From a virus (lineage: Duplodnaviria; Heunggongvirae; Uroviricota; Caudoviricetes): a stretch of 8,447 bases of DNA. The stretch is taken from the IMG/VR virus record IMGVR_UViG_2734482772_000013, positions 1 to 8,447 of that record. The stretch is one strand, 5' to 3'. The notes beneath the pieces are model-generated. The model was given only the letters and a program-made list of their open reading frames with translations, did not search any database and was not told the DNA's origin. This document shows positions 1 to 8,447 of the stretch, one piece after another. Both the position numbers and the translations under genes were made by a program. Numbering within the stretch: the stretch's first letter is position 1; each line of letters begins with the position of its first letter.

Positions 1-2013
1 GTCAAAACCATTTTCGCGGGCGCTGTCTTCCGCTTCCGGTTTACGTCTTACCAGCTTCCAGTTATCCGGATGCGTGCACACACGGGAGGATTCCCCGATG
101 AATGGCGACCAGATCCCGTAAATCTGTACACTCTGTTCGCCGTAATCGTTCAGCTCATCTGCGAGGTCGTAGGCTGTGCGAATCAGGTAGTCCTTGCGCG
201 GAACAAGTACGCCACCCTGTTTTTCAATGTAGGTGGCAAAACATCCGGCATCAGCGGCAGCGAGTACCGCATCCATTGCGTCATCCTTCAGCCGTTGCGG
301 GCCTTCCGGGTTGCGTGCCATCTGGCTGGCAAGGCGGCGCAGTTCACGCCACACCTGACGGGAGGGGATGCCAAAGAACTGGAACTGGCGGACCCGATGA
401 AGGCGCGCCCAGCCGATGGCGCGCTCCACGCTCTCGGCCATTGATTTTCCGGTTTCGTGGTCAACGCGTGGTTTGCCCGTTTTCGGGTCGATTCCATCCA
501 CGGCGCGGCTGTCCAGGTTTTTTCCGATGTAGGTGGCGATGTAGCTGGTTGGCGTGCCTTTGGAGCCGTCGACGTACTCCACCTTAAAGCGCGGAGTAAT
601 ATCATTGCCCAGCTCGTGGCGGTCTTCCTGAATGGCAATATCGCGGGTGATGGCCACGATGCTGTCGATTTCTTCCGGATGAGCAAAGACCATCATATGC
701 CAGTGCACGGTGCCGTCATGGTGAGGCTCCACCGTGCGGATGCCATACCAGCGCAGGCCGTCGCGGTTCAGTTTTTTGCGGACCGCCGCAAAAAACGTGT
801 TAACCAGGTAATCGCTGGAGTCGCGCATGGTGGCCCCGTTCCATTTGGGATTCGGATGACCGTTCTCTGTTGTGGCGTGGTATTTTGACGGGCAGGTGAC
901 AGTCAGAAACACCGCTTTGTCGCCACGGGCTTCGGCCAGAAGTTCCAGTCCCTTCATGGTGGCCATCATTTCTGCCTTACGGTGAACCGGGTTACTTACT
1001 CCCGCGTAATACACTGTCTCGAGATCAATCGTGAAACCGTCTTCGTTTTCCAGTTCGAAGCTCTTCAGGAAGTCGCGGGTTTTCTCGCGCTGTGCGCGAA
1101 ACTCGCTTAACGCGTCCTGGCTCAGATAGGGTGATGTTTTTCTGGAAACCAGACAGGCGGCGCGGAGTTGTTCTTCTCTCCACTCACAACGTAACAGCCA
1201 CAGTTTGCGTTTCCACCAGTCCGCACAGGTCAGGCGAAGGATTGCGCCCGGCAGCAGTTCCGTATCCGGTTCGTTCCTCCGGTCTTTATCTGTTGTCAGT
1301 GCGTCATAATGTGGAGGCATAGCGTGCAGGTGTAACGCCATGCGGGCCAGCATCTGATACGCCTTCAGCGTTACATCCATGGTCAGTTCGCCATCAGTCG
1401 CGCCAAAGCCATCGCAGAGTTTTTCGAAGGTGCTGCTGAACATCGCTGCCGTCATGGTGGCCAGCGTCTGTATCTGGTGTTTGTTGAGCTGCGGCAGGTA
1501 AAGCAAATCGTCCAGGCGTTCGCGTCCGGCAAGGGAGCGATAACCCGGTGTCAGCCAGCGTCCGTCAGTGCGATCCAGACGTTCGAATATTTTGCGCAGG
1601 GTTCCGCGTGCATAGCGTTCCGCCTGCCAGCTCTTTTTGCCTTTCCGGCGATCGGCTTCCTGTTTTTTGCGCAGGAAGGAGAGGTGGCGAATAAGCGGAT
1701 CGCGCAGATAGTACGGCAGCAGGCGGAGCGAGGCCATGGCTTCATCCACCGCGCCGCGTGCCTGTTTTCTGGCGTCTCCTGCCAGTGTGATGGTTTTGTC
1801 CTGTTTTTCCTGTGCATCCAGGCTTTTATTAATCAGGTTGCCCAGCGGCGTGGCGGAGAACGCCGCATCAGCCATTTCCTGGCGGCGCTCATTCTCTGCC
1901 CGGTAGGCATCCAGCCAGGAGGAAAGCGCGGATTCAGGAGTGGGGATCCCCGTTCCTTCACGCCCCACTGCGTGGCGCGGTTGTTGCCAGTCCCTGATGT
2001 ACTCTGCCGTCAT
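1..2013 (-). CDS. Rolling-circle replication initiator / replication endonuclease (P2 gpA-like, HUH superfamily), partial: N-terminal ~671 aa, C-terminus beyond window start
   Basis: Hand translation of the minus strand from ATG at 2013 stays open to position 1 (671 codons). It contains TVHWHMMVF (HUH metal-binding motif, codons at 720..661) and YIATYIGK (catalytic Tyr pair). Absent from the ORF track probably because there is no in-window stop. The plus-strand ORFs listed here are antisense artefacts. Confidence 0.85.
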   Translation of the reverse strand, partial: MTAEYIRDWQQPRHAVGREGTGIPTPESALSSWLDAYRAENERRQEMADAAFSATPLGNLINKSLDAQEKQDKTITLAGDARKQARGAVDEAMASLRLLPYYLRDPLIRHLSFLRKKQEADRRKGKKSWQAERYARGTLRKIFERLDRTDGRWLTPGYRSLAGRERLDDLLYLPQLNKHQIQTLATMTAAMFSSTFEKLCDGFGATDGELTMDVTLKAYQMLARMALHLHAMPPHYDALTTDKDRRNEPDTELLPGAILRLTCADWWKRKLWLLRCEWREEQLRAACLVSRKTSPYLSQDALSEFRAQREKTRDFLKSFELENEDGFTIDLETVYYAGVSNPVHRKAEMMATMKGLELLAEARGDKAVFLTVTCPSKYHATTENGHPNPKWNGATMRDSSDYLVNTFFAAVRKKLNRDGLRWYGIRTVEPHHDGTVHWHMMVFAHPEEIDSIVAITRDIAIQEDRHELGNDITPRFKVEYVDGSKGTPTSYIATYIGKNLDSRAVDGIDPKTGKPRVDHETGKSMAESVERAIGWARLHRVRQFQFFGIPSRQVWRELRRLASQMARNPEGPQRLKDDAMDAVLAAADAGCFATYIEKQGGVLVPRKDYLIRTAYDLADELNDYGEQSVQIYGIWSPFIGESSRVCTHPDNWKLVRRKPEAEDSARENGFD

Positions 2014-2019
2014 AGTGAT

Positions 2020-2385
2020 TTACTTCGTCATGCCATTCAGGGTGTCGCGGCAGACTGTAGCCAGCCGCTGAATTTCCAGCACGGTGTCTTCTGTGTCGGC
2101 ATGGCGATGTGTGATGCGGATGCTGTCGGCAATCACATCGACGATTGCAGAGGATGGGCGCTGGTAAATGCCAATAACGGACGGTGTGCCGCCTTCAATG
2201 CGGTAAAGCCTGTAATTTCCCTCGTGGCTGTCAATCATGTAGCGACCATCAATAACAATCTTTCCGTCAGCGAGCTGCGGTACAGGCAGGGATTTCAGGT
2301 ACATGTCATAACGTTCACGCACGCGAACGGCAAGATCACGCTCTGTGTTGAGCAGGTATTCAAGAAAGTCGTTGGCGAGAATCAT
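2020..2385 (-). CDS. Hypothetical early-operon protein, 121 aa
   Basis: ORF track; SD-like AAGAGGA about 10 nt upstream of ATG; stop 6 nt before the A-gene start; position equivalent to the small ORFs preceding gene A in P2/186. Confidence 0.6.
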   Translation of the reverse strand: MILANDFLEYLLNTERDLAVRVRERYDMYLKSLPVPQLADGKIVIDGRYMIDSHEGNYRLYRIEGGTPSVIGIYQRPSSAIVDVIADSIRITHRHADTEDTVLEIQRLATVCRDTLNGMTK

Positions 2386-2457
2386 TGCGGCAATCCTCTT
2401 GATACAGATGTGCGAAGGCCTCCCGCCGCAAGGTGCAGGAAAGGCCCGGAACAGGAA

Positions 2458-2688
2458 TTAATGGAGTTTGTTTTGCTGCTGGATGAGCTGCTGAAGCTCG
2501 CGCAGATCATCCGCCAGATAGCTAAATACTGCGGCGGAGTAGGCGTTTGACAGCACGTGGCTGTGCTCATGTGACATGTTGATGAACATGATACGAGCGA
2601 CGCGTGATGCGCGGTAAAGTCTGCGGTTGATTTCAGTCTGGATGTGACGACGCTCCGCGATAGCGCGGTGCTGTTTGCGGTTTGCCAT
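2458..2688 (-). CDS. Hypothetical small basic protein, 76 aa
   Basis: ORF track; good SD (AAAGAGG) about 9 nt upstream of ATG at 2688; first gene after the non-coding terminator region. Confidence 0.55.
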   Translation of the reverse strand: MANRKQHRAIAERRHIQTEINRRLYRASRVARIMFINMSHEHSHVLSNAYSAAVFSYLADDLRELQQLIQQQNKLH

Positions 2689-2866
2689 GGTGTGGCCTCT
2701 TTGGTTGTAAGTTTTGAAAACTCACCATCCAGAGGTGGAAAACTCGGGGTGGTGAGACGTACAGGGTTTCCACAACCGGCAACCAAAGAACCCGGCCCGA
2801 CCGAAGTCGGCCCCATACGCCCCACCATAATTCGTGTGCGAAAAAGACGTGGCGATACGGTACGCA

Positions 2867-2890
2867 CAAAAAAACCGCTGGCGCGGTTGT
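2867..2890 (-). terminator. Putative rho-independent terminator for minus-strand transcription
   Basis: Read on the minus strand: AACCGC-gcca-GCGGTT stem-loop running directly into a T-run (plus strand shows A-run 2868..2874 then ccgctggcgcgg). Confidence 0.45.
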
Positions 2891-3027
2891 GCGCTTTGGT
2901 TGTCAGCGGGGTGGAAATCCCGGCACCCGTTTTATGAGGTGCAGCGGAAATGTAACCTGACTGATTGCGGCATGGCAAGCGGTTTTTTTGTGAGAACGGC
3001 ATACTAAAAAAAATCCTGATACTGCTC

Positions 3028-3052
3028 CGGCCAGCGATTTTCACTGGCCGGG
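3028..3052 (-). terminator. GC-rich hairpin immediately 3' of the SPFH gene stop; possible terminator or mRNA-stabilising stem-loop
   Basis: CCGGCCAG-cgattttca-CTGGCCGG 8-bp perfect stem starting 6 nt after the stop codon at 3058. On the minus strand a T8 run follows only about 13 nt later (3006..3013 on plus), so it is not a canonical terminator geometry. Confidence 0.4.
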
Positions 3053-3057
3053 TTTAA

Positions 3058-3888
3058 TTACTTCACCGGAACAAACGGAACAGCGGTGTTGCTGGTCATG
3101 TATTGCGGCAGCGTGCCGTTCCATTTGTTGATTGCTTCCAGCTCCATAACGCCGGGATTCTGGCGCAGAGCTTCACCGCGTAAACGAATGGCGTCGGCTT
3201 CAGCCTGGGCTTTTGTGCGAATGGCATCAGCCTGTCCGGCAGCTTCTGCGCGCAACATGTTGGCTTCTGCTTCGCGTTGCTTGACTTCCTGTTCGCGTTG
3301 CAGGGTTTTCTGGTTTGCCGTGACTTTGGCGTTAATGCTGTCGATAACGGTTGGCGGATATTCCGGTTTACCGACATAAGAGAGGCTCATGACCTGAATG
3401 CCGATAGGTGTCATTTCTGACTGAATGTCTTTAAGTGCTGAATCCAGCAGTTCAGACTTGCCACCGTCGATAAACTTATCGGTGGTCATTTTGCTGGCCA
3501 GTCGGTTGAGTGCATCGGCGATCTTCTGGCGCAGGTCAGTGTCGGTAATGTCATCCACGCCTTTGCGGTAGGTCTGAAACACTGTGGTAACTTTGGATGG
3601 ATCAACCTTGTAGGCCACACCGATGTGATAGCCGATGGTTGTGCCGTCACTCATCTGAAAGCTGAACGGCTCATCGTAGGTCTTCATTTGTTTGAAGGTC
3701 GGGAAGATGTAAACCTCGGTATTCCAGCCAGTCCAGTAGCGGCCAACGCCAACCACTTCGCCAACGCCTTTGTCGTCGCCCAGCTTGTTGACTTTGATGC
3801 CCACATTACCTGGCTCAACGCGATCGCAGCCAACCAGCAGGATGGCGGCAAAAAGCGGGAGAATCTGAAAGAGTTTGAATTTCTTCAT
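3058..3888 (-). CDS. SPFH / band-7 (prohibitin-flotillin-HflK/C family) domain lipoprotein, 276 aa
   Basis: N-terminal signal peptide with lipobox (LLVGC); core with the SPFH-like pattern GNVGIKVNKLG...EVYIFPTF; Ala/Glu-rich coiled-coil C-terminus (AEANMLRAEAAGQADAIRTKAQAEADAIRLRGEALRQNP) as in HflC/prohibitin C-terminal regions. Start overlaps the upstream stop (ATGA). Confidence 0.85.
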   Translation of the reverse strand: MKKFKLFQILPLFAAILLVGCDRVEPGNVGIKVNKLGDDKGVGEVVGVGRYWTGWNTEVYIFPTFKQMKTYDEPFSFQMSDGTTIGYHIGVAYKVDPSKVTTVFQTYRKGVDDITDTDLRQKIADALNRLASKMTTDKFIDGGKSELLDSALKDIQSEMTPIGIQVMSLSYVGKPEYPPTVIDSINAKVTANQKTLQREQEVKQREAEANMLRAEAAGQADAIRTKAQAEADAIRLRGEALRQNPGVMELEAINKWNGTLPQYMTSNTAVPFVPVK

Positions 3889-4088
3889 TGTTTGATTTCC
3901 TTGATGTACTTACTGAAAAGGCGAACAACGCCTGCCGGGTACAGCATGGCAATGAAAATGCCCAGCAATACCAGGAAGGAGCTGTCTGATGAAATCATTC
4001 GGGGGAGTAGTCCTGCATACAGAATGAGAGAGACGAGGACGCATACCAGCGCCCACATGTATGCGCGAAACCAGGTCTTTTTGTTCAT
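3885..4088 (-). CDS. Small integral membrane protein, 67 aa, two predicted TM helices; partner of the SPFH lipoprotein
   Basis: Two hydrophobic stretches (WALVCVLVSLILYAGLL and FLVLLGIFIAMLYPAGVV); SD AAGGGA about 8 nt upstream; stop overlaps the SPFH start (ATGA coupling). Confidence 0.65.
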   Translation of the reverse strand: MNKKTWFRAYMWALVCVLVSLILYAGLLPRMISSDSSFLVLLGIFIAMLYPAGVVRLFSKYIKEIKQ

Positions 4089-4099
4089 GCTGCGATCCC

Positions 4100-4396
4100 T
4101 TACTGGTTAAGGAAAAAATCAAAAACGTTATTGATGCGTTGTAATAACTCGCGCTGTATTGCTTCCGGTGTTTCTGATTCACCTGGTGACTCCAGCGTCG
4201 CGCAAAAATCCTTGATTTCATGATGGAGCGTCAGGCGAATGGCAGGGGCCGTGGTTCTGGCGTGCTCCAGCTCATCCAGCAGTGCCAACACCACTGACGG
4301 TTGTAAGCTCACGCGAGATGGTAGTGATTCATGGAGGGGTATTCTTTGCACGGCAGTCGCCAGTTCGCGTAGTTCCTGGTGGTTGATGATGCTCAT
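4100..4396 (-). CDS. Hypothetical acidic protein, 98 aa
   Basis: ORF track; SD AAGGAA about 8 nt upstream; ATGA overlap with the upstream gene's stop. Confidence 0.6.
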   Translation of the reverse strand: MSIINHQELRELATAVQRIPLHESLPSRVSLQPSVVLALLDELEHARTTAPAIRLTLHHEIKDFCATLESPGESETPEAIQRELLQRINNVFDFFLNQ

Positions 4397-4638
4397 GCTC
4401 TGGCTTCCTTCAGTAACTGGTTAAACATATTGGTAAGTGGATTGCCGCACCCGAACGGCATCGGGTTTACCTGGTAAGAGAAGCGACCACCTGTTTTGCG
4501 CTCTTTTCTTATGACTGAACCGCTACGCCAGAGTCGGCGTAACTCCGCATTAATAGCTGTGGTTGGGGTATTCAGTGCTGCGGCGATTTCTCCACCGCTA
4601 CACCCCGGATTGGCGGCGATATAGTCCAGAATGGTCAT
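4393..4638 (-). CDS. Winged-helix DNA-binding protein (putative transcriptional regulator), about 81 aa; alternative start at 4644 (83 aa)
   Basis: Helix-turn-helix then wing pattern (GGEIAAALNTPTTAINAELRRL ... VIRKERKTGGRFSYQV). ATG at 4638 overlaps the upstream stop (ATGA) and has better SD spacing (AGGAG 8 nt upstream) than ATG at 4644. Confidence 0.6.
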   Translation of the reverse strand: MTILDYIAANPGCSGGEIAAALNTPTTAINAELRRLWRSGSVIRKERKTGGRFSYQVNPMPFGCGNPLTNMFNQLLKEARA

Positions 4639-4838
4639 CTGCATGACTCCTGTACCTGTCGGATAAGGTTCACCCGCACCACGTTGGTGGCGCAGAAGTA
4701 AGTGCCGTCAGTGAGGTAGATGTGGTGTGCATCCTTTTCTGAACGGTGTTTGTCGATTGTGGTAATCAGGCGTTCGTCGACTTCGTATTCACGTCCTCTG
4801 GAGGTAAAACGAACGACAGGAAAATGCTTAATTGCCAT
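4635..4838 (-). CDS. Hypothetical protein, 67 aa
   Basis: ORF track; strong SD AAGGAGG just upstream of ATG at 4838; first gene after an 86-nt AT-rich gap. Confidence 0.6.
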   Translation of the reverse strand: MAIKHFPVVRFTSRGREYEVDERLITTIDKHRSEKDAHHIYLTDGTYFCATNVVRVNLIRQVQESCR

Positions 4839-4924
4839 TACGCCTCCTTGGCGTGTGCGAATACCTCCGCGAATGCGGATTGTTTTTACATTTTCTTATT
4901 TAACCTGTGGTTTTATTTGCTCTG

Positions 4925-5038
4925 TTATTCGCCAGTGAAAAAGCGTTCAATCTTTTTTACTGAATGAATAATTCGCATAATCCCAATGGCGCAGGCCACC
5001 GAAATAATCAGAACAAACCATGAGATAAATATACTCAT
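4925..5038 (-). CDS. Small hydrophobic peptide, 37 aa (MSIFISWFVLIISVACAIGIMRIIHSVKKIERFFTGE), single predicted TM helix; absent from the ORF track
   Basis: Hand-translated minus-strand ORF; ATG at 5038..5036 overlaps the TGA of the upstream 80-aa gene (ATGA coupling); ends TAA at 4927..4925. Composition is a hydrophobic helix followed by a basic tail. Confidence 0.45.
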   Translation of the reverse strand: MSIFISWFVLIISVACAIGIMRIIHSVKKIERFFTGE

Positions 5039-5277
5039 GCGATATTCCCCAGCTTATACGGTTCAATGTGTTCCCCGCATTCTGCGGCACAGATCAGCTC
5101 GGAAAGTTCGTTAAGTGCATCCAGATCATCAGCGTAAAAAGCAACGTCATACAAACTCCGGATTGCCCTGGTCAATGAGTCACGGGCTGCACGTTCAGCA
5201 TGAGCGCCTGATGCACTTAAGCGAAAATAAAATCGTTCAAGTGCTTTGTTAATGAGAGTTTTATATTCTTTGCCCAT
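5035..5277 (-). CDS. Hypothetical protein, 80 aa
   Basis: ORF track; SD AAAGGG about 7 nt upstream; 11-nt spacing from the upstream gene. Confidence 0.6.
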   Translation of the reverse strand: MGKEYKTLINKALERFYFRLSASGAHAERAARDSLTRAIRSLYDVAFYADDLDALNELSELICAAECGEHIEPYKLGNIA

Positions 5278-5288
5278 CGCAACGCCCT

Positions 5289-5576
5289 TTAATCTGCTTT
5301 CTGAATTTCAGCTTCTGAATCCATACAAATAATTTCGATATAAGGTTCATCGCCATTAGCCTGGCGTGCCTTTTCAGCTTCACTAATGATTTCTCGTACG
5401 GTCTGGTACGGAAGTTCCACAAGCAGTCGCGTGCCGTTCAGATAAACGTAAGTGGCTTCGTTGACTCCGTTTTTACCCGCCGGAGCCACTCCATCAATAG
5501 CGGATGCGCGTAATAACAGTTCACCGCGAAAATCAATAAAACGGATAAATACACCTTGTGCATGCTCTTTGGTCAT
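5289..5576 (-). CDS. Hypothetical protein, about 95 aa (ORF track gives a 115-aa version from 5636 that would overlap the upstream gene by 50 nt)
   Basis: ATG at 5576 is preceded by AGGTG and lies 10 nt after the upstream stop at 5587; chosen over the longer ORF for operon packing. Confidence 0.55.
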   Translation of the reverse strand: MTKEHAQGVFIRFIDFRGELLLRASAIDGVAPAGKNGVNEATYVYLNGTRLLVELPYQTVREIISEAEKARQANGDEPYIEIICMDSEAEIQKAD

Positions 5577-5586
5577 AAAGCACCTG

Positions 5587-5925
5587 TTATAAATCAGCCT
5601 GTTTAATAAAACTTTGTCCGCGAAGCAGACGATCAACCGTGCGTAGTGCTTCGTATAATGTGAAATCCTGCCCGAACTGATTGTCGCCGCAGCTCAATGC
5701 AAAAATGCGGTTTCCGGTAAACGGATTGCGTGGGCATTTGTGGACCACGATTCCAGCTTTCTCAATCAACCAGGCATGCTCGCCGATTTGTTTTACTGGG
5801 TAGCCATCCGGCGTTGCGTGTGTTTCGCTCAGGCTGTAGCGAGAGCTGCTACGTGATGCGCTGGTAGCGAAACGGTTAGCGTGGCGTTCTGTTCCGGTGC
5901 GAAAATTACGGCGTTGCTTCAGCAT
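5587..5925 (-). CDS. Hypothetical protein, 112 aa
   Basis: ORF track; AGGTG SD about 10 nt upstream; starts 14 nt after the cox-like stop. Confidence 0.6.
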   Translation of the reverse strand: MLKQRRNFRTGTERHANRFATSASRSSSRYSLSETHATPDGYPVKQIGEHAWLIEKAGIVVHKCPRNPFTGNRIFALSCGDNQFGQDFTLYEALRTVDRLLRGQSFIKQADL

Positions 5926-5939
5926 AAAATGACACCTCG

Positions 5940-6218
5940 TTATTTTGTCATCTGCACGTATTTCTCTGCGCTCCTGATTGTTTTCAGGAAAAGAGCGAAG
6001 AGATTTACTGTGCGTCTTGAGTTCTTTTCACCCTGGTTGATGGGAATCGAACCTCTGTCAGCCTGTCTTTTCACTGTGTTAACAGCTTGTTTGGTACGCT
6101 TTGCGTAATCTTTCAGGCTTTCTTCAAGTATTGGTAATCCATGCTCATCGCGGTATGGGTAGAACGCCGCTAAACGCTCAATGTCTTCCTGTTCGTATGT
6201 ATTCAAGACCTCTGCCAT
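5940..6218 (-). CDS. Cox/Apl-like small DNA-binding regulator-excisionase, 92 aa (first gene of the early operon)
   Basis: Position (first gene divergent from the repressor) and size (P2 Cox is about 91 aa); putative HTH segment LKDYAKRTKQAVNTVKRQADRGSIP. Function assigned by synteny and motif, not by a measured alignment. Confidence 0.55.
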   Translation of the reverse strand: MAEVLNTYEQEDIERLAAFYPYRDEHGLPILEESLKDYAKRTKQAVNTVKRQADRGSIPINQGEKNSRRTVNLFALFLKTIRSAEKYVQMTK

Positions 6219-6309
6219 GATGTGATAACCTGTTCTATCTGTGGTTATTTGTTACCGAAAGTCGTCGGTAGACTACTTTTGAGATTAATTTAGTCGTCTG
6301 GAGACCACC
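6219..6309. promoter_or_regulatory. Divergent immunity switch region (expected early and repressor promoters plus operators)
   Basis: 91-bp gap between divergent cox-like and C-like genes; 14-bp direct repeat AGTCGTCgGtAGAC (6260..6273) and AGTCGTCtGgAGAC (6292..6305), 12/14 identical, 32 bp apart. -35/-10 elements could not be assigned confidently. Confidence 0.5.
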
Positions 6310-6621
6310 ATGTCAAGTGGGTATGAAAAAAAACTGAAAGAGATACGGAAGAGTGAAGGGTTAACTCAAGTTGAGTTTGCCGATGTTACCGGGATAAATC
6401 TCGGAACTATAAAGAATTATGAGAGTGGCAAAAGAGAGGTTGGTTTAAGCGTTGTCGATCGCGTAATTAATTCTAAAGATTTCGAAAAGTACACAATGTG
6501 GCTTATGACGGGAAAAACAAATGAGGCTGCAGGGCAGATCAGTCCGTCTCTCTCCCCTGATGGGCCAGAAAACACATCGCCTTCTCAAAAACTCCGCAAA
6601 ACTGGCACACAGCCCGGCTAA
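6310..6621 (+). CDS. Immunity repressor, XRE-family HTH (P2 C-type), 103 aa
   Basis: HTH_XRE pattern (LTQVEFADVTGINLGTIKNYESGKR); size and position immediately upstream of int on the same strand as in P2 (C about 99 aa); GGAGA SD 7 nt upstream. Confidence 0.85.
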   Translation: MSSGYEKKLKEIRKSEGLTQVEFADVTGINLGTIKNYESGKREVGLSVVDRVINSKDFEKYTMWLMTGKTNEAAGQISPSLSPDGPENTSPSQKLRKTGTQPG

Positions 6622-6670
6622 TCATGGAGCGCTGGGGGCATGGTGGTCTTGTAACGCTGGGGTTTCACGA

Positions 6671-7648
6671 ATGAGCATAAAATCAATTCCTGGAGGGTAT
6701 CTTCTTGACATGCGCCCAGAGGGGCGTAAAGGCAAACGCATTCGCAAAAAATTTAAAACGAAATCGGATGCAGTTTTATATGAGCGGTGGGTGCTGGCGC
6801 AACAGCATAACAATGAGTGGAAAGGAAACTCCATTGATCGCCGCCCGCTGTCAGTGCTTATTGACTTGTGGTGGAAATACCACGGCCAGCTAATGAAGTC
6901 AGGGCATAACACGCGCCTTAAATTGCTGCGCTTGAGTGAGGCAATGGATGACCCGTGCGTGCATAAACTTAATACAACGATGCTCACCGAGCTACGTGTG
7001 TCCAGGATAGAGCAGGGGATACAGCCCAGCACCATAAATCGAGAGATTGGGGCGTTAAGCGCGATGTTTAGTGCGCTCATCTCTTCCGGCCATTTCCTTA
7101 ACGATAACCCCATTCAAGGTCTGAAAGGAATGAAGGTTAACGAGCGCGAAATGGGATATCTGAGTAAGTCTGAATGTGTTCAGTTGCTGGATGCACTGGC
7201 TGAAAATCCCGATGAGCGGCTGGCTGTCGAAATTCTTTTGTCGACCGGGGCACGATGGGGCGAGGTAGCGGCACTGGAGCAGCGCCGCGTTCTTCATTGT
7301 CGAATCATTTTTTCAAAAACGAAGAACAGCAAAAACCGTACCGTTCCTATTTCTGAAAGCCTGTTTGAAAAGATCAAAAAACGGGGCGGGAAACTGGTGT
7401 TTCCGACGCTGGATTATCCATTGGTTCGCGATGTCATCAAAACGGTCGCACCTGATGTTCCTGACGGCCAGGCTGTTCATGCGCTGCGCCACACCTTCGC
7501 CAGTCATTTCATGATGAACGGCGGCAATATTCTGACACTCCAGAAAATTCTGGGGCACGCAAAGATTCAGACAACGATGATTTATGCCCATCTTGCGCCG
7601 GATTACTTGCAGGATGCGGTGAGATTTAATCCACTAGGAGGTGCTTAA
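6671..7648 (+). CDS. int: Tyrosine site-specific integrase (P2/186 family), 325 aa
   Basis: C-terminal catalytic motifs (TGARWGE; HALRHTFASHFMMNGG; LQKILGH; MIYAH with the catalytic Tyr). N-terminus MSIKS...GRKGKRIRKKF resembles P2-family Int as I recall it. The 50 aa upstream in the 6521 ORF are not integrase-like and overlap the repressor gene, so start is placed at 6671. Confidence 0.95.
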   Translation: MSIKSIPGGYLLDMRPEGRKGKRIRKKFKTKSDAVLYERWVLAQQHNNEWKGNSIDRRPLSVLIDLWWKYHGQLMKSGHNTRLKLLRLSEAMDDPCVHKLNTTMLTELRVSRIEQGIQPSTINREIGALSAMFSALISSGHFLNDNPIQGLKGMKVNEREMGYLSKSECVQLLDALAENPDERLAVEILLSTGARWGEVAALEQRRVLHCRIIFSKTKNSKNRTVPISESLFEKIKKRGGKLVFPTLDYPLVRDVIKTVAPDVPDGQAVHALRHTFASHFMMNGGNILTLQKILGHAKIQTTMIYAHLAPDYLQDAVRFNPLGGA

Positions 7649-7650
7649 GA

Positions 7651-8013
7651 ATGATGCATCCTTTAGATAAACTTAAAGAAATGGCAACGCTCGATAATTT
7701 TGCGCGTTTTCTCAATGAGTCGTCTGCGAATGAAAAATGTTTGTCGTGTGGCGATACGGATATGTACATGTATTTGACGAATATTGTTGAGGTGGGGCCT
7801 GAGCCGAAAACTGCTGAGGAGTGTAATTTAGGCACTCTTGTTATGCTTGATTATATTGGCCCATTTACTGGGTATCCTGGATATGAGGGACATGATCGGG
7901 AAAATATCCATAACTATGAATTCAGACTTACCTGCAACAGATGTGGGTTTGTTCATCGTTACTCGGCCCGAGCTTTTATGAGCTGGGTAGGTAAGCAGGG
8001 TGATGACAAATGA
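7651..8013 (+). CDS. Hypothetical protein with two CxxC pairs (putative zinc-ribbon), 120 aa; cargo gene coupled to int
   Basis: Strong SD (AGGAGGTG) 7 nt upstream of ATG, which lies 2 nt after the int stop; Cys pairs CLSC and CNRC about 62 residues apart; no family recognised. Confidence 0.65.
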   Translation: MMHPLDKLKEMATLDNFARFLNESSANEKCLSCGDTDMYMYLTNIVEVGPEPKTAEECNLGTLVMLDYIGPFTGYPGYEGHDRENIHNYEFRLTCNRCGFVHRYSARAFMSWVGKQGDDK

Positions 8014-8447
8014 TGCCGGACAGCACTCCTATTTTACCGTTCAGAAAAAAGAAAGAGAATGCCTATAATGTATCCAACAACCAAGTGACAGGAAGTGGTA
8101 ATGATGGAGGCGATGGCATGAATGACGACCTTGAACGGCGAGTTAGTTGCCTGGAAAGTGATGTAACTGAAATCAAAAACAACCTGATTACTCTCACCAC
8201 GAGAAGCGAATCCTTTGCCACCAAATTTGATGTACTGGAGATTCGTGAAGGGTTGCGGCTTGAGATGGCAGAATCGCGCCAATCCCTGAAGTCTGAGATG
8301 GCTGATTTGCGCCAGTCTCTGAAAGTTGAGATGGCTGAGCATCGTACTGAACTTCAGAAATCATTTGCAAATCAGACCTGGCTACTCACAGGTATTGTCC
8401 TGTCTGCGATGGCTGTGCTTGTGGCTGTTGTTACTGTTATTAAGTAA
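8010..8447 (+). CDS. Coiled-coil, C-terminally membrane-anchored protein (XhlA/DUF1640-like architecture), 145 aa; possible alternative start at 8118 (109 aa)
   Basis: ATG overlaps the upstream stop (ATGA); C-terminal hydrophobic helix WLLTGIVLSAMAVLVAVVTVIK; central tandem 11-residue repeats; the first 36 residues are low-complexity and an in-frame ATG at 8118 has a GGAGG SD 7 nt upstream. Confidence 0.7.
   Translation: MMPDSTPILPFRKKKENAYNVSNNQVTGSGNDGGDGMNDDLERRVSCLESDVTEIKNNLITLTTRSESFATKFDVLEIREGLRLEMAESRQSLKSEMADLRQSLKVEMAEHRTELQKSFANQTWLLTGIVLSAMAVLVAVVTVIK
8262..8360 (+). repeat. Three tandem 33-bp repeats inside the 8010..8447 CDS encoding hendecad repeats EMAESRQSLKS / EMADLRQSLKV / EMAEHRTELQK
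   Basis: Direct reading: repeat units start at 8262, 8295 and 8328, each beginning gagatggc. Confidence 0.8.

Follow-up and report, generated by a model that had tools for sequence, protein, structure and literature searches.

We begin by considering the described systems that lie closest to the locus analysed here. The immunity region of P4 consists of the promoter PLE, the seqA leader, the CI RNA with seqB and then seqC, followed by kil/eta, epsilon and alpha. In the immI region of P1 and P7 the order is a1 b1, c4, a2 b2, icd and ant, and it is on these two phages that the C4 RNA family (RF01695) is defined. There, a processed antisense RNA reportedly pairs with its own transcript via two short sites. 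One of these sites covers the ribosome-binding site of the first open reading frame, the anti-repressor is controlled, and the a and b sequences set the immunity type. The promoter of P1 is itself controlled by the C1 repressor.

In the lambdoid phage Gifsy-1, transcription of IsrK reads through its terminator, the long read-through RNA is translationally inactive, and IsrK acting in trans turns on translation of the anti-repressor encoded downstream (Hershko-Shalev et al. 2016, PMC4825925). At the position that corresponds to C4 there is STnc1160, a processed and stable RNA; the same authors describe IsrK as structurally homologous to P4 SeqA and note the SeqA/CI parallel (PMC4825925). Lysogens express both RNAs, IsrK and STnc1160, at high levels (PMC7067206). 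Hfq binding and trans-activation by the isrK RNA are experimental properties reported for Gifsy-1 only, and the role reported for this RNA differs between the model systems, being that of an activator or decoy in Gifsy-1 and of a contributor to termination in P4.

The window, i.e., the whole stretch of 8,447 nucleotides of viral DNA that was analysed (IMG/VR record IMGVR_UViG_2734482772_000013, positions 1 to 8,447), contains between an SPFH gene and the replication genes a puzzling non-coding stretch, the island (2689..3057). Since it has the same pair of Rfam families and the same promoter geometry as P4, together with an epsilon-family gene, we identify the island as a P4-type immunity region; very probably, a P88-like prophage (P2-like, Xuanwuvirus) carries here, on its minus strand, an antisense-RNA immunity module of the P4/P1 type. 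What is new here is a member of the known C4/CI-IsrK/seqA immunity systems in P88-like P2-type prophages. The elements that the original prediction had listed in the island are all present in the sequence, with some coordinates a few bases off, and the stretch is now resolved into a defined regulatory device.

The host element and the left edge of the module

The window matches the P2-like phage P88 (Peduoviridae, Xuanwuvirus), with 96.5% identity across the island, and also prophages adjoining btuC in E. coli chromosomes, which bears out the earlier description of a P2-like prophage. On the minus strand, where all the features below also lie unless stated otherwise, the early-operon genes, then a 67-aa gene and the SPFH/Band_7 gene (3888..3058) precede the island. 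It is followed by a 76-aa epsilon-like gene (2688..2458), the first gene that the module would control, and then by orf121 (121 aa, phrog_3237; 2385..2020) and the replication endonuclease gene gpA (PF05840; 2013..1, running off the window), both presumed to be under the control of the module. A helix-turn-helix (HTH) repressor and an integrase are encoded on the plus strand of the window. Because the element is a P2-like phage that replicates with gpA, it does not belong to the P4-like satellites, which are recognised by alpha primase and sid/psu/delta. Unlike P4, therefore, the host of this module is a full P2-like phage with gpA rolling-circle replication and a C/Cox-type switch.

Six nucleotides past the SPFH stop codon lies a GC-rich hairpin with 8 perfect base pairs (CCGGCCAG/CTGGCCGG, 3027..3051), present as predicted except that the first reading (3028..3052) had placed it one base off. 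Folded as RNA, it reaches 11 bp and -21.8 kcal/mol (z = -5.6), and none of 200 shuffles folds equally well. A U8 run (3006..3013), 6 to 8 nucleotides long in relatives, lies on the cargo-side flank 13 nt downstream of the hairpin. The hairpin was considered as an intrinsic terminator and rejected: it is not called by the terminator scan, and it has this distant U-run and none adjacent. The plus-strand readings of the two homopolymers, A8 at 3006..3013 and T7 at 2983..2989, had been located exactly.

Where does the conserved module begin? Other Xuanwuvirus phages match only from window position 2992 (query position 66) downward, and at least 8 distinct left flanks adjoin the conserved CAC-A7-CCGCTTGCCA in the relatives. 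The left edge of the module is thus a cargo junction at 2990..2992 (no strand), and the leftmost 65 nt of the island are the variable tail of the SPFH cassette, outside the switch. The SPFH gene lies upstream in 25 of 80 loci, and the hairpin with its U-run is found solely in loci with the SPFH-type left flank. The suggestion that the region marks the boundary of an inserted cargo cassette is accordingly upheld, with P88-like homology starting at about 2992 and the SPFH cassette and its hairpin confined to about a third of the relatives.

Two RNAs behind a conserved promoter

The first feature of the conserved module is a sigma-70-like promoter identified as a consensus match (TTGCCA-18-TACATT, 2978..2949), with the A7 tract (2989..2983) ahead of it. 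Both hexamers are invariant across 51 relatives. The -10 hexamer ends 7 nt ahead of the 5' end of the isrK match described below, so that the promoter would set the start of the transcript at that end (predicted +1 at about 2942). The P4 promoter (TTGCCT-18-TATAGT) also lies 7 nt from its isrK match, and judged by sequence the window promoter corresponds to PLE in P4 and to the promoter of isrK in Gifsy-1. The proposed re-initiation from a separate regulated promoter hence finds its candidate in this conserved consensus match with PLE-like geometry.

From 2942 to 2868, a stretch of 75 nt matches the isrK / P4 seqA-like small RNA family (RF01394) with 64.3 bits (gathering threshold 50, E = 2.5e-12) over model positions 1-77 of 77. 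It has two 5' hairpins, a site a1 in the loop of hairpin 2, a site b1 in a single-stranded linker and an intrinsic terminator, and its fold has z = -2.4. The terminator (stem 2888..2873, U-run to 2868) is called independently by the terminator scan; it is the minus-strand hairpin with U7 that had been noted, exactly, at 2888..2868. Termination or attenuation before the replication genes, as originally suggested, is consistent with this terminator and with an antisense control of the P4, P1 and Gifsy-1 type that acts on the epsilon-like gene and gpA. The 35-nt spacer that follows (2867..2833) holds a weak 5-bp hairpin (z = -1.85) and would belong to a read-through precursor; the corresponding spacer in P4 has 107 nt.

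Next to this spacer lies the C4 antisense RNA, the homolog of the P4 CI RNA (RF01695; 2832..2745), with 80.5 bits against a gathering threshold of 45 (E = 4.7e-15) over model positions 1-87 of 87. An outer stem of 17 bp encloses two hairpins, one with the UUCG loop (2810..2797) and one with a 12-nt loop, and a junction that holds the site a'. The minimum free energy fold agrees with the covariance model (z = -3.4), and the scaffold helices pair in 99.9-100% of the cells of the 51-relative alignment, in which both partners of 5 pairs have changed. The structured small RNA that had been suspected is therefore recovered twice in the Rfam covariance-model search, as isrK and as C4. The position given for the CCGAC-UUCG-GUCGG tetraloop hairpin was exact; it is on the minus strand that its loop has the sequence UUCG, and there it forms hairpin 1 of C4.

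The inverted pair CTCACCA...TGGTGAG is also real, with its arms at 2721..2727 and 2750..2756 in place of the range 2726..2760 first reported. CTCACCA (2756..2750, C4 positions 77-83) forms the 3' side of the outer stem of C4, and UGGUGAG (2721..2727) is its complement. The two may form an alternative hairpin that presents the site a2 in its loop. At the equivalent place P4 and an Stx phage have 9-nt complements of other sequence; among the relatives, the site co-varies in L177 and misfits in L089. The AGTTTT/AAAACT palindrome (AGTTTTGAAAACT) was correctly located at 2710..2722 and is not conserved in relatives. Because it varies among them, AGTTTTcAAAACT was rejected as an operator or hairpin and is treated as chance or type-specific. 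Taken alone, the leader (2744..2689) has no unusual structure (z = -1.4), and the terminator scan finds no intrinsic terminator between C4 and gpA.

The comparison with P4 shows the same two Rfam families in the same order (PLE leader at 8692..8615 and CI RNA at 8507..8420 in P4). The order of promoter, seqA, CI (seqB) and seqC, then an epsilon-family gene and replication genes, is common to both. An Stx2a phage, which is lambdoid, has the same layout of isrK and C4, followed by a Rha-family gene. The Gifsy-1 region isrK-orf45(STnc1160)-anrP, as published, likewise has an isrK RNA with a leaky terminator and a processed stable RNA downstream, to which IsrK is complementary. It differs in belonging to a lambdoid phage whose anti-repressor is of the Rha/AnrP type and not epsilon-like, and the published model does not call the downstream RNA C4. 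P1 and P7, known here from the literature, follow the same C4 logic, whereas the genes downstream in the window are not icd and ant.

Pairing sites that change together

The C4 pairings were located by an exact-complement scan, since full-length RNAduplex runs against the flanks gave meaningless whole-length duplexes. Two elements are exposed in the C4 RNA. The site a' (GUGGAAA, C4 positions 60-66, 2773..2767) lies in the junction and has the complement UUUCCAC; the site b' (UCUUUGGUUG, C4 positions 44-53) lies within the 12-nt hairpin loop (2791..2780) and has the complement CAACCAAAG(A). Each is complementary to one site on either side of C4 in the same transcript. Upstream, a' is matched by a1 (2917..2911), which lies in the loop of the second isrK hairpin, and b' by b1 (2902..2894) in the isrK linker, so that the isrK RNA can pair with the C4/CI RNA that follows it, as is expected of its family. 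Downstream, a2 (UUUCCAC, 2741..2735) and b2 (CAACCAAAGA, 2707..2698) in the leader match a' and the b' loop, respectively. The site b2 overlaps the Shine-Dalgarno sequence AAAGAGG (2702..2696), 7 nt before the ATG at 2688 of the epsilon-like gene. One of the two same-transcript targets is thus at a ribosome-binding site, as is characteristic of the C4 family.

In P4, the complements occupy the same C4 positions (a' at 60-66, b' at 44-53 and the stem strand at 77-83/85), and again a further site that is complementary to the 3' strand of the stem lies between a2 and b2. The pairing sequences themselves differ, being UUCUCAC/GUGAGAA and UCCUGUGAA/UUCACAGGA in P4, and for this reason the two elements are taken to be heteroimmune. 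The Stx2a phage has a further set in the same arrangement (GUAGCAA/UUGCUAC and GUAGUCA/UGACUAC). There is also a difference in placement: b2 in the window is on the ribosome-binding site of the epsilon-like gene, while that of P4 is at the kil start, with epsilon about 245 nt further.

Do the complementary sites hold together in evolution? From 83 loci encoding relatives of the 76-aa protein, 51 distinct upstream regions of 325 nt were aligned. (These come from IMG/VR and exact-protein look-ups, used instead of a contig profile search with the epsilon-like alignment, which gave 3 loci.) In the 51 relatives there is almost no variation in the two hexamers of the promoter, in the helices and the terminator of isrK or in the scaffold of C4, and the six a/b sites are hypervariable and change together. 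Alignment with related prophages, proposed originally as a check, hence finds the isrK and C4 scaffold conserved and the SPFH hairpin only with the SPFH-type flank.

For a1-a' and b1-b', all of the 816 cells are paired and 11 of 16 pairs have changed on both sides, with a covariation score of 0.685; shuffles score 0.125, and sliding the sites gives no more than 0.17. The pairing b'-b2 is kept in 96% of cells (6 of 11 pairs changed on both sides) and a'-a2 in 91% (4 of 8). Over the whole structure, 98% of cells are paired, against 39-47% when slid, and 15 of 62 pairs have changed on both sides, for a score of 0.239 versus 0.089 in shuffles. In a few alleles (e.g., the L045 type, L089 and L146), pairing with b2 is achieved only by G-U wobbles or leaves a mismatch. 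The functional core of the island is this RNA-RNA complementarity, in place of the stacked terminators that had been proposed, and the hairpins belong to the two known RNA families.

With a second retrieval, 62 distinct modules combine 6 types of a site with 15 types of b loop in 20 ways, from which it follows that the a and b sites reassort. Divergent loci in Salmonella, Serratia and E. coli add further a/b types and have isrK and C4 at the same distances from the ATG. The a/b alleles would be immunity types, each C4 silencing only those modules with matching sites. Such matched alleles are natural compensatory mutants for the study of RNA-RNA specificity, heteroimmunity and possible helper-satellite cross-talk.

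Probable control of the downstream genes and a frame that crosses the epsilon-like gene

The product of the 76-aa gene falls in the Derepression family (PF25738, E = 5e-8), for which P4 epsilon is the basis; its identity to epsilon, a protein of 95 aa, is 30%. Its target could be the C repressor of its own phage (6310..6621) or that of another P2-like prophage. A relation between orf121 and orf151 of P4 was considered and rejected, as the two are not homologous, and the block shared with P4 consequently ends at the epsilon-like gene. Matches to isrK and C4 precede every epsilon-like gene that was scanned with Rfam, namely those of P88, phage 569R5, 3 IMG/VR loci and 7 divergent loci (Salmonella, Serratia and E. 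coli), and gpA is downstream in all 75 loci with enough sequence. In a synonymous-site comparison of the epsilon-like gene and gpA, the latter is much more diverged.

While the architecture and the pairing are observed in the window and its relatives, the working steps are modelled on P4, P1/P7 and Gifsy-1. In the lysogen, most transcripts would stop at the isrK terminator, and those that read through would be processed, by RNase P and others, to stable C4 RNA. The C4 RNA would pair with a2 and b2 on transcripts of matching type, occlude the ribosome-binding site of the epsilon-like gene and block its translation. The untranslated RNA would then be terminated by Rho, and no epsilon-like protein, orf121 product or gpA would be made. 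The short isrK RNA with its decoy sites a1 and b1 would titrate C4, or open the folded precursor, and expression would be turned on.

Could the island be explained without any trans-acting RNA? It might be a punctuation zone in which stacked terminators and stabilising hairpins end the SPFH transcript ahead of an ordinary promoter. The terminator scan finds 8 terminator-like sites in the island as compared with 1.8 +/- 1.5 in shuffles, a strong hairpin directly follows the SPFH stop, and the isrK 3' hairpin with its U7 is a canonical terminator. We nonetheless regard this explanation as very improbable, because it accounts neither for the matches to two RNA families over their full length, nor for the multi-helix fold conserved in C4, nor for the three-way covariation of short single-stranded sites that are 100-200 nt apart; moreover, the SPFH hairpin is without an adjacent U-run and is missing from most relatives that keep the module. 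Another explanation takes the hairpins as incidental and the island as the gene of an 'Ash family' protein (PF10554). Here a 220-aa open reading frame (3044..2382) spans the island and matches Phage_ASH with 31 bits (cut-off 26), RefSeq labels the region 'ash family protein', phage 569R5 has an annotated 205-aa CDS at this place, and the frame is open in 48 of the 51 relatives. Yet PF10554 also matches the old P4 'cI protein' frame that overlies the CI RNA, the promoter and the predicted transcript start fall inside the frame, and its GTG start sits in cargo sequence that is absent from two thirds of the relatives. The variable positions preserve the three-way RNA complementarity, which is nothing that a protein would demand, and natural variants (the L007 type, L035, L039 and L055) shift or break the frame with the RNA pairing kept. 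Over the stretch that it shares with the epsilon-like gene, relatives have the same amino-acid identity in this frame as in the +2 frame, which is full of stops. A translated and conserved protein of this family is thus not what the comparison finds; the Ash explanation is scarcely credible, and the island is not a protein gene.

A different question is for whom the antisense-RNA module works. It may serve mainly between elements, with C4 silencing matching P4-like satellites or P2-like rivals, or with the epsilon-like protein derepressing rival prophages. P4 epsilon inactivates the P2 C repressor, the module is common to the satellite P4, the a/b sites are extremely diverse and reassorting, as an arms race predicts, and up to 4 copies of the module occur in one genome. 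However, a2 and b2 lie in cis on the element's own epsilon-like/gpA transcript in every relative, so that self-control is built in, and the window and P4 share no matching a/b type. We therefore consider a mainly inter-element role unlikely, if worth keeping in mind, next to the antisense control of the element's own genes.

The module is present in 1155 of 5426 complete E. coli genomes, i.e., in about one in five, where it is unannotated or labelled 'ash family protein' or 'hypothetical protein'. The isrK and C4 genes of very common P2-like prophages are thus unannotated or mislabelled as an 'ash family protein' pseudogene, and the RNA control layer known from P4, P1 and Gifsy-1 would guard their anti-repressor-like and replication genes. 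A description of such a module for P88/Xuanwuvirus, or of a P2-like 'derepression protein', was not found in the literature searched, from which the classic papers on P4 and P1 were absent.

The 'Ash' frame of the databases has a second aspect, as a candidate for translational coupling. From an AUG in the 5' stem of C4 (2828), a stop-free frame of 148 codons (2828..2382) runs over a2 and b2, crosses the whole epsilon-like gene in the +1 frame and the spacer behind it, and stops in an ATGA that it shares with the start of orf121. P4 also has an AUG at C4 position 5 that opens a frame ending at the start of the next gene; it has 111 codons, with kil in frame, and ends just past the epsilon start. 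In the Stx phage the C4 AUG is in frame with the Rha-family gene. In Gifsy-1, a small AUG-initiated frame overlaps STnc1160 and is coupled through AUGA to the anti-repressor, but this orf45 has 45 codons as compared with the 148-codon, whole-gene-overlapping frame of the window.

Among the relatives, the frame has 148-154 codons in 79 of 85 sequences checked and in all the divergent loci. In the 51 distinct epsilon-like coding sequences, the +1 frame has 0 stops against 3.7 +/- 1.0 expected from column-wise synonymous shuffles, a value reached in 1 of 500 such shuffles. The +2 frame, with 192 stops observed and 187 expected, shows no stop avoidance. Within-gene shuffles give a zero-stop probability of 0.08 to 0.8 per gene. 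On these statistics, the frame appears to be held stop-free by selection. Since its openness is conserved and its amino-acid sequence is not, the passage of the ribosome, and not the protein, would be what matters. Whether the C4 gene doubles as the 5' end of such a 'pass-through' frame is, in our judgment, an evenly balanced question. If it does, translation starting only with C4 unfolded would reach the replication genes by coupling and would also shield the RNA from Rho. The frame fits the orf45-anrP translational coupling of Gifsy-1, here on a statistical basis, and would extend it to a frame that fully overlaps a gene.

In the window and the divergent loci the frame terminates in ATGA where the following gene (orf121 or gpA) starts, in five different junction contexts; the exception is L146, in which it ends in TAA. 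In one Salmonella locus (L172) the whole module is tandemly duplicated, and the frame runs for 335 codons without a stop.

Protein annotations over the isrK and C4 RNA genes

We begin by considering the protein labels that overlie the RNA genes of the module. In the RefSeq/PGAP annotation, the isrK-C4 region is an 'ash family protein' (pseudogene), in a minus-strand frame at 2382..3044 of the window, and the translated region matches the Pfam family PF10554. The observation also extends to 3230..3502 of L002 and to H46, two of the compared records. The obsolete 'cI protein' ORF of phage P4, which overlies the CI RNA (the P4 counterpart of C4), was also matched by PF10554. Translated RNA-gene sequence appears to be the main source of this family. 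The P88 GenBank record carries an annotated 62-aa 'hypothetical protein' (4119..4307) on the strand antisense to the isrK-C4 RNAs; this is probably a spurious call over RNA genes.

A tandem module and the first ORF downstream

The entire module is present as a tandem duplicate in a Salmonella locus (L172, GCA_053839025.1, 701..1500). The first copy contains isrK (701-775), C4 (802-889) and, at 946-1179, a gene for an epsilon-like paralog of 77 aa with 42% identity to the window protein, and is followed by a second copy of isrK, C4 and an epsilon-like gene. The a/b types, i.e., the alleles of the short pairing sites, differ between the two copies, and a single stop-free frame of 335 codons spans both of them.

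A likeness was also seen between P4 Kil and the product of a gene that lies beyond C4 in the lambdoid Stx2a phage and belongs to the Rha family. Their N-termini are similar (MATTLTPSHPEF, 8365..8330 of the P4 record, for Kil; MATIPALSHPDV, L004, 3243..3290, for the Rha-family product), and ..EAAI stands just before both. The first post-module ORF may have a common ancestry in the satellite and the lambdoid settings.

Genes flanking the module and other compared records

Just upstream of the module, the minus strand of the window (3058..4088) encodes a 67-aa membrane-like protein and an SPFH/Band_7 lipoprotein-like protein (phrog_200), a variable cargo cassette that is found in about one third of the related prophages. 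The same slot in other relatives holds DNA methylases, a Rha-like gene or a ParE-like gene, and it would seem to be a hotspot for morons or defence genes immediately upstream of the immunity module. At the prophage end adjoining btuC, two plus-strand genes lie beyond the integrase (7651..8447). One encodes a Cys-rich protein of 120 aa; the product of the other is at least 145 aa long and combines a coiled coil with a TM segment at its C-terminus. Neither product has a significant Pfam match, and the two may be accessory genes.

In the Stx2a phage, an ALIL pseudoknot (RF01497, 121 bits; 5066..5182, minus strand) is located roughly 2 kb away from the module; it is the frameshift element of IS3-family transposases and is unrelated to the isrK-C4 finding. 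A near-identical enterobacterial P88-like module, with an epsilon-like gene of 86% identity, occurs in an assembly labelled Vagococcus sp. (NZ_JBQPOM010000071.1); its presence under a Gram-positive label suggests contamination or a mixed culture.

What the first reader, a model, noticed from the sequence alone, without database searches (positions are those of the whole stretch)
3058..4088. SPFH/band-7 lipoprotein plus small two-helix membrane protein as a cargo cassette at the end of the phage early operon
SPFH proteins are normally host membrane scaffolds, and HflK/HflC modulate FtsH, the protease that controls lambda CII stability. Here a lipoprotein-type SPFH protein (lipobox LLVGC, SPFH core, Ala/Glu coiled-coil tail) is translationally coupled to a 67-aa two-TM protein and sits as the last genes of the early transcript, followed by terminator-like structures. 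This is not part of the canonical P2 early gene set as I know it. It could be a phage-encoded membrane-microdomain module for superinfection exclusion or abortive infection, protease (FtsH) modulation affecting the lysis-lysogeny decision, or envelope remodelling. The short partner is too small to be a classical NfeD with an OB-fold, so the pairing itself is unusual.
Basis: partly seen in the sequence, partly recalled or inferred. Interest (0 to 1): 0.65.

Follow-up and report, generated by a model that had tools for sequence, protein, structure and literature searches.

The report
Phage prohibitin-like lipoprotein with hairpin partner
A 1.1-kb optional gene cassette in a P2-like E. coli prophage encodes a prohibitin-like membrane-scaffold lipoprotein and a tiny two-helix partner; the same pair occurs in very different phages, many strictly lytic, and its function is still unknown.

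Summary
Window 3885-4088(-) encodes a 67-aa two-TM protein. It overlaps by ATGA the gene at 3058-3888(-), a 276-aa SPFH lipoprotein (Pfam Band_7 E=1e-30, lipobox LVGC, Asp+2, 65-residue helix).

The placement is wrong. The pair is not at the end of the early operon: isrK- and C4-like RNAs, a derepression protein, a 121-aa ORF and replication gene A follow on the same strand.

The pair is a discrete cassette (about 2993-4098). It is already annotated in phage P88 (99.6% aa identity). It is absent from sister phages, with exact boundaries. Among 5,426 complete E. coli genomes, 145 carry it and 598 have the empty slot.

The SPFH gene also sits in Stx lambdoid prophages and P1-like plasmids, and relatives occur in 720 phage records, many strictly lytic. 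A two-TM hairpin ORF with a conserved loop motif lies directly upstream in 212 of 235 loci from four clades, so the pairing is the rule.

A family profile matches prohibitin best, then HflC, QmcA and HflK. There is no NfeD domain and no PADLOC hit.

Most likely it forms an early-expressed cage on the periplasmic face of the inner membrane. The client (FtsH?) is unproven. Interest is moderate.

The parts
2993..4098 (-). Accessory cassette: RBS, hairpin-partner gene, SPFH lipoprotein gene, and hairpin plus U-tract. Boundaries are good to about 1-2 nt.
   Evidence: blastn against cassette-less P88-like phages aligns window 1-2992 and 4099-5904. The cassette is replaced by 18 nt in P88_4B11 and PhiR44_2, and by a 183-aa DNA-binding-protein gene in Citrobacter phage Shae_phiSM. 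145 E. coli genomes carry the full cassette and 598 carry the empty junction.
3885..4088 (-). 67-aa two-TM helical hairpin partner. Basic N and C termini; periplasmic loop LLPRMISSDSS.
   Evidence: ORF. TM segments 11-28 and 38-55. PHROG 1130 at E=1e-22. No Pfam or NfeD hit even at E<=10. Loop motif P-x-[LM]-[ILFV]-S-[AS]-x-[SDN]-[ST] is shared with partners in other phage clades.
3058..3888 (-). 276-aa prohibitin-type SPFH lipoprotein. Its start overlaps the partner's stop (ATGA).
   Evidence: Band_7 E=1.1e-30. PHROG 200. 99.6% aa identity to P88 AIZ95120. AF2 model pLDDT 75. Foldseek full-length matches to erlin, PHB and HflK/C protomers at E about 1e-13 to 1e-12. Family profile matches PHB1/2 best at E=1e-12.
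3826..3888 (-). Signal peptide with lipobox L-V-G-C (Cys21). The next residue is Asp (+2).
   Evidence: Read directly from the sequence. Cys21 is invariant in 13 diverse phage homologues. CDRVEPGNVG is invariant in 80 close loci.
3262..3822 (-). SPFH (Band 7) domain, residues 23-209. A beta-rich SPFH1 part is followed by an alpha/beta SPFH2 part.
   Evidence: Pfam envelope. AF2 secondary structure.
3160..3354 (-). Long Ala/Glu-rich helix, residues 179-243. This is the coiled-coil wall element of SPFH cages.
   Evidence: AF2 gives helix H179-243. Its length varies by 11 or 22 residues among homologues. It aligns to the HflK and PHB2 coiled-coil regions.
3061..3141 (-). Conserved C-terminal motif LEAINKWNGTLPQYM...PFVPVK. 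K255, W256, G258 and P261 are invariant.
   Evidence: Alignment A3. PHROG 38808 covers residues 216-276. AF2 confidence is low for the monomer in this region.
3006..3051 (-). Cassette-borne hairpin (3027-3051, 11-bp stem) followed after 13 nt by U8 (3006-3013). It is terminator-like but atypical.
   Evidence: RNA fold of window 2985-3062 (78 nt, containing the hairpin): -24.4 kcal/mol, z=-3.6. Coordinates. The simple terminator scan did not call it.
4100..4396 (-). Upstream Ead/Ea22-like gene. It marks the right edge of the slot, and its stop lies 11 nt before the partner's ATG.
   Evidence: The junction sequence is shown.
2745..2978 (-). Left edge of the slot: promoter-like site (2978-2949), isrK-like sRNA (2868-2942) and C4-like antisense RNA (2745-2832).
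   Evidence: Rfam isrK 64 bits and C4 80 bits, both above gathering scores. Promoter-like TTGCCA-18-TACATT.

Best explanation
Shown:
- Window about 2993-4098 is a discrete optional cassette in the early (Pe) gene chain of a P88-like (Xuanwuvirus, P2-like) prophage.
- It lies between the Ea22-like gene and the isrK/C4/derepression module, upstream of replication gene A.
- It encodes a 67-aa two-TM hairpin and, coupled by an ATGA overlap, a 276-aa prohibitin-type SPFH lipoprotein. That protein has the full protomer layout of cage-forming SPFH proteins: SPFH1, SPFH2, a roughly 65-residue helix, a second helix and a conserved KWNGxLP tail.
- The two genes form an old, conserved phage module. It is found in P2-like, lambdoid (Stx), P1-like, N4-like, rV5-like, Burkholderia, Vibrio/environmental and crAss-like phages.

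Inferred:
1. Both proteins are made together early after infection or induction, not in the repressed lysogen.
2. After lipidation at Cys21 the SPFH part stays on the periplasmic face of the inner membrane (Asp+2). There it oligomerises into a dome like prohibitin or HflK/C.
3. The hairpin binds through its conserved periplasmic loop. It supplies the transmembrane elements that the lipoprotein lacks, taking the role played by the N-terminal TM of PHB/HflKC or by NfeD in stomatin operons. Together they would fence off a patch of inner membrane.
4. The patch sequesters or shields an inner-membrane client during lytic growth. The leading candidate is FtsH, because both closest cellular relatives cage FtsH-type proteases. 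My probability for FtsH is only about 0.25.

The confidence value below covers the identity and steps 1-3, not the client.
For: - Identity and coupling.
- Cassette boundaries and alternative cargo. Frequency 145 versus 598 genomes.
- Position inside the early gene chain: gpA lies downstream (Phage_GPA E=6e-131). P88 annotation agrees. The ORF chain 4838 to 3058 has 4-nt overlaps or an 11-nt gap. Only three sigma70-like sites were found on this strand: Pe at 6316-6287, one at 5252-5224, and the isrK promoter. None is adjacent to the pair.
- Cage-type protomer: AF2 and Foldseek full-length hits to erlin, PHB, HflK/C, stomatin, flotillin and QmcA cage protomers.
- Prohibitin type: profile of 13 diverse phage homologues against PDB gives PHB1/2 at E=1e-12 (residues 13-254), HflC/QmcA/HflK at 1e-8 to 1e-7, erlin at 5e-7.
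- Extracytoplasmic orientation: signal peptide plus an invariant lipobox Cys.
- Conserved partner: 79 of 80 close loci; 10 of 13 diverse phage lineages examined; 212 of 235 loci in four clades, with a shared loop motif.
- Partners only 20% identical pair with SPFH proteins 92% identical and keep the loop motif.
- Use in lytic growth: relatives occur in Kayvirus, N4-like, rV5-like, FelixO1-like, crAss-like and phiCbK phages.
- Prohibitin and HflK/C cage FtsH-type proteases and face the non-cytoplasmic side (PMC2636767; PDB titles).
Against: - No experiment exists for any phage member. Papers up to 2026 call the role unclear (PMC13239085; PMC8540360).
- Oligomerisation, lipidation, inner- versus outer-membrane location, and partner binding are all inferred.
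- The +2 residue is Asp only in the close enteric group. Other homologues have S, N, Y, E or G, so inner-membrane retention is not a family-wide signal.
- The AF2 C-terminus has low confidence.
- About 10% of surveyed loci, and some lineages, lack a two-TM partner: phiEa21-4 has none, and Pseudomonas MHN1 and Staphylococcus MbpV have one TM.
- The promoter scan is a crude consensus scan, so a weak internal promoter active in lysogens cannot be excluded.
- A possibly related prophage SPFH protein in Pasteurella is expressed in lysogens and found in OMVs (PMC9872710).
- Nothing links the pair to FtsH apart from family analogy.
Confidence: 0.5

Rival explanations
1. Superinfection exclusion during the phage's own lytic cycle. 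The early-made periplasmic-face scaffold and its hairpin block DNA entry or inner-membrane channel formation by secondary phages. This would resemble the early T4 proteins Imm (small IM protein) and Sp (periplasmic), or the lipoprotein Ltp of phage TP-J34 (comparison from my own knowledge).
For: - Location on the extracytoplasmic face of the cytoplasmic membrane.
- Early-operon position.
- Presence in many lytic phages, which also need exclusion.
- PHROG places the partner in the 'moron/host takeover' category.
Against: - No similarity to known Sie or Imm families. Pfam gives nothing for the partner and PADLOC gives nothing.
- An exclusion device would not obviously need the full cage-type SPFH architecture.
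- No experimental data.
Confidence: 0.18
2. The protein mimics or competes with HflK/C and so tunes FtsH degradation of a CII-like factor, shifting the lysis-lysogeny decision.
For: - HflK and HflC are among the nearest solved relatives.
- The periplasmic orientation is the same.
- The gene also sits in the PL-side region next to xis/int of Stx lambdoid phages, which use CII and FtsH.
- The same idea was raised for phages CSP3 and AH14b (PMC10269572; PMC4936722).
Against: - The family is common in obligately lytic phages, which make no lysogeny decision.
- No CII-like gene is annotated in the P88 early region, and P2-type switches are not known to use CII (own knowledge).
- NCBIfam HflK and HflC scores are far below their cut-offs: 22-26 bits against 134-159.
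- There is only one SPFH gene, not a K/C pair.
Confidence: 0.1
3. Prophage-expressed defence (abortive infection or exclusion) or lysogenic-conversion factor. The pair would be made in the lysogen and either protect it against other phages or act as a surface/OMV lipoprotein that affects the animal host.
For: - It is a presence/absence cassette in a variable slot, which is typical of morons.
- The cassette has its own downstream hairpin.
- A prophage 'HflK/C-like' SPFH protein of Pasteurella multocida is expressed in lysogens, found in OMVs, activates TLR1/2 and contributes to virulence (PMC9872710).
Against: - There is no promoter-like site in or next to the cassette, and only 11 nt of upstream spacer.
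- The pair is embedded in the C-repressed early chain.
- No PADLOC match.
- Widespread in lytic phages.
- Asp+2 predicts inner-membrane retention rather than surface exposure.
- Homology of PM0222 to this family could not be checked here.
Confidence: 0.1
4. Lysis-timing control. The hairpin is holin- or antiholin-like, and the SPFH cage corrals it, or the real holin, to delay or sharpen membrane permeabilisation.
For: - The partner has a class-II-holin-like size and topology.
- In Kayvirus the homologous pair mbpV-mbpS sits between the endolysin lysK and tgl, and MbpV was said to resemble holins (PMC7150955).
- There is a faint Holin_SPP1 hit (E=0.17) for the Stx variant.
Against: - In this window and in most phages examined, the pair lies among early or DNA-metabolism genes, far from lysis genes.
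- No significant holin family hit.
- The conserved periplasmic loop motif is not a holin feature.
Confidence: 0.1

Closest known systems
Phage P88 genes SF19_gp11 (membrane protein) and SF19_gp12 (lipoprotein / 'putative SPFH domain protein'); PHROG 1130 and PHROG 200
   Same: Same cassette in the same slot. The SPFH protein is 99.6% identical and the partner 98.5% identical at the amino-acid level. Flanking DNA is 95% identical at the nucleotide level.
   Different: Nothing material. The window's immunity and integrase side (5905-8447) differs from P88. The public records give no function.
Prohibitin PHB1/PHB2 complex (mitochondrial inner membrane); prokaryotic 'p-prohibitins', SPFH4 of Hinderhofer et al. 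2009
   Same: Best sequence-profile match, nearly full length (E=1e-12). The fold matches at full length. Both face the non-cytoplasmic side. The C-terminal helix and tail are similar. No NfeD partner is known for this group (PMC2636767).
   Different: A lipobox replaces the N-terminal TM anchor. There is a single gene rather than a PHB1/PHB2 pair. A dedicated two-TM hairpin gene lies upstream. It is encoded by phages. Cage formation and protease caging have not been shown.
HflK/HflC-FtsH complex of E. coli
   Same: Periplasm-facing SPFH proteins with the SPFH1-SPFH2-coiled-coil layout. HflK is the best single-sequence PDB hit (E=5e-4). Foldseek E is about 1e-12.
   Different: NCBIfam equivalog scores are far below the cut-offs. 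It is not a heteromeric K/C pair. The anchor is a lipid, not a TM helix. Any FtsH interaction is untested.
SPFH-NfeD operons (QmcA-YbbJ, YqiK-YqiJ, FloT-NfeD2)
   Same: An SPFH gene is co-transcribed with a small membrane-protein gene. QmcA is a detectable relative.
   Different: The partner has no OB-fold or NfeD domain. The SPFH domain faces the periplasm rather than the cytoplasm, and it is prohibitin-type rather than stomatin- or flotillin-type.
Kayvirus MbpV-MbpS (Staphylococcus phages K, A3R, MSA6)
   Same: MbpS is a distant homologue (25% identity) that keeps the Cys and the KWNG motif. A small membrane-protein gene, mbpV, abuts it upstream.
   Different: MbpV has one TM plus a charged tail. 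The pair lies in the lysis-gene region. The host is Gram-positive. The proposed function (helping Tgl export) is only speculative (PMC7150955).
Pasteurella multocida prophage protein PM0222 ('HflK/C-like')
   Same: A prophage-borne SPFH protein of 25-35 kDa with lipoprotein-like TLR1/2 activity (PMC9872710).
   Different: I had no sequence to compare, so homology is unverified. It is reported in OMVs and expressed in the lysogen, which is not what is predicted here.

Membership tests
SPFH / Band 7 superfamily | SPFH domain (PF01145) above the gathering score | tested here: met
   107 bits against a cut-off of 23.6, E=1.1e-30, residues 23-209.
SPFH / Band 7 superfamily | Cage-protomer layout: SPFH1, SPFH2, long coiled-coil helix, second helix, C-terminal strand | tested here: met
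   AF2 secondary structure. Foldseek gives full-length alignments to erlin, PHB, HflK/C, stomatin and flotillin protomers. The last 20 residues have low confidence.
SPFH / Band 7 superfamily | Assembly into a large ring or dome on a membrane | not testable with these tools
   Only monomer prediction was available.
Prohibitin type (PHB; prokaryotic SPFH4) | Closer in sequence to prohibitins than to other SPFH subfamilies | tested here: met
   Profile A3 against PDB: PHB1/2 at 9e-13 to 2e-12, HflC at 1e-8, QmcA at 1.5e-8, HflK at 9e-8, erlin at 5e-7, stomatin at 6e-3.
Prohibitin type (PHB; prokaryotic SPFH4) | N-terminal transmembrane anchor | tested here: not met
   A cleavable signal peptide with lipobox L-V-G-C takes its place.
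Prohibitin type (PHB; prokaryotic SPFH4) | Functional association with an FtsH-type AAA protease | not testable with these tools
   Needs pull-down or substrate-stability assays.
HflK / HflC | NCBIfam equivalog models TIGR01933 and TIGR01932 above their cut-offs | tested here: not met
   22.5 bits against 159.4, and 26.4 bits against 134.4.
HflK / HflC | Two adjacent paralogous SPFH genes forming a heteromer | tested here: not met
   There is a single SPFH gene. The neighbour is a 67-aa hairpin.
SPFH-NfeD operon | Partner carries the NfeD C-terminal OB-fold domain (PF01957) | tested here: not met
   No NfeD hit for six partner variants even at E<=10. At 67 aa the protein has no room for an OB fold.
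SPFH-NfeD operon | Small membrane-protein gene co-oriented with and adjacent to the SPFH gene | tested here: met
   ATGA overlap in the window. The arrangement is conserved in 212 of 235 loci.
Bacterial lipoprotein | Signal peptide ending in the lipobox [LVI][ASTVI][GAS]C | tested here: met
   MKKFK-LFQILPLFAAIL-LVGC. The Cys is invariant in 13 diverse homologues. Actual acylation was not tested.
Bacterial lipoprotein | Inner-membrane retention (Lol avoidance, Asp at +2 in E. coli) | tested here: inconclusive
   Asp+2 is present and invariant in 80 close loci. However, +3 is Arg, and other clades have different +2 residues. Localisation needs fractionation.
Phage moron / accessory cassette | Presence/absence polymorphism with sharp boundaries in otherwise syntenic phages | tested here: met
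Phage moron / accessory cassette | Own promoter allowing expression from the repressed prophage | tested here: not met
   The 11-nt upstream spacer has no sigma70-like site nearby. The scan is crude, so this is weak negative evidence.
Phage moron / accessory cassette | Own terminator | tested here: inconclusive
   A strong hairpin lies inside the cassette, but the U8 tract is 13 nt from the stem. The terminator scan did not call it.
Known anti-phage defence systems (PADLOC-DB 2.0) | Significant match of either protein to a defence-system model | tested here: not met
   SPFH gives no hit. The partner gives only E=0.008 to a TM segment of PDC-M18B.
Holins (for the partner) | Match to a holin family and adjacency to an endolysin gene | tested here: not met
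   The best hit is Holin_SPP1 at E=0.17, and only for the Stx variant. No lysis gene lies in the window.

The most novel reading that the evidence does not exclude
The hairpin and the prohibitin-like lipoprotein form a new, phage-specific class of extracytoplasmic SPFH cage. It would be a 'split' prohibitin whose transmembrane ring is supplied by a separate 60-70-aa protein. Phages from Proteobacteria to Bacteroidota would deploy it early in infection to take control of a patch of host cytoplasmic membrane. Possible uses are caging FtsH, or shielding the membrane from superinfecting phages or from membrane-acting abortive-infection effectors.
Probability: 0.3. Interest if true: 0.75.

Novelty: new member of a known kind. 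Interest (0 to 1): 0.45.

Why it matters
SPFH cages (HflK/C, prohibitin, erlin, stomatin, flotillin) have only recently been resolved structurally, and what they enclose is still debated.

Phages carry a compact version of about 340 codons in total, and they do so in many lineages. No one has reported what it does; papers as late as 2026 call its role unclear.

This work adds four points:
- the phage SPFH protein is prohibitin-type;
- it faces the periplasm;
- it comes almost always with a dedicated two-helix partner;
- it sits in early-expressed gene blocks.

Together these turn a vague annotation ('lipoprotein' or 'serine protease') into a testable two-protein system. If the cage captures FtsH or blocks DNA entry, it would be a new host-takeover or exclusion mechanism. 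It would also be a small, tractable model for SPFH biology.

For this window alone the gain is modest. The cassette is the one already present in phage P88.

Tried and rejected
1. PADLOC scan of the pair and its neighbours found no defence-system match.
2. NfeD or other Pfam identity for the partner was sought at E<=10, using six variants. Only TM-composition noise came back.
3. I first read the '205-aa transcriptional regulator' in P88_4B11, 705R2 and PhiR44_2 as alternative cargo. I rejected this because blastn shows that DNA is the same isrK/C4/derepression region as window 2382-2999, so the ORF is laid over RNA genes. True alternative cargo exists only in Shae_phiSM.
4. In Vi01-like phage PhiSH19, an SPFH gene lies next to a 'superinfection exclusion protein'. 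That neighbour is a soluble P22 gp17-like protein (PF17420), and the SPFH protein there lacks the KWNG tail. It is therefore not informative for this family.
5. Base composition of the cassette is about 50-52% GC, no different from its flanks, so it gives no transfer signal.
6. Single-sequence searches for the partner reach only 14-19 clusters. Synteny finds far more.
7. Predicting the pair as a complex was not possible with the tools (monomer input only).
8. Literature searches (SPFH combined with prophage, phage-encoded, superinfection exclusion and anti-phage; prohibitin combined with bacteriophage, lipoprotein and HflK) found only annotation-level remarks and speculation. No functional study of a phage member turned up.
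Full report
**What is in the window.** The window is the early/immunity region of a P2-like prophage of the genus Xuanwuvirus. Bases 1-5904 are 95% identical to phage P88. The whole window matches E. coli chromosomal prophages integrated next to btuC.

On the plus strand lie a C-type repressor (6310-6621) and an integrase (about 6710-7648).

On the minus strand, starting from a Pe-like promoter (6316-6287), runs a tight chain of genes:
- a cox-position gene, then DUF4761 and DUF4754 genes and small ORFs;
- a MarR-like wHTH gene (4393-4644);
- an Ead/Ea22-like gene (4100-4396);
- the two genes of the finding;
- an isrK-like sRNA (2868-2942) and a C4-like antisense RNA (2745-2832), both above Rfam gathering scores;
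- a Derepression-family protein (2458-2688, PF25738) and a 121-aa ORF (2020-2385);
- replication gene A (1-2013; Phage_GPA E=5.6e-131).

**Check of the observation.** Both ORFs are present as described.

The 67-aa ORF (3885-4088, minus strand) ends in TGA inside the ATGA that starts the 276-aa ORF (3058-3888, minus strand). Each has a good Shine-Dalgarno sequence.

The large protein is a Band_7/SPFH protein (E=1.1e-30). It has the signal peptide MKKFKLFQILPLFAAILLVGC, whose lipobox is L-V-G-C, followed by Asp at +2.

AF2 (mean pLDDT 75) gives a signal helix, a beta-rich SPFH1 part (21-95), an alpha/beta SPFH2 part (97-176), a single helix at 179-243, a short helix at 246-256 and a floppy tail.

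The small protein has two hydrophobic helices, basic termini, and a short loop PRMISSDSS. This predicts N-in/C-in topology with the loop in the periplasm.

A strong hairpin (3027-3051) follows the stop codon, but its U8 tract is 13 nt away.

The statement that the pair closes the early transcript is wrong, because gene A and the RNA/derepression module lie downstream on the same strand.

**It is a discrete cassette.** I aligned the window to P88-like phages that lack the pair: P88_4B11, vB_EcoM-705R2 and PhiR44_2. This gives uninterrupted homology for 1-2992 and from about 4099 onward. In P88_4B11 and PhiR44_2 the 1,106 bp in between are replaced by 18 nt; 705R2 is likewise empty, with a slightly different right-hand junction.

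In Citrobacter phage Shae_phiSM the same slot holds a 183-aa DNA-binding-protein gene instead.

The cassette brings its own RBS and its own hairpin, but no detectable promoter. Only 11 nt separate it from the Ea22-like stop codon.

Among 5,426 complete E. coli genomes, 145 have the full cassette and 598 have the empty-slot junction.

The '205-aa transcriptional regulator' annotated in the empty-slot phages is an ORF drawn across the isrK/C4 region. It is not alternative cargo.

**The gene travels between phage types.** The part of the SPFH gene that encodes the mature protein recurs in several mobile elements:
- at 92% nucleotide identity in Stx2-converting lambdoid phages, next to xis/int, where it is labelled 'serine protease';
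- at 87-89% in P1-like phage-plasmids, between dmt and ban;
- at about 75% in plasmids of about 110 kb.

In total 576 of 5,426 E. coli genomes have a match.

In each context the signal peptide and the upstream gene are unrelated at the DNA level. Even so, a two-TM ORF is always there:
- an unannotated 62-aa ORF with the same ATGA overlap in the Stx phage;
- a 78-aa ORF in the longer (45-99 kb) IMG/VR contigs with this SPFH variant, matching the unannotated ORF directly upstream of the SPFH gene in the P1-like record.

The mosaic joint therefore falls at the lipobox cysteine. All 80 close IMG/VR loci begin the mature protein with CDRVEPGNVG.

**The pair is an old phage module.** tblastn finds relatives of the SPFH protein in 720 of 50,697 phage records. 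These include strictly lytic groups: Kayvirus (MbpS), N4-like, rV5-like (4MG), FelixO1-like (phiEa21-4), Bruynoghevirus, phiCbK, crAss-like and Lak phages.

In 10 of 13 diverse phage lineages examined, a 60-70-aa-core two-TM ORF sits directly upstream, abutting or overlapping the SPFH start. In one of these (4MG) a single ORF intervenes.

A wider survey of IMG/VR loci found such a hairpin ORF in 212 of 235 usable loci:

| Clade | Loci with hairpin ORF |
|---|---|
| E. coli type | 77 of 78 |
| Vibrio/environmental | 31 of 41 |
| Burkholderia | 36 of 38 |
| crAss type | 68 of 78 |

The partners are very divergent, about 20% identical between the P88 and Stx types. They nevertheless share a loop motif, P-x-[LM]-[ILFV]-S-[AS]-x-[SDN]-[ST]. 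The crAss-type partners lack the Pro but keep L-I-S-A-P-N-T.

The partner has no Pfam family and no NfeD domain. Single-sequence searches barely reach beyond close relatives.

In the SPFH protein the invariant positions across 13 lineages are the lipobox Cys, a few Gly/Pro residues, and the C-terminal K-W-x-G-x-x-P. The long helix changes length in steps of 11 or 22 residues.

**Which SPFH family.**
- Single-sequence search of PDB gives HflK first (E=5e-4).
- NCBIfam HflC and HflK models score far below their cut-offs.
- The AF2 model aligns over its full length to protomers of every solved SPFH cage. Erlin, prohibitin and HflK/C are marginally best, at E about 1e-13 to 1e-12.
- A profile built from 13 diverse phage homologues is more discriminating. 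PHB1/2 score E about 1e-12 over residues 13-254. HflC, QmcA and HflK score 1e-8 to 1e-7, and erlin 5e-7.

The family is therefore prohibitin-type. This probably corresponds to the 'p-prohibitin' SPFH4 group of Hinderhofer et al., but I could not test membership of that group. That group was predicted to face the periplasm and has no known NfeD partner (PMC2636767).

Unlike PHB and HflK/C, the phage protein has a lipid anchor instead of a TM helix.

**How it most likely works.** Several steps are inference.

1. *Timing.* The gene chain from Pe is tightly coupled. No sigma70-like site lies near the pair, and the family is common in lytic phages. I therefore expect expression early after infection or induction, not in the repressed lysogen.
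2. *Location.* The lipobox puts the SPFH body outside the cytoplasm. Asp+2 predicts retention in the inner membrane in E. coli. This is not certain, because +3 is Arg and other clades have different +2 residues.
3. *Assembly.* The complete cage-protomer layout suggests a dome on the periplasmic face of the inner membrane.
4. *Partner role.* The partner is made in step with the lipoprotein, and only its periplasmic loop and hairpin shape are conserved. It most plausibly docks under the SPFH1 ring and provides the transmembrane fence that the lipoprotein lacks.
5. *Client.* What the fenced patch holds is unknown. FtsH is the leading candidate, by analogy with HflK/C and prohibitin, and I put that at about 0.25.

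**Rivals.**
- Exclusion of superinfecting DNA during the lytic cycle.
- Holin or lysis timing control, prompted by the Kayvirus context (PMC7150955).
- A lysogen-expressed defence or virulence lipoprotein, prompted by Pasteurella PM0222 (PMC9872710). Its homology to this family could not be checked.

The narrow CII/lysogeny version of the FtsH idea is weakened by the many lytic carriers, a point also made in PMC8540360.

**Literature.** Phage SPFH genes are repeatedly noted and repeatedly called unexplained (PMC1524935, PMC10269572, PMC4936722, PMC8540360, PMC13239085). I found no functional study of a phage member and no description of the conserved hairpin partner. The searchable library is limited, however.

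**Verdict.** The object itself is not new: it is the P88 gp11-gp12 cassette, catalogued as PHROG 1130 and PHROG 200.

What this analysis adds:
- the exact cassette boundaries and its frequency;
- its spread across four temperate-element types in E. coli;
- the prohibitin-type assignment;
- the finding that the small two-TM partner is a conserved feature of the phage family.

The function remains open, and interest is moderate.

Noticed in passing
window 2458-2978 (-): An immI/P4-like regulatory module sits inside the early region. It consists of a promoter-like site (2978-2949), an isrK-like Hfq-binding sRNA (2868-2942) with its own terminator, a C4-like antisense RNA (2745-2832), and then a 76-aa Derepression-family protein (PF25738). 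It lies between the early genes and replication gene A, so transcripts from Pe must pass at least one terminator to reach A.
   Followed up: partly
L004 4882-5499; L100 4230-4502; window 2382-3044 (-): Public records place protein ORFs over the isrK/C4 RNA genes. Examples are the '205-aa transcriptional regulator' in P88_4B11, a PGAP pseudogene 'hypothetical protein', and probably the 'ash family protein' calls listed beside the SPFH gene in E. coli genomes (placement not checked). These look like annotation artefacts over non-coding RNA.
   Followed up: partly
L003 3467-3655 (-); L085 3001-3192 (+): The two-TM partner gene is not annotated in Stx2-converting phage records or in P1-like records. 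The SPFH gene is labelled 'serine protease' in Stx phages and in P88 notes. That label appears to be a carried-over name with no protease domain behind it.
   Followed up: yes
window about 3826-3837, compared with L003, L085, L095: There is a mosaic joint at the lipobox. DNA for the mature SPFH protein is 77-92% identical between P2-like, lambdoid, P1-like and Klebsiella prophages. The signal peptide and the partner gene upstream of the Cys codon show no nucleotide similarity.
   Followed up: partly
L097 4493-5070 (Citrobacter phage Shae_phiSM): The same slot carries a different cargo gene. It is a 183-aa predicted DNA-binding protein with weak wHTH-type matches to CasR/Csa3-like PADLOC models (E about 1e-4). 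The slot is therefore a small cargo hotspot upstream of gene A, apparently separate from the P2 cargo sites (Z/fun and tin/old) that I recall from my own knowledge.
   Followed up: partly
alignment A3, columns about 245-256: The long helix of the phage SPFH proteins differs in length by exactly 11 or 22 residues between lineages. This would fit a coiled-coil wall whose height is tuned in whole repeat units.
   Followed up: no
window 7651-8013 (+) and 8010-8447 (+, runs off the end): Two overlapping ORFs lie after the integrase, and in E. coli 98234 they sit between int and btuC. One is a 120-aa protein with Cys pairs (CLSCGD...CNRCG). The other is at least 145 aa, with an 11-residue tandem repeat (LKSEMADLRQS / LKVEMAEHRTE) and a C-terminal TM helix. 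Neither has a Pfam or PADLOC match. They may be prophage-end cargo.
   Followed up: partly
L001 839-2114 (phage P88, downstream of gene A; outside the window): P88-like phages carry ParM-like segregation and partition genes right after the replication gene. This is unusual for an integrating P2-like phage.
   Followed up: no
window 5224-5252 (-): A sigma70-like site (TTAACA-17-TATTTT) lies inside the DUF4754 gene. It is the only candidate internal promoter between Pe and the cassette. Its significance is unknown, and the scan found fewer sites than shuffled controls did.
   Followed up: no

Follow-up and report, generated by a model that had tools for sequence, protein, structure and literature searches.

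The window, i.e., the whole stretch of 8,447 nucleotides that was analysed, is the early, Cox-side lytic operon of a P88-like prophage (Xuanwuvirus, P2-type, Peduoviridae). The 701 bases around the small ORF discussed here are 90-97% identical to those of most Xuanwuvirus/P88-type phages; for the region in phages of this type and in E. coli records, the identity amounts to 94-99%. The matches to this region in E. coli comprise 1,368 records, which derive from 1,367 of the 5,426 complete genomes, and the prophage adjoins pheA/tyrA in the closest genome. In that genome and in P88, the integrase and repressor genes are followed by a divergent series of genes that starts with a cox-like gene and continues with DUF4761, an ORF of 92 aa and DUF4754. 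Then follow a 114-bp gene for a "hypothetical protein," which corresponds to a peptide of 37 aa, an ORF of 67 aa (orf67), a MarR-like gene and, further on, the gene for the replication endonuclease (gene A). The operon occupies the minus strand of the window, and the repressor and integrase genes are located on the plus strand. A promoter scan of positions 2600..6400 yielded a candidate for the early promoter at 6316..6287 on the minus strand. The features around the peptide gene are listed in Table 1.

Table 1. Genes and sequence elements around the 37-aa peptide gene, numbered according to the window.
Feature	Position	Strand	Basis or remark
DUF4754 gene, 80 aa	5035..5277	-	Pfam PF15946, 2.8e-54; invariably precedes the peptide gene
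Ribosome-binding region of the peptide gene, GGGGAA, 6 nt 5' of ATG	5039..5056	-	Within the end of the DUF4754 CDS
Gene for a small membrane protein of 37 aa (P88 gp07 family)	4925..5038	-	ORF, translation MSIFISWFVLIISVACAIGIMRIIHSVKKIERFFTGE, annotation in relatives
Intergenic gap, 86 nt	4839..4924	-	57% A+T vs. 49% in the window
Variable part of the gap, first 21 nt past the stop codon	4904..4924	-	Per-column diversity; alignment of 49 distinct gap variants
Conserved A-rich tract TTAAATAAGAAAATGTAAAAACAA (T-rich tail on the plus strand)	4880..4903	-	Gap alignment, diversity profile
Hairpin/palindrome of 5 bp, TCCGCGAATGCGGA; sense strand TCCGC-ATTC-GCGGA	4866..4879	.	Followed by TTGTTTTTAC on the plus strand
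Conserved 3' flank GGTATTCGCACACG	4852..4865	-	GGAGG formed with the last three bases of the stem
Second small inverted repeat, ACGCC-AAGGA-GGCGT	4840..4854	-	Folding; holds the strong Shine-Dalgarno sequence of the 67-aa ORF
Next gene, 67 aa, phrog_3459	4635..4838	-	First gene past the empty cargo slot; pN/pS 0.17

The ATG of the peptide gene (5038..5036) overlaps the TGA of the DUF4754 gene (5037..5035), resulting in the sequence ATGA. In the genomes compared, the peptide gene consistently follows DUF4754 and is joined to it by this stop/start overlap. Both genes are found in the same 14 phage records, and the junction is also kept in diverged lineages: at the sampled loci that encode a 41-aa form of the peptide, the gene is preceded by a DUF4754 or DUF4754-like gene of 80-81 aa and followed by a gap of ~80 nt. 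The coupling to the upstream gene that the earlier note had deduced from the overlap is supported. The predicted pairing of the ribosome-binding region with the 3' end of the 16S rRNA (-5.5 kcal/mol) falls within the range of most other genes of the operon (-3.2 to -7.2 kcal/mol); the predicted strength is higher for orf67 (-11.4 kcal/mol). A search of contigs with DUF4754 recovered two loci, one of them in a Vagococcus assembly that is probably contaminated with E. coli DNA. The DUF4754 protein itself is predicted to be all-helical, and its model had no significant match to a fold in the PDB. A pairing of the GhoS/GhoT type, in which this 80-aa protein would be the antidote to a membrane toxin, was considered and finds no support in this predicted fold.

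The conservation of the peptide gene was analysed in several hundred related loci, which were reduced to distinct sequence contexts or alleles. All 49 distinct ungapped alleles are intact. The pN/pS of the peptide frame is 0.27, as compared with 1.41 and 1.19 in the two remaining sense frames and 0.17-0.24 in the neighbouring genes. A low pN/pS (0.34) was also obtained for the antisense frame with the same third codon positions, which is expected because of the geometry of the frames. The start codon is ATG in 109 of 110 distinct contexts and GTG in the remaining one. The encoded length is 37 aa in 99 of these contexts, 45 aa in eight and 25 or 30 aa in three, the 45-aa alleles having lost one T in a T5/6 run. 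In total, approximately 10% of the distinct alleles have an altered tail by frameshifts at the T5/6 run or at an A6 run or by early stops. Such alleles suggest that the tail is partly dispensable or that some records contain sequencing errors in homopolymers; at least one of the shortened alleles stems from a record that is rich in indels. The conservation and the substitution pattern place the ORF beyond chance and, as judged from these comparisons of sequences, it truly encodes a protein and is subject to purifying selection. The comparison of synonymous with non-synonymous substitutions among relatives, which the earlier note had put forward as a check, therefore supports its claim that a real gene of 37 codons is located here on the minus strand.

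If the ORF were not translated, its conservation would have to result from constraints on the DNA or the RNA or from hitch-hiking with DUF4754. The frameshifted and shortened alleles and the low pN/pS of the antisense frame would fit such a scenario, which nevertheless appears very unlikely: the frame-specific substitution pattern resembles that of the neighbouring genes, none of the 110 contexts has lost the start codon, the one exchange being from ATG to GTG, and ribosome binding is predicted to be about as strong as for the neighbours. Moreover, the frame, the hydrophobic core and a motif in the tail are retained at only 51-57% identity. Together, the conservation, the frame-specific substitutions, the kept start codon, the diverged 41-aa forms and the ribosome-binding site lead to the conclusion that this is a real and, presumably, translated small gene.

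The peptide is modelled by AlphaFold2, with 28 homologues in the alignment, as one helix comprising residues 2-35 (pLDDT 87.7). The best Kyte-Doolittle window of 19 residues (2.63) covers residues 3-21, which form the transmembrane core, and all charged residues are located beyond residue 21. For the tail, the helical hydrophobic moment amounts to 1.64, as compared with 0.81 +/- 0.40 for shuffled tails. Residues W7, A17, and G19 are invariant, and a face of small residues is formed by S13/A15/A17/G19. These properties are in agreement with the description in the earlier note of a single transmembrane helix with a basic C-terminal tail. Most probably, the peptide is a single-pass helix in the inner membrane with an N-terminus of two residues outside and the C-terminus inside, an orientation that is derived from the positive-inside rule. 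Residues 22-37 would then form a basic amphipathic segment along the surface of the membrane.

When 1.84 billion representative proteins were searched with a profile, only the family of the peptide itself was recovered, which consists of subfamilies of 37 and 41 aa. Full-length matches to the 37-aa form in phage records are 89-97% identical (tblastn). The 41-aa relatives share 51-57% identity with a representative 41-aa form; they retain M1, W7, L10, A17, G19, I23, I24, K28, and I30, and most of them also retain the motif IExLFTG in the tail. The named members, recovered among others by a separate homologue search with a natural 45-aa frameshift allele as the query, are from Escherichia or Shigella, with a few from Salmonella and one from a Citrobacter rodentium phage; the family is almost confined to prophages of Escherichia and Shigella. 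The exact peptide of the window is encoded on at least 1000 public contigs, and relatives are named "Prophage membrane protein." The gene is, thus, already public, annotated as encoding a hypothetical or membrane protein and without a function. The earlier note had called it unannotated, which holds for the ORF track that was available to its author; in public records, a close variant is listed as WP_000021656.1 and the gene of P88 as gp07. No meaningful family match was found for the peptide in Pfam (also at E<=10), PHROGs, NCBIfam, PADLOC or the sequences in the PDB. Literature searches with the peptide sequence and with DUF4754 returned nothing, and papers on Xuanwuvirus and P88, as far as their titles and abstracts tell, appear not to address the gene.

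The architecture of the peptide had led to the suggestion in the earlier note of a type I toxin or a holin. We take its size, hydrophobic helix and basic C-terminus to resemble those of toxins of the Hok, Ldr and TisB types. If the peptide were a type I toxin, an antisense RNA with its end at the hairpin in the adjoining gap would control it. Such a function would be consistent with a small hydrophobic membrane peptide with a single predicted helix (hydropathy 2.63) and with the presence of a terminator-like element nearby on the opposite strand. However, no toxin family was matched in Pfam (E<=10), NCBIfam, PADLOC or PHROGs, and no antitoxin RNA family was detected in the window with Rfam (E<=1). 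The only nearby promoter-like match (5252..5224) occurs at chance frequency, and no such match was found on the antisense strand in 2600..6400. The gene is coupled via ATGA within a polycistronic, repressor-controlled early operon and, importantly, a plus-strand RNA ending at 4880..4889 would be antisense to the next gene and not to the peptide gene. Relatives that carry cargo genes also differ from those that lack them in the DNA from which such an RNA would be transcribed. Furthermore, P88 contains a recognisable hok/gef locus elsewhere (gp52). The type I toxin is, therefore, highly improbable, and the claim to this effect is not supported.

An even smaller chance is given to the peptide being a holin, an antiholin or another membrane protein in the timing of lysis. 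A single transmembrane helix with a charged C-terminus would suit such a role, but the gene is located in the early operon without an adjoining endolysin gene, and P88 carries its lysis cassette (holin/antiholin gp30, endolysin gp31 and gp32) ~15 kb away in the late region, with gp30-gp31 at 17.9-18.6 kb. Also, no lysis or holin family was matched in Pfam or PHROGs and, to our knowledge, 37 aa is below the length of known holins. The position of the lysis cassette in the late region, far from the peptide gene, thus argues against this part of the earlier proposal as well. Most likely, the peptide acts as a modulator of another membrane protein rather than as an autonomous pore-forming toxin or a holin.

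Downstream of the peptide gene, the operon is interrupted by a gap, which is indeed A+T-rich (Table 1). Between the cox-like and SPFH genes, no other gap exceeds ~20 nt; it is not the only sizeable one in the operon, as had been stated, since a larger one of ~370 nt is present further down at 2689..3057. The variable part directly past the stop codon of the peptide gene is followed by ~50 nt that are more conserved than the third codon positions of the flanking genes. On the sense strand, an A-rich run directly 5' of the hairpin is kept in every diverged lineage, with changes in its exact sequence. The second inverted repeat, near the start of the next gene, is not strictly conserved among relatives. 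A small ORF within the gap was looked for and discarded: the window offers no more than ATG-TAA there, and relatives have other starts or none; likewise, no conserved start codon follows the GGAGG among the relatives. The promoter scan revealed no internal sense promoter in the gap. With Rfam 15, no covariance model matched in 4839..5038, and the only matches in the window were C4 and isrK, at 2745..2942. The energies of duplexes of these C4-like and IsrK-like RNAs with the gap did not exceed those obtained with shuffled sequence.

The distance between the stop codon of DUF4754 and the next shared gene falls into classes: it is ~197 nt in 46 of 86 loci, and 463, 636-648 or 953 nt in the other 40. 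The longer distances are due to one or two extra genes, and all inserts in relatives begin directly past GGTATTCGCACACG. The inserted accessory proteins belong to the families phrog_9338, phrog_21900, and phrog_16975. Together, the distance classes and the position of the inserts indicate that the gap is a boundary between modules and that the cargo slot is empty in the window. The gap can thus be described, from the alignments, as the conserved 3' boundary of a module of DUF4754 and the peptide gene, consisting of the A-rich tract, the 5-bp hairpin, GG and then the slot. A junction between ancestral modules was one of two options offered in the earlier note for this gap, and the extra genes just past the hairpin element bear it out.

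The other option concerned the hairpin, which was described as a terminator-like element and the possible end of an antisense transcript. The hairpin is present, has a T-rich tail on the plus strand and is conserved. As a pattern match, however, it is not above chance: two terminator-like matches were found in 4300..5500, where 1.1 +/- 1.1 are expected. The folding energy is -7.7 kcal/mol on the plus strand and -8.2 kcal/mol on the minus strand. With a stem of 5 bp, including four G-C pairs, followed by TTGTTTTTAC, the plus-strand element represents the minimum of the criteria of the terminator scan. A stem of 5 bp would also be a weak barrier to exonucleases, which counts against a stabilising role in RNA.

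That the hairpin is not random follows from its conservation in 109 of 116 distinct contexts, diverged lineages included. The stem TCCGC/GCGGA is near-invariant even in lineages in which the remainder of the gap is no longer recognisable, and the loop of 4 nt occurs in nine forms. The innermost pair of the stem shows a compensatory exchange of C-G to U-A in 4 of 21 distinct rows, three pairs have G·U variants and one never varies; otherwise, the sequence is invariant. Three independent changes in a single arm result in G·U pairs in the sense RNA and in C·A mismatches in the antisense RNA. In the alignment, 98.1% of the cells are paired on the sense strand and 95.2% on the antisense strand; the preference for one strand consists of just these three events, and an agreement of all three would arise by chance in one out of eight cases. 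Since the stem is invariant in sequence rather than covarying, it fits a sequence-specific recognition site in DNA or RNA as well as a structural hairpin. The palindrome is present in one copy in the window and in one copy in the whole P88 genome of 35.8 kb, even when one mismatch is allowed. In one lineage (L292-L301), the hairpin is missing and its position is taken by a further small hydrophobic ORF. When viral contigs were scanned with a loose DNA pattern of the diverged type of hairpin, almost all matches were due to chance, and three were true.

Several functions of this hairpin can be envisaged. Most likely, it acts in the early mRNA of the sense strand, for example, as an intercistronic stem-loop in processing or stabilisation; this is the weakest part of the explanation that we propose. 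Next in rank, at about the same level, are a terminator of antisense transcription and a site in the DNA, and a hairpin without any function ranks last.

As a weak intrinsic terminator on the plus strand, the hairpin would end transcripts that are antisense to the operon, such as those from accessory genes in reverse orientation in the variable region, and thereby keep them from extending through the early genes into the repressor and integrase genes, which are likewise on the plus strand. The pattern of a hairpin plus a T-run is indeed matched on that strand, the T-rich stretch past the stem is kept across diverged lineages, and some relatives carry a reverse-oriented gene of 160-161 aa two genes downstream. 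Nevertheless, we consider this function unlikely. No promoter-like site was found on the plus strand in 2600..6400, and no plus-strand gene is located upstream within 2.2 kb. The window and P88 do not have a reverse gene between the peptide and SPFH genes and, where such a gene is present, it ends ~450 nt from the hairpin. The stem is short and the T-run is interrupted, being reduced to TGTTTC in one lineage. Moreover, 10 of the 14 terminator-like matches in 2600..6400 fall on the same T-rich plus strand, and the three single-arm changes are mismatches precisely on this strand. Thus, although the T-run is kept, the absence of a plus-strand promoter and the C·A mismatches lean against the end of an antisense transcript at this position.

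Rather improbable, too, is that the 14-bp sequence TCCGC-N4-GCGGA serves as a binding site in the DNA for a dimeric protein, such as the MarR-like, Cox-like or DUF4754 protein or a host factor, at the boundary of the module. A near-invariant half-site with a spacer of 4 nt in nine variants is what such a site might look like, and it persists in lineages with peptides that are 51-57% identical to the 41-aa representative; besides, the only double change, from C-G to T-A, keeps the symmetry. A repeated operator is not apparent, however, given the single copy in the window and in the P88 genome, the flanks are asymmetric, and three natural variants lose the symmetry but keep the pairing in RNA. 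Of the candidate proteins, only DUF4754 and DUF4761 are constant across the lineages that keep the hairpin, and the model of DUF4754 has no recognisable DNA-binding fold.

Overall, the best explanation, which we consider probable, is that of a real, coupled gene for a membrane-modulating peptide with a hairpin at the boundary of the module that acts in the sense mRNA. The peptide would be translated by coupling to DUF4754 and would be made only when the early promoter fires, i.e., upon infection or induction. It would insert into the inner membrane as a single-pass helix and, as its architecture alone suggests, may function there as a small membrane-embedded modulator that binds a membrane protein of the host or the phage by helix-to-helix contacts. 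The hairpin at the module boundary may, for example, serve in the processing or stabilisation of the early mRNA.

A more far-reaching proposal, to which we assign only a small likelihood as a whole, combines DUF4754, the peptide and the hairpin into one conserved early module of three parts in the P2-type phages of Escherichia. In that case, the peptide would be an effector in host takeover that binds and inhibits one particular protein of the inner membrane, e.g., a protease, a transporter or a protein of cell division, and slippage at the T5/6 and A6 runs could switch its C-terminal tail. The hairpin with its invariant stem would be a sequence-specific recognition site in RNA or DNA and, at the same time, mark the site at which accessory genes come and go. 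Should the peptide have a defined target in the host, it would join the short list of phage micro-proteins with known mechanisms, and the region is present in roughly a quarter of the complete E. coli genomes. The hairpin at the gene-swap boundary could help to explain the way in which P2-type prophages exchange or express their accessory genes. At present, the locus contains an ordinary annotated gene and a small conserved hairpin, which leaves the view of these phages unchanged. The only mildly unexpected feature is the sequence-invariant hairpin of 5 bp that borders a variable gene slot.

How the locus compares with known systems differs between its parts. P88 gp07, a "membrane protein" (YP_009113050.1), the PGAP-annotated RefSeq protein WP_000021656.1, which is a close variant, and the UniRef entries named "Prophage membrane protein" represent the same gene. 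P88 gp07 is 97% identical to the peptide (tblastn) and has the same ATGA position after DUF4754 and the same gap with the hairpin. The P88 and RefSeq relatives differ from the peptide of the window in one residue, i.e., F8 in the window vs. L8 in most relatives. None of these entries states a function.

Type I toxins, such as Hok/Gef, Ldr, TisB, Ibs, and ShoB, are short peptides with a single hydrophobic helix and a charged end. In contrast to these toxins, neither a separate promoter or leader nor an antisense RNA nor a family match was found for the peptide gene, and it is translationally coupled to another gene in an early phage operon. Other small membrane peptides act on a partner: MgrB, AcrZ, MgtS, and SidA of Caulobacter are peptides of 30-50 residues whose helix binds and modulates a larger membrane protein. 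CIII of phage lambda is encoded in the early operon and acts on a membrane protease, but it is amphipathic and not transmembrane. The searches for homologues and families, of PDB sequences and with profiles detected no sequence relationship between the peptide and these small membrane modulators or CIII; the likeness would, therefore, extend only to the probable mode of action.

The hairpin shares with rho-independent terminators a G+C-rich stem followed by a T-rich run on the plus strand. It differs from them in its short stem, in the interrupted T-run and in the absence of an upstream promoter or gene on that strand, and its natural variants are mismatched there. Intercistronic stem-loops, such as the malE-malF REP sequence and those in the pap and puf operons, set the differential stability of segments of an mRNA. 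As compared with these stem-loops, the stem at this locus is short, with 5 bp, invariant in sequence rather than covarying, and present in a single copy. Like them, however, it is located between cistrons, beside an A/U-rich tract that would be single-stranded, and on the strand that is transcribed.

The peptide gene lies at a mosaic junction: between it and the DUF4754 gene, a breakpoint is apparent when two related loci, L052 and L005, are compared with the window. The identity of L052 to the window is 98.4% in DUF4754 and 87.7% in the peptide gene, and the corresponding values for L005 are 78.2% and 90.4%. The peptide gene itself contains runs of five T and six A residues (see table), in which one-base changes recur across several genetic backgrounds. 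These changes result in peptide alleles of 45, 50, and 51 amino acids with an altered tail, which could have arisen naturally by slippage or be artifacts of sequencing. In the alleles of the peptide gene with CGT, the heptamer T TTT TTC is present.

Immediately 3' of the hairpin element is a variable cargo slot. It is empty in the window; of 86 relatives, 40 have one or two genes in it. These genes, whose function is unknown, belong to the families phrog_9338 (122-138 aa), phrog_21900 (87 aa), and phrog_16975. One lineage, represented by the IMG/VR contigs L292-L301, lacks a hairpin directly 3' of its 41-aa peptide gene; a second small hydrophobic ORF (MKNVKAILTIATVWVIFQV...) starts there ~14 nt past the stop codon of the peptide gene. 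In general, terminator-like patterns on the plus strand of window 2600..6400 need to be read with caution. Of 14 matches in this region, 10 are on that strand, i.e., antisense to the operon, and this excess probably arises because the coding strand is A-rich. In one related locus, L004 (NZ_JBQPOM010000071.1), the E. coli prophage region, 98% identical at the protein level, is on a contig labeled Vagococcus sp. WN89Y; that assembly is probably contaminated or mislabeled.

The 67-aa gene of family phrog_3459 has a very strong Shine-Dalgarno sequence (-11.4 kcal/mol for pairing with the 3' end of 16S rRNA). The inverted repeat that surrounds it, whose conservation is not strict, may damp translation of this gene.

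Features and their locations
Feature	Location	Detail
Homopolymer runs within peptide gene	window 4935..4957	T5 run CGCTTTTTC; A6 run GTAAAAAAG
Cargo slot	L003 1970..2380; also L065, L005, L037, others	equivalent to window ~4839..4851
Inverted repeat	window 4840..4854(-)	ACGCC-AAGGA-GGCGT
phrog_1130/SPFH pair	window 3058..4088(-)	67 aa and 276 aa
isrK	window 2868..2942(-)	64.3 bits
C4 antisense RNA	window 2745..2832(-)	80.5 bits
hok/gef-family gene	P88 (L370) 34928..35068	'MokW-like host killing'

A genuine type I toxin locus is present in the same phage type as the window: phage P88 carries a hok/gef-family gene near its right end, beyond the window.

The Rfam families C4 antisense RNA and isrK both match strongly within the ~370-nt gap that separates the SPFH gene from that of the 'derepression protein'. 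This suggests that, in this P2-type prophage, an antirepressor is under P1-type, immI-like RNA control. The phrog_1130 gene, which encodes a membrane protein of 67 aa, overlaps the SPFH/Band 7 gene at the start of the latter, whose product is a lipoprotein according to the P88 annotation. The pair, which is missing from some relatives, resembles the NfeD-SPFH pairs.

Follow-up and report, generated by a model that had tools for sequence, protein, structure and literature searches.

The immunity switch of phage P2 is organized around two convergent promoters, Pe and Pc, which stand face to face and give rise to overlapping transcripts (PMC1904263), and the autoregulation of its repressor, C, has been reported to be positive and then negative (PMC3448106, PMC1904263). 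The crystal structure of P2 C is that of a symmetric dimer, which resembles the proteins that bind palindromes and reaches two successive major grooves; one dimer per repeat was proposed, and the non-palindromic nature of P2-type repeats was stressed in the same study (PMC2995052). A further case discussed there is C.Esp1396I, which binds as a tetramer to two directly repeated palindromes (PMC2995052).

Our study examined a stretch of 8,447 nucleotides from a tailed-phage record of IMG/VR (IMGVR_UViG_2734482772_000013), hereafter the window, which is the early region of a P2-like (P88/P2-like) prophage with a cox–C–int switch. Over bases 1-5904, it has 95% identity with Escherichia phage P88, and the part that contains cox, C, and int (within 5905-8447) is absent from P88. 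A second mosaic boundary, nested in this one, encloses 6256-6496 only, that is, the candidate operators and the N-terminal domain of C. Related E. coli prophages carry capsid, terminase, portal, and replication genes of the P2 type, and the gene order, with cox on one side and C followed by int on the other, is also present in an annotated P2-like prophage of E. coli O103:H2.

The C-type immunity repressor (6310..6621, plus strand) has 103 amino acids and an HTH_3 fold (HTH_3, E=6e-10; phrog_147, E=4e-34, full length). It is a full-length homologue of P2 C, whose structures 2xcj/2l49 are its best match in the PDB (E=7.5e-16, residues 2-99), its closest characterized relative is the C protein of WPhi, with 54% identity, and its recognition helix would be LGTIKNYES, around residues 32-40. 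Directly downstream, in the lysogenic operon, is a tyrosine integrase (6671..7648, plus strand; Int_N, E=1.5e-28; Phage_integrase, E=5.5e-20). On the other side of a 91-bp spacer lies the first gene of the early operon (5940..6218, minus strand), which is transcribed away from C and encodes 92 amino acids. We refer to this gene as Cox-like (phrog_575 Cox-like, E=8e-7; phrog_11533, E=1.5e-51), an assignment that rests mainly on its position; its similarity to P2 Cox is weak (28% identity over 25 amino acids, in the helix-turn-helix region only), and it is unrelated to WPhi Cox (BLASTP E=20).

Of 5426 complete E. coli genomes, 229 match the switch region, and in 74 of these the match covers 80% of the region or more. 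In the phage records, the only blastn match to it was a stretch of 99 bp in the 3' end of C, so that the module is found in no isolated phage there, and no C protein with at least 60% identity to that of the window was detected. Because of the latter result, it is plausible that the C protein and its candidate operators constitute a new immunity specificity, a candidate class whose relatives with C proteins 70-84% identical have the recognition helix and the operator arms in common with the window. The sites described below provide a concrete operator candidate for a C class that is common in E. coli genomes and absent from the isolated-phage records searched. The UTI89 prophage PhiECO5, published as 'class IX', was ruled out as a member of the same class, given that its repressor has 113 amino acids and its Cox-family protein has 173.

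The window holds another element related to immunity control. On the minus strand, between the gene of the replication endonuclease and an SPFH/Band-7 gene (3058-3888), a C4 antisense RNA of Rfam (2745-2832, 80.5 bits) lies beside the Hfq-binding sRNA isrK (2868-2942, 64.3 bits), the two of them spanning 2745-2942. This pair looks like an antisense immunity/antirepressor control module of the P1/P7 type within a P2-like prophage, and some E. coli relatives have a 'derepression protein' annotated at this locus.

The repeat pair and the predicted promoters

A previous reading of the window, made from the sequence alone, had pointed to two 14-bp direct repeats located between the Cox-like gene and C, and our inspection of the sequence agrees with it: AGTCGTCGGTAGAC at 6260-6273 and AGTCGTCTGGAGAC at 6292-6305 are identical in 12 of their 14 bases, differing at positions 8 and 10, and the second begins 32 bp (about three helical turns) after the first. 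When the pair is extended to 17 nt (6260-6276 and 6292-6308), 14 of these are identical (82%). The overlap of the second copy with the Shine-Dalgarno and start region of the repressor gene, which had also been noted, is borne out as well, with the GGAG of the C Shine-Dalgarno (6300-6303) inside the copy and the end of the copy 1 nt short of the ATG at 6310. Using an ungapped direct-repeat score (+1 for a match, -1.5 for a mismatch, spacings of 16-46 bp), the pair obtains 9.5, a value that was reached in 30 of 5000 dinucleotide-preserving shuffles of 6219-6315 (p=0.006). Across the 8447-bp window, just four pairs reach at least 9.5, and one of the four is an in-frame coding tandem repeat. Further operator copies of the looping type were sought across the window, and none was found beyond the two sites; a third AGTCGTC, at 7718, was discarded as an operator copy, since it is an occurrence at chance level. 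The strongest short-range direct repeat of the window, with a score of 25, is a 33-nt in-frame tandem repeat at 8261-8338 (plus strand), which encodes EMAESRQSLKSEMADLRQSLKVEMAE inside an ORF at 8010-8447; the counterpart of this ORF in E. coli is annotated as a DUF1640 protein.

The position of the repeats can be related to a predicted early promoter, Pe, at 6287..6316 on the minus strand, with a -35 element TTGACA (6316..6311), a spacer of 18 nt, and a -10 element TAAATT (6292..6287). It is a consensus prediction, with 10 of 12 consensus matches and a suboptimal spacer, and it is the sole sigma-70-like site in 6100-6450; it would be the expected promoter of the cox-like early operon, with a start site presumably near 6280. 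The repeats (6260-6276 and 6292-6308) flank its -10 element (6287-6292). The proximal unit, which corresponds to O1 (6292..6308; AGTCGTC-TGGA-GACCAC, with its dyad core at 6293-6308), fills the spacer between -35 and -10 and touches the -10, and the distal unit, which corresponds to O2 (6258..6279; GTCGTC-GGTA-GACTAC as its dyad core, at 6261-6276), extends over approximately +5 to +21 of the transcript predicted for Pe. The -35 element overlaps codons 1-2 of C, TTGACA being the reverse complement of bases within ATGTCAA (6310-6316), and this sharing of bases probably accounts for the near-invariant Ser2 of the C-family proteins. The same arrangement is frequent among the C loci that we compiled from genomes and viral contigs: at the C start codon or close to it, 43 of the 70 non-redundant loci have an exact TTGACA and 52 a promoter match of 9/12 or better, and in the typical locus the proximal unit lies within the spacer and the distal unit just past the -10. 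P2 and WPhi, whose Pe has been annotated or mapped (PMC1904263), are organized in this way too.

The promoter of the repressor, Pc, is proposed with low confidence, since the consensus scan produced weak and ambiguous candidates only. The candidate at 6212..6241 (plus strand) has its -35 element (CTGCCA, 6212-6217) over the cox start codon, a spacer of 18 nt, and the -10 element TATCTG (6236-6241); other candidates exist, and the homologous position is the best-scoring one in two relatives, L153 (TTGACA-16-TAGATC) and L032 (TTGCCA-17-TATCTG). Such a promoter might start near 6248 and would face Pe, with a transcript overlap of about 33 nt, as in P2. Between the cox start codon and the distal unit (6221-6257, plus strand), four 8-mers that begin with TGT occur every 9-10 bp, TGTGATAA at 6221, TGTTCTAT at 6231, TGTGGTTA at 6240, and TGTTACCG at 6250. 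They are mostly retained in the class of L032, which has a 92% identical Cox, part of this stretch doubles as the Shine-Dalgarno region of cox (CAGG, minus strand), and they may be considered candidate sites for the Cox-like protein around Pc.

Inheritance of the repeats with C, Cox, and Int

Among 26 IMG/VR loci whose C proteins are 93-96% identical to that of the window, both units retain (A/G)GTCGTC and AG(A/G)C, with free variation of the three nucleotides in between, which are GGT, TCT, TAT, or ACT in the distal unit. The proximal unit is nearly invariant across these loci, a conservation that is not specific evidence of an operator because the Shine-Dalgarno, the Pe spacer, and the start codon also constrain this sequence.

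More informative are the natural recombinants, which we regard as the strongest evidence for the operator reading. In a sister group of prophages (L032-L070, L080, and L082), Cox is 92% and Int 98% identical to the proteins of the window, whereas C is only 59% identical; at the same two positions, the L032-type prophages carry different repeats, GTGTACTTATAAGTACAC and GTGTACTTATAGGAACAC, located 34 bp apart. The alignment of the window with L032 falls to 27-53% identity in approximately 6256-6496 and is 83-100% identical on both flanks, with a transition block of 73% at the left (6230-6259). The divergent block begins where the distal repeat does, at its left edge, and finishes at about codon 62 of C, the end of its DNA-binding domain; these boundaries indicate that the helix-turn-helix domain travels with the Pe core and the operators as a single cassette. 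This exchangeable immunity cassette (6256..6496) contains both operator units, the Pe core, and the DNA-binding domain at the N terminus of C (codons 1 to ~62). The opposite combination was found in L151, L153, and L154, where C is 84, 82, and 70% identical and Cox only 62, 45, and 33% identical: these loci keep the recognition helix, GTIKNYE(S/G)G, together with the arms GTnGTC...GACnAC.

From these comparisons, the repeats appear to follow C and not Cox or Int, and on this ground a reading of the repeats as sites of Cox, Int, or IHF is rejected. Sites of the Cox-like recombination directionality factor have in their favor that direct repeats bound by Cox and Apl proteins are found in the same switch regions (PMC7498355, PMC3936717). 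Against them, the repeats are entirely different in the prophages with 92% identity in Cox and 98% in Int, and they are maintained in those with a Cox identity of 33-62%; arrays of Cox/Apl sites are ruled out by this lack of tracking of Cox identity and by the spacing, which is typically about one helical turn in such arrays and is 32 bp here. Regarding arm-type sites of Int, the published P2-type consensus, tgTGGaCa (PMC3448106), is in neither unit. A chance match would be compatible with the significance of the repeat taken alone, which is not overwhelming, but it is excluded by the conservation of the units and by their recurrence across the C family. Consequently, we assign a minimal probability to the explanation that the repeats bind another protein (Cox-like, Int, or IHF) or are fortuitous, the lowest of all those that were weighed.

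The recurrence in the family was evaluated by a scan of the 70 C loci for a direct repeat with p<=0.05 at -70..-20. As a result, 36 loci were positive, when about 3.5 were expected (binomial P=3e-28 at a null rate of 5%), and the spacing was 28-34 bp in 27 of these 36. The scan recovers the published operator of WPhi, GTCACCAATA (spacing 34, p=0.01), and that of P2, ATCTAAAC, as the top-scoring pair (spacing 22, p=0.07). A comparison with P2, WPhi, and other C loci, which the sequence-only reading had advised, is in this manner favorable to its proposal. The remaining 34 loci have no significant repeat in that zone by this simple ungapped score (31 with p>0.05 and three whose repeat is not within -70..-20); they may have a second site so degenerate that it escapes detection, or a different architecture. 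Several of the repeat-negative loci have a strong single palindrome at -55..-30, such as AGGACTTCAATTGAAGTCCT in L077 and that of L089.

It is strongly supported, then, that the two repeats are candidate sites at which a P2-type C repressor would shut off Pe, that is, its operators. The basis of this conclusion comprises the sequence features, the position with respect to the predicted promoter, the conservation, and the co-inheritance with the DNA-binding domain of C. It coincides with what had been proposed from the sequence alone, to which our study adds the homology of C to the P2 and WPhi repressors, the WPhi-like placement of the repeats around the predicted Pe -10, and the replacement of both repeats along with the DNA-binding domain of C in a recombinant that keeps Cox and Int.

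Dyad symmetry of the units and proposed mode of repression

Special attention was given to the internal symmetry of the repeats. Both units of the window have the form GTCGTC-N4-GAC(T/C)AC, with arms that are symmetric in 5 of 6 positions, a degree of symmetry (5/6 or better) that occurs in 0.6% of the 16-mers of the window. The motif GTCGTCN4GACNAC, with at most one mismatch, matches these two sites only, each of them on both strands, when 0.11 hits are expected, bearing in mind that the motif was defined after the sequences had been seen. The distal site can be described as an imperfect palindrome of 22 bp, AAAGTCGTC-GGTA-GACTACTTT, with 8/9 arms, and no palindrome of the 120-bp upstream region is better, although its score of 6.5 is not significant by itself (p=0.10 by shuffling). 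The symmetry is more evident in the relatives: in the Salmonella locus L151, the site homologous to the distal one is an 18-bp palindrome without mismatches, AGTCGTCAATTGACGACT; it reads GGTGGTCAATTGACTACC in L154 and CGGTAGT-N6-ACTACCG in L155, and that of the L032 class is a perfect palindromic 18-mer. Considering the 36 loci with a significant in-zone direct repeat, the best regional palindrome is centered in a repeat unit in 28 (25 in the distal and 3 in the proximal unit; expected share 0.40, P=4e-6). The three bases that vary within the class lie in the center of the dyad, and the proximal unit differs from the distal one at this center because it is there that the C Shine-Dalgarno is placed (TGGA/AGGA). 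Since the units are dyad-symmetric and a relative has a perfect palindrome, the sites look like two dimer-binding operators located three turns apart.

These results qualify the claim that the expected operator architecture is one of direct repeats and not of palindromes. The direct repeat is there; the non-palindromic character is not, because each unit is an imperfect palindrome and the distal site of relatives is a perfect or near-perfect one. In a literature search of incomplete coverage, we did not find palindromic operators described for C-type repressors, which is weak evidence of novelty. In WPhi (L002, about 1795-1825), the published distal half-site is located inside a perfect 7-bp inverted repeat, AAAAGGT-N12-ACCTTTT, and several WPhi-like loci (L081, L092, L093, L096, and L107) have AAGGTY-N10-11-RACCTT around the distal unit, so the WPhi-type operators may also possess an outer dyad that has gone unnoticed.

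A palindrome may exert its function in the RNA instead of the DNA, and we considered whether the distal one serves in attenuation or pausing, be it as a hairpin with UUUU behind it in the Pc leader or as one in the Pe leader, the similarity of the proximal copy being secondary. As RNA, 6248-6290 (plus strand) has a folding energy of -10.4 kcal/mol (z=-2.0), with UUUUG right behind it, a terminator-like site was flagged at 6252-6271 (plus strand; TTACCGA/TCGGTAG and then ACTACTTTTG, to 6281), and in L151 the two strands fold to -9.7 and -10.2 kcal/mol. The stem TTACCGA/TCGGTAG is lost, however, in same-class variants of E. coli, for which reason the terminator-like hairpin is probably incidental, and the U-tract is absent in other classes, such as that of L032. 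Moreover, the proximal copy has no fold (z=+0.27), a strong terminator at the distal site would block the expression of both cox and C, and neither the shared sequence of the two copies nor their joint exchange with the DNA-binding domain of C would be explained. We consider this function in the RNA very improbable.

A closer competitor accepts that the repeats are the C operator and holds that they are two asymmetric direct half-sites (AGTCGTC...), each recognized specifically by one monomer, with an incidental dyad. The half-sites of P2 and WPhi are non-palindromic (PMC2995052), conservation within the class is much stronger in the left arm than in the right one, and the palindrome score of the window, as mentioned, does not reach significance by itself. 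This explanation fits poorly with the fact that, in close relatives that share the recognition helix, the distal palindrome is perfect or nearly so (18/18 in L151; L154), with the location of the best palindrome inside the repeat unit in 28 of 36 loci, and with the match of the dyad motif on both strands by both units of the window. Taking both sides into account, we judge it unlikely, though clearly less so than the hairpin.

Our preferred reading, to which we give a probability of roughly 70%, is that the two repeats are imperfect dyads, each of them the putative site of one C dimer, and that together they would form the operator of Pe. We infer the binding of C, its stoichiometry and cooperativity, and the start sites of Pe and Pc from this arrangement. 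In the consensus dyad, AAAGTCGTC-N4-GACnACTTT, the centers of the arms are 10 bp apart, a spacing that would suit one symmetric C dimer in two successive major grooves, and the 32 bp between the dyads would put the two dimers, one per dyad, on the same face of the helix. The two dimers, probably in a cooperative manner and with bending of the DNA as in P2 and WPhi, would exclude the RNA polymerase from Pe; the occlusion of its spacer, -10, and start site would keep the cox-like early operon silent and thereby give immunity. The left arm, AGTCGTC, is the well-conserved half of each dyad and would be its strong and specific one; the right arm is more degenerate and would be the weaker, and this degeneracy gives the pair its look of a direct repeat. 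With a Pc start to the left of 6258, the bound dimers would also be within the C leader, where they might relieve convergent interference at low C concentrations and act as a roadblock at high ones, as reported for P2, and thus permit an autoregulation that is first positive and then negative.

It is important to consider how far this organization might extend. The half-sites of P2 and WPhi have no dyad symmetry (p ~0.77), which implies that the reading of one dimer per dyad may fail for the family as a whole. We see an even chance that, in much of the P2-type C family, the 'half-sites' are complete dyad sites for dimers, in tandem and about three turns apart, with the repeats of P2 and WPhi as degenerate extremes, and that the two operators, the Pe core, and the C helix-turn-helix form an exchangeable cassette of about 240 bp. 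If true, such a design across much of the family would account for the apparent binding of asymmetric DNA by a symmetric C dimer. For the window itself, the dyad units and the perfect palindromes of its relatives provide a handle on how the symmetric P2 C dimer reads 'direct repeats'. The sharply bounded cassette of 240 bp, for its part, illustrates how immunity specificity is swapped between near-identical P2-like prophages, and it would be useful for predicting superinfection immunity from sequence.

Relationship to known operator systems

The palindromic operators of P22 c2 and lambda cI (OR) and that of C.Esp1396I, as discussed in PMC2995052, have in common with the arrangement proposed for the window two dyad copies, one dimer on each, probable cooperativity, and occlusion of a promoter. 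They differ in several respects: the C protein of the window has no lambda-like C-terminal domain for oligomerization and cleavage, there are two sites and not three, and in C.Esp1396I the center-to-center distance is 15 bp, compared with 32 bp in the window, whose protein belongs to the P2 C family. A classification among the lambdoid palindromic operators (cI, c2) was discarded since, despite the presence of dyads, the repressor is a 103-aa single-domain protein of the P2 C family and there are two sites only.

The window displays a C homologue of about 100 amino acids and repeats that flank the predicted Pe -10, as expected of a P2-type switch, and it departs from that type in that its repeats are not non-palindromic, the arms of both units being 5/6 symmetric. 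With the O1/O2 operators of P2 C (2XCJ, 2L49; PMC2995052), it shares the protein family, the two repeats that flank the Pe -10, the -35 at the C start codon, and the proposed placement of one symmetric dimer per repeat, which is that of the published P2 model. In contrast, the repeats of P2 have 8 bp, are 22 bp apart, and are non-palindromic, and the contacts of the second monomer are non-specific in the P2 model, whereas the second arm in the window is recognizably related to the first. In P2 Hy dis (PMC1904268), the C-type repressor also has two direct repeats at Pe, but they are placed around the -35, separated by 26 bp (2.5 turns) and located on opposite faces of the helix, while those of the window flank the -10 at 32 bp.

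The O1 and O2 operators of WPhi C (PMC1904263, PMC1904268) resemble the window in their layout: the -35 TTGACA is next to the C start codon, the Pe spacer contains O1 (TATTGGTGAC), and O2 is downstream of the start site, with about three helical turns between the two (34 bp, against 32 bp here). The sites themselves are different (GTCACCAATA in WPhi and AGTCGTCnnnAGAC in the window), as are the spacer between C and cox (152 bp versus 91 bp) and the symmetry, since the WPhi 10-mers are not dyad-symmetric and the units of the window, of 16-22 bp, are. The proposed operator would therefore hold an intermediate place between the classical palindromic operator and the P2/WPhi 'half-sites'. It is an element of the type expected for a P2-like switch and of a well-understood kind, to which the dyad symmetry of each repeat adds a modest twist.

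Follow-up and report, generated by a model that had tools for sequence, protein, structure and literature searches.

A mobile two-gene cassette between the integrase gene and the attachment site of a P2-like Escherichia prophage as a candidate phage-exclusion module

The C-int lysogenic gene string of the P2-like prophage analysed here appears to be extended by a mobile two-gene cassette, c1-c2, which occupies the interval from the int stop codon to the Int-binding arm of attP, would be cotranscribed with C and int from Pc, and is a candidate exclusion or abortive-infection module. We put this combined reading forward tentatively, as one that is quite possible but still short of probable. The window (the whole stretch of DNA analysed, 8,447 nt) contains the P2-type lysogenic C-int arrangement, in which an HTH repressor gene and a Cox-like gene face each other across a 91-bp control region and int lies downstream on the repressor strand (Table 1). 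The neighbouring genes in relatives, namely those for replication endonuclease A, portal, terminase, and ogr, are likewise of the P2 type.

C is the first gene in the rightward lysogenic string. The start of int was set at the ATG at 6671 and not at the longest-ORF start at 6521, giving a product equal in length to that annotated in E. coli (325 aa). The int stop codon (TAA, 7646-7648) is followed 2 nt later by the ATG of c1 (7651), the Shine-Dalgarno sequence of which (AGGAGG, 7636-7641) lies within the final int codons, 9 nt before the start codon. The c1 stop codon (TGA, 8011-8013) overlaps the ATG of c2 (8010-8012) as ATGA, and the c2 stop codon forms the exact end of the window at 8447. 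This direct reading agrees with the preliminary description of the sequence, in which a gene with a strong Shine-Dalgarno sequence had been noted 2 nt after the int stop, its own stop overlapping the next start.

Table 1. Positions of the features in the lysogenic gene string and its control region (window coordinates)
Feature	Position	Strand	Evidence or remark
Cox-like ORF	5940-6218	-	phrog_575, E 8e-7
Pe-like promoter	6316-6287	-	Promoter scan, C/Cox-like control region
C-type immunity repressor, 103 aa	6310-6621	+	Pfam HTH_3, E 6e-10; phrog_147 transcriptional regulator, E 4e-34
int, tyrosine integrase, 325 aa	6671-7648	+	Pfam Int_N, E 1.9e-28, and Phage_integrase, E 2.7e-20; phrog_1 integrase
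Left junction of the swappable slot	7632-7650	+	Holds the c1 Shine-Dalgarno sequence AGGAGG and the int stop codon; alignment and megablast ends
c1, predicted acidic cytoplasmic zinc-ribbon protein, 120 aa	7651-8013	+	CLSC at aa 30-33, CNRC at aa 95-98
c2, predicted tail-anchored inner-membrane coiled-coil protein, 145 aa	8010-8447	+	phrog_9415 (unknown function), E 4e-38
Possible internal c2 start M37, 109-aa form	8106-8120	+	GGAGG at 8106-8110, ATG at 8118
Beta-layer motif F-A-T-K-F-D, c2 aa 69-74	8214-8231	+	Break between two predicted helices
Predicted C-terminal transmembrane anchor of c2, aa 126-144	8385-8441	+	Kyte-Doolittle maximum 2.65

An alternative start of c2 at M37 must be considered, because public annotations most often give the 109-aa form (P0021, at least 1000 contigs). 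M37 and the preceding Gly-rich stretch are nearly invariant in the c2 alignments, and G-rich or Shine-Dalgarno-like bases precede M37 in all six alleles examined. Nevertheless, the long c2 ORF, which starts at or overlaps the c1 stop codon, is open in every divergent allele examined and carries a conserved N-terminal F-P-x-x-R/K motif, so that the stop/start overlap of c1 and c2 is probably genuine.

In textbook P2, the attachment site follows int. The preliminary description had set the window against this arrangement, with int as the last gene before the attachment site, and the contrast holds: att does not directly follow int here, and two genes in 797 bp separate the int stop codon from the att arm. 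Comparison of E. coli lysogens with the empty K-12 site showed that the att core, which is the terminator of ihfA (GGCCGCTCTGCGGCCTTTTTTCTTTTCA), lies downstream of c2 at a distance of about 126 bp. The sequence GGCCGCTCTGCGGCCTTTTTTCTTT(T)CA is common to attL and attR of strain 165 and to attB of K-12, with the cargo on the phage side, and in the empty K-12 site ihfA is joined directly to btuC with a single copy of the core. Because the core lies beyond c2, c1 and c2 are to be regarded as prophage cargo and not as host genes; the mapping indicates that both lie within the att boundaries of the prophage.

An att core located between int and the cargo, which the preliminary description had named as the outcome that would make c1 and c2 host genes, was specifically checked for, and the core was mapped downstream of both genes. 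The reading in which the true att lies between int and c1, c1 and c2 being host genes or remnants of another element, draws on nothing beyond the textbook expectation for P2. It conflicts with the spacing of merely 2 nt between int and c1 and with the absence of the att core from the window, even with three mismatches allowed, and it is refuted by the position of the core in the lysogens and its single copy between ihfA and btuC in K-12. We therefore give it virtually no weight.

In relatives, a 21-codon hydrophobic ORF is present between the cargo and the att core. All three of its allele differences are non-synonymous, including Gly/Cys/Asp at one position, and its DNA carries repeated CCACA motifs; for these two reasons the region more likely holds Int arm sites than a third gene.

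Among 5426 complete E. coli genomes, 302 contain the int gene of the window, almost all with at least 95% identity. Behind this single int lineage, three different slot contents were found: the pair of the window (86 genomes), matches to a pair of only about 27% identity (39 genomes, in 15 of which the match spans at least 80% of the pair), and one unrelated gene encoding 131 aa (158 genomes). Each of these variants adjoins or overlaps the stop codon of int, and the fusion to the 3' end of int leaves no space for a terminator or an intergenic promoter. In a junction alignment of the window with E. coli 165, E2348/69, O104:H4, and DEC5B and with Klebsiella, homology is unbroken through ...AGATTTAATCC and divergent beyond, the last five or so int codons vary between the slot alleles, and megablast matches stop at window positions of about 7632-7647 in about 220 genomes. 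The junctions are sharp and the breakpoints fall in the final int codons and in the att arm, indicating that the slot contents have been exchanged by recombination at these two places. The cargo of E. coli GF31 (NZ_CP172152.1) is 99.7% identical to that of the window. The order int-c1-c2-host recurs in Klebsiella and, at a different att site, in Serratia.

The comparison of int-proximal regions proposed in the preliminary description thus revealed three contents of one slot, and its view of the region as horizontally acquired cargo is borne out by the presence/absence and allele polymorphism behind near-identical int genes. Its argument from AT-richness fared less well. The GC contents of c1 (0.42) and c2 (0.45) are lower than that of gene A (0.575), as had been noted by eye, but the cargo does not stand out in this respect: C (0.44) and the early genes (0.44-0.48) are just as rich in AT, which makes base composition a weak argument.

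In IMG/VR, a c2 homologue directly follows c1 in all 44 evaluable loci, indicating that the two genes always travel together as a mobile cassette. The order is int-c1-c2 in 33 loci and repressor-x-y-c1-c2-int in three (L028, L030, and L048), the latter belonging to P2-related phages and lying within the lysogenic gene string. Six loci have no int within 6 kb; five of these are in tail/baseplate clusters and one adjoins lysis genes. The tail-cluster loci have a spacer of 80-100 nt upstream of the cassette, unlike the window, and in the one scanned (L043) a strong terminator immediately follows c2. A role of the pair in integration or excision was ruled out, because it also occurs far from any int in tail clusters and can be replaced by an unrelated gene.

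The cassette is found in several phage lineages of Enterobacterales. Searches of phage GenBank records gave one weak integrase match only (megablast) and, with tblastn, no match to c2 and four distant Klebsiella matches to c1. The c1 family is small: an exhaustive HMMER search of 1.8 billion representatives recovered no more than 16 relatives, including some spurious Cys-rich matches.

From C to the end of c2, no terminator or promoter signal above chance was detected, and the att core is the only strong plus-strand terminator past the operon. A terminator-like hairpin within c1 (7817-7839) was rejected because of its three GC pairs and weak T tract; the total number of such sites is also within the range of chance. 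The spacing of the genes and the lack of any convincing terminator lead us to infer a single C-int-c1-c2 transcript. In the proposed scheme, c1-c2 would have no promoter of their own in the window and Pc would drive all four genes; translation of the cassette would be coupled through the Shine-Dalgarno sequence inside int and the ATGA overlap, and the transcript would stop at the att core, i.e. the rho-independent terminator of ihfA. Such transcription and coupled translation would lead to the production of both proteins in the lysogen.

Alternatively, a promoter located in the 3' portion of int or inside c1 may drive c1-c2 separately from C-int, so that the cassette would not be tied to the repressor promoter. 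Two promoter-like plus-strand sites (7829-7857 and 8040-8069, 9-10 of 12 matches) and the occurrence of the cassette elsewhere without an upstream int could be taken in this sense. However, the four promoter-like sites observed are at the level expected by chance (3.6 +/- 1.9) and both plus-strand ones lie downstream of the c1 start, whereas every slot allele is fused to the int stop with its Shine-Dalgarno sequence inside int and the spacer seen in the tail-cluster contexts is missing. Independent transcription is accordingly judged unlikely.

The protein c1 is predicted to be a rapidly diverging, cytoplasmic four-Cys zinc-ribbon protein without an informative fold relative; its variable loop spans aa 40-90. 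C30, C33, C95, and C98 are invariant in 16 sequences of 25-90% identity, and the AF2 model (pTM 0.70) brings the two CxxC knuckles together in the fold. No specific zinc-ribbon family of Pfam scored above threshold, a sequence profile search of PDB returned nothing at E <= 1, and Foldseek against BFVD yielded only generic TFIIS- or Lar-like zinc ribbons (E >= 0.008). The dN/dS ratios of c1 (0.28-0.77) and of c2 from M37 onward (0.02-0.08) point to purifying selection on both genes. The upper values of 0.77 for c1 and 0.08 for c2 form the pattern expected of a sensor/effector or an antitoxin/toxin pair.

From its sequence, the conserved c2 product appears to be a tail-anchored membrane protein whose coiled coil is of the DUF1640 beta-layer type. 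In the AF2 model, residues 1-34 are disordered and helices span residues 36-66 and 72-144. Only one residue follows the predicted anchor, and a C-terminal hydrophobic segment is present in every aligned homologue. The FATKFD region is the best-conserved stretch of the family: K72 is invariant in both alignments, and among the closer alleles R65, S66, E67, S68, and D74 are invariant and F69, A70, and T71 nearly so. The consensus [aliphatic]-A-T-K-[polar]-[D/E] is shared by trimeric alpha/beta coiled coils and DUF1640 membrane proteins (PMC4786415). The c2 motif fits it, but with an aromatic instead of an aliphatic first residue, and aligns with the MATKDD layers of PDB 5apz. A coiled coil of this type would imply that c2 forms a parallel trimer.

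Some c2 alleles are named 'DUF1640 domain-containing protein' in RefSeq. Against PF07798, the window c2 scored 10.8 bits (E 0.45) and the DEC5B allele 28.7 bits (E 1.5e-6), both under the Pfam gathering threshold of 33.5 bits. Against XhlA (PF10779, gathering threshold 34.7 bits), the window c2 gave no match, the DEC5B allele scored 16.3 bits, and the 70-aa gene that follows c1 in Klebsiella phage ST101-KPC2phi6.1 scored 29.6 bits; XhlA was also the top structural match of c2 in BFVD (Foldseek, E 0.79). The likenesses to XhlA, together with the location of some cassettes in late operons or beside lysis genes, would suit a membrane accessory of the phage life cycle that serves the phage itself, for example a helper or regulator of lysis resembling XhlA, or a tether for phage processes at the membrane. 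All of the XhlA matches are under threshold, however, and in P2-like prophages a long distance separates the lysis genes from the cassette, which is attached to the repressor-integrase string. The pair is also dispensable, as the 158 genomes with the same int and a single unrelated gene show, and an allele of about 27% identity in the same slot behind a near-identical int would be unusual for a core lytic function. A life-cycle accessory is thus considered improbable.

Neither c1 nor c2 matched PADLOC-DB v2.0.0, even at E <= 1, and divergent alleles of the pair gave only coiled-coil noise there. Nothing in Pfam or NCBIfam scored above cut-off, and comparison with solved and viral predicted folds gave no informative match. 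As to function, a two-component phage-exclusion or abortive-infection module is the most likely reading. Precedents for it are the defence hotspots that lie between int and att in P2-like prophages and between cI and int in K139-like phages. The variable cytoplasmic c1 may be the subunit that senses or gives specificity, or may act as a restraint in the manner of an antitoxin, and control the conserved membrane-embedded c2 trimer, which in turn would block the entry of superinfecting phages or collapse membrane integrity upon infection. Counting against exclusion, copies in late tail operons would be expressed lytically, which a pure lysogen-defence model does not need, residence in a hotspot is guilt by association only, and the coiled-coil partners show the sub-threshold XhlA likeness, with one locus adjoining lysis genes. 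A more specific proposal is more doubtful, namely that c1-c2 constitutes a hitherto unrecognised anti-phage system of two genes in temperate enterobacterial phages, with a hypervariable zinc-ribbon sensor gating a trimeric, tail-anchored, DUF1640-like beta-layer membrane effector and possibly with long and short c2 isoforms from a dual start.

Some of the same features would also fit an addiction module of the toxin-antitoxin type, with c2 as membrane toxin and c1 as the upstream, faster-evolving antitoxin, that stabilises the prophage or the hotspot. The small genes overlap, a labile-looking acidic protein being encoded first and a membrane protein second, they co-occur strictly, their dN/dS ratios are asymmetric, and strain 165 has a small Hok/Gef membrane toxin at the opposite end of the prophage. 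We nevertheless regard such a module as rather unlikely: the pair shows no likeness to toxin-antitoxin families in Pfam, NCBIfam, or PADLOC, c1 lacks the DNA-binding domain typical of type II antitoxins, and a foreign promoter appears to be used here in place of autoregulation. Addiction modules overlap with abortive-infection systems, so that this reading is not fully exclusive of the exclusion reading.

Lysogenic conversion outside phage conflict, by which host envelope physiology, stress tolerance, or virulence would be altered, has a slim chance. Expression alongside the repressor is the classic location of conversion genes, the early region of the window contains a second membrane cargo pair (an SPFH/Band-7 lipoprotein and a 67-aa membrane protein), and the hosts are diverse commensal and pathogenic E. 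coli. On the other hand, there is no signal peptide or periplasmic domain, c2 exposing a single residue outside the membrane, no likeness to known virulence or envelope factors was found, and a role in conflict better suits the rapid turnover of alleles and the fast evolution of c1.

Genes expressed with the prophage repressor are what a lysogen displays outward. The slot described here is cleanly delimited, from the last int codons to the att arm, and would borrow its promoter from the immunity operon and its terminator, which forms the att core, from the host. To our knowledge, no function is known for DUF1640 proteins in bacteria. If c1-c2 excludes phages, it would represent a small new system and give beta-layer membrane proteins of the DUF1640-like kind their first role in bacteria; failing that, it still illustrates, in a well-defined case, the trade of P2-like cargo at the int-att hotspot.

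The location itself has been described. One preprint reports the int-att interval of P2-like prophages as a minor hotspot of cargo or defence genes, holding 3% of known P2 defence systems (bioRxiv 10.64898/2026.02.27.708500), and another mentions a 'third hotspot between a tail protein and CI' in P2-like prophages (bioRxiv 10.1101/2024.10.15.618418). These surveys score known defence systems, whereas c1-c2 is not recognised by PADLOC-DB v2. Relative to the available text of both preprints, the present analysis adds the precise breakpoints, the way the cargo is fused to the int stop codon, and the identification of the att core as a terminator. In the literature on phage DUF1640 proteins and on zinc-ribbon or tail-anchored abortive infection, we found no description of the pair. 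The slot location is thus known, and the c1-c2 cassette itself is uncharacterised.

In phage lambda, with which the preliminary description had drawn an analogy, rexA-rexB are co-transcribed with cI, and RexB is polytopic. The c1-c2 pair resembles RexA/RexB in its proposed logic only, that of two repressor-coexpressed genes for a cytoplasmic and a membrane component. No link to Rex was found, c2 is predicted to be a single-pass tail-anchored coiled coil, and the cassette lies downstream of int. Like c2, XhlA of Bacillus prophage lysis cassettes (PF10779) is encoded by temperate phages and combines a small size and a coiled coil with a C-terminal membrane anchor, but the likeness of c2 to it is sub-threshold, and XhlA resides in a holin-endolysin cassette whereas c2 resides in the lysogenic string. 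With the DUF1640/CCDC90-like proteins (PF07798; Hartmann et al. 2016, PMC4786415), c2 shares the predicted beta-layer coiled-coil stalk and C-terminal membrane anchor, but it is shorter, phage-borne, always paired with a zinc-ribbon protein, and below the family cut-off. The cI-int defence hotspot of K139-like P2-related Vibrio phages (Rousset et al. 2022, PMC9122126) differs from the slot described here in that the window cargo follows int, has an Escherichia host, and is no recognised system; in both cases, however, the cargo sits in the repressor-integrase string, and the three repressor-x-y-c1-c2-int loci place c1-c2 exactly at the position of the K139-like hotspot.

Four co-directional ORFs on the plus strand occupy the right third of the window, namely the immunity repressor gene C, the tyrosine integrase gene int, a zinc-ribbon cargo gene (c1) and a gene for a tail-anchored coiled-coil protein (c2). 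The repressor and the opposing Cox-like gene, together with a Pe-like promoter on the minus strand that overlaps the repressor start codon, constitute a P2-type switch. With the int start adopted here, the integrase is 325 aa long, equal in length to the annotation of its E. coli relatives. The preliminary description had c1 starting just past the int stop behind a strong Shine-Dalgarno sequence, with its own stop overlapping the next start, and both junctions proved accurate.

Features of the window and of related prophage sequences
Feature	Sequence	Position	Strand	Remarks
Replication gene A	window	1-2019	-	open frame, 673 codons, runs off left end; GC 0.575
121-aa ORF, no assigned role	window	2020-2385	-	after Derepression protein family ORF
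'Derepression protein family' ORF	window	2458-2688	-	after C4 antisense RNA
C4 antisense RNA	window	2745-2832	-	Rfam, 80 bits
isrK sRNA	window	2868-2942	-	Rfam, 64 bits
SPFH/Band-7 lipoprotein gene, 276 aa	window	within 3058-4088	-	Pfam E 1e-30; lipobox LLVGC
67-aa hydrophobic protein gene	window	3885-4088	-	overlapped by SPFH/Band-7 gene
Cox-like gene	window	5940-6218	-	phrog_575; faces C across 91 bp
C, HTH_3 repressor	window	6310-6621	+	Pfam E 6e-10; phrog_147
int	window	ATG 6671, stop TAA 7646-7648	+	Int_N and Phage_integrase (Pfam)
c1	window	7651-8013	+	ATG 7651; AGGAGG 7636-7641 within final int codons
c1/c2 junction	window	8010-8013	+	c1 TGA 8011-8013 overlaps c2 ATG 8010-8012
c2	window	8010-8447	+	
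possible c2 internal start site (M37)	window	8106-8120	+	GGAGG 8106-8110
c2 11-residue repeats	window	8262-8360	+	aa 85-117
21-codon ORF	E. coli 165 (L001)	14265-14330		outside window
21-codon ORF	E2348/69 (L005)	4564-4629		outside window
21-codon ORF	L007	~5390-5455		outside window
131-aa slot gene	E2348/69 (L005)	4170-4565		GTG start
131-aa slot gene	O104:H4 (L006)	4455-4850		GTG start
Hok/Gef family toxin gene	E. coli 165 (L002)	10761-10901		between other att junction and ogr
Repressor gene	GF31 (L053)	7660-7971		counterpart of C

In classical P2, att directly follows int. Because the window ends at the c2 stop codon, the att site is absent from it and was located in E. coli chromosomal prophages, to which this region is 95-99.7% identical. 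Strain 165 has a P2-like prophage flanked by ihfA and btuC, and comparison of the ihfA-proximal junction, the btuC-proximal junction and the empty K-12 site showed the rho-independent terminator of ihfA, GGCCGCTCTGCGGCCTTTTTTCTTT(T)CA, to be their common core. On the int side this core begins 126 bp past the c2 stop, and no copy of it was found in the window; the sequence comparison thus places c1 and c2 within the prophage, with int on one side and att on the other, and excludes an att site between int and the cargo, which would have made them host genes. The Hok/Gef family gene near ogr indicates that the opposite prophage end also has small membrane-protein cargo.

The interval from int to att serves as a swap slot. 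This int is present in 302 of 5426 complete E. coli genomes, but the match continues through the cargo in only 82 of them; in the others, homology ends at window ~7632-7647, i.e. in the last int codons. In E2348/69 and O104:H4 the slot holds one unrelated 131-aa gene beginning 10 nt past int, the commonest alternative occupant (158/5426 genomes), whose product had no Pfam or PADLOC match. In O55:H7 DEC5B, an unannotated zinc-ribbon ORF overlapping the int stop is followed by a coiled-coil membrane protein, and this is a c1-c2 pair of a type only ~27% identical to that of the window. The window-type pair occurs in 86/5426 genomes, with both genes present every time, and the DEC5B type was matched in 39/5426, 15 of these over at least 80% of its length. 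The left breakpoint lies directly after ...AGATTTAATCC, so that each allele itself supplies the C-terminal tail of int and the ribosome-binding site. The right breakpoint is ATGATCCACAAAGTGACC..., ~105 bp ahead of the core, and the stretch from there toward the core, which is kept across slot alleles, probably holds Int arm sites. A hydrophobic ORF of 21 codons (MIHKVTTSLLFVV(C/G/D)CVFVCL) lies between slot and core in all alleles, and its ATG overlaps the stop of the upstream cargo gene in two of three slot types. Since every difference seen in it is non-synonymous and its DNA carries repeated CCACA motifs, this DNA may instead carry Int arm-binding sites. The closest cargo (99.7% identical) is that of GF31, whose int region is not among the best matches to the window. 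Its early genes differ from those of the window, and its repressor differs from those of strains 165, O104:H4 and DEC5B; the cassette and the immunity region thus seem to recombine separately.

A pattern scan of IMG/VR with the c1 alignment yielded 45 loci, 44 of which extend far enough to judge pairing. A c2 homologue directly follows c1 in all 44, with overlapping or abutting stop and start, even where c1 identity to the window's copy falls to 25-30%, and by this sequence evidence c1-c2 is a cassette rather than two independent genes. A rival reading takes so strict a pair as a toxin-antitoxin addiction module. The context is C-int-c1-c2 followed by the prophage end in 33 loci; repressor, two ORFs without assigned role, c1-c2 and int in 3; tail/baseplate clusters of other myoviruses in 5; and the vicinity of lysis genes in 1, whereas 3 have no int match for placement. 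In the single tail-cluster locus scanned (L043), a strong terminator lies right 3' of c2. In a Serratia prophage, integrated at another att site, the order is HTH-orf-int-c1-c2-host with overlaps of 8 and 4 nt, a Klebsiella P2-like element has int-c1-c2, and a Citrobacter prophage carries the pair at its edge. In an exhaustive HMMER search, c1 had only 16 relatives among 1.8 billion representatives; the few matches bearing organism names are all from Enterobacterales.

No element intervenes between int and c1, and fusion to the int stop is common to the three slot alleles. Promoter- and terminator-like matches in 5900-8447 are no commoner than in shuffled sequence, and the plus strand from C to the start of c1 has none; past c2, the att core itself is the first strong plus-strand terminator that the lysogen has. 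The simplest reading would be a single transcript from the repressor promoter Pc, covering C-int-c1-c2 and ending at the att-core hairpin, with putative translational coupling at the int/c1 and c1/c2 junctions. The earlier interpretation is supported in part, for the cargo status and, given the int-fused slot alleles, for the operon-like wiring; the single transcript remains a prediction and the defence function a hypothesis.

The c1 protein (120 aa, pI 5.1) contains invariant CLSC (aa 30-33) and CNRC (aa 95-98) cysteine pairs and invariant L21 and W112. Its AF2 model is a confident alpha+beta fold (pLDDT 78, pTM 0.70) and had no significant match among solved and viral predicted structures. 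The c2 protein (145 aa) has a disordered N-terminus, in which an F-P-x-x-R/K motif is conserved, followed by a Gly-rich linker; it further comprises a GCN4-like helix and a C-terminal transmembrane anchor (aa 126-144) with a single residue after it. Its 11-residue repeats (EMAESRQSLKS / EMADLRQSLKV / EMAEHRTELQK) differ in copy number among alleles via whole-repeat indels, giving a cytoplasmic stalk of variable length. Conservation in the family peaks at RSESFATKxD, and the FATKFD in it conforms to the published consensus for beta-layers in trimeric alpha/beta coiled coils and DUF1640 membrane proteins (PMC4786415); the Serratia allele has the motif in three tandem copies. The c2 profile aligns FATKFD with the MATKDD layers of PDB 5apz at a marginal E of 3e-4, and ordinary coiled-coil similarity accounts for part of the score. 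Matches to Pfam DUF1640 and XhlA were all sub-threshold, and c2 is therefore termed DUF1640-like rather than a member; they also bear on the rival reading of the pair as an XhlA-like lysis or membrane accessory. M37 of c2 is nearly invariant, preceded by GGAGG, and is the start chosen in the commonest public annotation (109-aa form). The long form is favoured because all divergent alleles examined keep the upstream ORF open and its conserved N-terminal motif argues for translation; judging from these signals, both isoforms may be made, in a dual-start arrangement possibly like that of holins. Within the window-type allele group, selection is asymmetric: dN/dS is 0.28-0.77 for c1, with changes clustered in the loop between the zinc knuckles, versus 0.02-0.08 for c2 from M37 onward.

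Gene A is far GC-richer than the rest of the early region, where other modules lie. The segment 2458-2942 resembles an antirepressor module under c4 antisense control of the P1/P7 style, located in the early operon just upstream of gene A. The SPFH/Band-7 and 67-aa genes form a second membrane cargo pair; E. coli 165, GF31, E2348/69, O104:H4 and DEC5B lack it in the corresponding regions, which points to another variable slot in the int-to-primase region.

The feature is cargo that a P2-like prophage carries in its int-att hotspot. Such a location is already known from published hotspots: a 2026 preprint (bioRxiv 10.64898/2026.02.27.708500) covers the int-att accessory/defence hotspot in P2-like prophages, a 2024 preprint (bioRxiv 10.1101/2024.10.15.618418) describes a third P2-like hotspot between tail protein and CI, and for K139-like phages Rousset et al. 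2022 (PMC9122126) placed a defence hotspot in the cI-int interval; PMC3448106 handles attP-int-switch as a single block. No description of c1-c2 turned up in a literature search. Two things appear to be new: the cassette, with its strict pairing, spread across phage types and protein nature, and the slot architecture, i.e. the int-tail swap, the Shine-Dalgarno sequence inside int and the att core as terminator. The cargo draws moderate interest as a conserved pair of genes, hitherto uncharacterised, that could be tested cheaply.

Family and structure searches of c1 and c2 point to no function, and a further rival reading, which like the other two may still hold, regards them as non-defence lysogenic conversion genes. 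Our tentative reading, to which we give a less than even chance, is a phage-exclusion or abortive-infection pair of a sensor or restraint (c1) and a membrane effector (c2). The evidence is circumstantial: the cassette occupies the slot and phage positions typical of conflict genes, the slot behind a near-identical int holds by turns highly divergent alleles or an unrelated gene, a fast-evolving cytoplasmic protein is coupled with a conserved membrane protein, and two distinct arrangements connect the pair to the lysogenic gene string of P2-like phages. Such an exclusion pair would be comparable in logic to lambda Rex.

Follow-up and report, generated by a model that had tools for sequence, protein, structure and literature searches.

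A paired zinc-ribbon and tail-anchored coiled-coil gene cassette in P2-like prophages and siphophages of Enterobacterales, a candidate phage defence or exclusion system

HK97 gp15 and P22 SieA are superinfection-exclusion membrane proteins encoded by morons, and the sieB gene of P22 also makes a shorter product, esc, from an internal start. A dual-start design is likewise known from holin/antiholin pairs. In phage lambda, the two genes downstream of the repressor encode the soluble RexA (279 aa) and the membrane protein RexB, which has four transmembrane (TM) helices. XhlA belongs to the lysis cassettes (xhlA–holin–endolysin) of Bacillus and Clostridium phages, while no function has been established for the DUF1640 family in bacteria. 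ElaB, YqjD, and YgaM are tail-anchored proteins of E. coli, for which ribosome or membrane tethering has been proposed. In a survey from 2026 that covered thousands of P2-like prophages, 3% of the P2 defence systems were reported to lie in the int–att region (PMC13586616). Here, we analysed a pair of genes located in this region, which a preliminary description had put forward as a possible lysogen-expressed defence or exclusion module.

Genome matches and Pfam identify the whole stretch of DNA that was analysed (8,447 nt, hereafter the window) as part of a P2-like E. coli prophage, of which it forms the integrase end. According to the annotation of the matching genomes, its minus strand carries a partial replication endonuclease gene and early-operon genes, of which the one at the Cox position is annotated as a DNA-binding protein. 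On the plus strand, the P2 C-type HTH repressor (6,310–6,621; Pfam HTH_3, 6e-10; helix-turn-helix also in the annotation of the matching genomes) opens the leftward, lysogenic operon, which continues into the tyrosine integrase gene int (6,671–7,648; Pfam Int_N 1.5e-28, Phage_integrase 5.5e-20), gene 1 (7,651–8,013), and gene 2 (8,010–8,447). Gene 1 begins 2 nt behind the int stop codon, on the same strand as the repressor and int, and sequence inspection revealed its Shine–Dalgarno (SD) box AGGAGG at 7,636–7,641, within the last int codons and 9 nt before the ATG. The start of gene 2 overlaps the stop of gene 1 (ATGA). A sequence scan of the repressor–int–pair stretch found no convincing terminator, and no promoter was found ahead of gene 1 in the P2-like context, where consensus scans gave no more hits than shuffled sequences. 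From its position at the end of the repressor–integrase operon we infer that the pair should be produced in lysogens.

A promoter-like sequence (TTCAGA-18-TATAAT, 10/12) lies at 8,040–8,069 on the plus strand, ahead of the internal start of gene 2 described below, and the same site occurs in locus L001; it is a consensus match only, and sites of this kind are no more frequent than in shuffled sequences. The window ends at the stop codon of gene 2. In complete genomes, this is followed by approximately 15 nt and then by approximately 190 bp common to all cargo alleles, extending up to btuC; the first part of this shared stretch is presumably the att arm and the remainder host sequence with a terminator hairpin. 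A hairpin was also seen 3′ of gene 2 in locus L007. A 102-aa ORF on the minus strand (8,034–8,342) was rejected as an artefact because the core of gene 2 on the plus strand has a dN/dS of 0.04.

Comparison of related prophages revealed that the pair is accessory cargo (a “moron”) in a replaceable slot bounded by int and the attachment arm. Approximately 300 complete E. coli genomes share the int lineage, and the contents of the slot, which extends from the 3′-end of int to the conserved ATGATCCACAAAGTGACC..., differ among them. Its left boundary is marked by approximately 220 E. coli genomes that match int (~97%) only to query position 1,333–1,342, corresponding to 7,632–7,641 of the window. 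The window-type pair occupies the slot in 86 genomes, an “L-type” pair (a 166-aa zinc-ribbon protein and a protein named DUF1640 by RefSeq) in 23, a “K-type” pair in 14–16, and an unrelated 131-aa gene, as in E2348/69, in 158. Thus, divergent pairs total approximately 37–39 genomes, and the alternatives that follow the 97% identical int sit between identical flanks. The GC content of the two genes (42% and 45%) and their GC3 (40% and 45%) are lower than those of int (49% and 53%, respectively), the window as a whole having 51% GC. The assignment as a moron is therefore based both on allelic replacement between near-identical prophages with conserved flanks and on a base composition unlike that of the neighbouring phage genes. 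As to the suggested check of other int-proximal prophage sites, P2-like prophages carrying the pair immediately behind int were found at three chromosomal locations (btuC, yhbY/ftsJ, and an aldose-epimerase gene), and a Klebsiella element contains it as well.

The same pair occurs on a second, unrelated phage backbone. In siphophages of Klebsiella, Serratia, and Salmonella, it is inserted between the DUF6246 gene, which follows the major tail protein gene, and the tail chaperone and tape measure genes, in a stretch that also holds KilA-N, HNH, and small opposite-strand genes. In Salmonella phage SPN3UB, the pair (gp24/gp25) is located just downstream of an Arc/Ant immI-like region, and in a Serratia prophage remnant ORF6N is followed by the pair in the same order. 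Comparison of ten neighbouring siphophage moron genes with PADLOC gave no meaningful match, only a weak one to a homing endonuclease. The siphophage pair is co-oriented with the late tail genes, so a lytic-cycle function is possible there.

HMMs of both families were applied to the fetched gene 1 loci, and gene 2 was detected directly downstream of gene 1 in 73 of 74, the single exception being a contig edge; many of these loci are near-identical, and collapsing them leaves 45 distinct protein triples, with gene 2 falling into about 18 subfamilies at a similarity below roughly 80%. In a later run, which included the newest loci, both genes were present in 76. In all loci, gene 2 can first start between −28 and +5 nt from the gene 1 stop. 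The proposed two-gene module proved to be adjacent and translationally coupled in every informative locus. The opposite outcome considered in the preliminary description, the occurrence of single genes in unrelated contexts, was not seen, since neither gene was found alone among the fetched loci with enough DNA. Where an E. coli genome gave a match to the core of gene 2 alone, a different gene 1 type, sometimes unannotated, was present upstream, and the pairing is kept at 22–31% (gene 1) and 17–43% (gene 2) identity.

The gene 1 profile collected 187 cluster representatives at E ≤ 1e-3, all of them small stand-alone proteins of 49–180 aa, and the source names of the gene 1 relatives were all Enterobacterales (Escherichia, Shigella, Salmonella, Klebsiella, Lelliottia, Serratia, Providencia, Pectobacterium, Yersinia, and Buttiauxella). 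An allele of the cassette is present in about 2% of the complete E. coli genomes (86 + 23 + ~14–16 of 5,426), while a scan of species-representative genomes gave only four loci and one relative was found among 72,556 plasmid records; in these searches, the family thus came almost exclusively from phage and prophage DNA. A tblastn search of a phage collection with gene 2 of the window gave no match, probably because of the low-complexity filter, and a siphophage homologue used as the query found SPN3UB.

Gene 1 encodes a 120-aa acidic zinc-ribbon protein (phrog_4293, 4.4e-30) with cysteines at positions 30, 33, 58, 95, and 98. As described previously, it has two CxxC pairs 62 residues apart: the first knuckle (C30–C33) is encoded at 7,738–7,749 and the second (C95–C98) at 7,933–7,944, both on the plus strand. 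None of the four CxxC cysteines varies among 31 diverse relatives, nor does W112. The AlphaFold2 model (pLDDT 83) consists of two N-terminal helices, zinc-ribbon β-strands, and a C-terminal helix, and comparison of the sequence profile with PDB detected no fold relative. The earlier statement that gene 1 has no recognizable family holds for Pfam, NCBIfam, and PADLOC, but not for PHROG, even though phrog_4293, like phrog_9415 of gene 2, is a family of “unknown function”. The suggestion that it may be a DNA-binding component gained no support: the pI of the protein is 5.1 (family median 5.4), and this acidic character makes a nucleic-acid-binding role unlikely.

The 145-aa long form of gene 2 (phrog_9415, 3.6e-38) is a predicted tail-anchored coiled-coil membrane protein. 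In its AlphaFold2 model, residues 1–34 are disordered (pLDDT < 50) and are followed by helices at 36–66 and 72–144. The sole strongly hydrophobic segment, residues 126–144 (Kyte–Doolittle 2.65; 8,385–8,441, plus strand), which forms the predicted C-terminal TM helix, is preceded by the conserved W124 and followed by a single Lys. These data agree with the low-complexity N-terminus, coiled coil, and single C-terminal TM helix noted earlier, the N-terminus being Gly-rich. In the family alignment, the disordered N-terminal extension (8,010–8,117, plus strand) contains in most subfamilies a short motif of the F/Y-P-basic-aromatic type (PFRK in the window) and then the Gly-rich tract. Further downstream, a 33-bp tandem repeat (2.4 copies; 8,260–8,338, plus strand) encodes the 11-residue units EMAESRQSLKS, EMADLRQSLKV, and EMAEHRTELQK, whose copy number differs between homologues. 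Among close E. coli alleles, dN/dS was 0.33 for gene 1 and 0.21 for the whole gene 2, with 0.04 for its core and 0.50 for the N-terminal 36 codons, compared with 0.08 for int, which confirmed that both genes are real and under purifying selection.

Pfam, NCBIfam, and PADLOC searches with the two window proteins gave nothing above threshold, gene 2 having only weak coiled-coil matches in Pfam and its sequence profile only coiled-coil noise against PDB. No family of PADLOC-DB v2.0.0 matched either protein at E ≤ 1, and the divergent homologues gave only coiled-coil noise in PADLOC (e.g., ZorA and LmuB, 2e-5 or worse). No known defence genes were found adjoining the pair. Searching the literature by accession, PHROG id, and family or domain name found no description of the obligate pairing, and the text of the DefensePredictor supplements contained neither the accessions nor the peptides of the pair.

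The sequence identity of gene 1 correlates much better with the identity of the N-extension of gene 2 (Spearman 0.55) than with that of its core (0.20), and N-extensions are co-inherited with the gene 1 type. Loci L074 and L077, for instance, have cores that are 99% identical, while their gene 1 products and N-extensions share only 30% and 34% identity, respectively, and several locus pairs show the reverse pattern. Judged from these identities and mosaics, the unit of gene 1 plus N-extension (tether) and that of coiled coil plus anchor are two modules that recombine independently of each other, with the Gly tract as the junction. The linkage between gene 1 and the N-extension would fit a partner-specific docking peptide. 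It could equally result from physical adjacency together with recombination at the Gly-codon tract.

All gene 2 subfamilies have a Met between the Gly-rich tract and the motif LExRVxxLE, replaced once by Val (GTG). In the window, this is M37 (ATG at 8,118–8,120), which is preceded by an internal GGAGG SD-box at 8,106–8,110, so that the segment 8,106–8,120 of the plus strand constitutes a candidate second start for a 109-aa short form. GGAGG was found at −16 to −4 of the conserved Met in 10 of the 14 automatically scored subfamilies, which are related and not phylogenetically independent, against 2.25 of 14 expected from E. coli Gly codon usage, and none of 2,000 simulations reached the observed number (P < 0.0005). 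With four subfamilies read by eye, the proportion is 12/18. Gly codons favour GG-rich strings, and GGAGG could partly be their by-product. Many database entries are annotated from M37, such as P0021 (109 aa), which is found on at least 1,000 contigs. The internal start probably yields a short form lacking the N-terminal tether, and the N-extension motif is kept in most subfamilies, from which we infer that the long form, translationally coupled to gene 1, is probably made too. Two isoforms of gene 2 are therefore proposed.

Considering these results together, the pair is very probably a mobile, obligately paired accessory cassette acting at the cytoplasmic face of the inner membrane. As to its function, the reading we favour, though tentatively, is that of a prophage defence or exclusion system causing superinfection exclusion or abortive infection. 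It is suggested by the cargo slots, the lysogenic operon, the combination of a fast-changing partner (dN/dS 0.33 for gene 1) with a conserved membrane core (0.04 for that of gene 2), and the modular shuffling, while the lack of similarity to any PADLOC model counts against it. In the mechanism envisaged, the gene 1 product would be a small acidic cytoplasmic protein binding zinc via its four invariant cysteines, and gene 2 an inner-membrane protein held by its single C-terminal helix, with the coiled coil and the flexible N-terminal tether facing the cytoplasm. The zinc-ribbon protein could dock on the tether of the long form and thereby keep, or set, the activity of the membrane-anchored coiled coil. 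Upon infection by another phage, the complex would act at the inner membrane, where either genome entry might be blocked (superinfection exclusion) or the XhlA-like anchor might oligomerise and the membrane collapse (abortive infection). It is somewhat doubtful that all these elements hold at once, that is, that the pair represents an undescribed two-component membrane immunity system in which an XhlA-like effector, made in two isoforms from the conserved internal start, is controlled by a fast-evolving zinc-ribbon partner docking on the tether of the long isoform, and the modules are shuffled between phages at the Gly-codon junction.

Alternatively, the pair could serve its own phage as an XhlA-like accessory of lysis or membrane remodelling in the lytic cycle, adjusting the triggering of the holin, the timing of lysis, or the release of vesicles under the control of gene 1. 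Siphophage-type homologues of gene 2 match XhlA (PF10779) at positions 2–61 of the 67-position profile with 26–28.6 bits (E 1.6e-6 to 1e-5; best scores in the family 28.6, 26.4, and 26.0 bits), the siphophage pairs are co-oriented with late tail genes, and the dual-start design fits the holin/antiholin precedent. However, all these scores are below the gathering threshold of XhlA (34.7 bits), as are those for DUF1640/CCDC90-like proteins (PF07798; threshold 33.5 bits), where the window protein reached 10.8 and the best homologue (L074) 26.5 bits, and the window protein itself has no XhlA match at E ≤ 1. Alignment by hhalign with a true XhlA, gp32 of Clostridium phage phiMMP02, which adjoins holin and amidase genes in a lysis cassette, gave 34% probability over 24 residues, limited to the Trp–TM junction. 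Thus, of the likeness to XhlA and DUF1640 proposed earlier, the shared architecture stood, and gene 2 would work like these tail-anchored proteins and may be their distant relative, but membership in either family did not follow from the scores. Moreover, no holin or endolysin gene is annotated beside the pair in the stretches examined, and most near-identical P2-like prophages lack the cassette, hence it is not required for lysis. Taken together, this makes a lysis accessory unlikely.

A lysogenic-conversion factor that alters host physiology, such as envelope or stress tolerance, or tethers ribosomes or the membrane as proposed for ElaB, YqjD, and YgaM, would agree with accessory cargo in a lysogenic operon and with the tail-anchored coiled-coil architecture. 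This explanation is rather improbable, given that no Pfam match to DUF883 (the ElaB family) was obtained at E ≤ 1, that the family was detected almost exclusively in phage and prophage DNA with its single plasmid record, and that gene 1 types are exchanged rapidly, as would rather be expected of a conflict system. We assign still less weight to a counter-defence or host-takeover function exerted early on infection, for instance by neutralising a membrane-associated defence of the host or of a prophage. Many anti-defence proteins are small and acidic, as gene 1 is, and in SPN3UB and the Serratia remnant, early-switch genes of the Arc/Ant type (immI-like) are found just upstream of the pair. Nevertheless, the P2-like pair belongs to the repressor–int operon, which, as known from Pc and Pe of P2, is a lysogenic and not an early lytic transcript, and no homology to known anti-defence proteins was found. 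Finally, an integrase accessory or directionality factor (RDF), an Ogr/Delta-type late-gene activator, and a virion or tail assembly component, which the adjacent int of P2-like prophages, the siphophage tail module, and the zinc-binding motif of gene 1 might suggest, were rejected as highly improbable, since these contexts are mutually exclusive (no int is near in siphophages and no tail genes in P2-like prophages), the pair is dispensable in near-identical prophages, gene 1 is acidic and, as opposed to the kinship with a known late-gene activator considered in the preliminary description, has no Pfam match to Ogr_Delta (PF04606), and a membrane anchor would be unexpected in such roles.

If the defence or exclusion system proposed here does exclude phages, it would be a compact (~0.8 kb) system acting on the membrane, unusual in joining a tail anchor and two isoforms to a zinc-ribbon partner that can be swapped. 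Both the int–att slot of P2-like phages and the moron region in the tail module of siphophages would then gain support as places to search for immunity genes. If it tunes lysis instead, XhlA-type proteins would be extended to Gram-negative phages. The hosts of the phages carrying the pair include E. coli, Klebsiella, Salmonella, Serratia, Providencia, and other Enterobacterales, and neither protein has been named or has a known fold relative; the pair is a well-defined and cheaply testable candidate. What the analysis adds is the conserved SD-preceded internal start, the separately recombining modules, the strict pairing, the lack of a detectable fold relative for gene 1, and the below-threshold likeness of gene 2 to XhlA and DUF1640.

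Among described systems, the resemblance to lambda RexA/RexB concerns layout only, namely two genes downstream of a repressor with one soluble and one membrane product. The layout of the pair would be compatible with the co-transcription with a repressor that the Rex-like arrangement suggested earlier implies. The analogy is nevertheless a loose one, given the polytopic nature of RexB and the single tail anchor of gene 2; that the proteins themselves do not resemble RexA/RexB was corroborated, as neither sequence nor fold similarity was seen and PADLOC-DB gave no match. HK97 gp15 and P22 SieA are also small inner-membrane proteins and occupy the same niches, a moron between the tail genes and the tape measure gene or a site beside immI. 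However, they and P22 sieB/esc have no sequence relationship to the pair and are single genes without a zinc-ribbon partner. The likeness to DUF1640 lies in the coiled coil and C-terminal TM helix, and RefSeq names some E. coli homologues from the same slot “DUF1640 domain-containing protein”. With XhlA, gene 2 shares the small size, a short coiled coil, a junction with Lys and Trp, and a single TM helix at the C-terminus, while it differs from XhlA in its additional N-terminal tether, its obligate zinc-ribbon partner, and its occurrence in temperate phages of Gram-negative bacteria.

The int-att slot, the exchangeable cargo site between the 3′-end of int and the attachment arm, was found to hold other contents in further E. 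coli genomes. In strain 2D (L077) and 13 other genomes, the K-type version of the pair, a divergent form of gene 1 and gene 2, includes an intact gene 1 of about 135 aa with all four cysteines conserved (2,036–2,513 in L077), which is placed after int and ahead of the gene 2 that RefSeq annotates, but itself has no RefSeq annotation in any of these genomes. In E2348/69, the same slot, corresponding to 7,649–8,447 of the window, is occupied by a 131-aa gene (L073, 4,170–4,565) unrelated to either gene 1 or gene 2. This gene, a second uncharacterised cargo allele of the int-att slot, occurs there in 158 complete E. coli genomes, and searches of Pfam and PADLOC gave no match for it.

Variation was also seen in gene 2 itself. 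The homologues on two IMG/VR siphophage contigs (L055, 6,209–6,562 and L056, 6,209–6,514) end before the C-terminal TM helix, unlike that of the close relative L057, where the helix is present; the loss of the helix in the two contigs may reflect a frameshift, a truncation, or faulty assembly. In the window, a sigma-70-like site (TTCAGA-18-TATAAT, 10/12 matches, 8,040–8,069, + strand) falls within the 5′ portion of gene 2 and is kept in strain 165 (L001). The frequency of such sites does not exceed that in shuffled sequences. A transcript from this putative site would include only the internal SD and start of gene 2.

In the early region, C4 antisense RNA and isrK lie side by side at 2,745–2,942 (− strand; Rfam, 80.5 and 64.3 bits, respectively), and directly downstream of them is a 76-aa gene (2,458–2,688, − strand) named “derepression protein” by RefSeq in one matching genome. 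Together these look like an antirepressor-type switch that is under RNA control and sits among the early genes of a P2-like prophage.

The early operon also includes an SPFH (band-7) lipoprotein gene (3,058–3,888, − strand; 276 aa, with a Cys-containing signal sequence), whose reading frame overlaps the stop codon of a gene for a 67-aa membrane protein (3,885–4,088, − strand). Since the SPFH gene is absent from the related P2-like prophages of GF31, strain 165, and E2348/69, it is another accessory cargo gene. The classical P2 hotspot, located between the portal and replication genes, carries in strain 165 genes for a PIN-domain protein and an HTH protein of 381 aa, with a ParM/partition pair after them (L001, 3,622–5,275 and 5,457–6,732). 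The SPFH gene lies in the int-primase region, which has been listed as a further P2 hotspot (PMC13586616).

Follow-up and report, generated by a model that had tools for sequence, protein, structure and literature searches.

The window analysed in this work is one whole stretch of 8,447 nucleotides from a virus under Caudoviricetes, where a first-pass annotation had described three tandem 33-bp repeats that encode 11-residue (hendecad) repeats in a membrane-anchored protein. The questions raised by this locus are whether the repeats are real, and whether the segment they encode is a coiled coil or a helix that lies on the membrane surface. We consider it probable that the repeats constitute a coiled-coil stalk with whole-unit length variation, located ahead of the membrane anchor.

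Genomic location of orfB

The right 848 bases of the window have a full-length match in 86 complete E. coli chromosomes. In E. coli GF31, the context is a P2-like prophage that carries genes for terminase, portal, ParM, replication endonuclease, and small early genes, and the opposite strand carries a helix-turn-helix repressor, a tyrosine integrase, two hypothetical genes, and then the host btuC. The gene that contains the repeats, orfB, lies beyond the repressor and the integrase, where this E. coli P2-like prophage ends at att. The genes of this region in the window are as follows.

6310-6621, + strand: helix-turn-helix repressor (P2 C-type), first of the rightward lysogeny string (L001 annotation; HTH Pfam in counterparts)
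6710-7648, + strand: tyrosine integrase (Pfam Int_N 1.9e-28, Phage_integrase 2.7e-20)
7651-8013, + strand: orfA, 120-aa Cys-rich protein, phrog_4293, with a stop codon that overlaps the orfB start (ATGA)
8010-8447, + strand: orfB long form, 145 aa, C-tail-anchored stalk protein, phrog_9415 (ORF list and phrog match)

The integrase start at 6710 was taken from the L001 annotation, and the mechanical ORF begins at 6521. All four genes are on the + strand, and they are about 90 bases or less apart or overlap. In P2 and 186, the repressor and int are transcribed from one promoter in lysogens. Since the orfA-orfB pair lies within the repressor-integrase string, it may perhaps also be made in lysogens, presumably from a shared transcript.

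Organisation of the orfB protein

The orfB protein matches phrog_9415 at 3.6e-38, and no match above threshold was found for it in the Pfam, NCBIfam, or PADLOC models. The features identified in orfB outside the repeats are as follows.

8040-8069, + strand: promoter-like site TTCAGA-18-TATAAT in the N-terminal extension (consensus match only)
8106-8120, + strand: GGAGG at 8106-8110, then 7 nt to ATG at 8118 (alternative start M37; sequence)
8130-8207, + strand: N-terminal heptad helix, residues 41-66 (4-3-4-3-4-3 spacing and AlphaFold2)
8214-8231, + strand: beta-layer motif F69-A-T-K-F-D74 (published consensus, register, and AlphaFold2 helix break)
8373-8441, + strand: C-terminal transmembrane anchor, residues 122-144 (hydrophobic run TWLLTGIVLSAMAVLVAVVTVI and AlphaFold2)

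Residues 1-36 form a variable, Gly-rich N-terminus. The reading frame 5' of M37 is uninterrupted in all alleles examined, and the promoter-like sequence within it is conserved between alleles (it corresponds to 12441-12470 of L001). Start at M37 gives a 109-aa form, and M37 is invariant in the homologue alignment. Many database annotations begin orfB at M37.

The core of the heptad helix consists of L41, V45, L48, V52, I55, L59, and L62. When this register is continued, S66, E67, and S68 take positions a, b, and c, the three residues F69-A70-T71 take position d, and K72, F73, and D74 follow. The published beta-layer consensus is [aliphatic]-A-T-K-[polar]-[DE], a motif prominent where the C-terminal stalk of DUF1640 membrane proteins begins, and the corresponding nonad consists of a, b, c, a three-residue beta-layer, e, f, and g, for example IAN-MAT-KDD (PMC4786415). 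The window sequence departs from this consensus by F in place of the aliphatic residue, which is the case in all alleles, and by F73 in place of the polar residue, which is the case in the window allele. Position 73 is S in most alleles; the alleles read FATKSD or FATKAD and the window reads FATKFD.

The hendecad core follows with 3-4-4 spacing (V75/I78/L82, M86/S89/L93, M97/L100/L104, M108/H111/L115, then F119), and the orfB stalk hence exhibits the 11-residue period with hydrophobic a, d, and h positions by which hendecads are recognised. The hendecad pattern runs directly into the hydrophobic run of residues 122-144, past which K145 alone precedes the stop codon.

The AlphaFold2 structure (monomer, 11 homologues) consists of a disordered tail (residues 1-34), a helix (36-66), a break (67-71), and a second helix (72-144). 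Mean pLDDT values by block are 92 and 94 over residues 41-60 and 93-95 across residues 81-120, repeats included. The predicted structure is therefore helical and not globular, and the homologues keep the 11-residue period.

Repeat units of orfB

The repeat units are listed below.

8229-8261, + strand: hendecad unit 0, DVLEIREGLRL, seen at the protein level only, in register directly 5' of unit 1
8262-8294, + strand: hendecad unit 1, EMAESRQSLKS, missing from the two-unit Shigella flexneri allele
8295-8327, + strand: hendecad unit 2, EMADLRQSLKV, present as an exact duplicate in the four-unit Shigella allele
8328-8360, + strand: hendecad unit 3, EMAEHRTELQK, the sole EMA unit retained in the single-unit alleles P0035 and P0038

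Units 1, 2, and 3 are in frame within the ORF at 8010-8447, and the coordinates (8262-8360), frame, and peptides that had been given for the three tandem 33-bp repeats are all exact. Tandem Repeats Finder reported a repeat at 8260-8338 with a period of 33, 2.4 copies, 83% matches, and a score of 107. Units 1 and 2 are identical at 25 of 33 nucleotides and 8 of 11 residues. Unit 3 shares 16 of 33 nucleotides with each of them, mostly within the first 11 bases, GAGATGGCTGA, and 5-6 of 11 residues. At the DNA level, there is clear likeness between units 1 and 2 only.

The likeness exceeds chance at both levels. The DNA statistic was the best 66-nt stretch, and all lags of 9-60 were allowed in the shuffles. 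None of 5000 codon shuffles of the ORF reached the 44 matches in 66 nt that were observed at lag 33; the best matches of the shuffles averaged 29.5 and did not exceed 37. Residue shuffles (n = 5000) gave at most 9 identities compared with the 14 observed in 22 residues at lag 11. Self-similarity of the orfB protein peaks at lags 11 and 22 only.

Unit 0 shares 13-14 of 33 nucleotides and 2-3 of 11 residues with the other units, and it has the same hydrophobic and charge pattern. With this degenerate unit upstream in register, the array at the protein level consists of four hendecads (residues 74-117).

The window and allele L011, which are 96% identical, differ by 12 synonymous codons and one non-synonymous codon over 110 codons, and the + frame of orfB is under purifying selection. 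Antisense coding of the repeat region was considered and rejected, with stop codons in all three minus-strand frames across 8229-8393.

Relatives of orfB and the DUF1640 family

The search with a profile of 11 homologues retrieved 1272 cluster representatives at E <= 1e-3, of which 107 reached E <= 1e-10. The relatives that were read consist of a helix or head, an (L/F)ATKxD motif, [D/E]-h-A-x-h-R-x-E-h-K-x units, and a C-terminal anchor, and their N-terminal parts differ. By a simple seven-feature rule applied to the longest in-register run, the listed small relatives have about 1-13 hendecads and the window protein has 4. One relative of 3006 residues has a run of 34. The distance between beta-layer and anchor, taken modulo 11, is noisy among distant relatives (8 of 24 in one class) and only partly conserved.

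The PF07798 model (CCDC90-like, formerly DUF1640) matched 99 of 145 scanned sequences at E <= 1e-3, where the 145 comprise 144 profile relatives and the window protein, which is itself without such a match. P0062 is a full-length member of PF07798 with 57 bits, whereas in P0056 and P0046 the stalk and anchor alone suffice to pass the cut-off. P0048 and P0044, which are closest to the window protein, reach 19-24 bits. For the window protein itself the score is 10.8 bits (E 0.45) over profile positions 47-125, short of the gathering cut-off of 33.5. The DUF1640 head domain (F-D-T..L....G.. type) is absent from the window protein, where residues 1-66 are the tail and the heptad helix; head-like N-termini were found by pattern in only 4 of 148 representatives. 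Because of the score of 10.8 bits and the absence of a head, orfB is called here a relative of the stalk-and-anchor part of DUF1640 and not a member of the Pfam family.

PF07798 includes MCUR1, CCDC90B, yeast Fmp32, and many bacterial proteins. The family shares with orfB the ATKxD motif where a C-terminal coiled-coil stalk begins and the single C-terminal membrane anchor, and its bacterial members also share the [DE]-h-A-x-h-R-x-E-h-K-x hendecads. Unlike this family, orfB has a heptad helix and a Gly-rich tail instead of the head, is phage-borne, and is paired with a Cys-rich partner. The hendecad unit is a standard block of a very large known family and the repeat is unsurprising; the repeat stalk of orfB is of a kind already known, a real but fairly ordinary finding.

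Other searches were less informative. TIGR04211 matched the helix and anchor of orfB at 4.5e-5, which is a weak match (23.1 against a cut-off of 65); the YgiM-type proteins of this model have a layout like that of orfB, with a helical part and then a C-terminal anchor. E. coli ElaB/YqjD/YgaM (DUF883) and phage XhlA are presumably also similar in layout, with a cytoplasmic helix and a C-terminal anchor. Membership of orfB in XhlA or DUF883 was rejected, as no Pfam match to either was found at E <= 1. For the window family, neither the family profile nor two canonical DUF1640 relatives led to a significant match in the PDB by sequence; the hits were confined to sub-threshold trimeric coiled coils and apolipoproteins, among them 6h9l, a weak match listed with 3 chains. 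The tblastn search of orfB against 50,697 phage records gave no match, perhaps owing in part to the low-complexity filter. None of the pattern matches from two scans of one-genome-per-species contigs was confirmed by tblastn. Searches of full texts on tail-anchored prophage coiled-coil proteins yielded nothing relevant.

Coiled coil versus membrane-surface helix

Two readings of the 11-residue period had been put forward by the first-pass annotation, which preferred the one at the membrane surface. The coiled coil stands on the evidence of the beta-layer, the seam, and the DUF1640 stalk, and the membrane-surface helix does not. The coiled coil is favoured because the array begins right after the FATKxD beta-layer in the correct heptad register, because positions 2, 5, and 9 form a narrow hydrophobic seam with one acidic and one basic flank, and because the region aligns profile-to-profile with DUF1640 stalks. 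The hhalign comparison of the window family with eight head-bearing DUF1640 proteins gave a probability of 98.3% (E 1.9e-14) over residues 72-118, a match of 47 columns of repetitive coiled coil, where convergence or score inflation is possible. Profile scores can be raised by the mere likeness of one repetitive coiled coil to another, and the relatives of orfB also match apolipoprotein models below threshold.

On a wheel of 11 residues per three turns, the family units have acidic residues at positions 4, 8, and 1, the core at positions 5, 9, and 2, and basic residues at positions 6 and 10. Hydrophobic residues occupy positions 2, 5, and 9 in 91-96% of the family's units, a frequency that is partly circular because positions other than 4 and 8 were used in the unit-picking rule. 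The seam of the window protein is weaker because position 5, the d position, is S, L, or H, which leaves 2-3 hydrophobic core residues per unit. The oppositely charged flanks would suit parallel side-by-side helices or a parallel homo-oligomer.

In the model that we propose, the repeats would form the stalk next to the membrane in a small prophage protein with a C-tail anchor. The stalk helices would associate in parallel, most likely as a trimer by analogy with beta-layer proteins, and on the cytoplasmic side of the inner membrane they would build an almost straight hendecad coiled coil. The DUF1640/CCDC90-like family is reportedly trimeric, as attributed to Adlakha et al. 2019 (Structure 27:464). 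The beta-layer structures of Hartmann et al. 2016 are all trimeric (PMC4786415). The alpha/beta coiled coils of the Tcar0761/DUF3782 type follow the same nonad logic, in which SES-FAT-KFD of orfB corresponds to IAN-MAT-KDD (PMC4786415). Unlike Tcar0761, orfB has one beta-layer followed by hendecads with no run of nonads, and it has F before ATK; some relatives of the window protein repeat the beta-layer block 2-5 times.

According to the second reading, the hendecads would be an amphipathic helix in the plane of the membrane, lying on its surface or remodelling it, as in apolipoproteins, synuclein, and perilipins, and the 11-residue period is indeed common to those proteins. The repeats also directly adjoin the anchor on its N-terminal side. 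We nevertheless regard this reading as improbable. Class A lipid-seeking helices have a broad hydrophobic face that is bordered on both sides by basic residues. The hydrophobic arc of the repeats covers just three positions and the acidic flank is unsuited to anionic bacterial membranes, there is no proline punctuation, and the array begins at a beta-layer, which is an oligomerisation element. The narrow seam, the acidic flank, and the net charge of -1 to -2 speak against the membrane-binding or remodelling role that had been suggested for the repeats.

The hydrophobic moment gives weak evidence either way and does not support membrane binding. The mean moment of the repeats is 0.25-0.28, which is little below or close to the values for apoA-I (0.35) and alpha-synuclein (0.27), comparators whose sequences are approximate, so the moment alone cannot discriminate. 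The HeliQuest-type discriminant is -0.06. The power at 3.67 residues per turn was reached by 440 of 2000 shuffles and is not significant.

Profile matches to apolipoproteins point in the direction of the membrane-surface helix, as the Pfam Apolipoprotein model matched 93 of the 145 scanned sequences at E <= 1e-3 and a canonical DUF1640 relative matched apolipoprotein A-IV chains at 2.7e-5. However, every match to the model is far under its curated cut-off of 90 bits, with 13.7 bits for the window protein and 52.5 bits for the best of 10 individually scanned relatives. Apolipoproteins A-I, A-IV, and E (PF01442) resemble orfB in the period of 11 or 22 residues and in units of the E-x-x-L-R-x-x-L type. 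Unlike them, orfB is without proline-punctuated 22-mers, and it has a narrow seam with flanks of opposite charge. We read the matches as a sign of common period and not of common function, and the relation of orfB to apolipoproteins is one of analogy in period and not of membership.

The charged repeats could also be a monomeric single alpha-helix that serves as a spacer and not a coiled coil. This would agree with the richness in E, R, K, and Q, the few hydrophobic residues of the window allele, and the long isolated helix in the AlphaFold2 structure, but it is quite improbable in our view. The i to i+4 pairs (E1-L5, E4-E8, and R6-K10) are not of the E-K or E-R kind, the seam positions are hydrophobic at the partly circular frequency given above, and the upstream heptad helix and beta-layer imply an oligomer.

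The coiled-coil stalk of orfB may also be set beside other stalks. Hendecad coiled-coil stalks, such as those of trimeric autotransporter adhesins, have an 11-residue period, an a/d/h core, and length variation by whole repeats, and hendecad coiled-coil families are said to have been treated by Martinez-Goikoetxea and Lupas in 2023. The orfB stalk resembles them in period, core, and whole-repeat length change. In comparison with hendecad stalks generally, it is probably cytoplasmic, it is tail-anchored, it has only four units, and its d position is polar in two of the four.

Length variation of the repeat array

Gain and loss of units had been expected to give length variants between strains. 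The comparison of copy number among homologues bears this out, as related alleles with one, two, three, and four EMA units were identified, and such variants are rare. The allele lengths step by 11, with 87, 98, 109, and 120 aa from M37 and 123, 134, 145, and 156 aa from the upstream start. The four-unit allele, in which unit 2 is duplicated base for base, was found in at least 10 contigs that include three NCBI assemblies, and one copy is named Shigella dysenteriae. The two-unit allele, from which unit 1 is missing, was found in at least 9 contigs and belongs to Shigella flexneri according to one source. Both alleles are at the same int-orfA-orfB-btuC locus in independent assemblies. The 25-residue deletion of P0027 comes from one 1.1-kb contig only and could be artefactual.

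The breakpoints lie within the identical unit starts GAGATGGC and GAGATGGCTGA, and the insertions and deletions may have arisen by slippage or unequal exchange at these short identical sequences. In a hendecad coil, eleven residues make three helical turns, with a rise of 1.5 Å per residue. Gain or loss of one unit would therefore shift the length of the stalk by about 1.6 nm without rotation of the N-terminal part relative to the anchor, which would explain why whole-unit changes are tolerated and only whole units are seen.

Among the matches listed for the 86 complete E. coli genomes that carry orfB, 60 of 60 have exactly 330 bases from M37 to the stop codon, which corresponds to three units. 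For this reason, the array is not hypervariable, and gain or loss is rare. A hypermutable contingency locus, where the 33-bp array would switch or tune the protein between strains, is accordingly very improbable. Alleles with 1, 2, 3, and 4 EMA units do occur on close backgrounds and 8-11 nt are identical at the unit boundaries, as a contingency locus would have it, but the units have diverged (76% and 48% identity) with synonymous differences, and the variants occur in just a few lineages of Shigella and Salmonella beside the uniform E. coli genomes. All observed changes are in frame, and so nothing is switched off. The variants, which have one to four EMA units in an almost unchanged background and whole hendecads as their sole difference, constitute a natural test series for stalk length.

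The orfA-orfB pair

The orfA protein contains four invariant cysteines (C30-x2-C33 and C95-x2-C98) in a zinc-ribbon-like arrangement, and no fold could be assigned to it. The orfA homologue is directly 5' of the orfB-type gene, and usually overlaps it, at every other locus examined. The pair was identified in 186-like prophages, where orfB is 45-49% identical and the integration sites are different, in a Klebsiella P2-like element, in Klebsiella phage ST101-KPC2phi6.1, where orfB is minimal with 70 residues, and in four viral contigs; in three of these contigs, L053, L055, and L056, it is upstream of int and not downstream. This conservation across diverse loci indicates that the pair is a unit tied to the lysogeny region.

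The stalk protein would perhaps work with the translationally coupled, Cys-rich orfA product, and in lysogens the stalk would keep orfA, or some other ligand, a fixed distance away from the inner membrane. We tentatively suggest that the pair might be a lysogen membrane tether or a device for superinfection exclusion or defence, in line with its place in a reported minor defence hotspot (PMC13586616). A more specific and still more speculative proposal is that orfA-orfB is an undescribed lysogen module of temperate enterobacterial phages, with orfB as its trimeric stalk and always next to the repressor and integrase genes, that excludes or aborts superinfecting phages or controls lysogeny from the cytoplasmic side of the membrane. 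A functional distance under diversifying pressure would then depend on how many hendecads the stalk has.

The pair could instead be a toxin-antitoxin or abortive-infection pair that stabilises the prophage or kills infected cells, where orfB freed from orfA would damage the membrane. Two small overlapping genes at a prophage end that are strictly conserved, one with a membrane-inserted product, would be in keeping with this, and the interval between the integrase and att of P2-like prophages is reported to be a minor defence hotspot that holds 3% of their systems (PMC13586616). This is a serious alternative that we nevertheless consider rather unlikely, as no family of PADLOC-DB 2.0 matches orfA or orfB at E <= 1, and one anchor helix with a single residue beyond it would make a poor pore former. 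DUF1640-type proteins are also widespread outside mobile elements with various heads, which suggests the role of a scaffold.

Among the same 50,697 phage records that were searched with orfB, orfA matched four Klebsiella records only, at 23-27% identity. For phage biology, the module of phrog_4293 and phrog_9415 is conserved next to the repressor and integrase genes in P2-like, 186-like, and other temperate phages.

Start sites of orfB

The gene orfB (8010-8447, plus strand) encodes a C-tail-anchored protein with a probable coiled-coil stalk. Two candidate starts were identified (window 8010-8120), and public annotations are divided between products of 145 and 109 aa.

8010, plus strand: ATG of start 1, overlapping the stop of the partner gene orfA (ATGA)
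8118, plus strand: ATG of start 2, the invariant M37, with GGAGG 7 nt before it
8040-8069: promoter-like TTCAGA-18-TATAAT, upstream of ATG 8118

The frame of the 36-46 codons 5' of M37 is open in all diverged alleles. Those codons are poorly conserved except for a Gly-rich run, which coincides with the ribosome-binding site.

Beta-layer motif and its repeats

The window allele has phenylalanine at codon 73 (8226-8228), the 'polar' position of its beta-layer motif (FATKFD); in almost every other allele this residue is S or A. Codon 73 is also the sole non-synonymous difference between the window and the allele L011 across the 110-codon core.

Some relatives exhibit the block RSExFATKxD two to five times with a spacing of about 16 residues (nonad plus heptad). 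These are the proteins P0091, P0098, P0066, P0086, and P0092 together with two viral contigs that carry the orfA-orfB pair.

L053 3896-4309: repeated RSExFATKxD block
L056 3893-4300: repeated RSExFATKxD block

The repeated blocks would be several beta-layers in series, a naturally occurring alpha/beta coiled coil within membrane proteins carried by phages.

The protein P0080 (3006 residues) consists in part of about 34 in-register 11-residue units (ANVTILRGEID / SNLATARNDLQ) that lie between apparent fibre and beta-propeller-like regions, and it matched the orfB-family profile through these repeats alone. The allele P0027, whose single source is a 1.1-kb ENA contig, lacks a stretch of 25 residues, a length not divisible by 11; it may be disabled or may reflect an error of assembly.

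Genes and elements flanking orfB

In the product of orfA (7651-8013, plus strand) the CxxC pairs C30/C33 and C95/C98 are both invariant, and the motif ..DNFARFL.. near the N-terminus is conserved. No Pfam family was identified for this product, and its structure prediction is poor.

Between orfB and the host gene btuC, the matching prophage end of E. coli GF31 carries a strong hairpin resembling a terminator, GGCCGCTCTGCGGCC, with a T-run after it (L001 12974-12998). The hairpin lies 126 nt 3' of the orfB stop, beyond the window, and may be the end of the lysogeny transcript or part of the attachment-site region.

Early and replication genes

3058-4088, minus strand: SPFH/Band 7 protein gene, followed by a 67-aa hydrophobic ORF
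1-3044, minus strand: 3' portion of a P2-type replication endonuclease gene

The 276-aa SPFH/Band 7 protein, matched by Pfam at 1.1e-30, has an N-terminus that resembles a lipoprotein signal. Its gene and the 67-aa ORF both lie amid prophage early genes, where they may form a further pair of accessory genes directed at the membrane. The GC-rich left part of the window exhibits many overlapping mechanical ORFs; the endonuclease gene there, which extends past the window end, was assigned from the annotation of genomes that are 96-97% identical.
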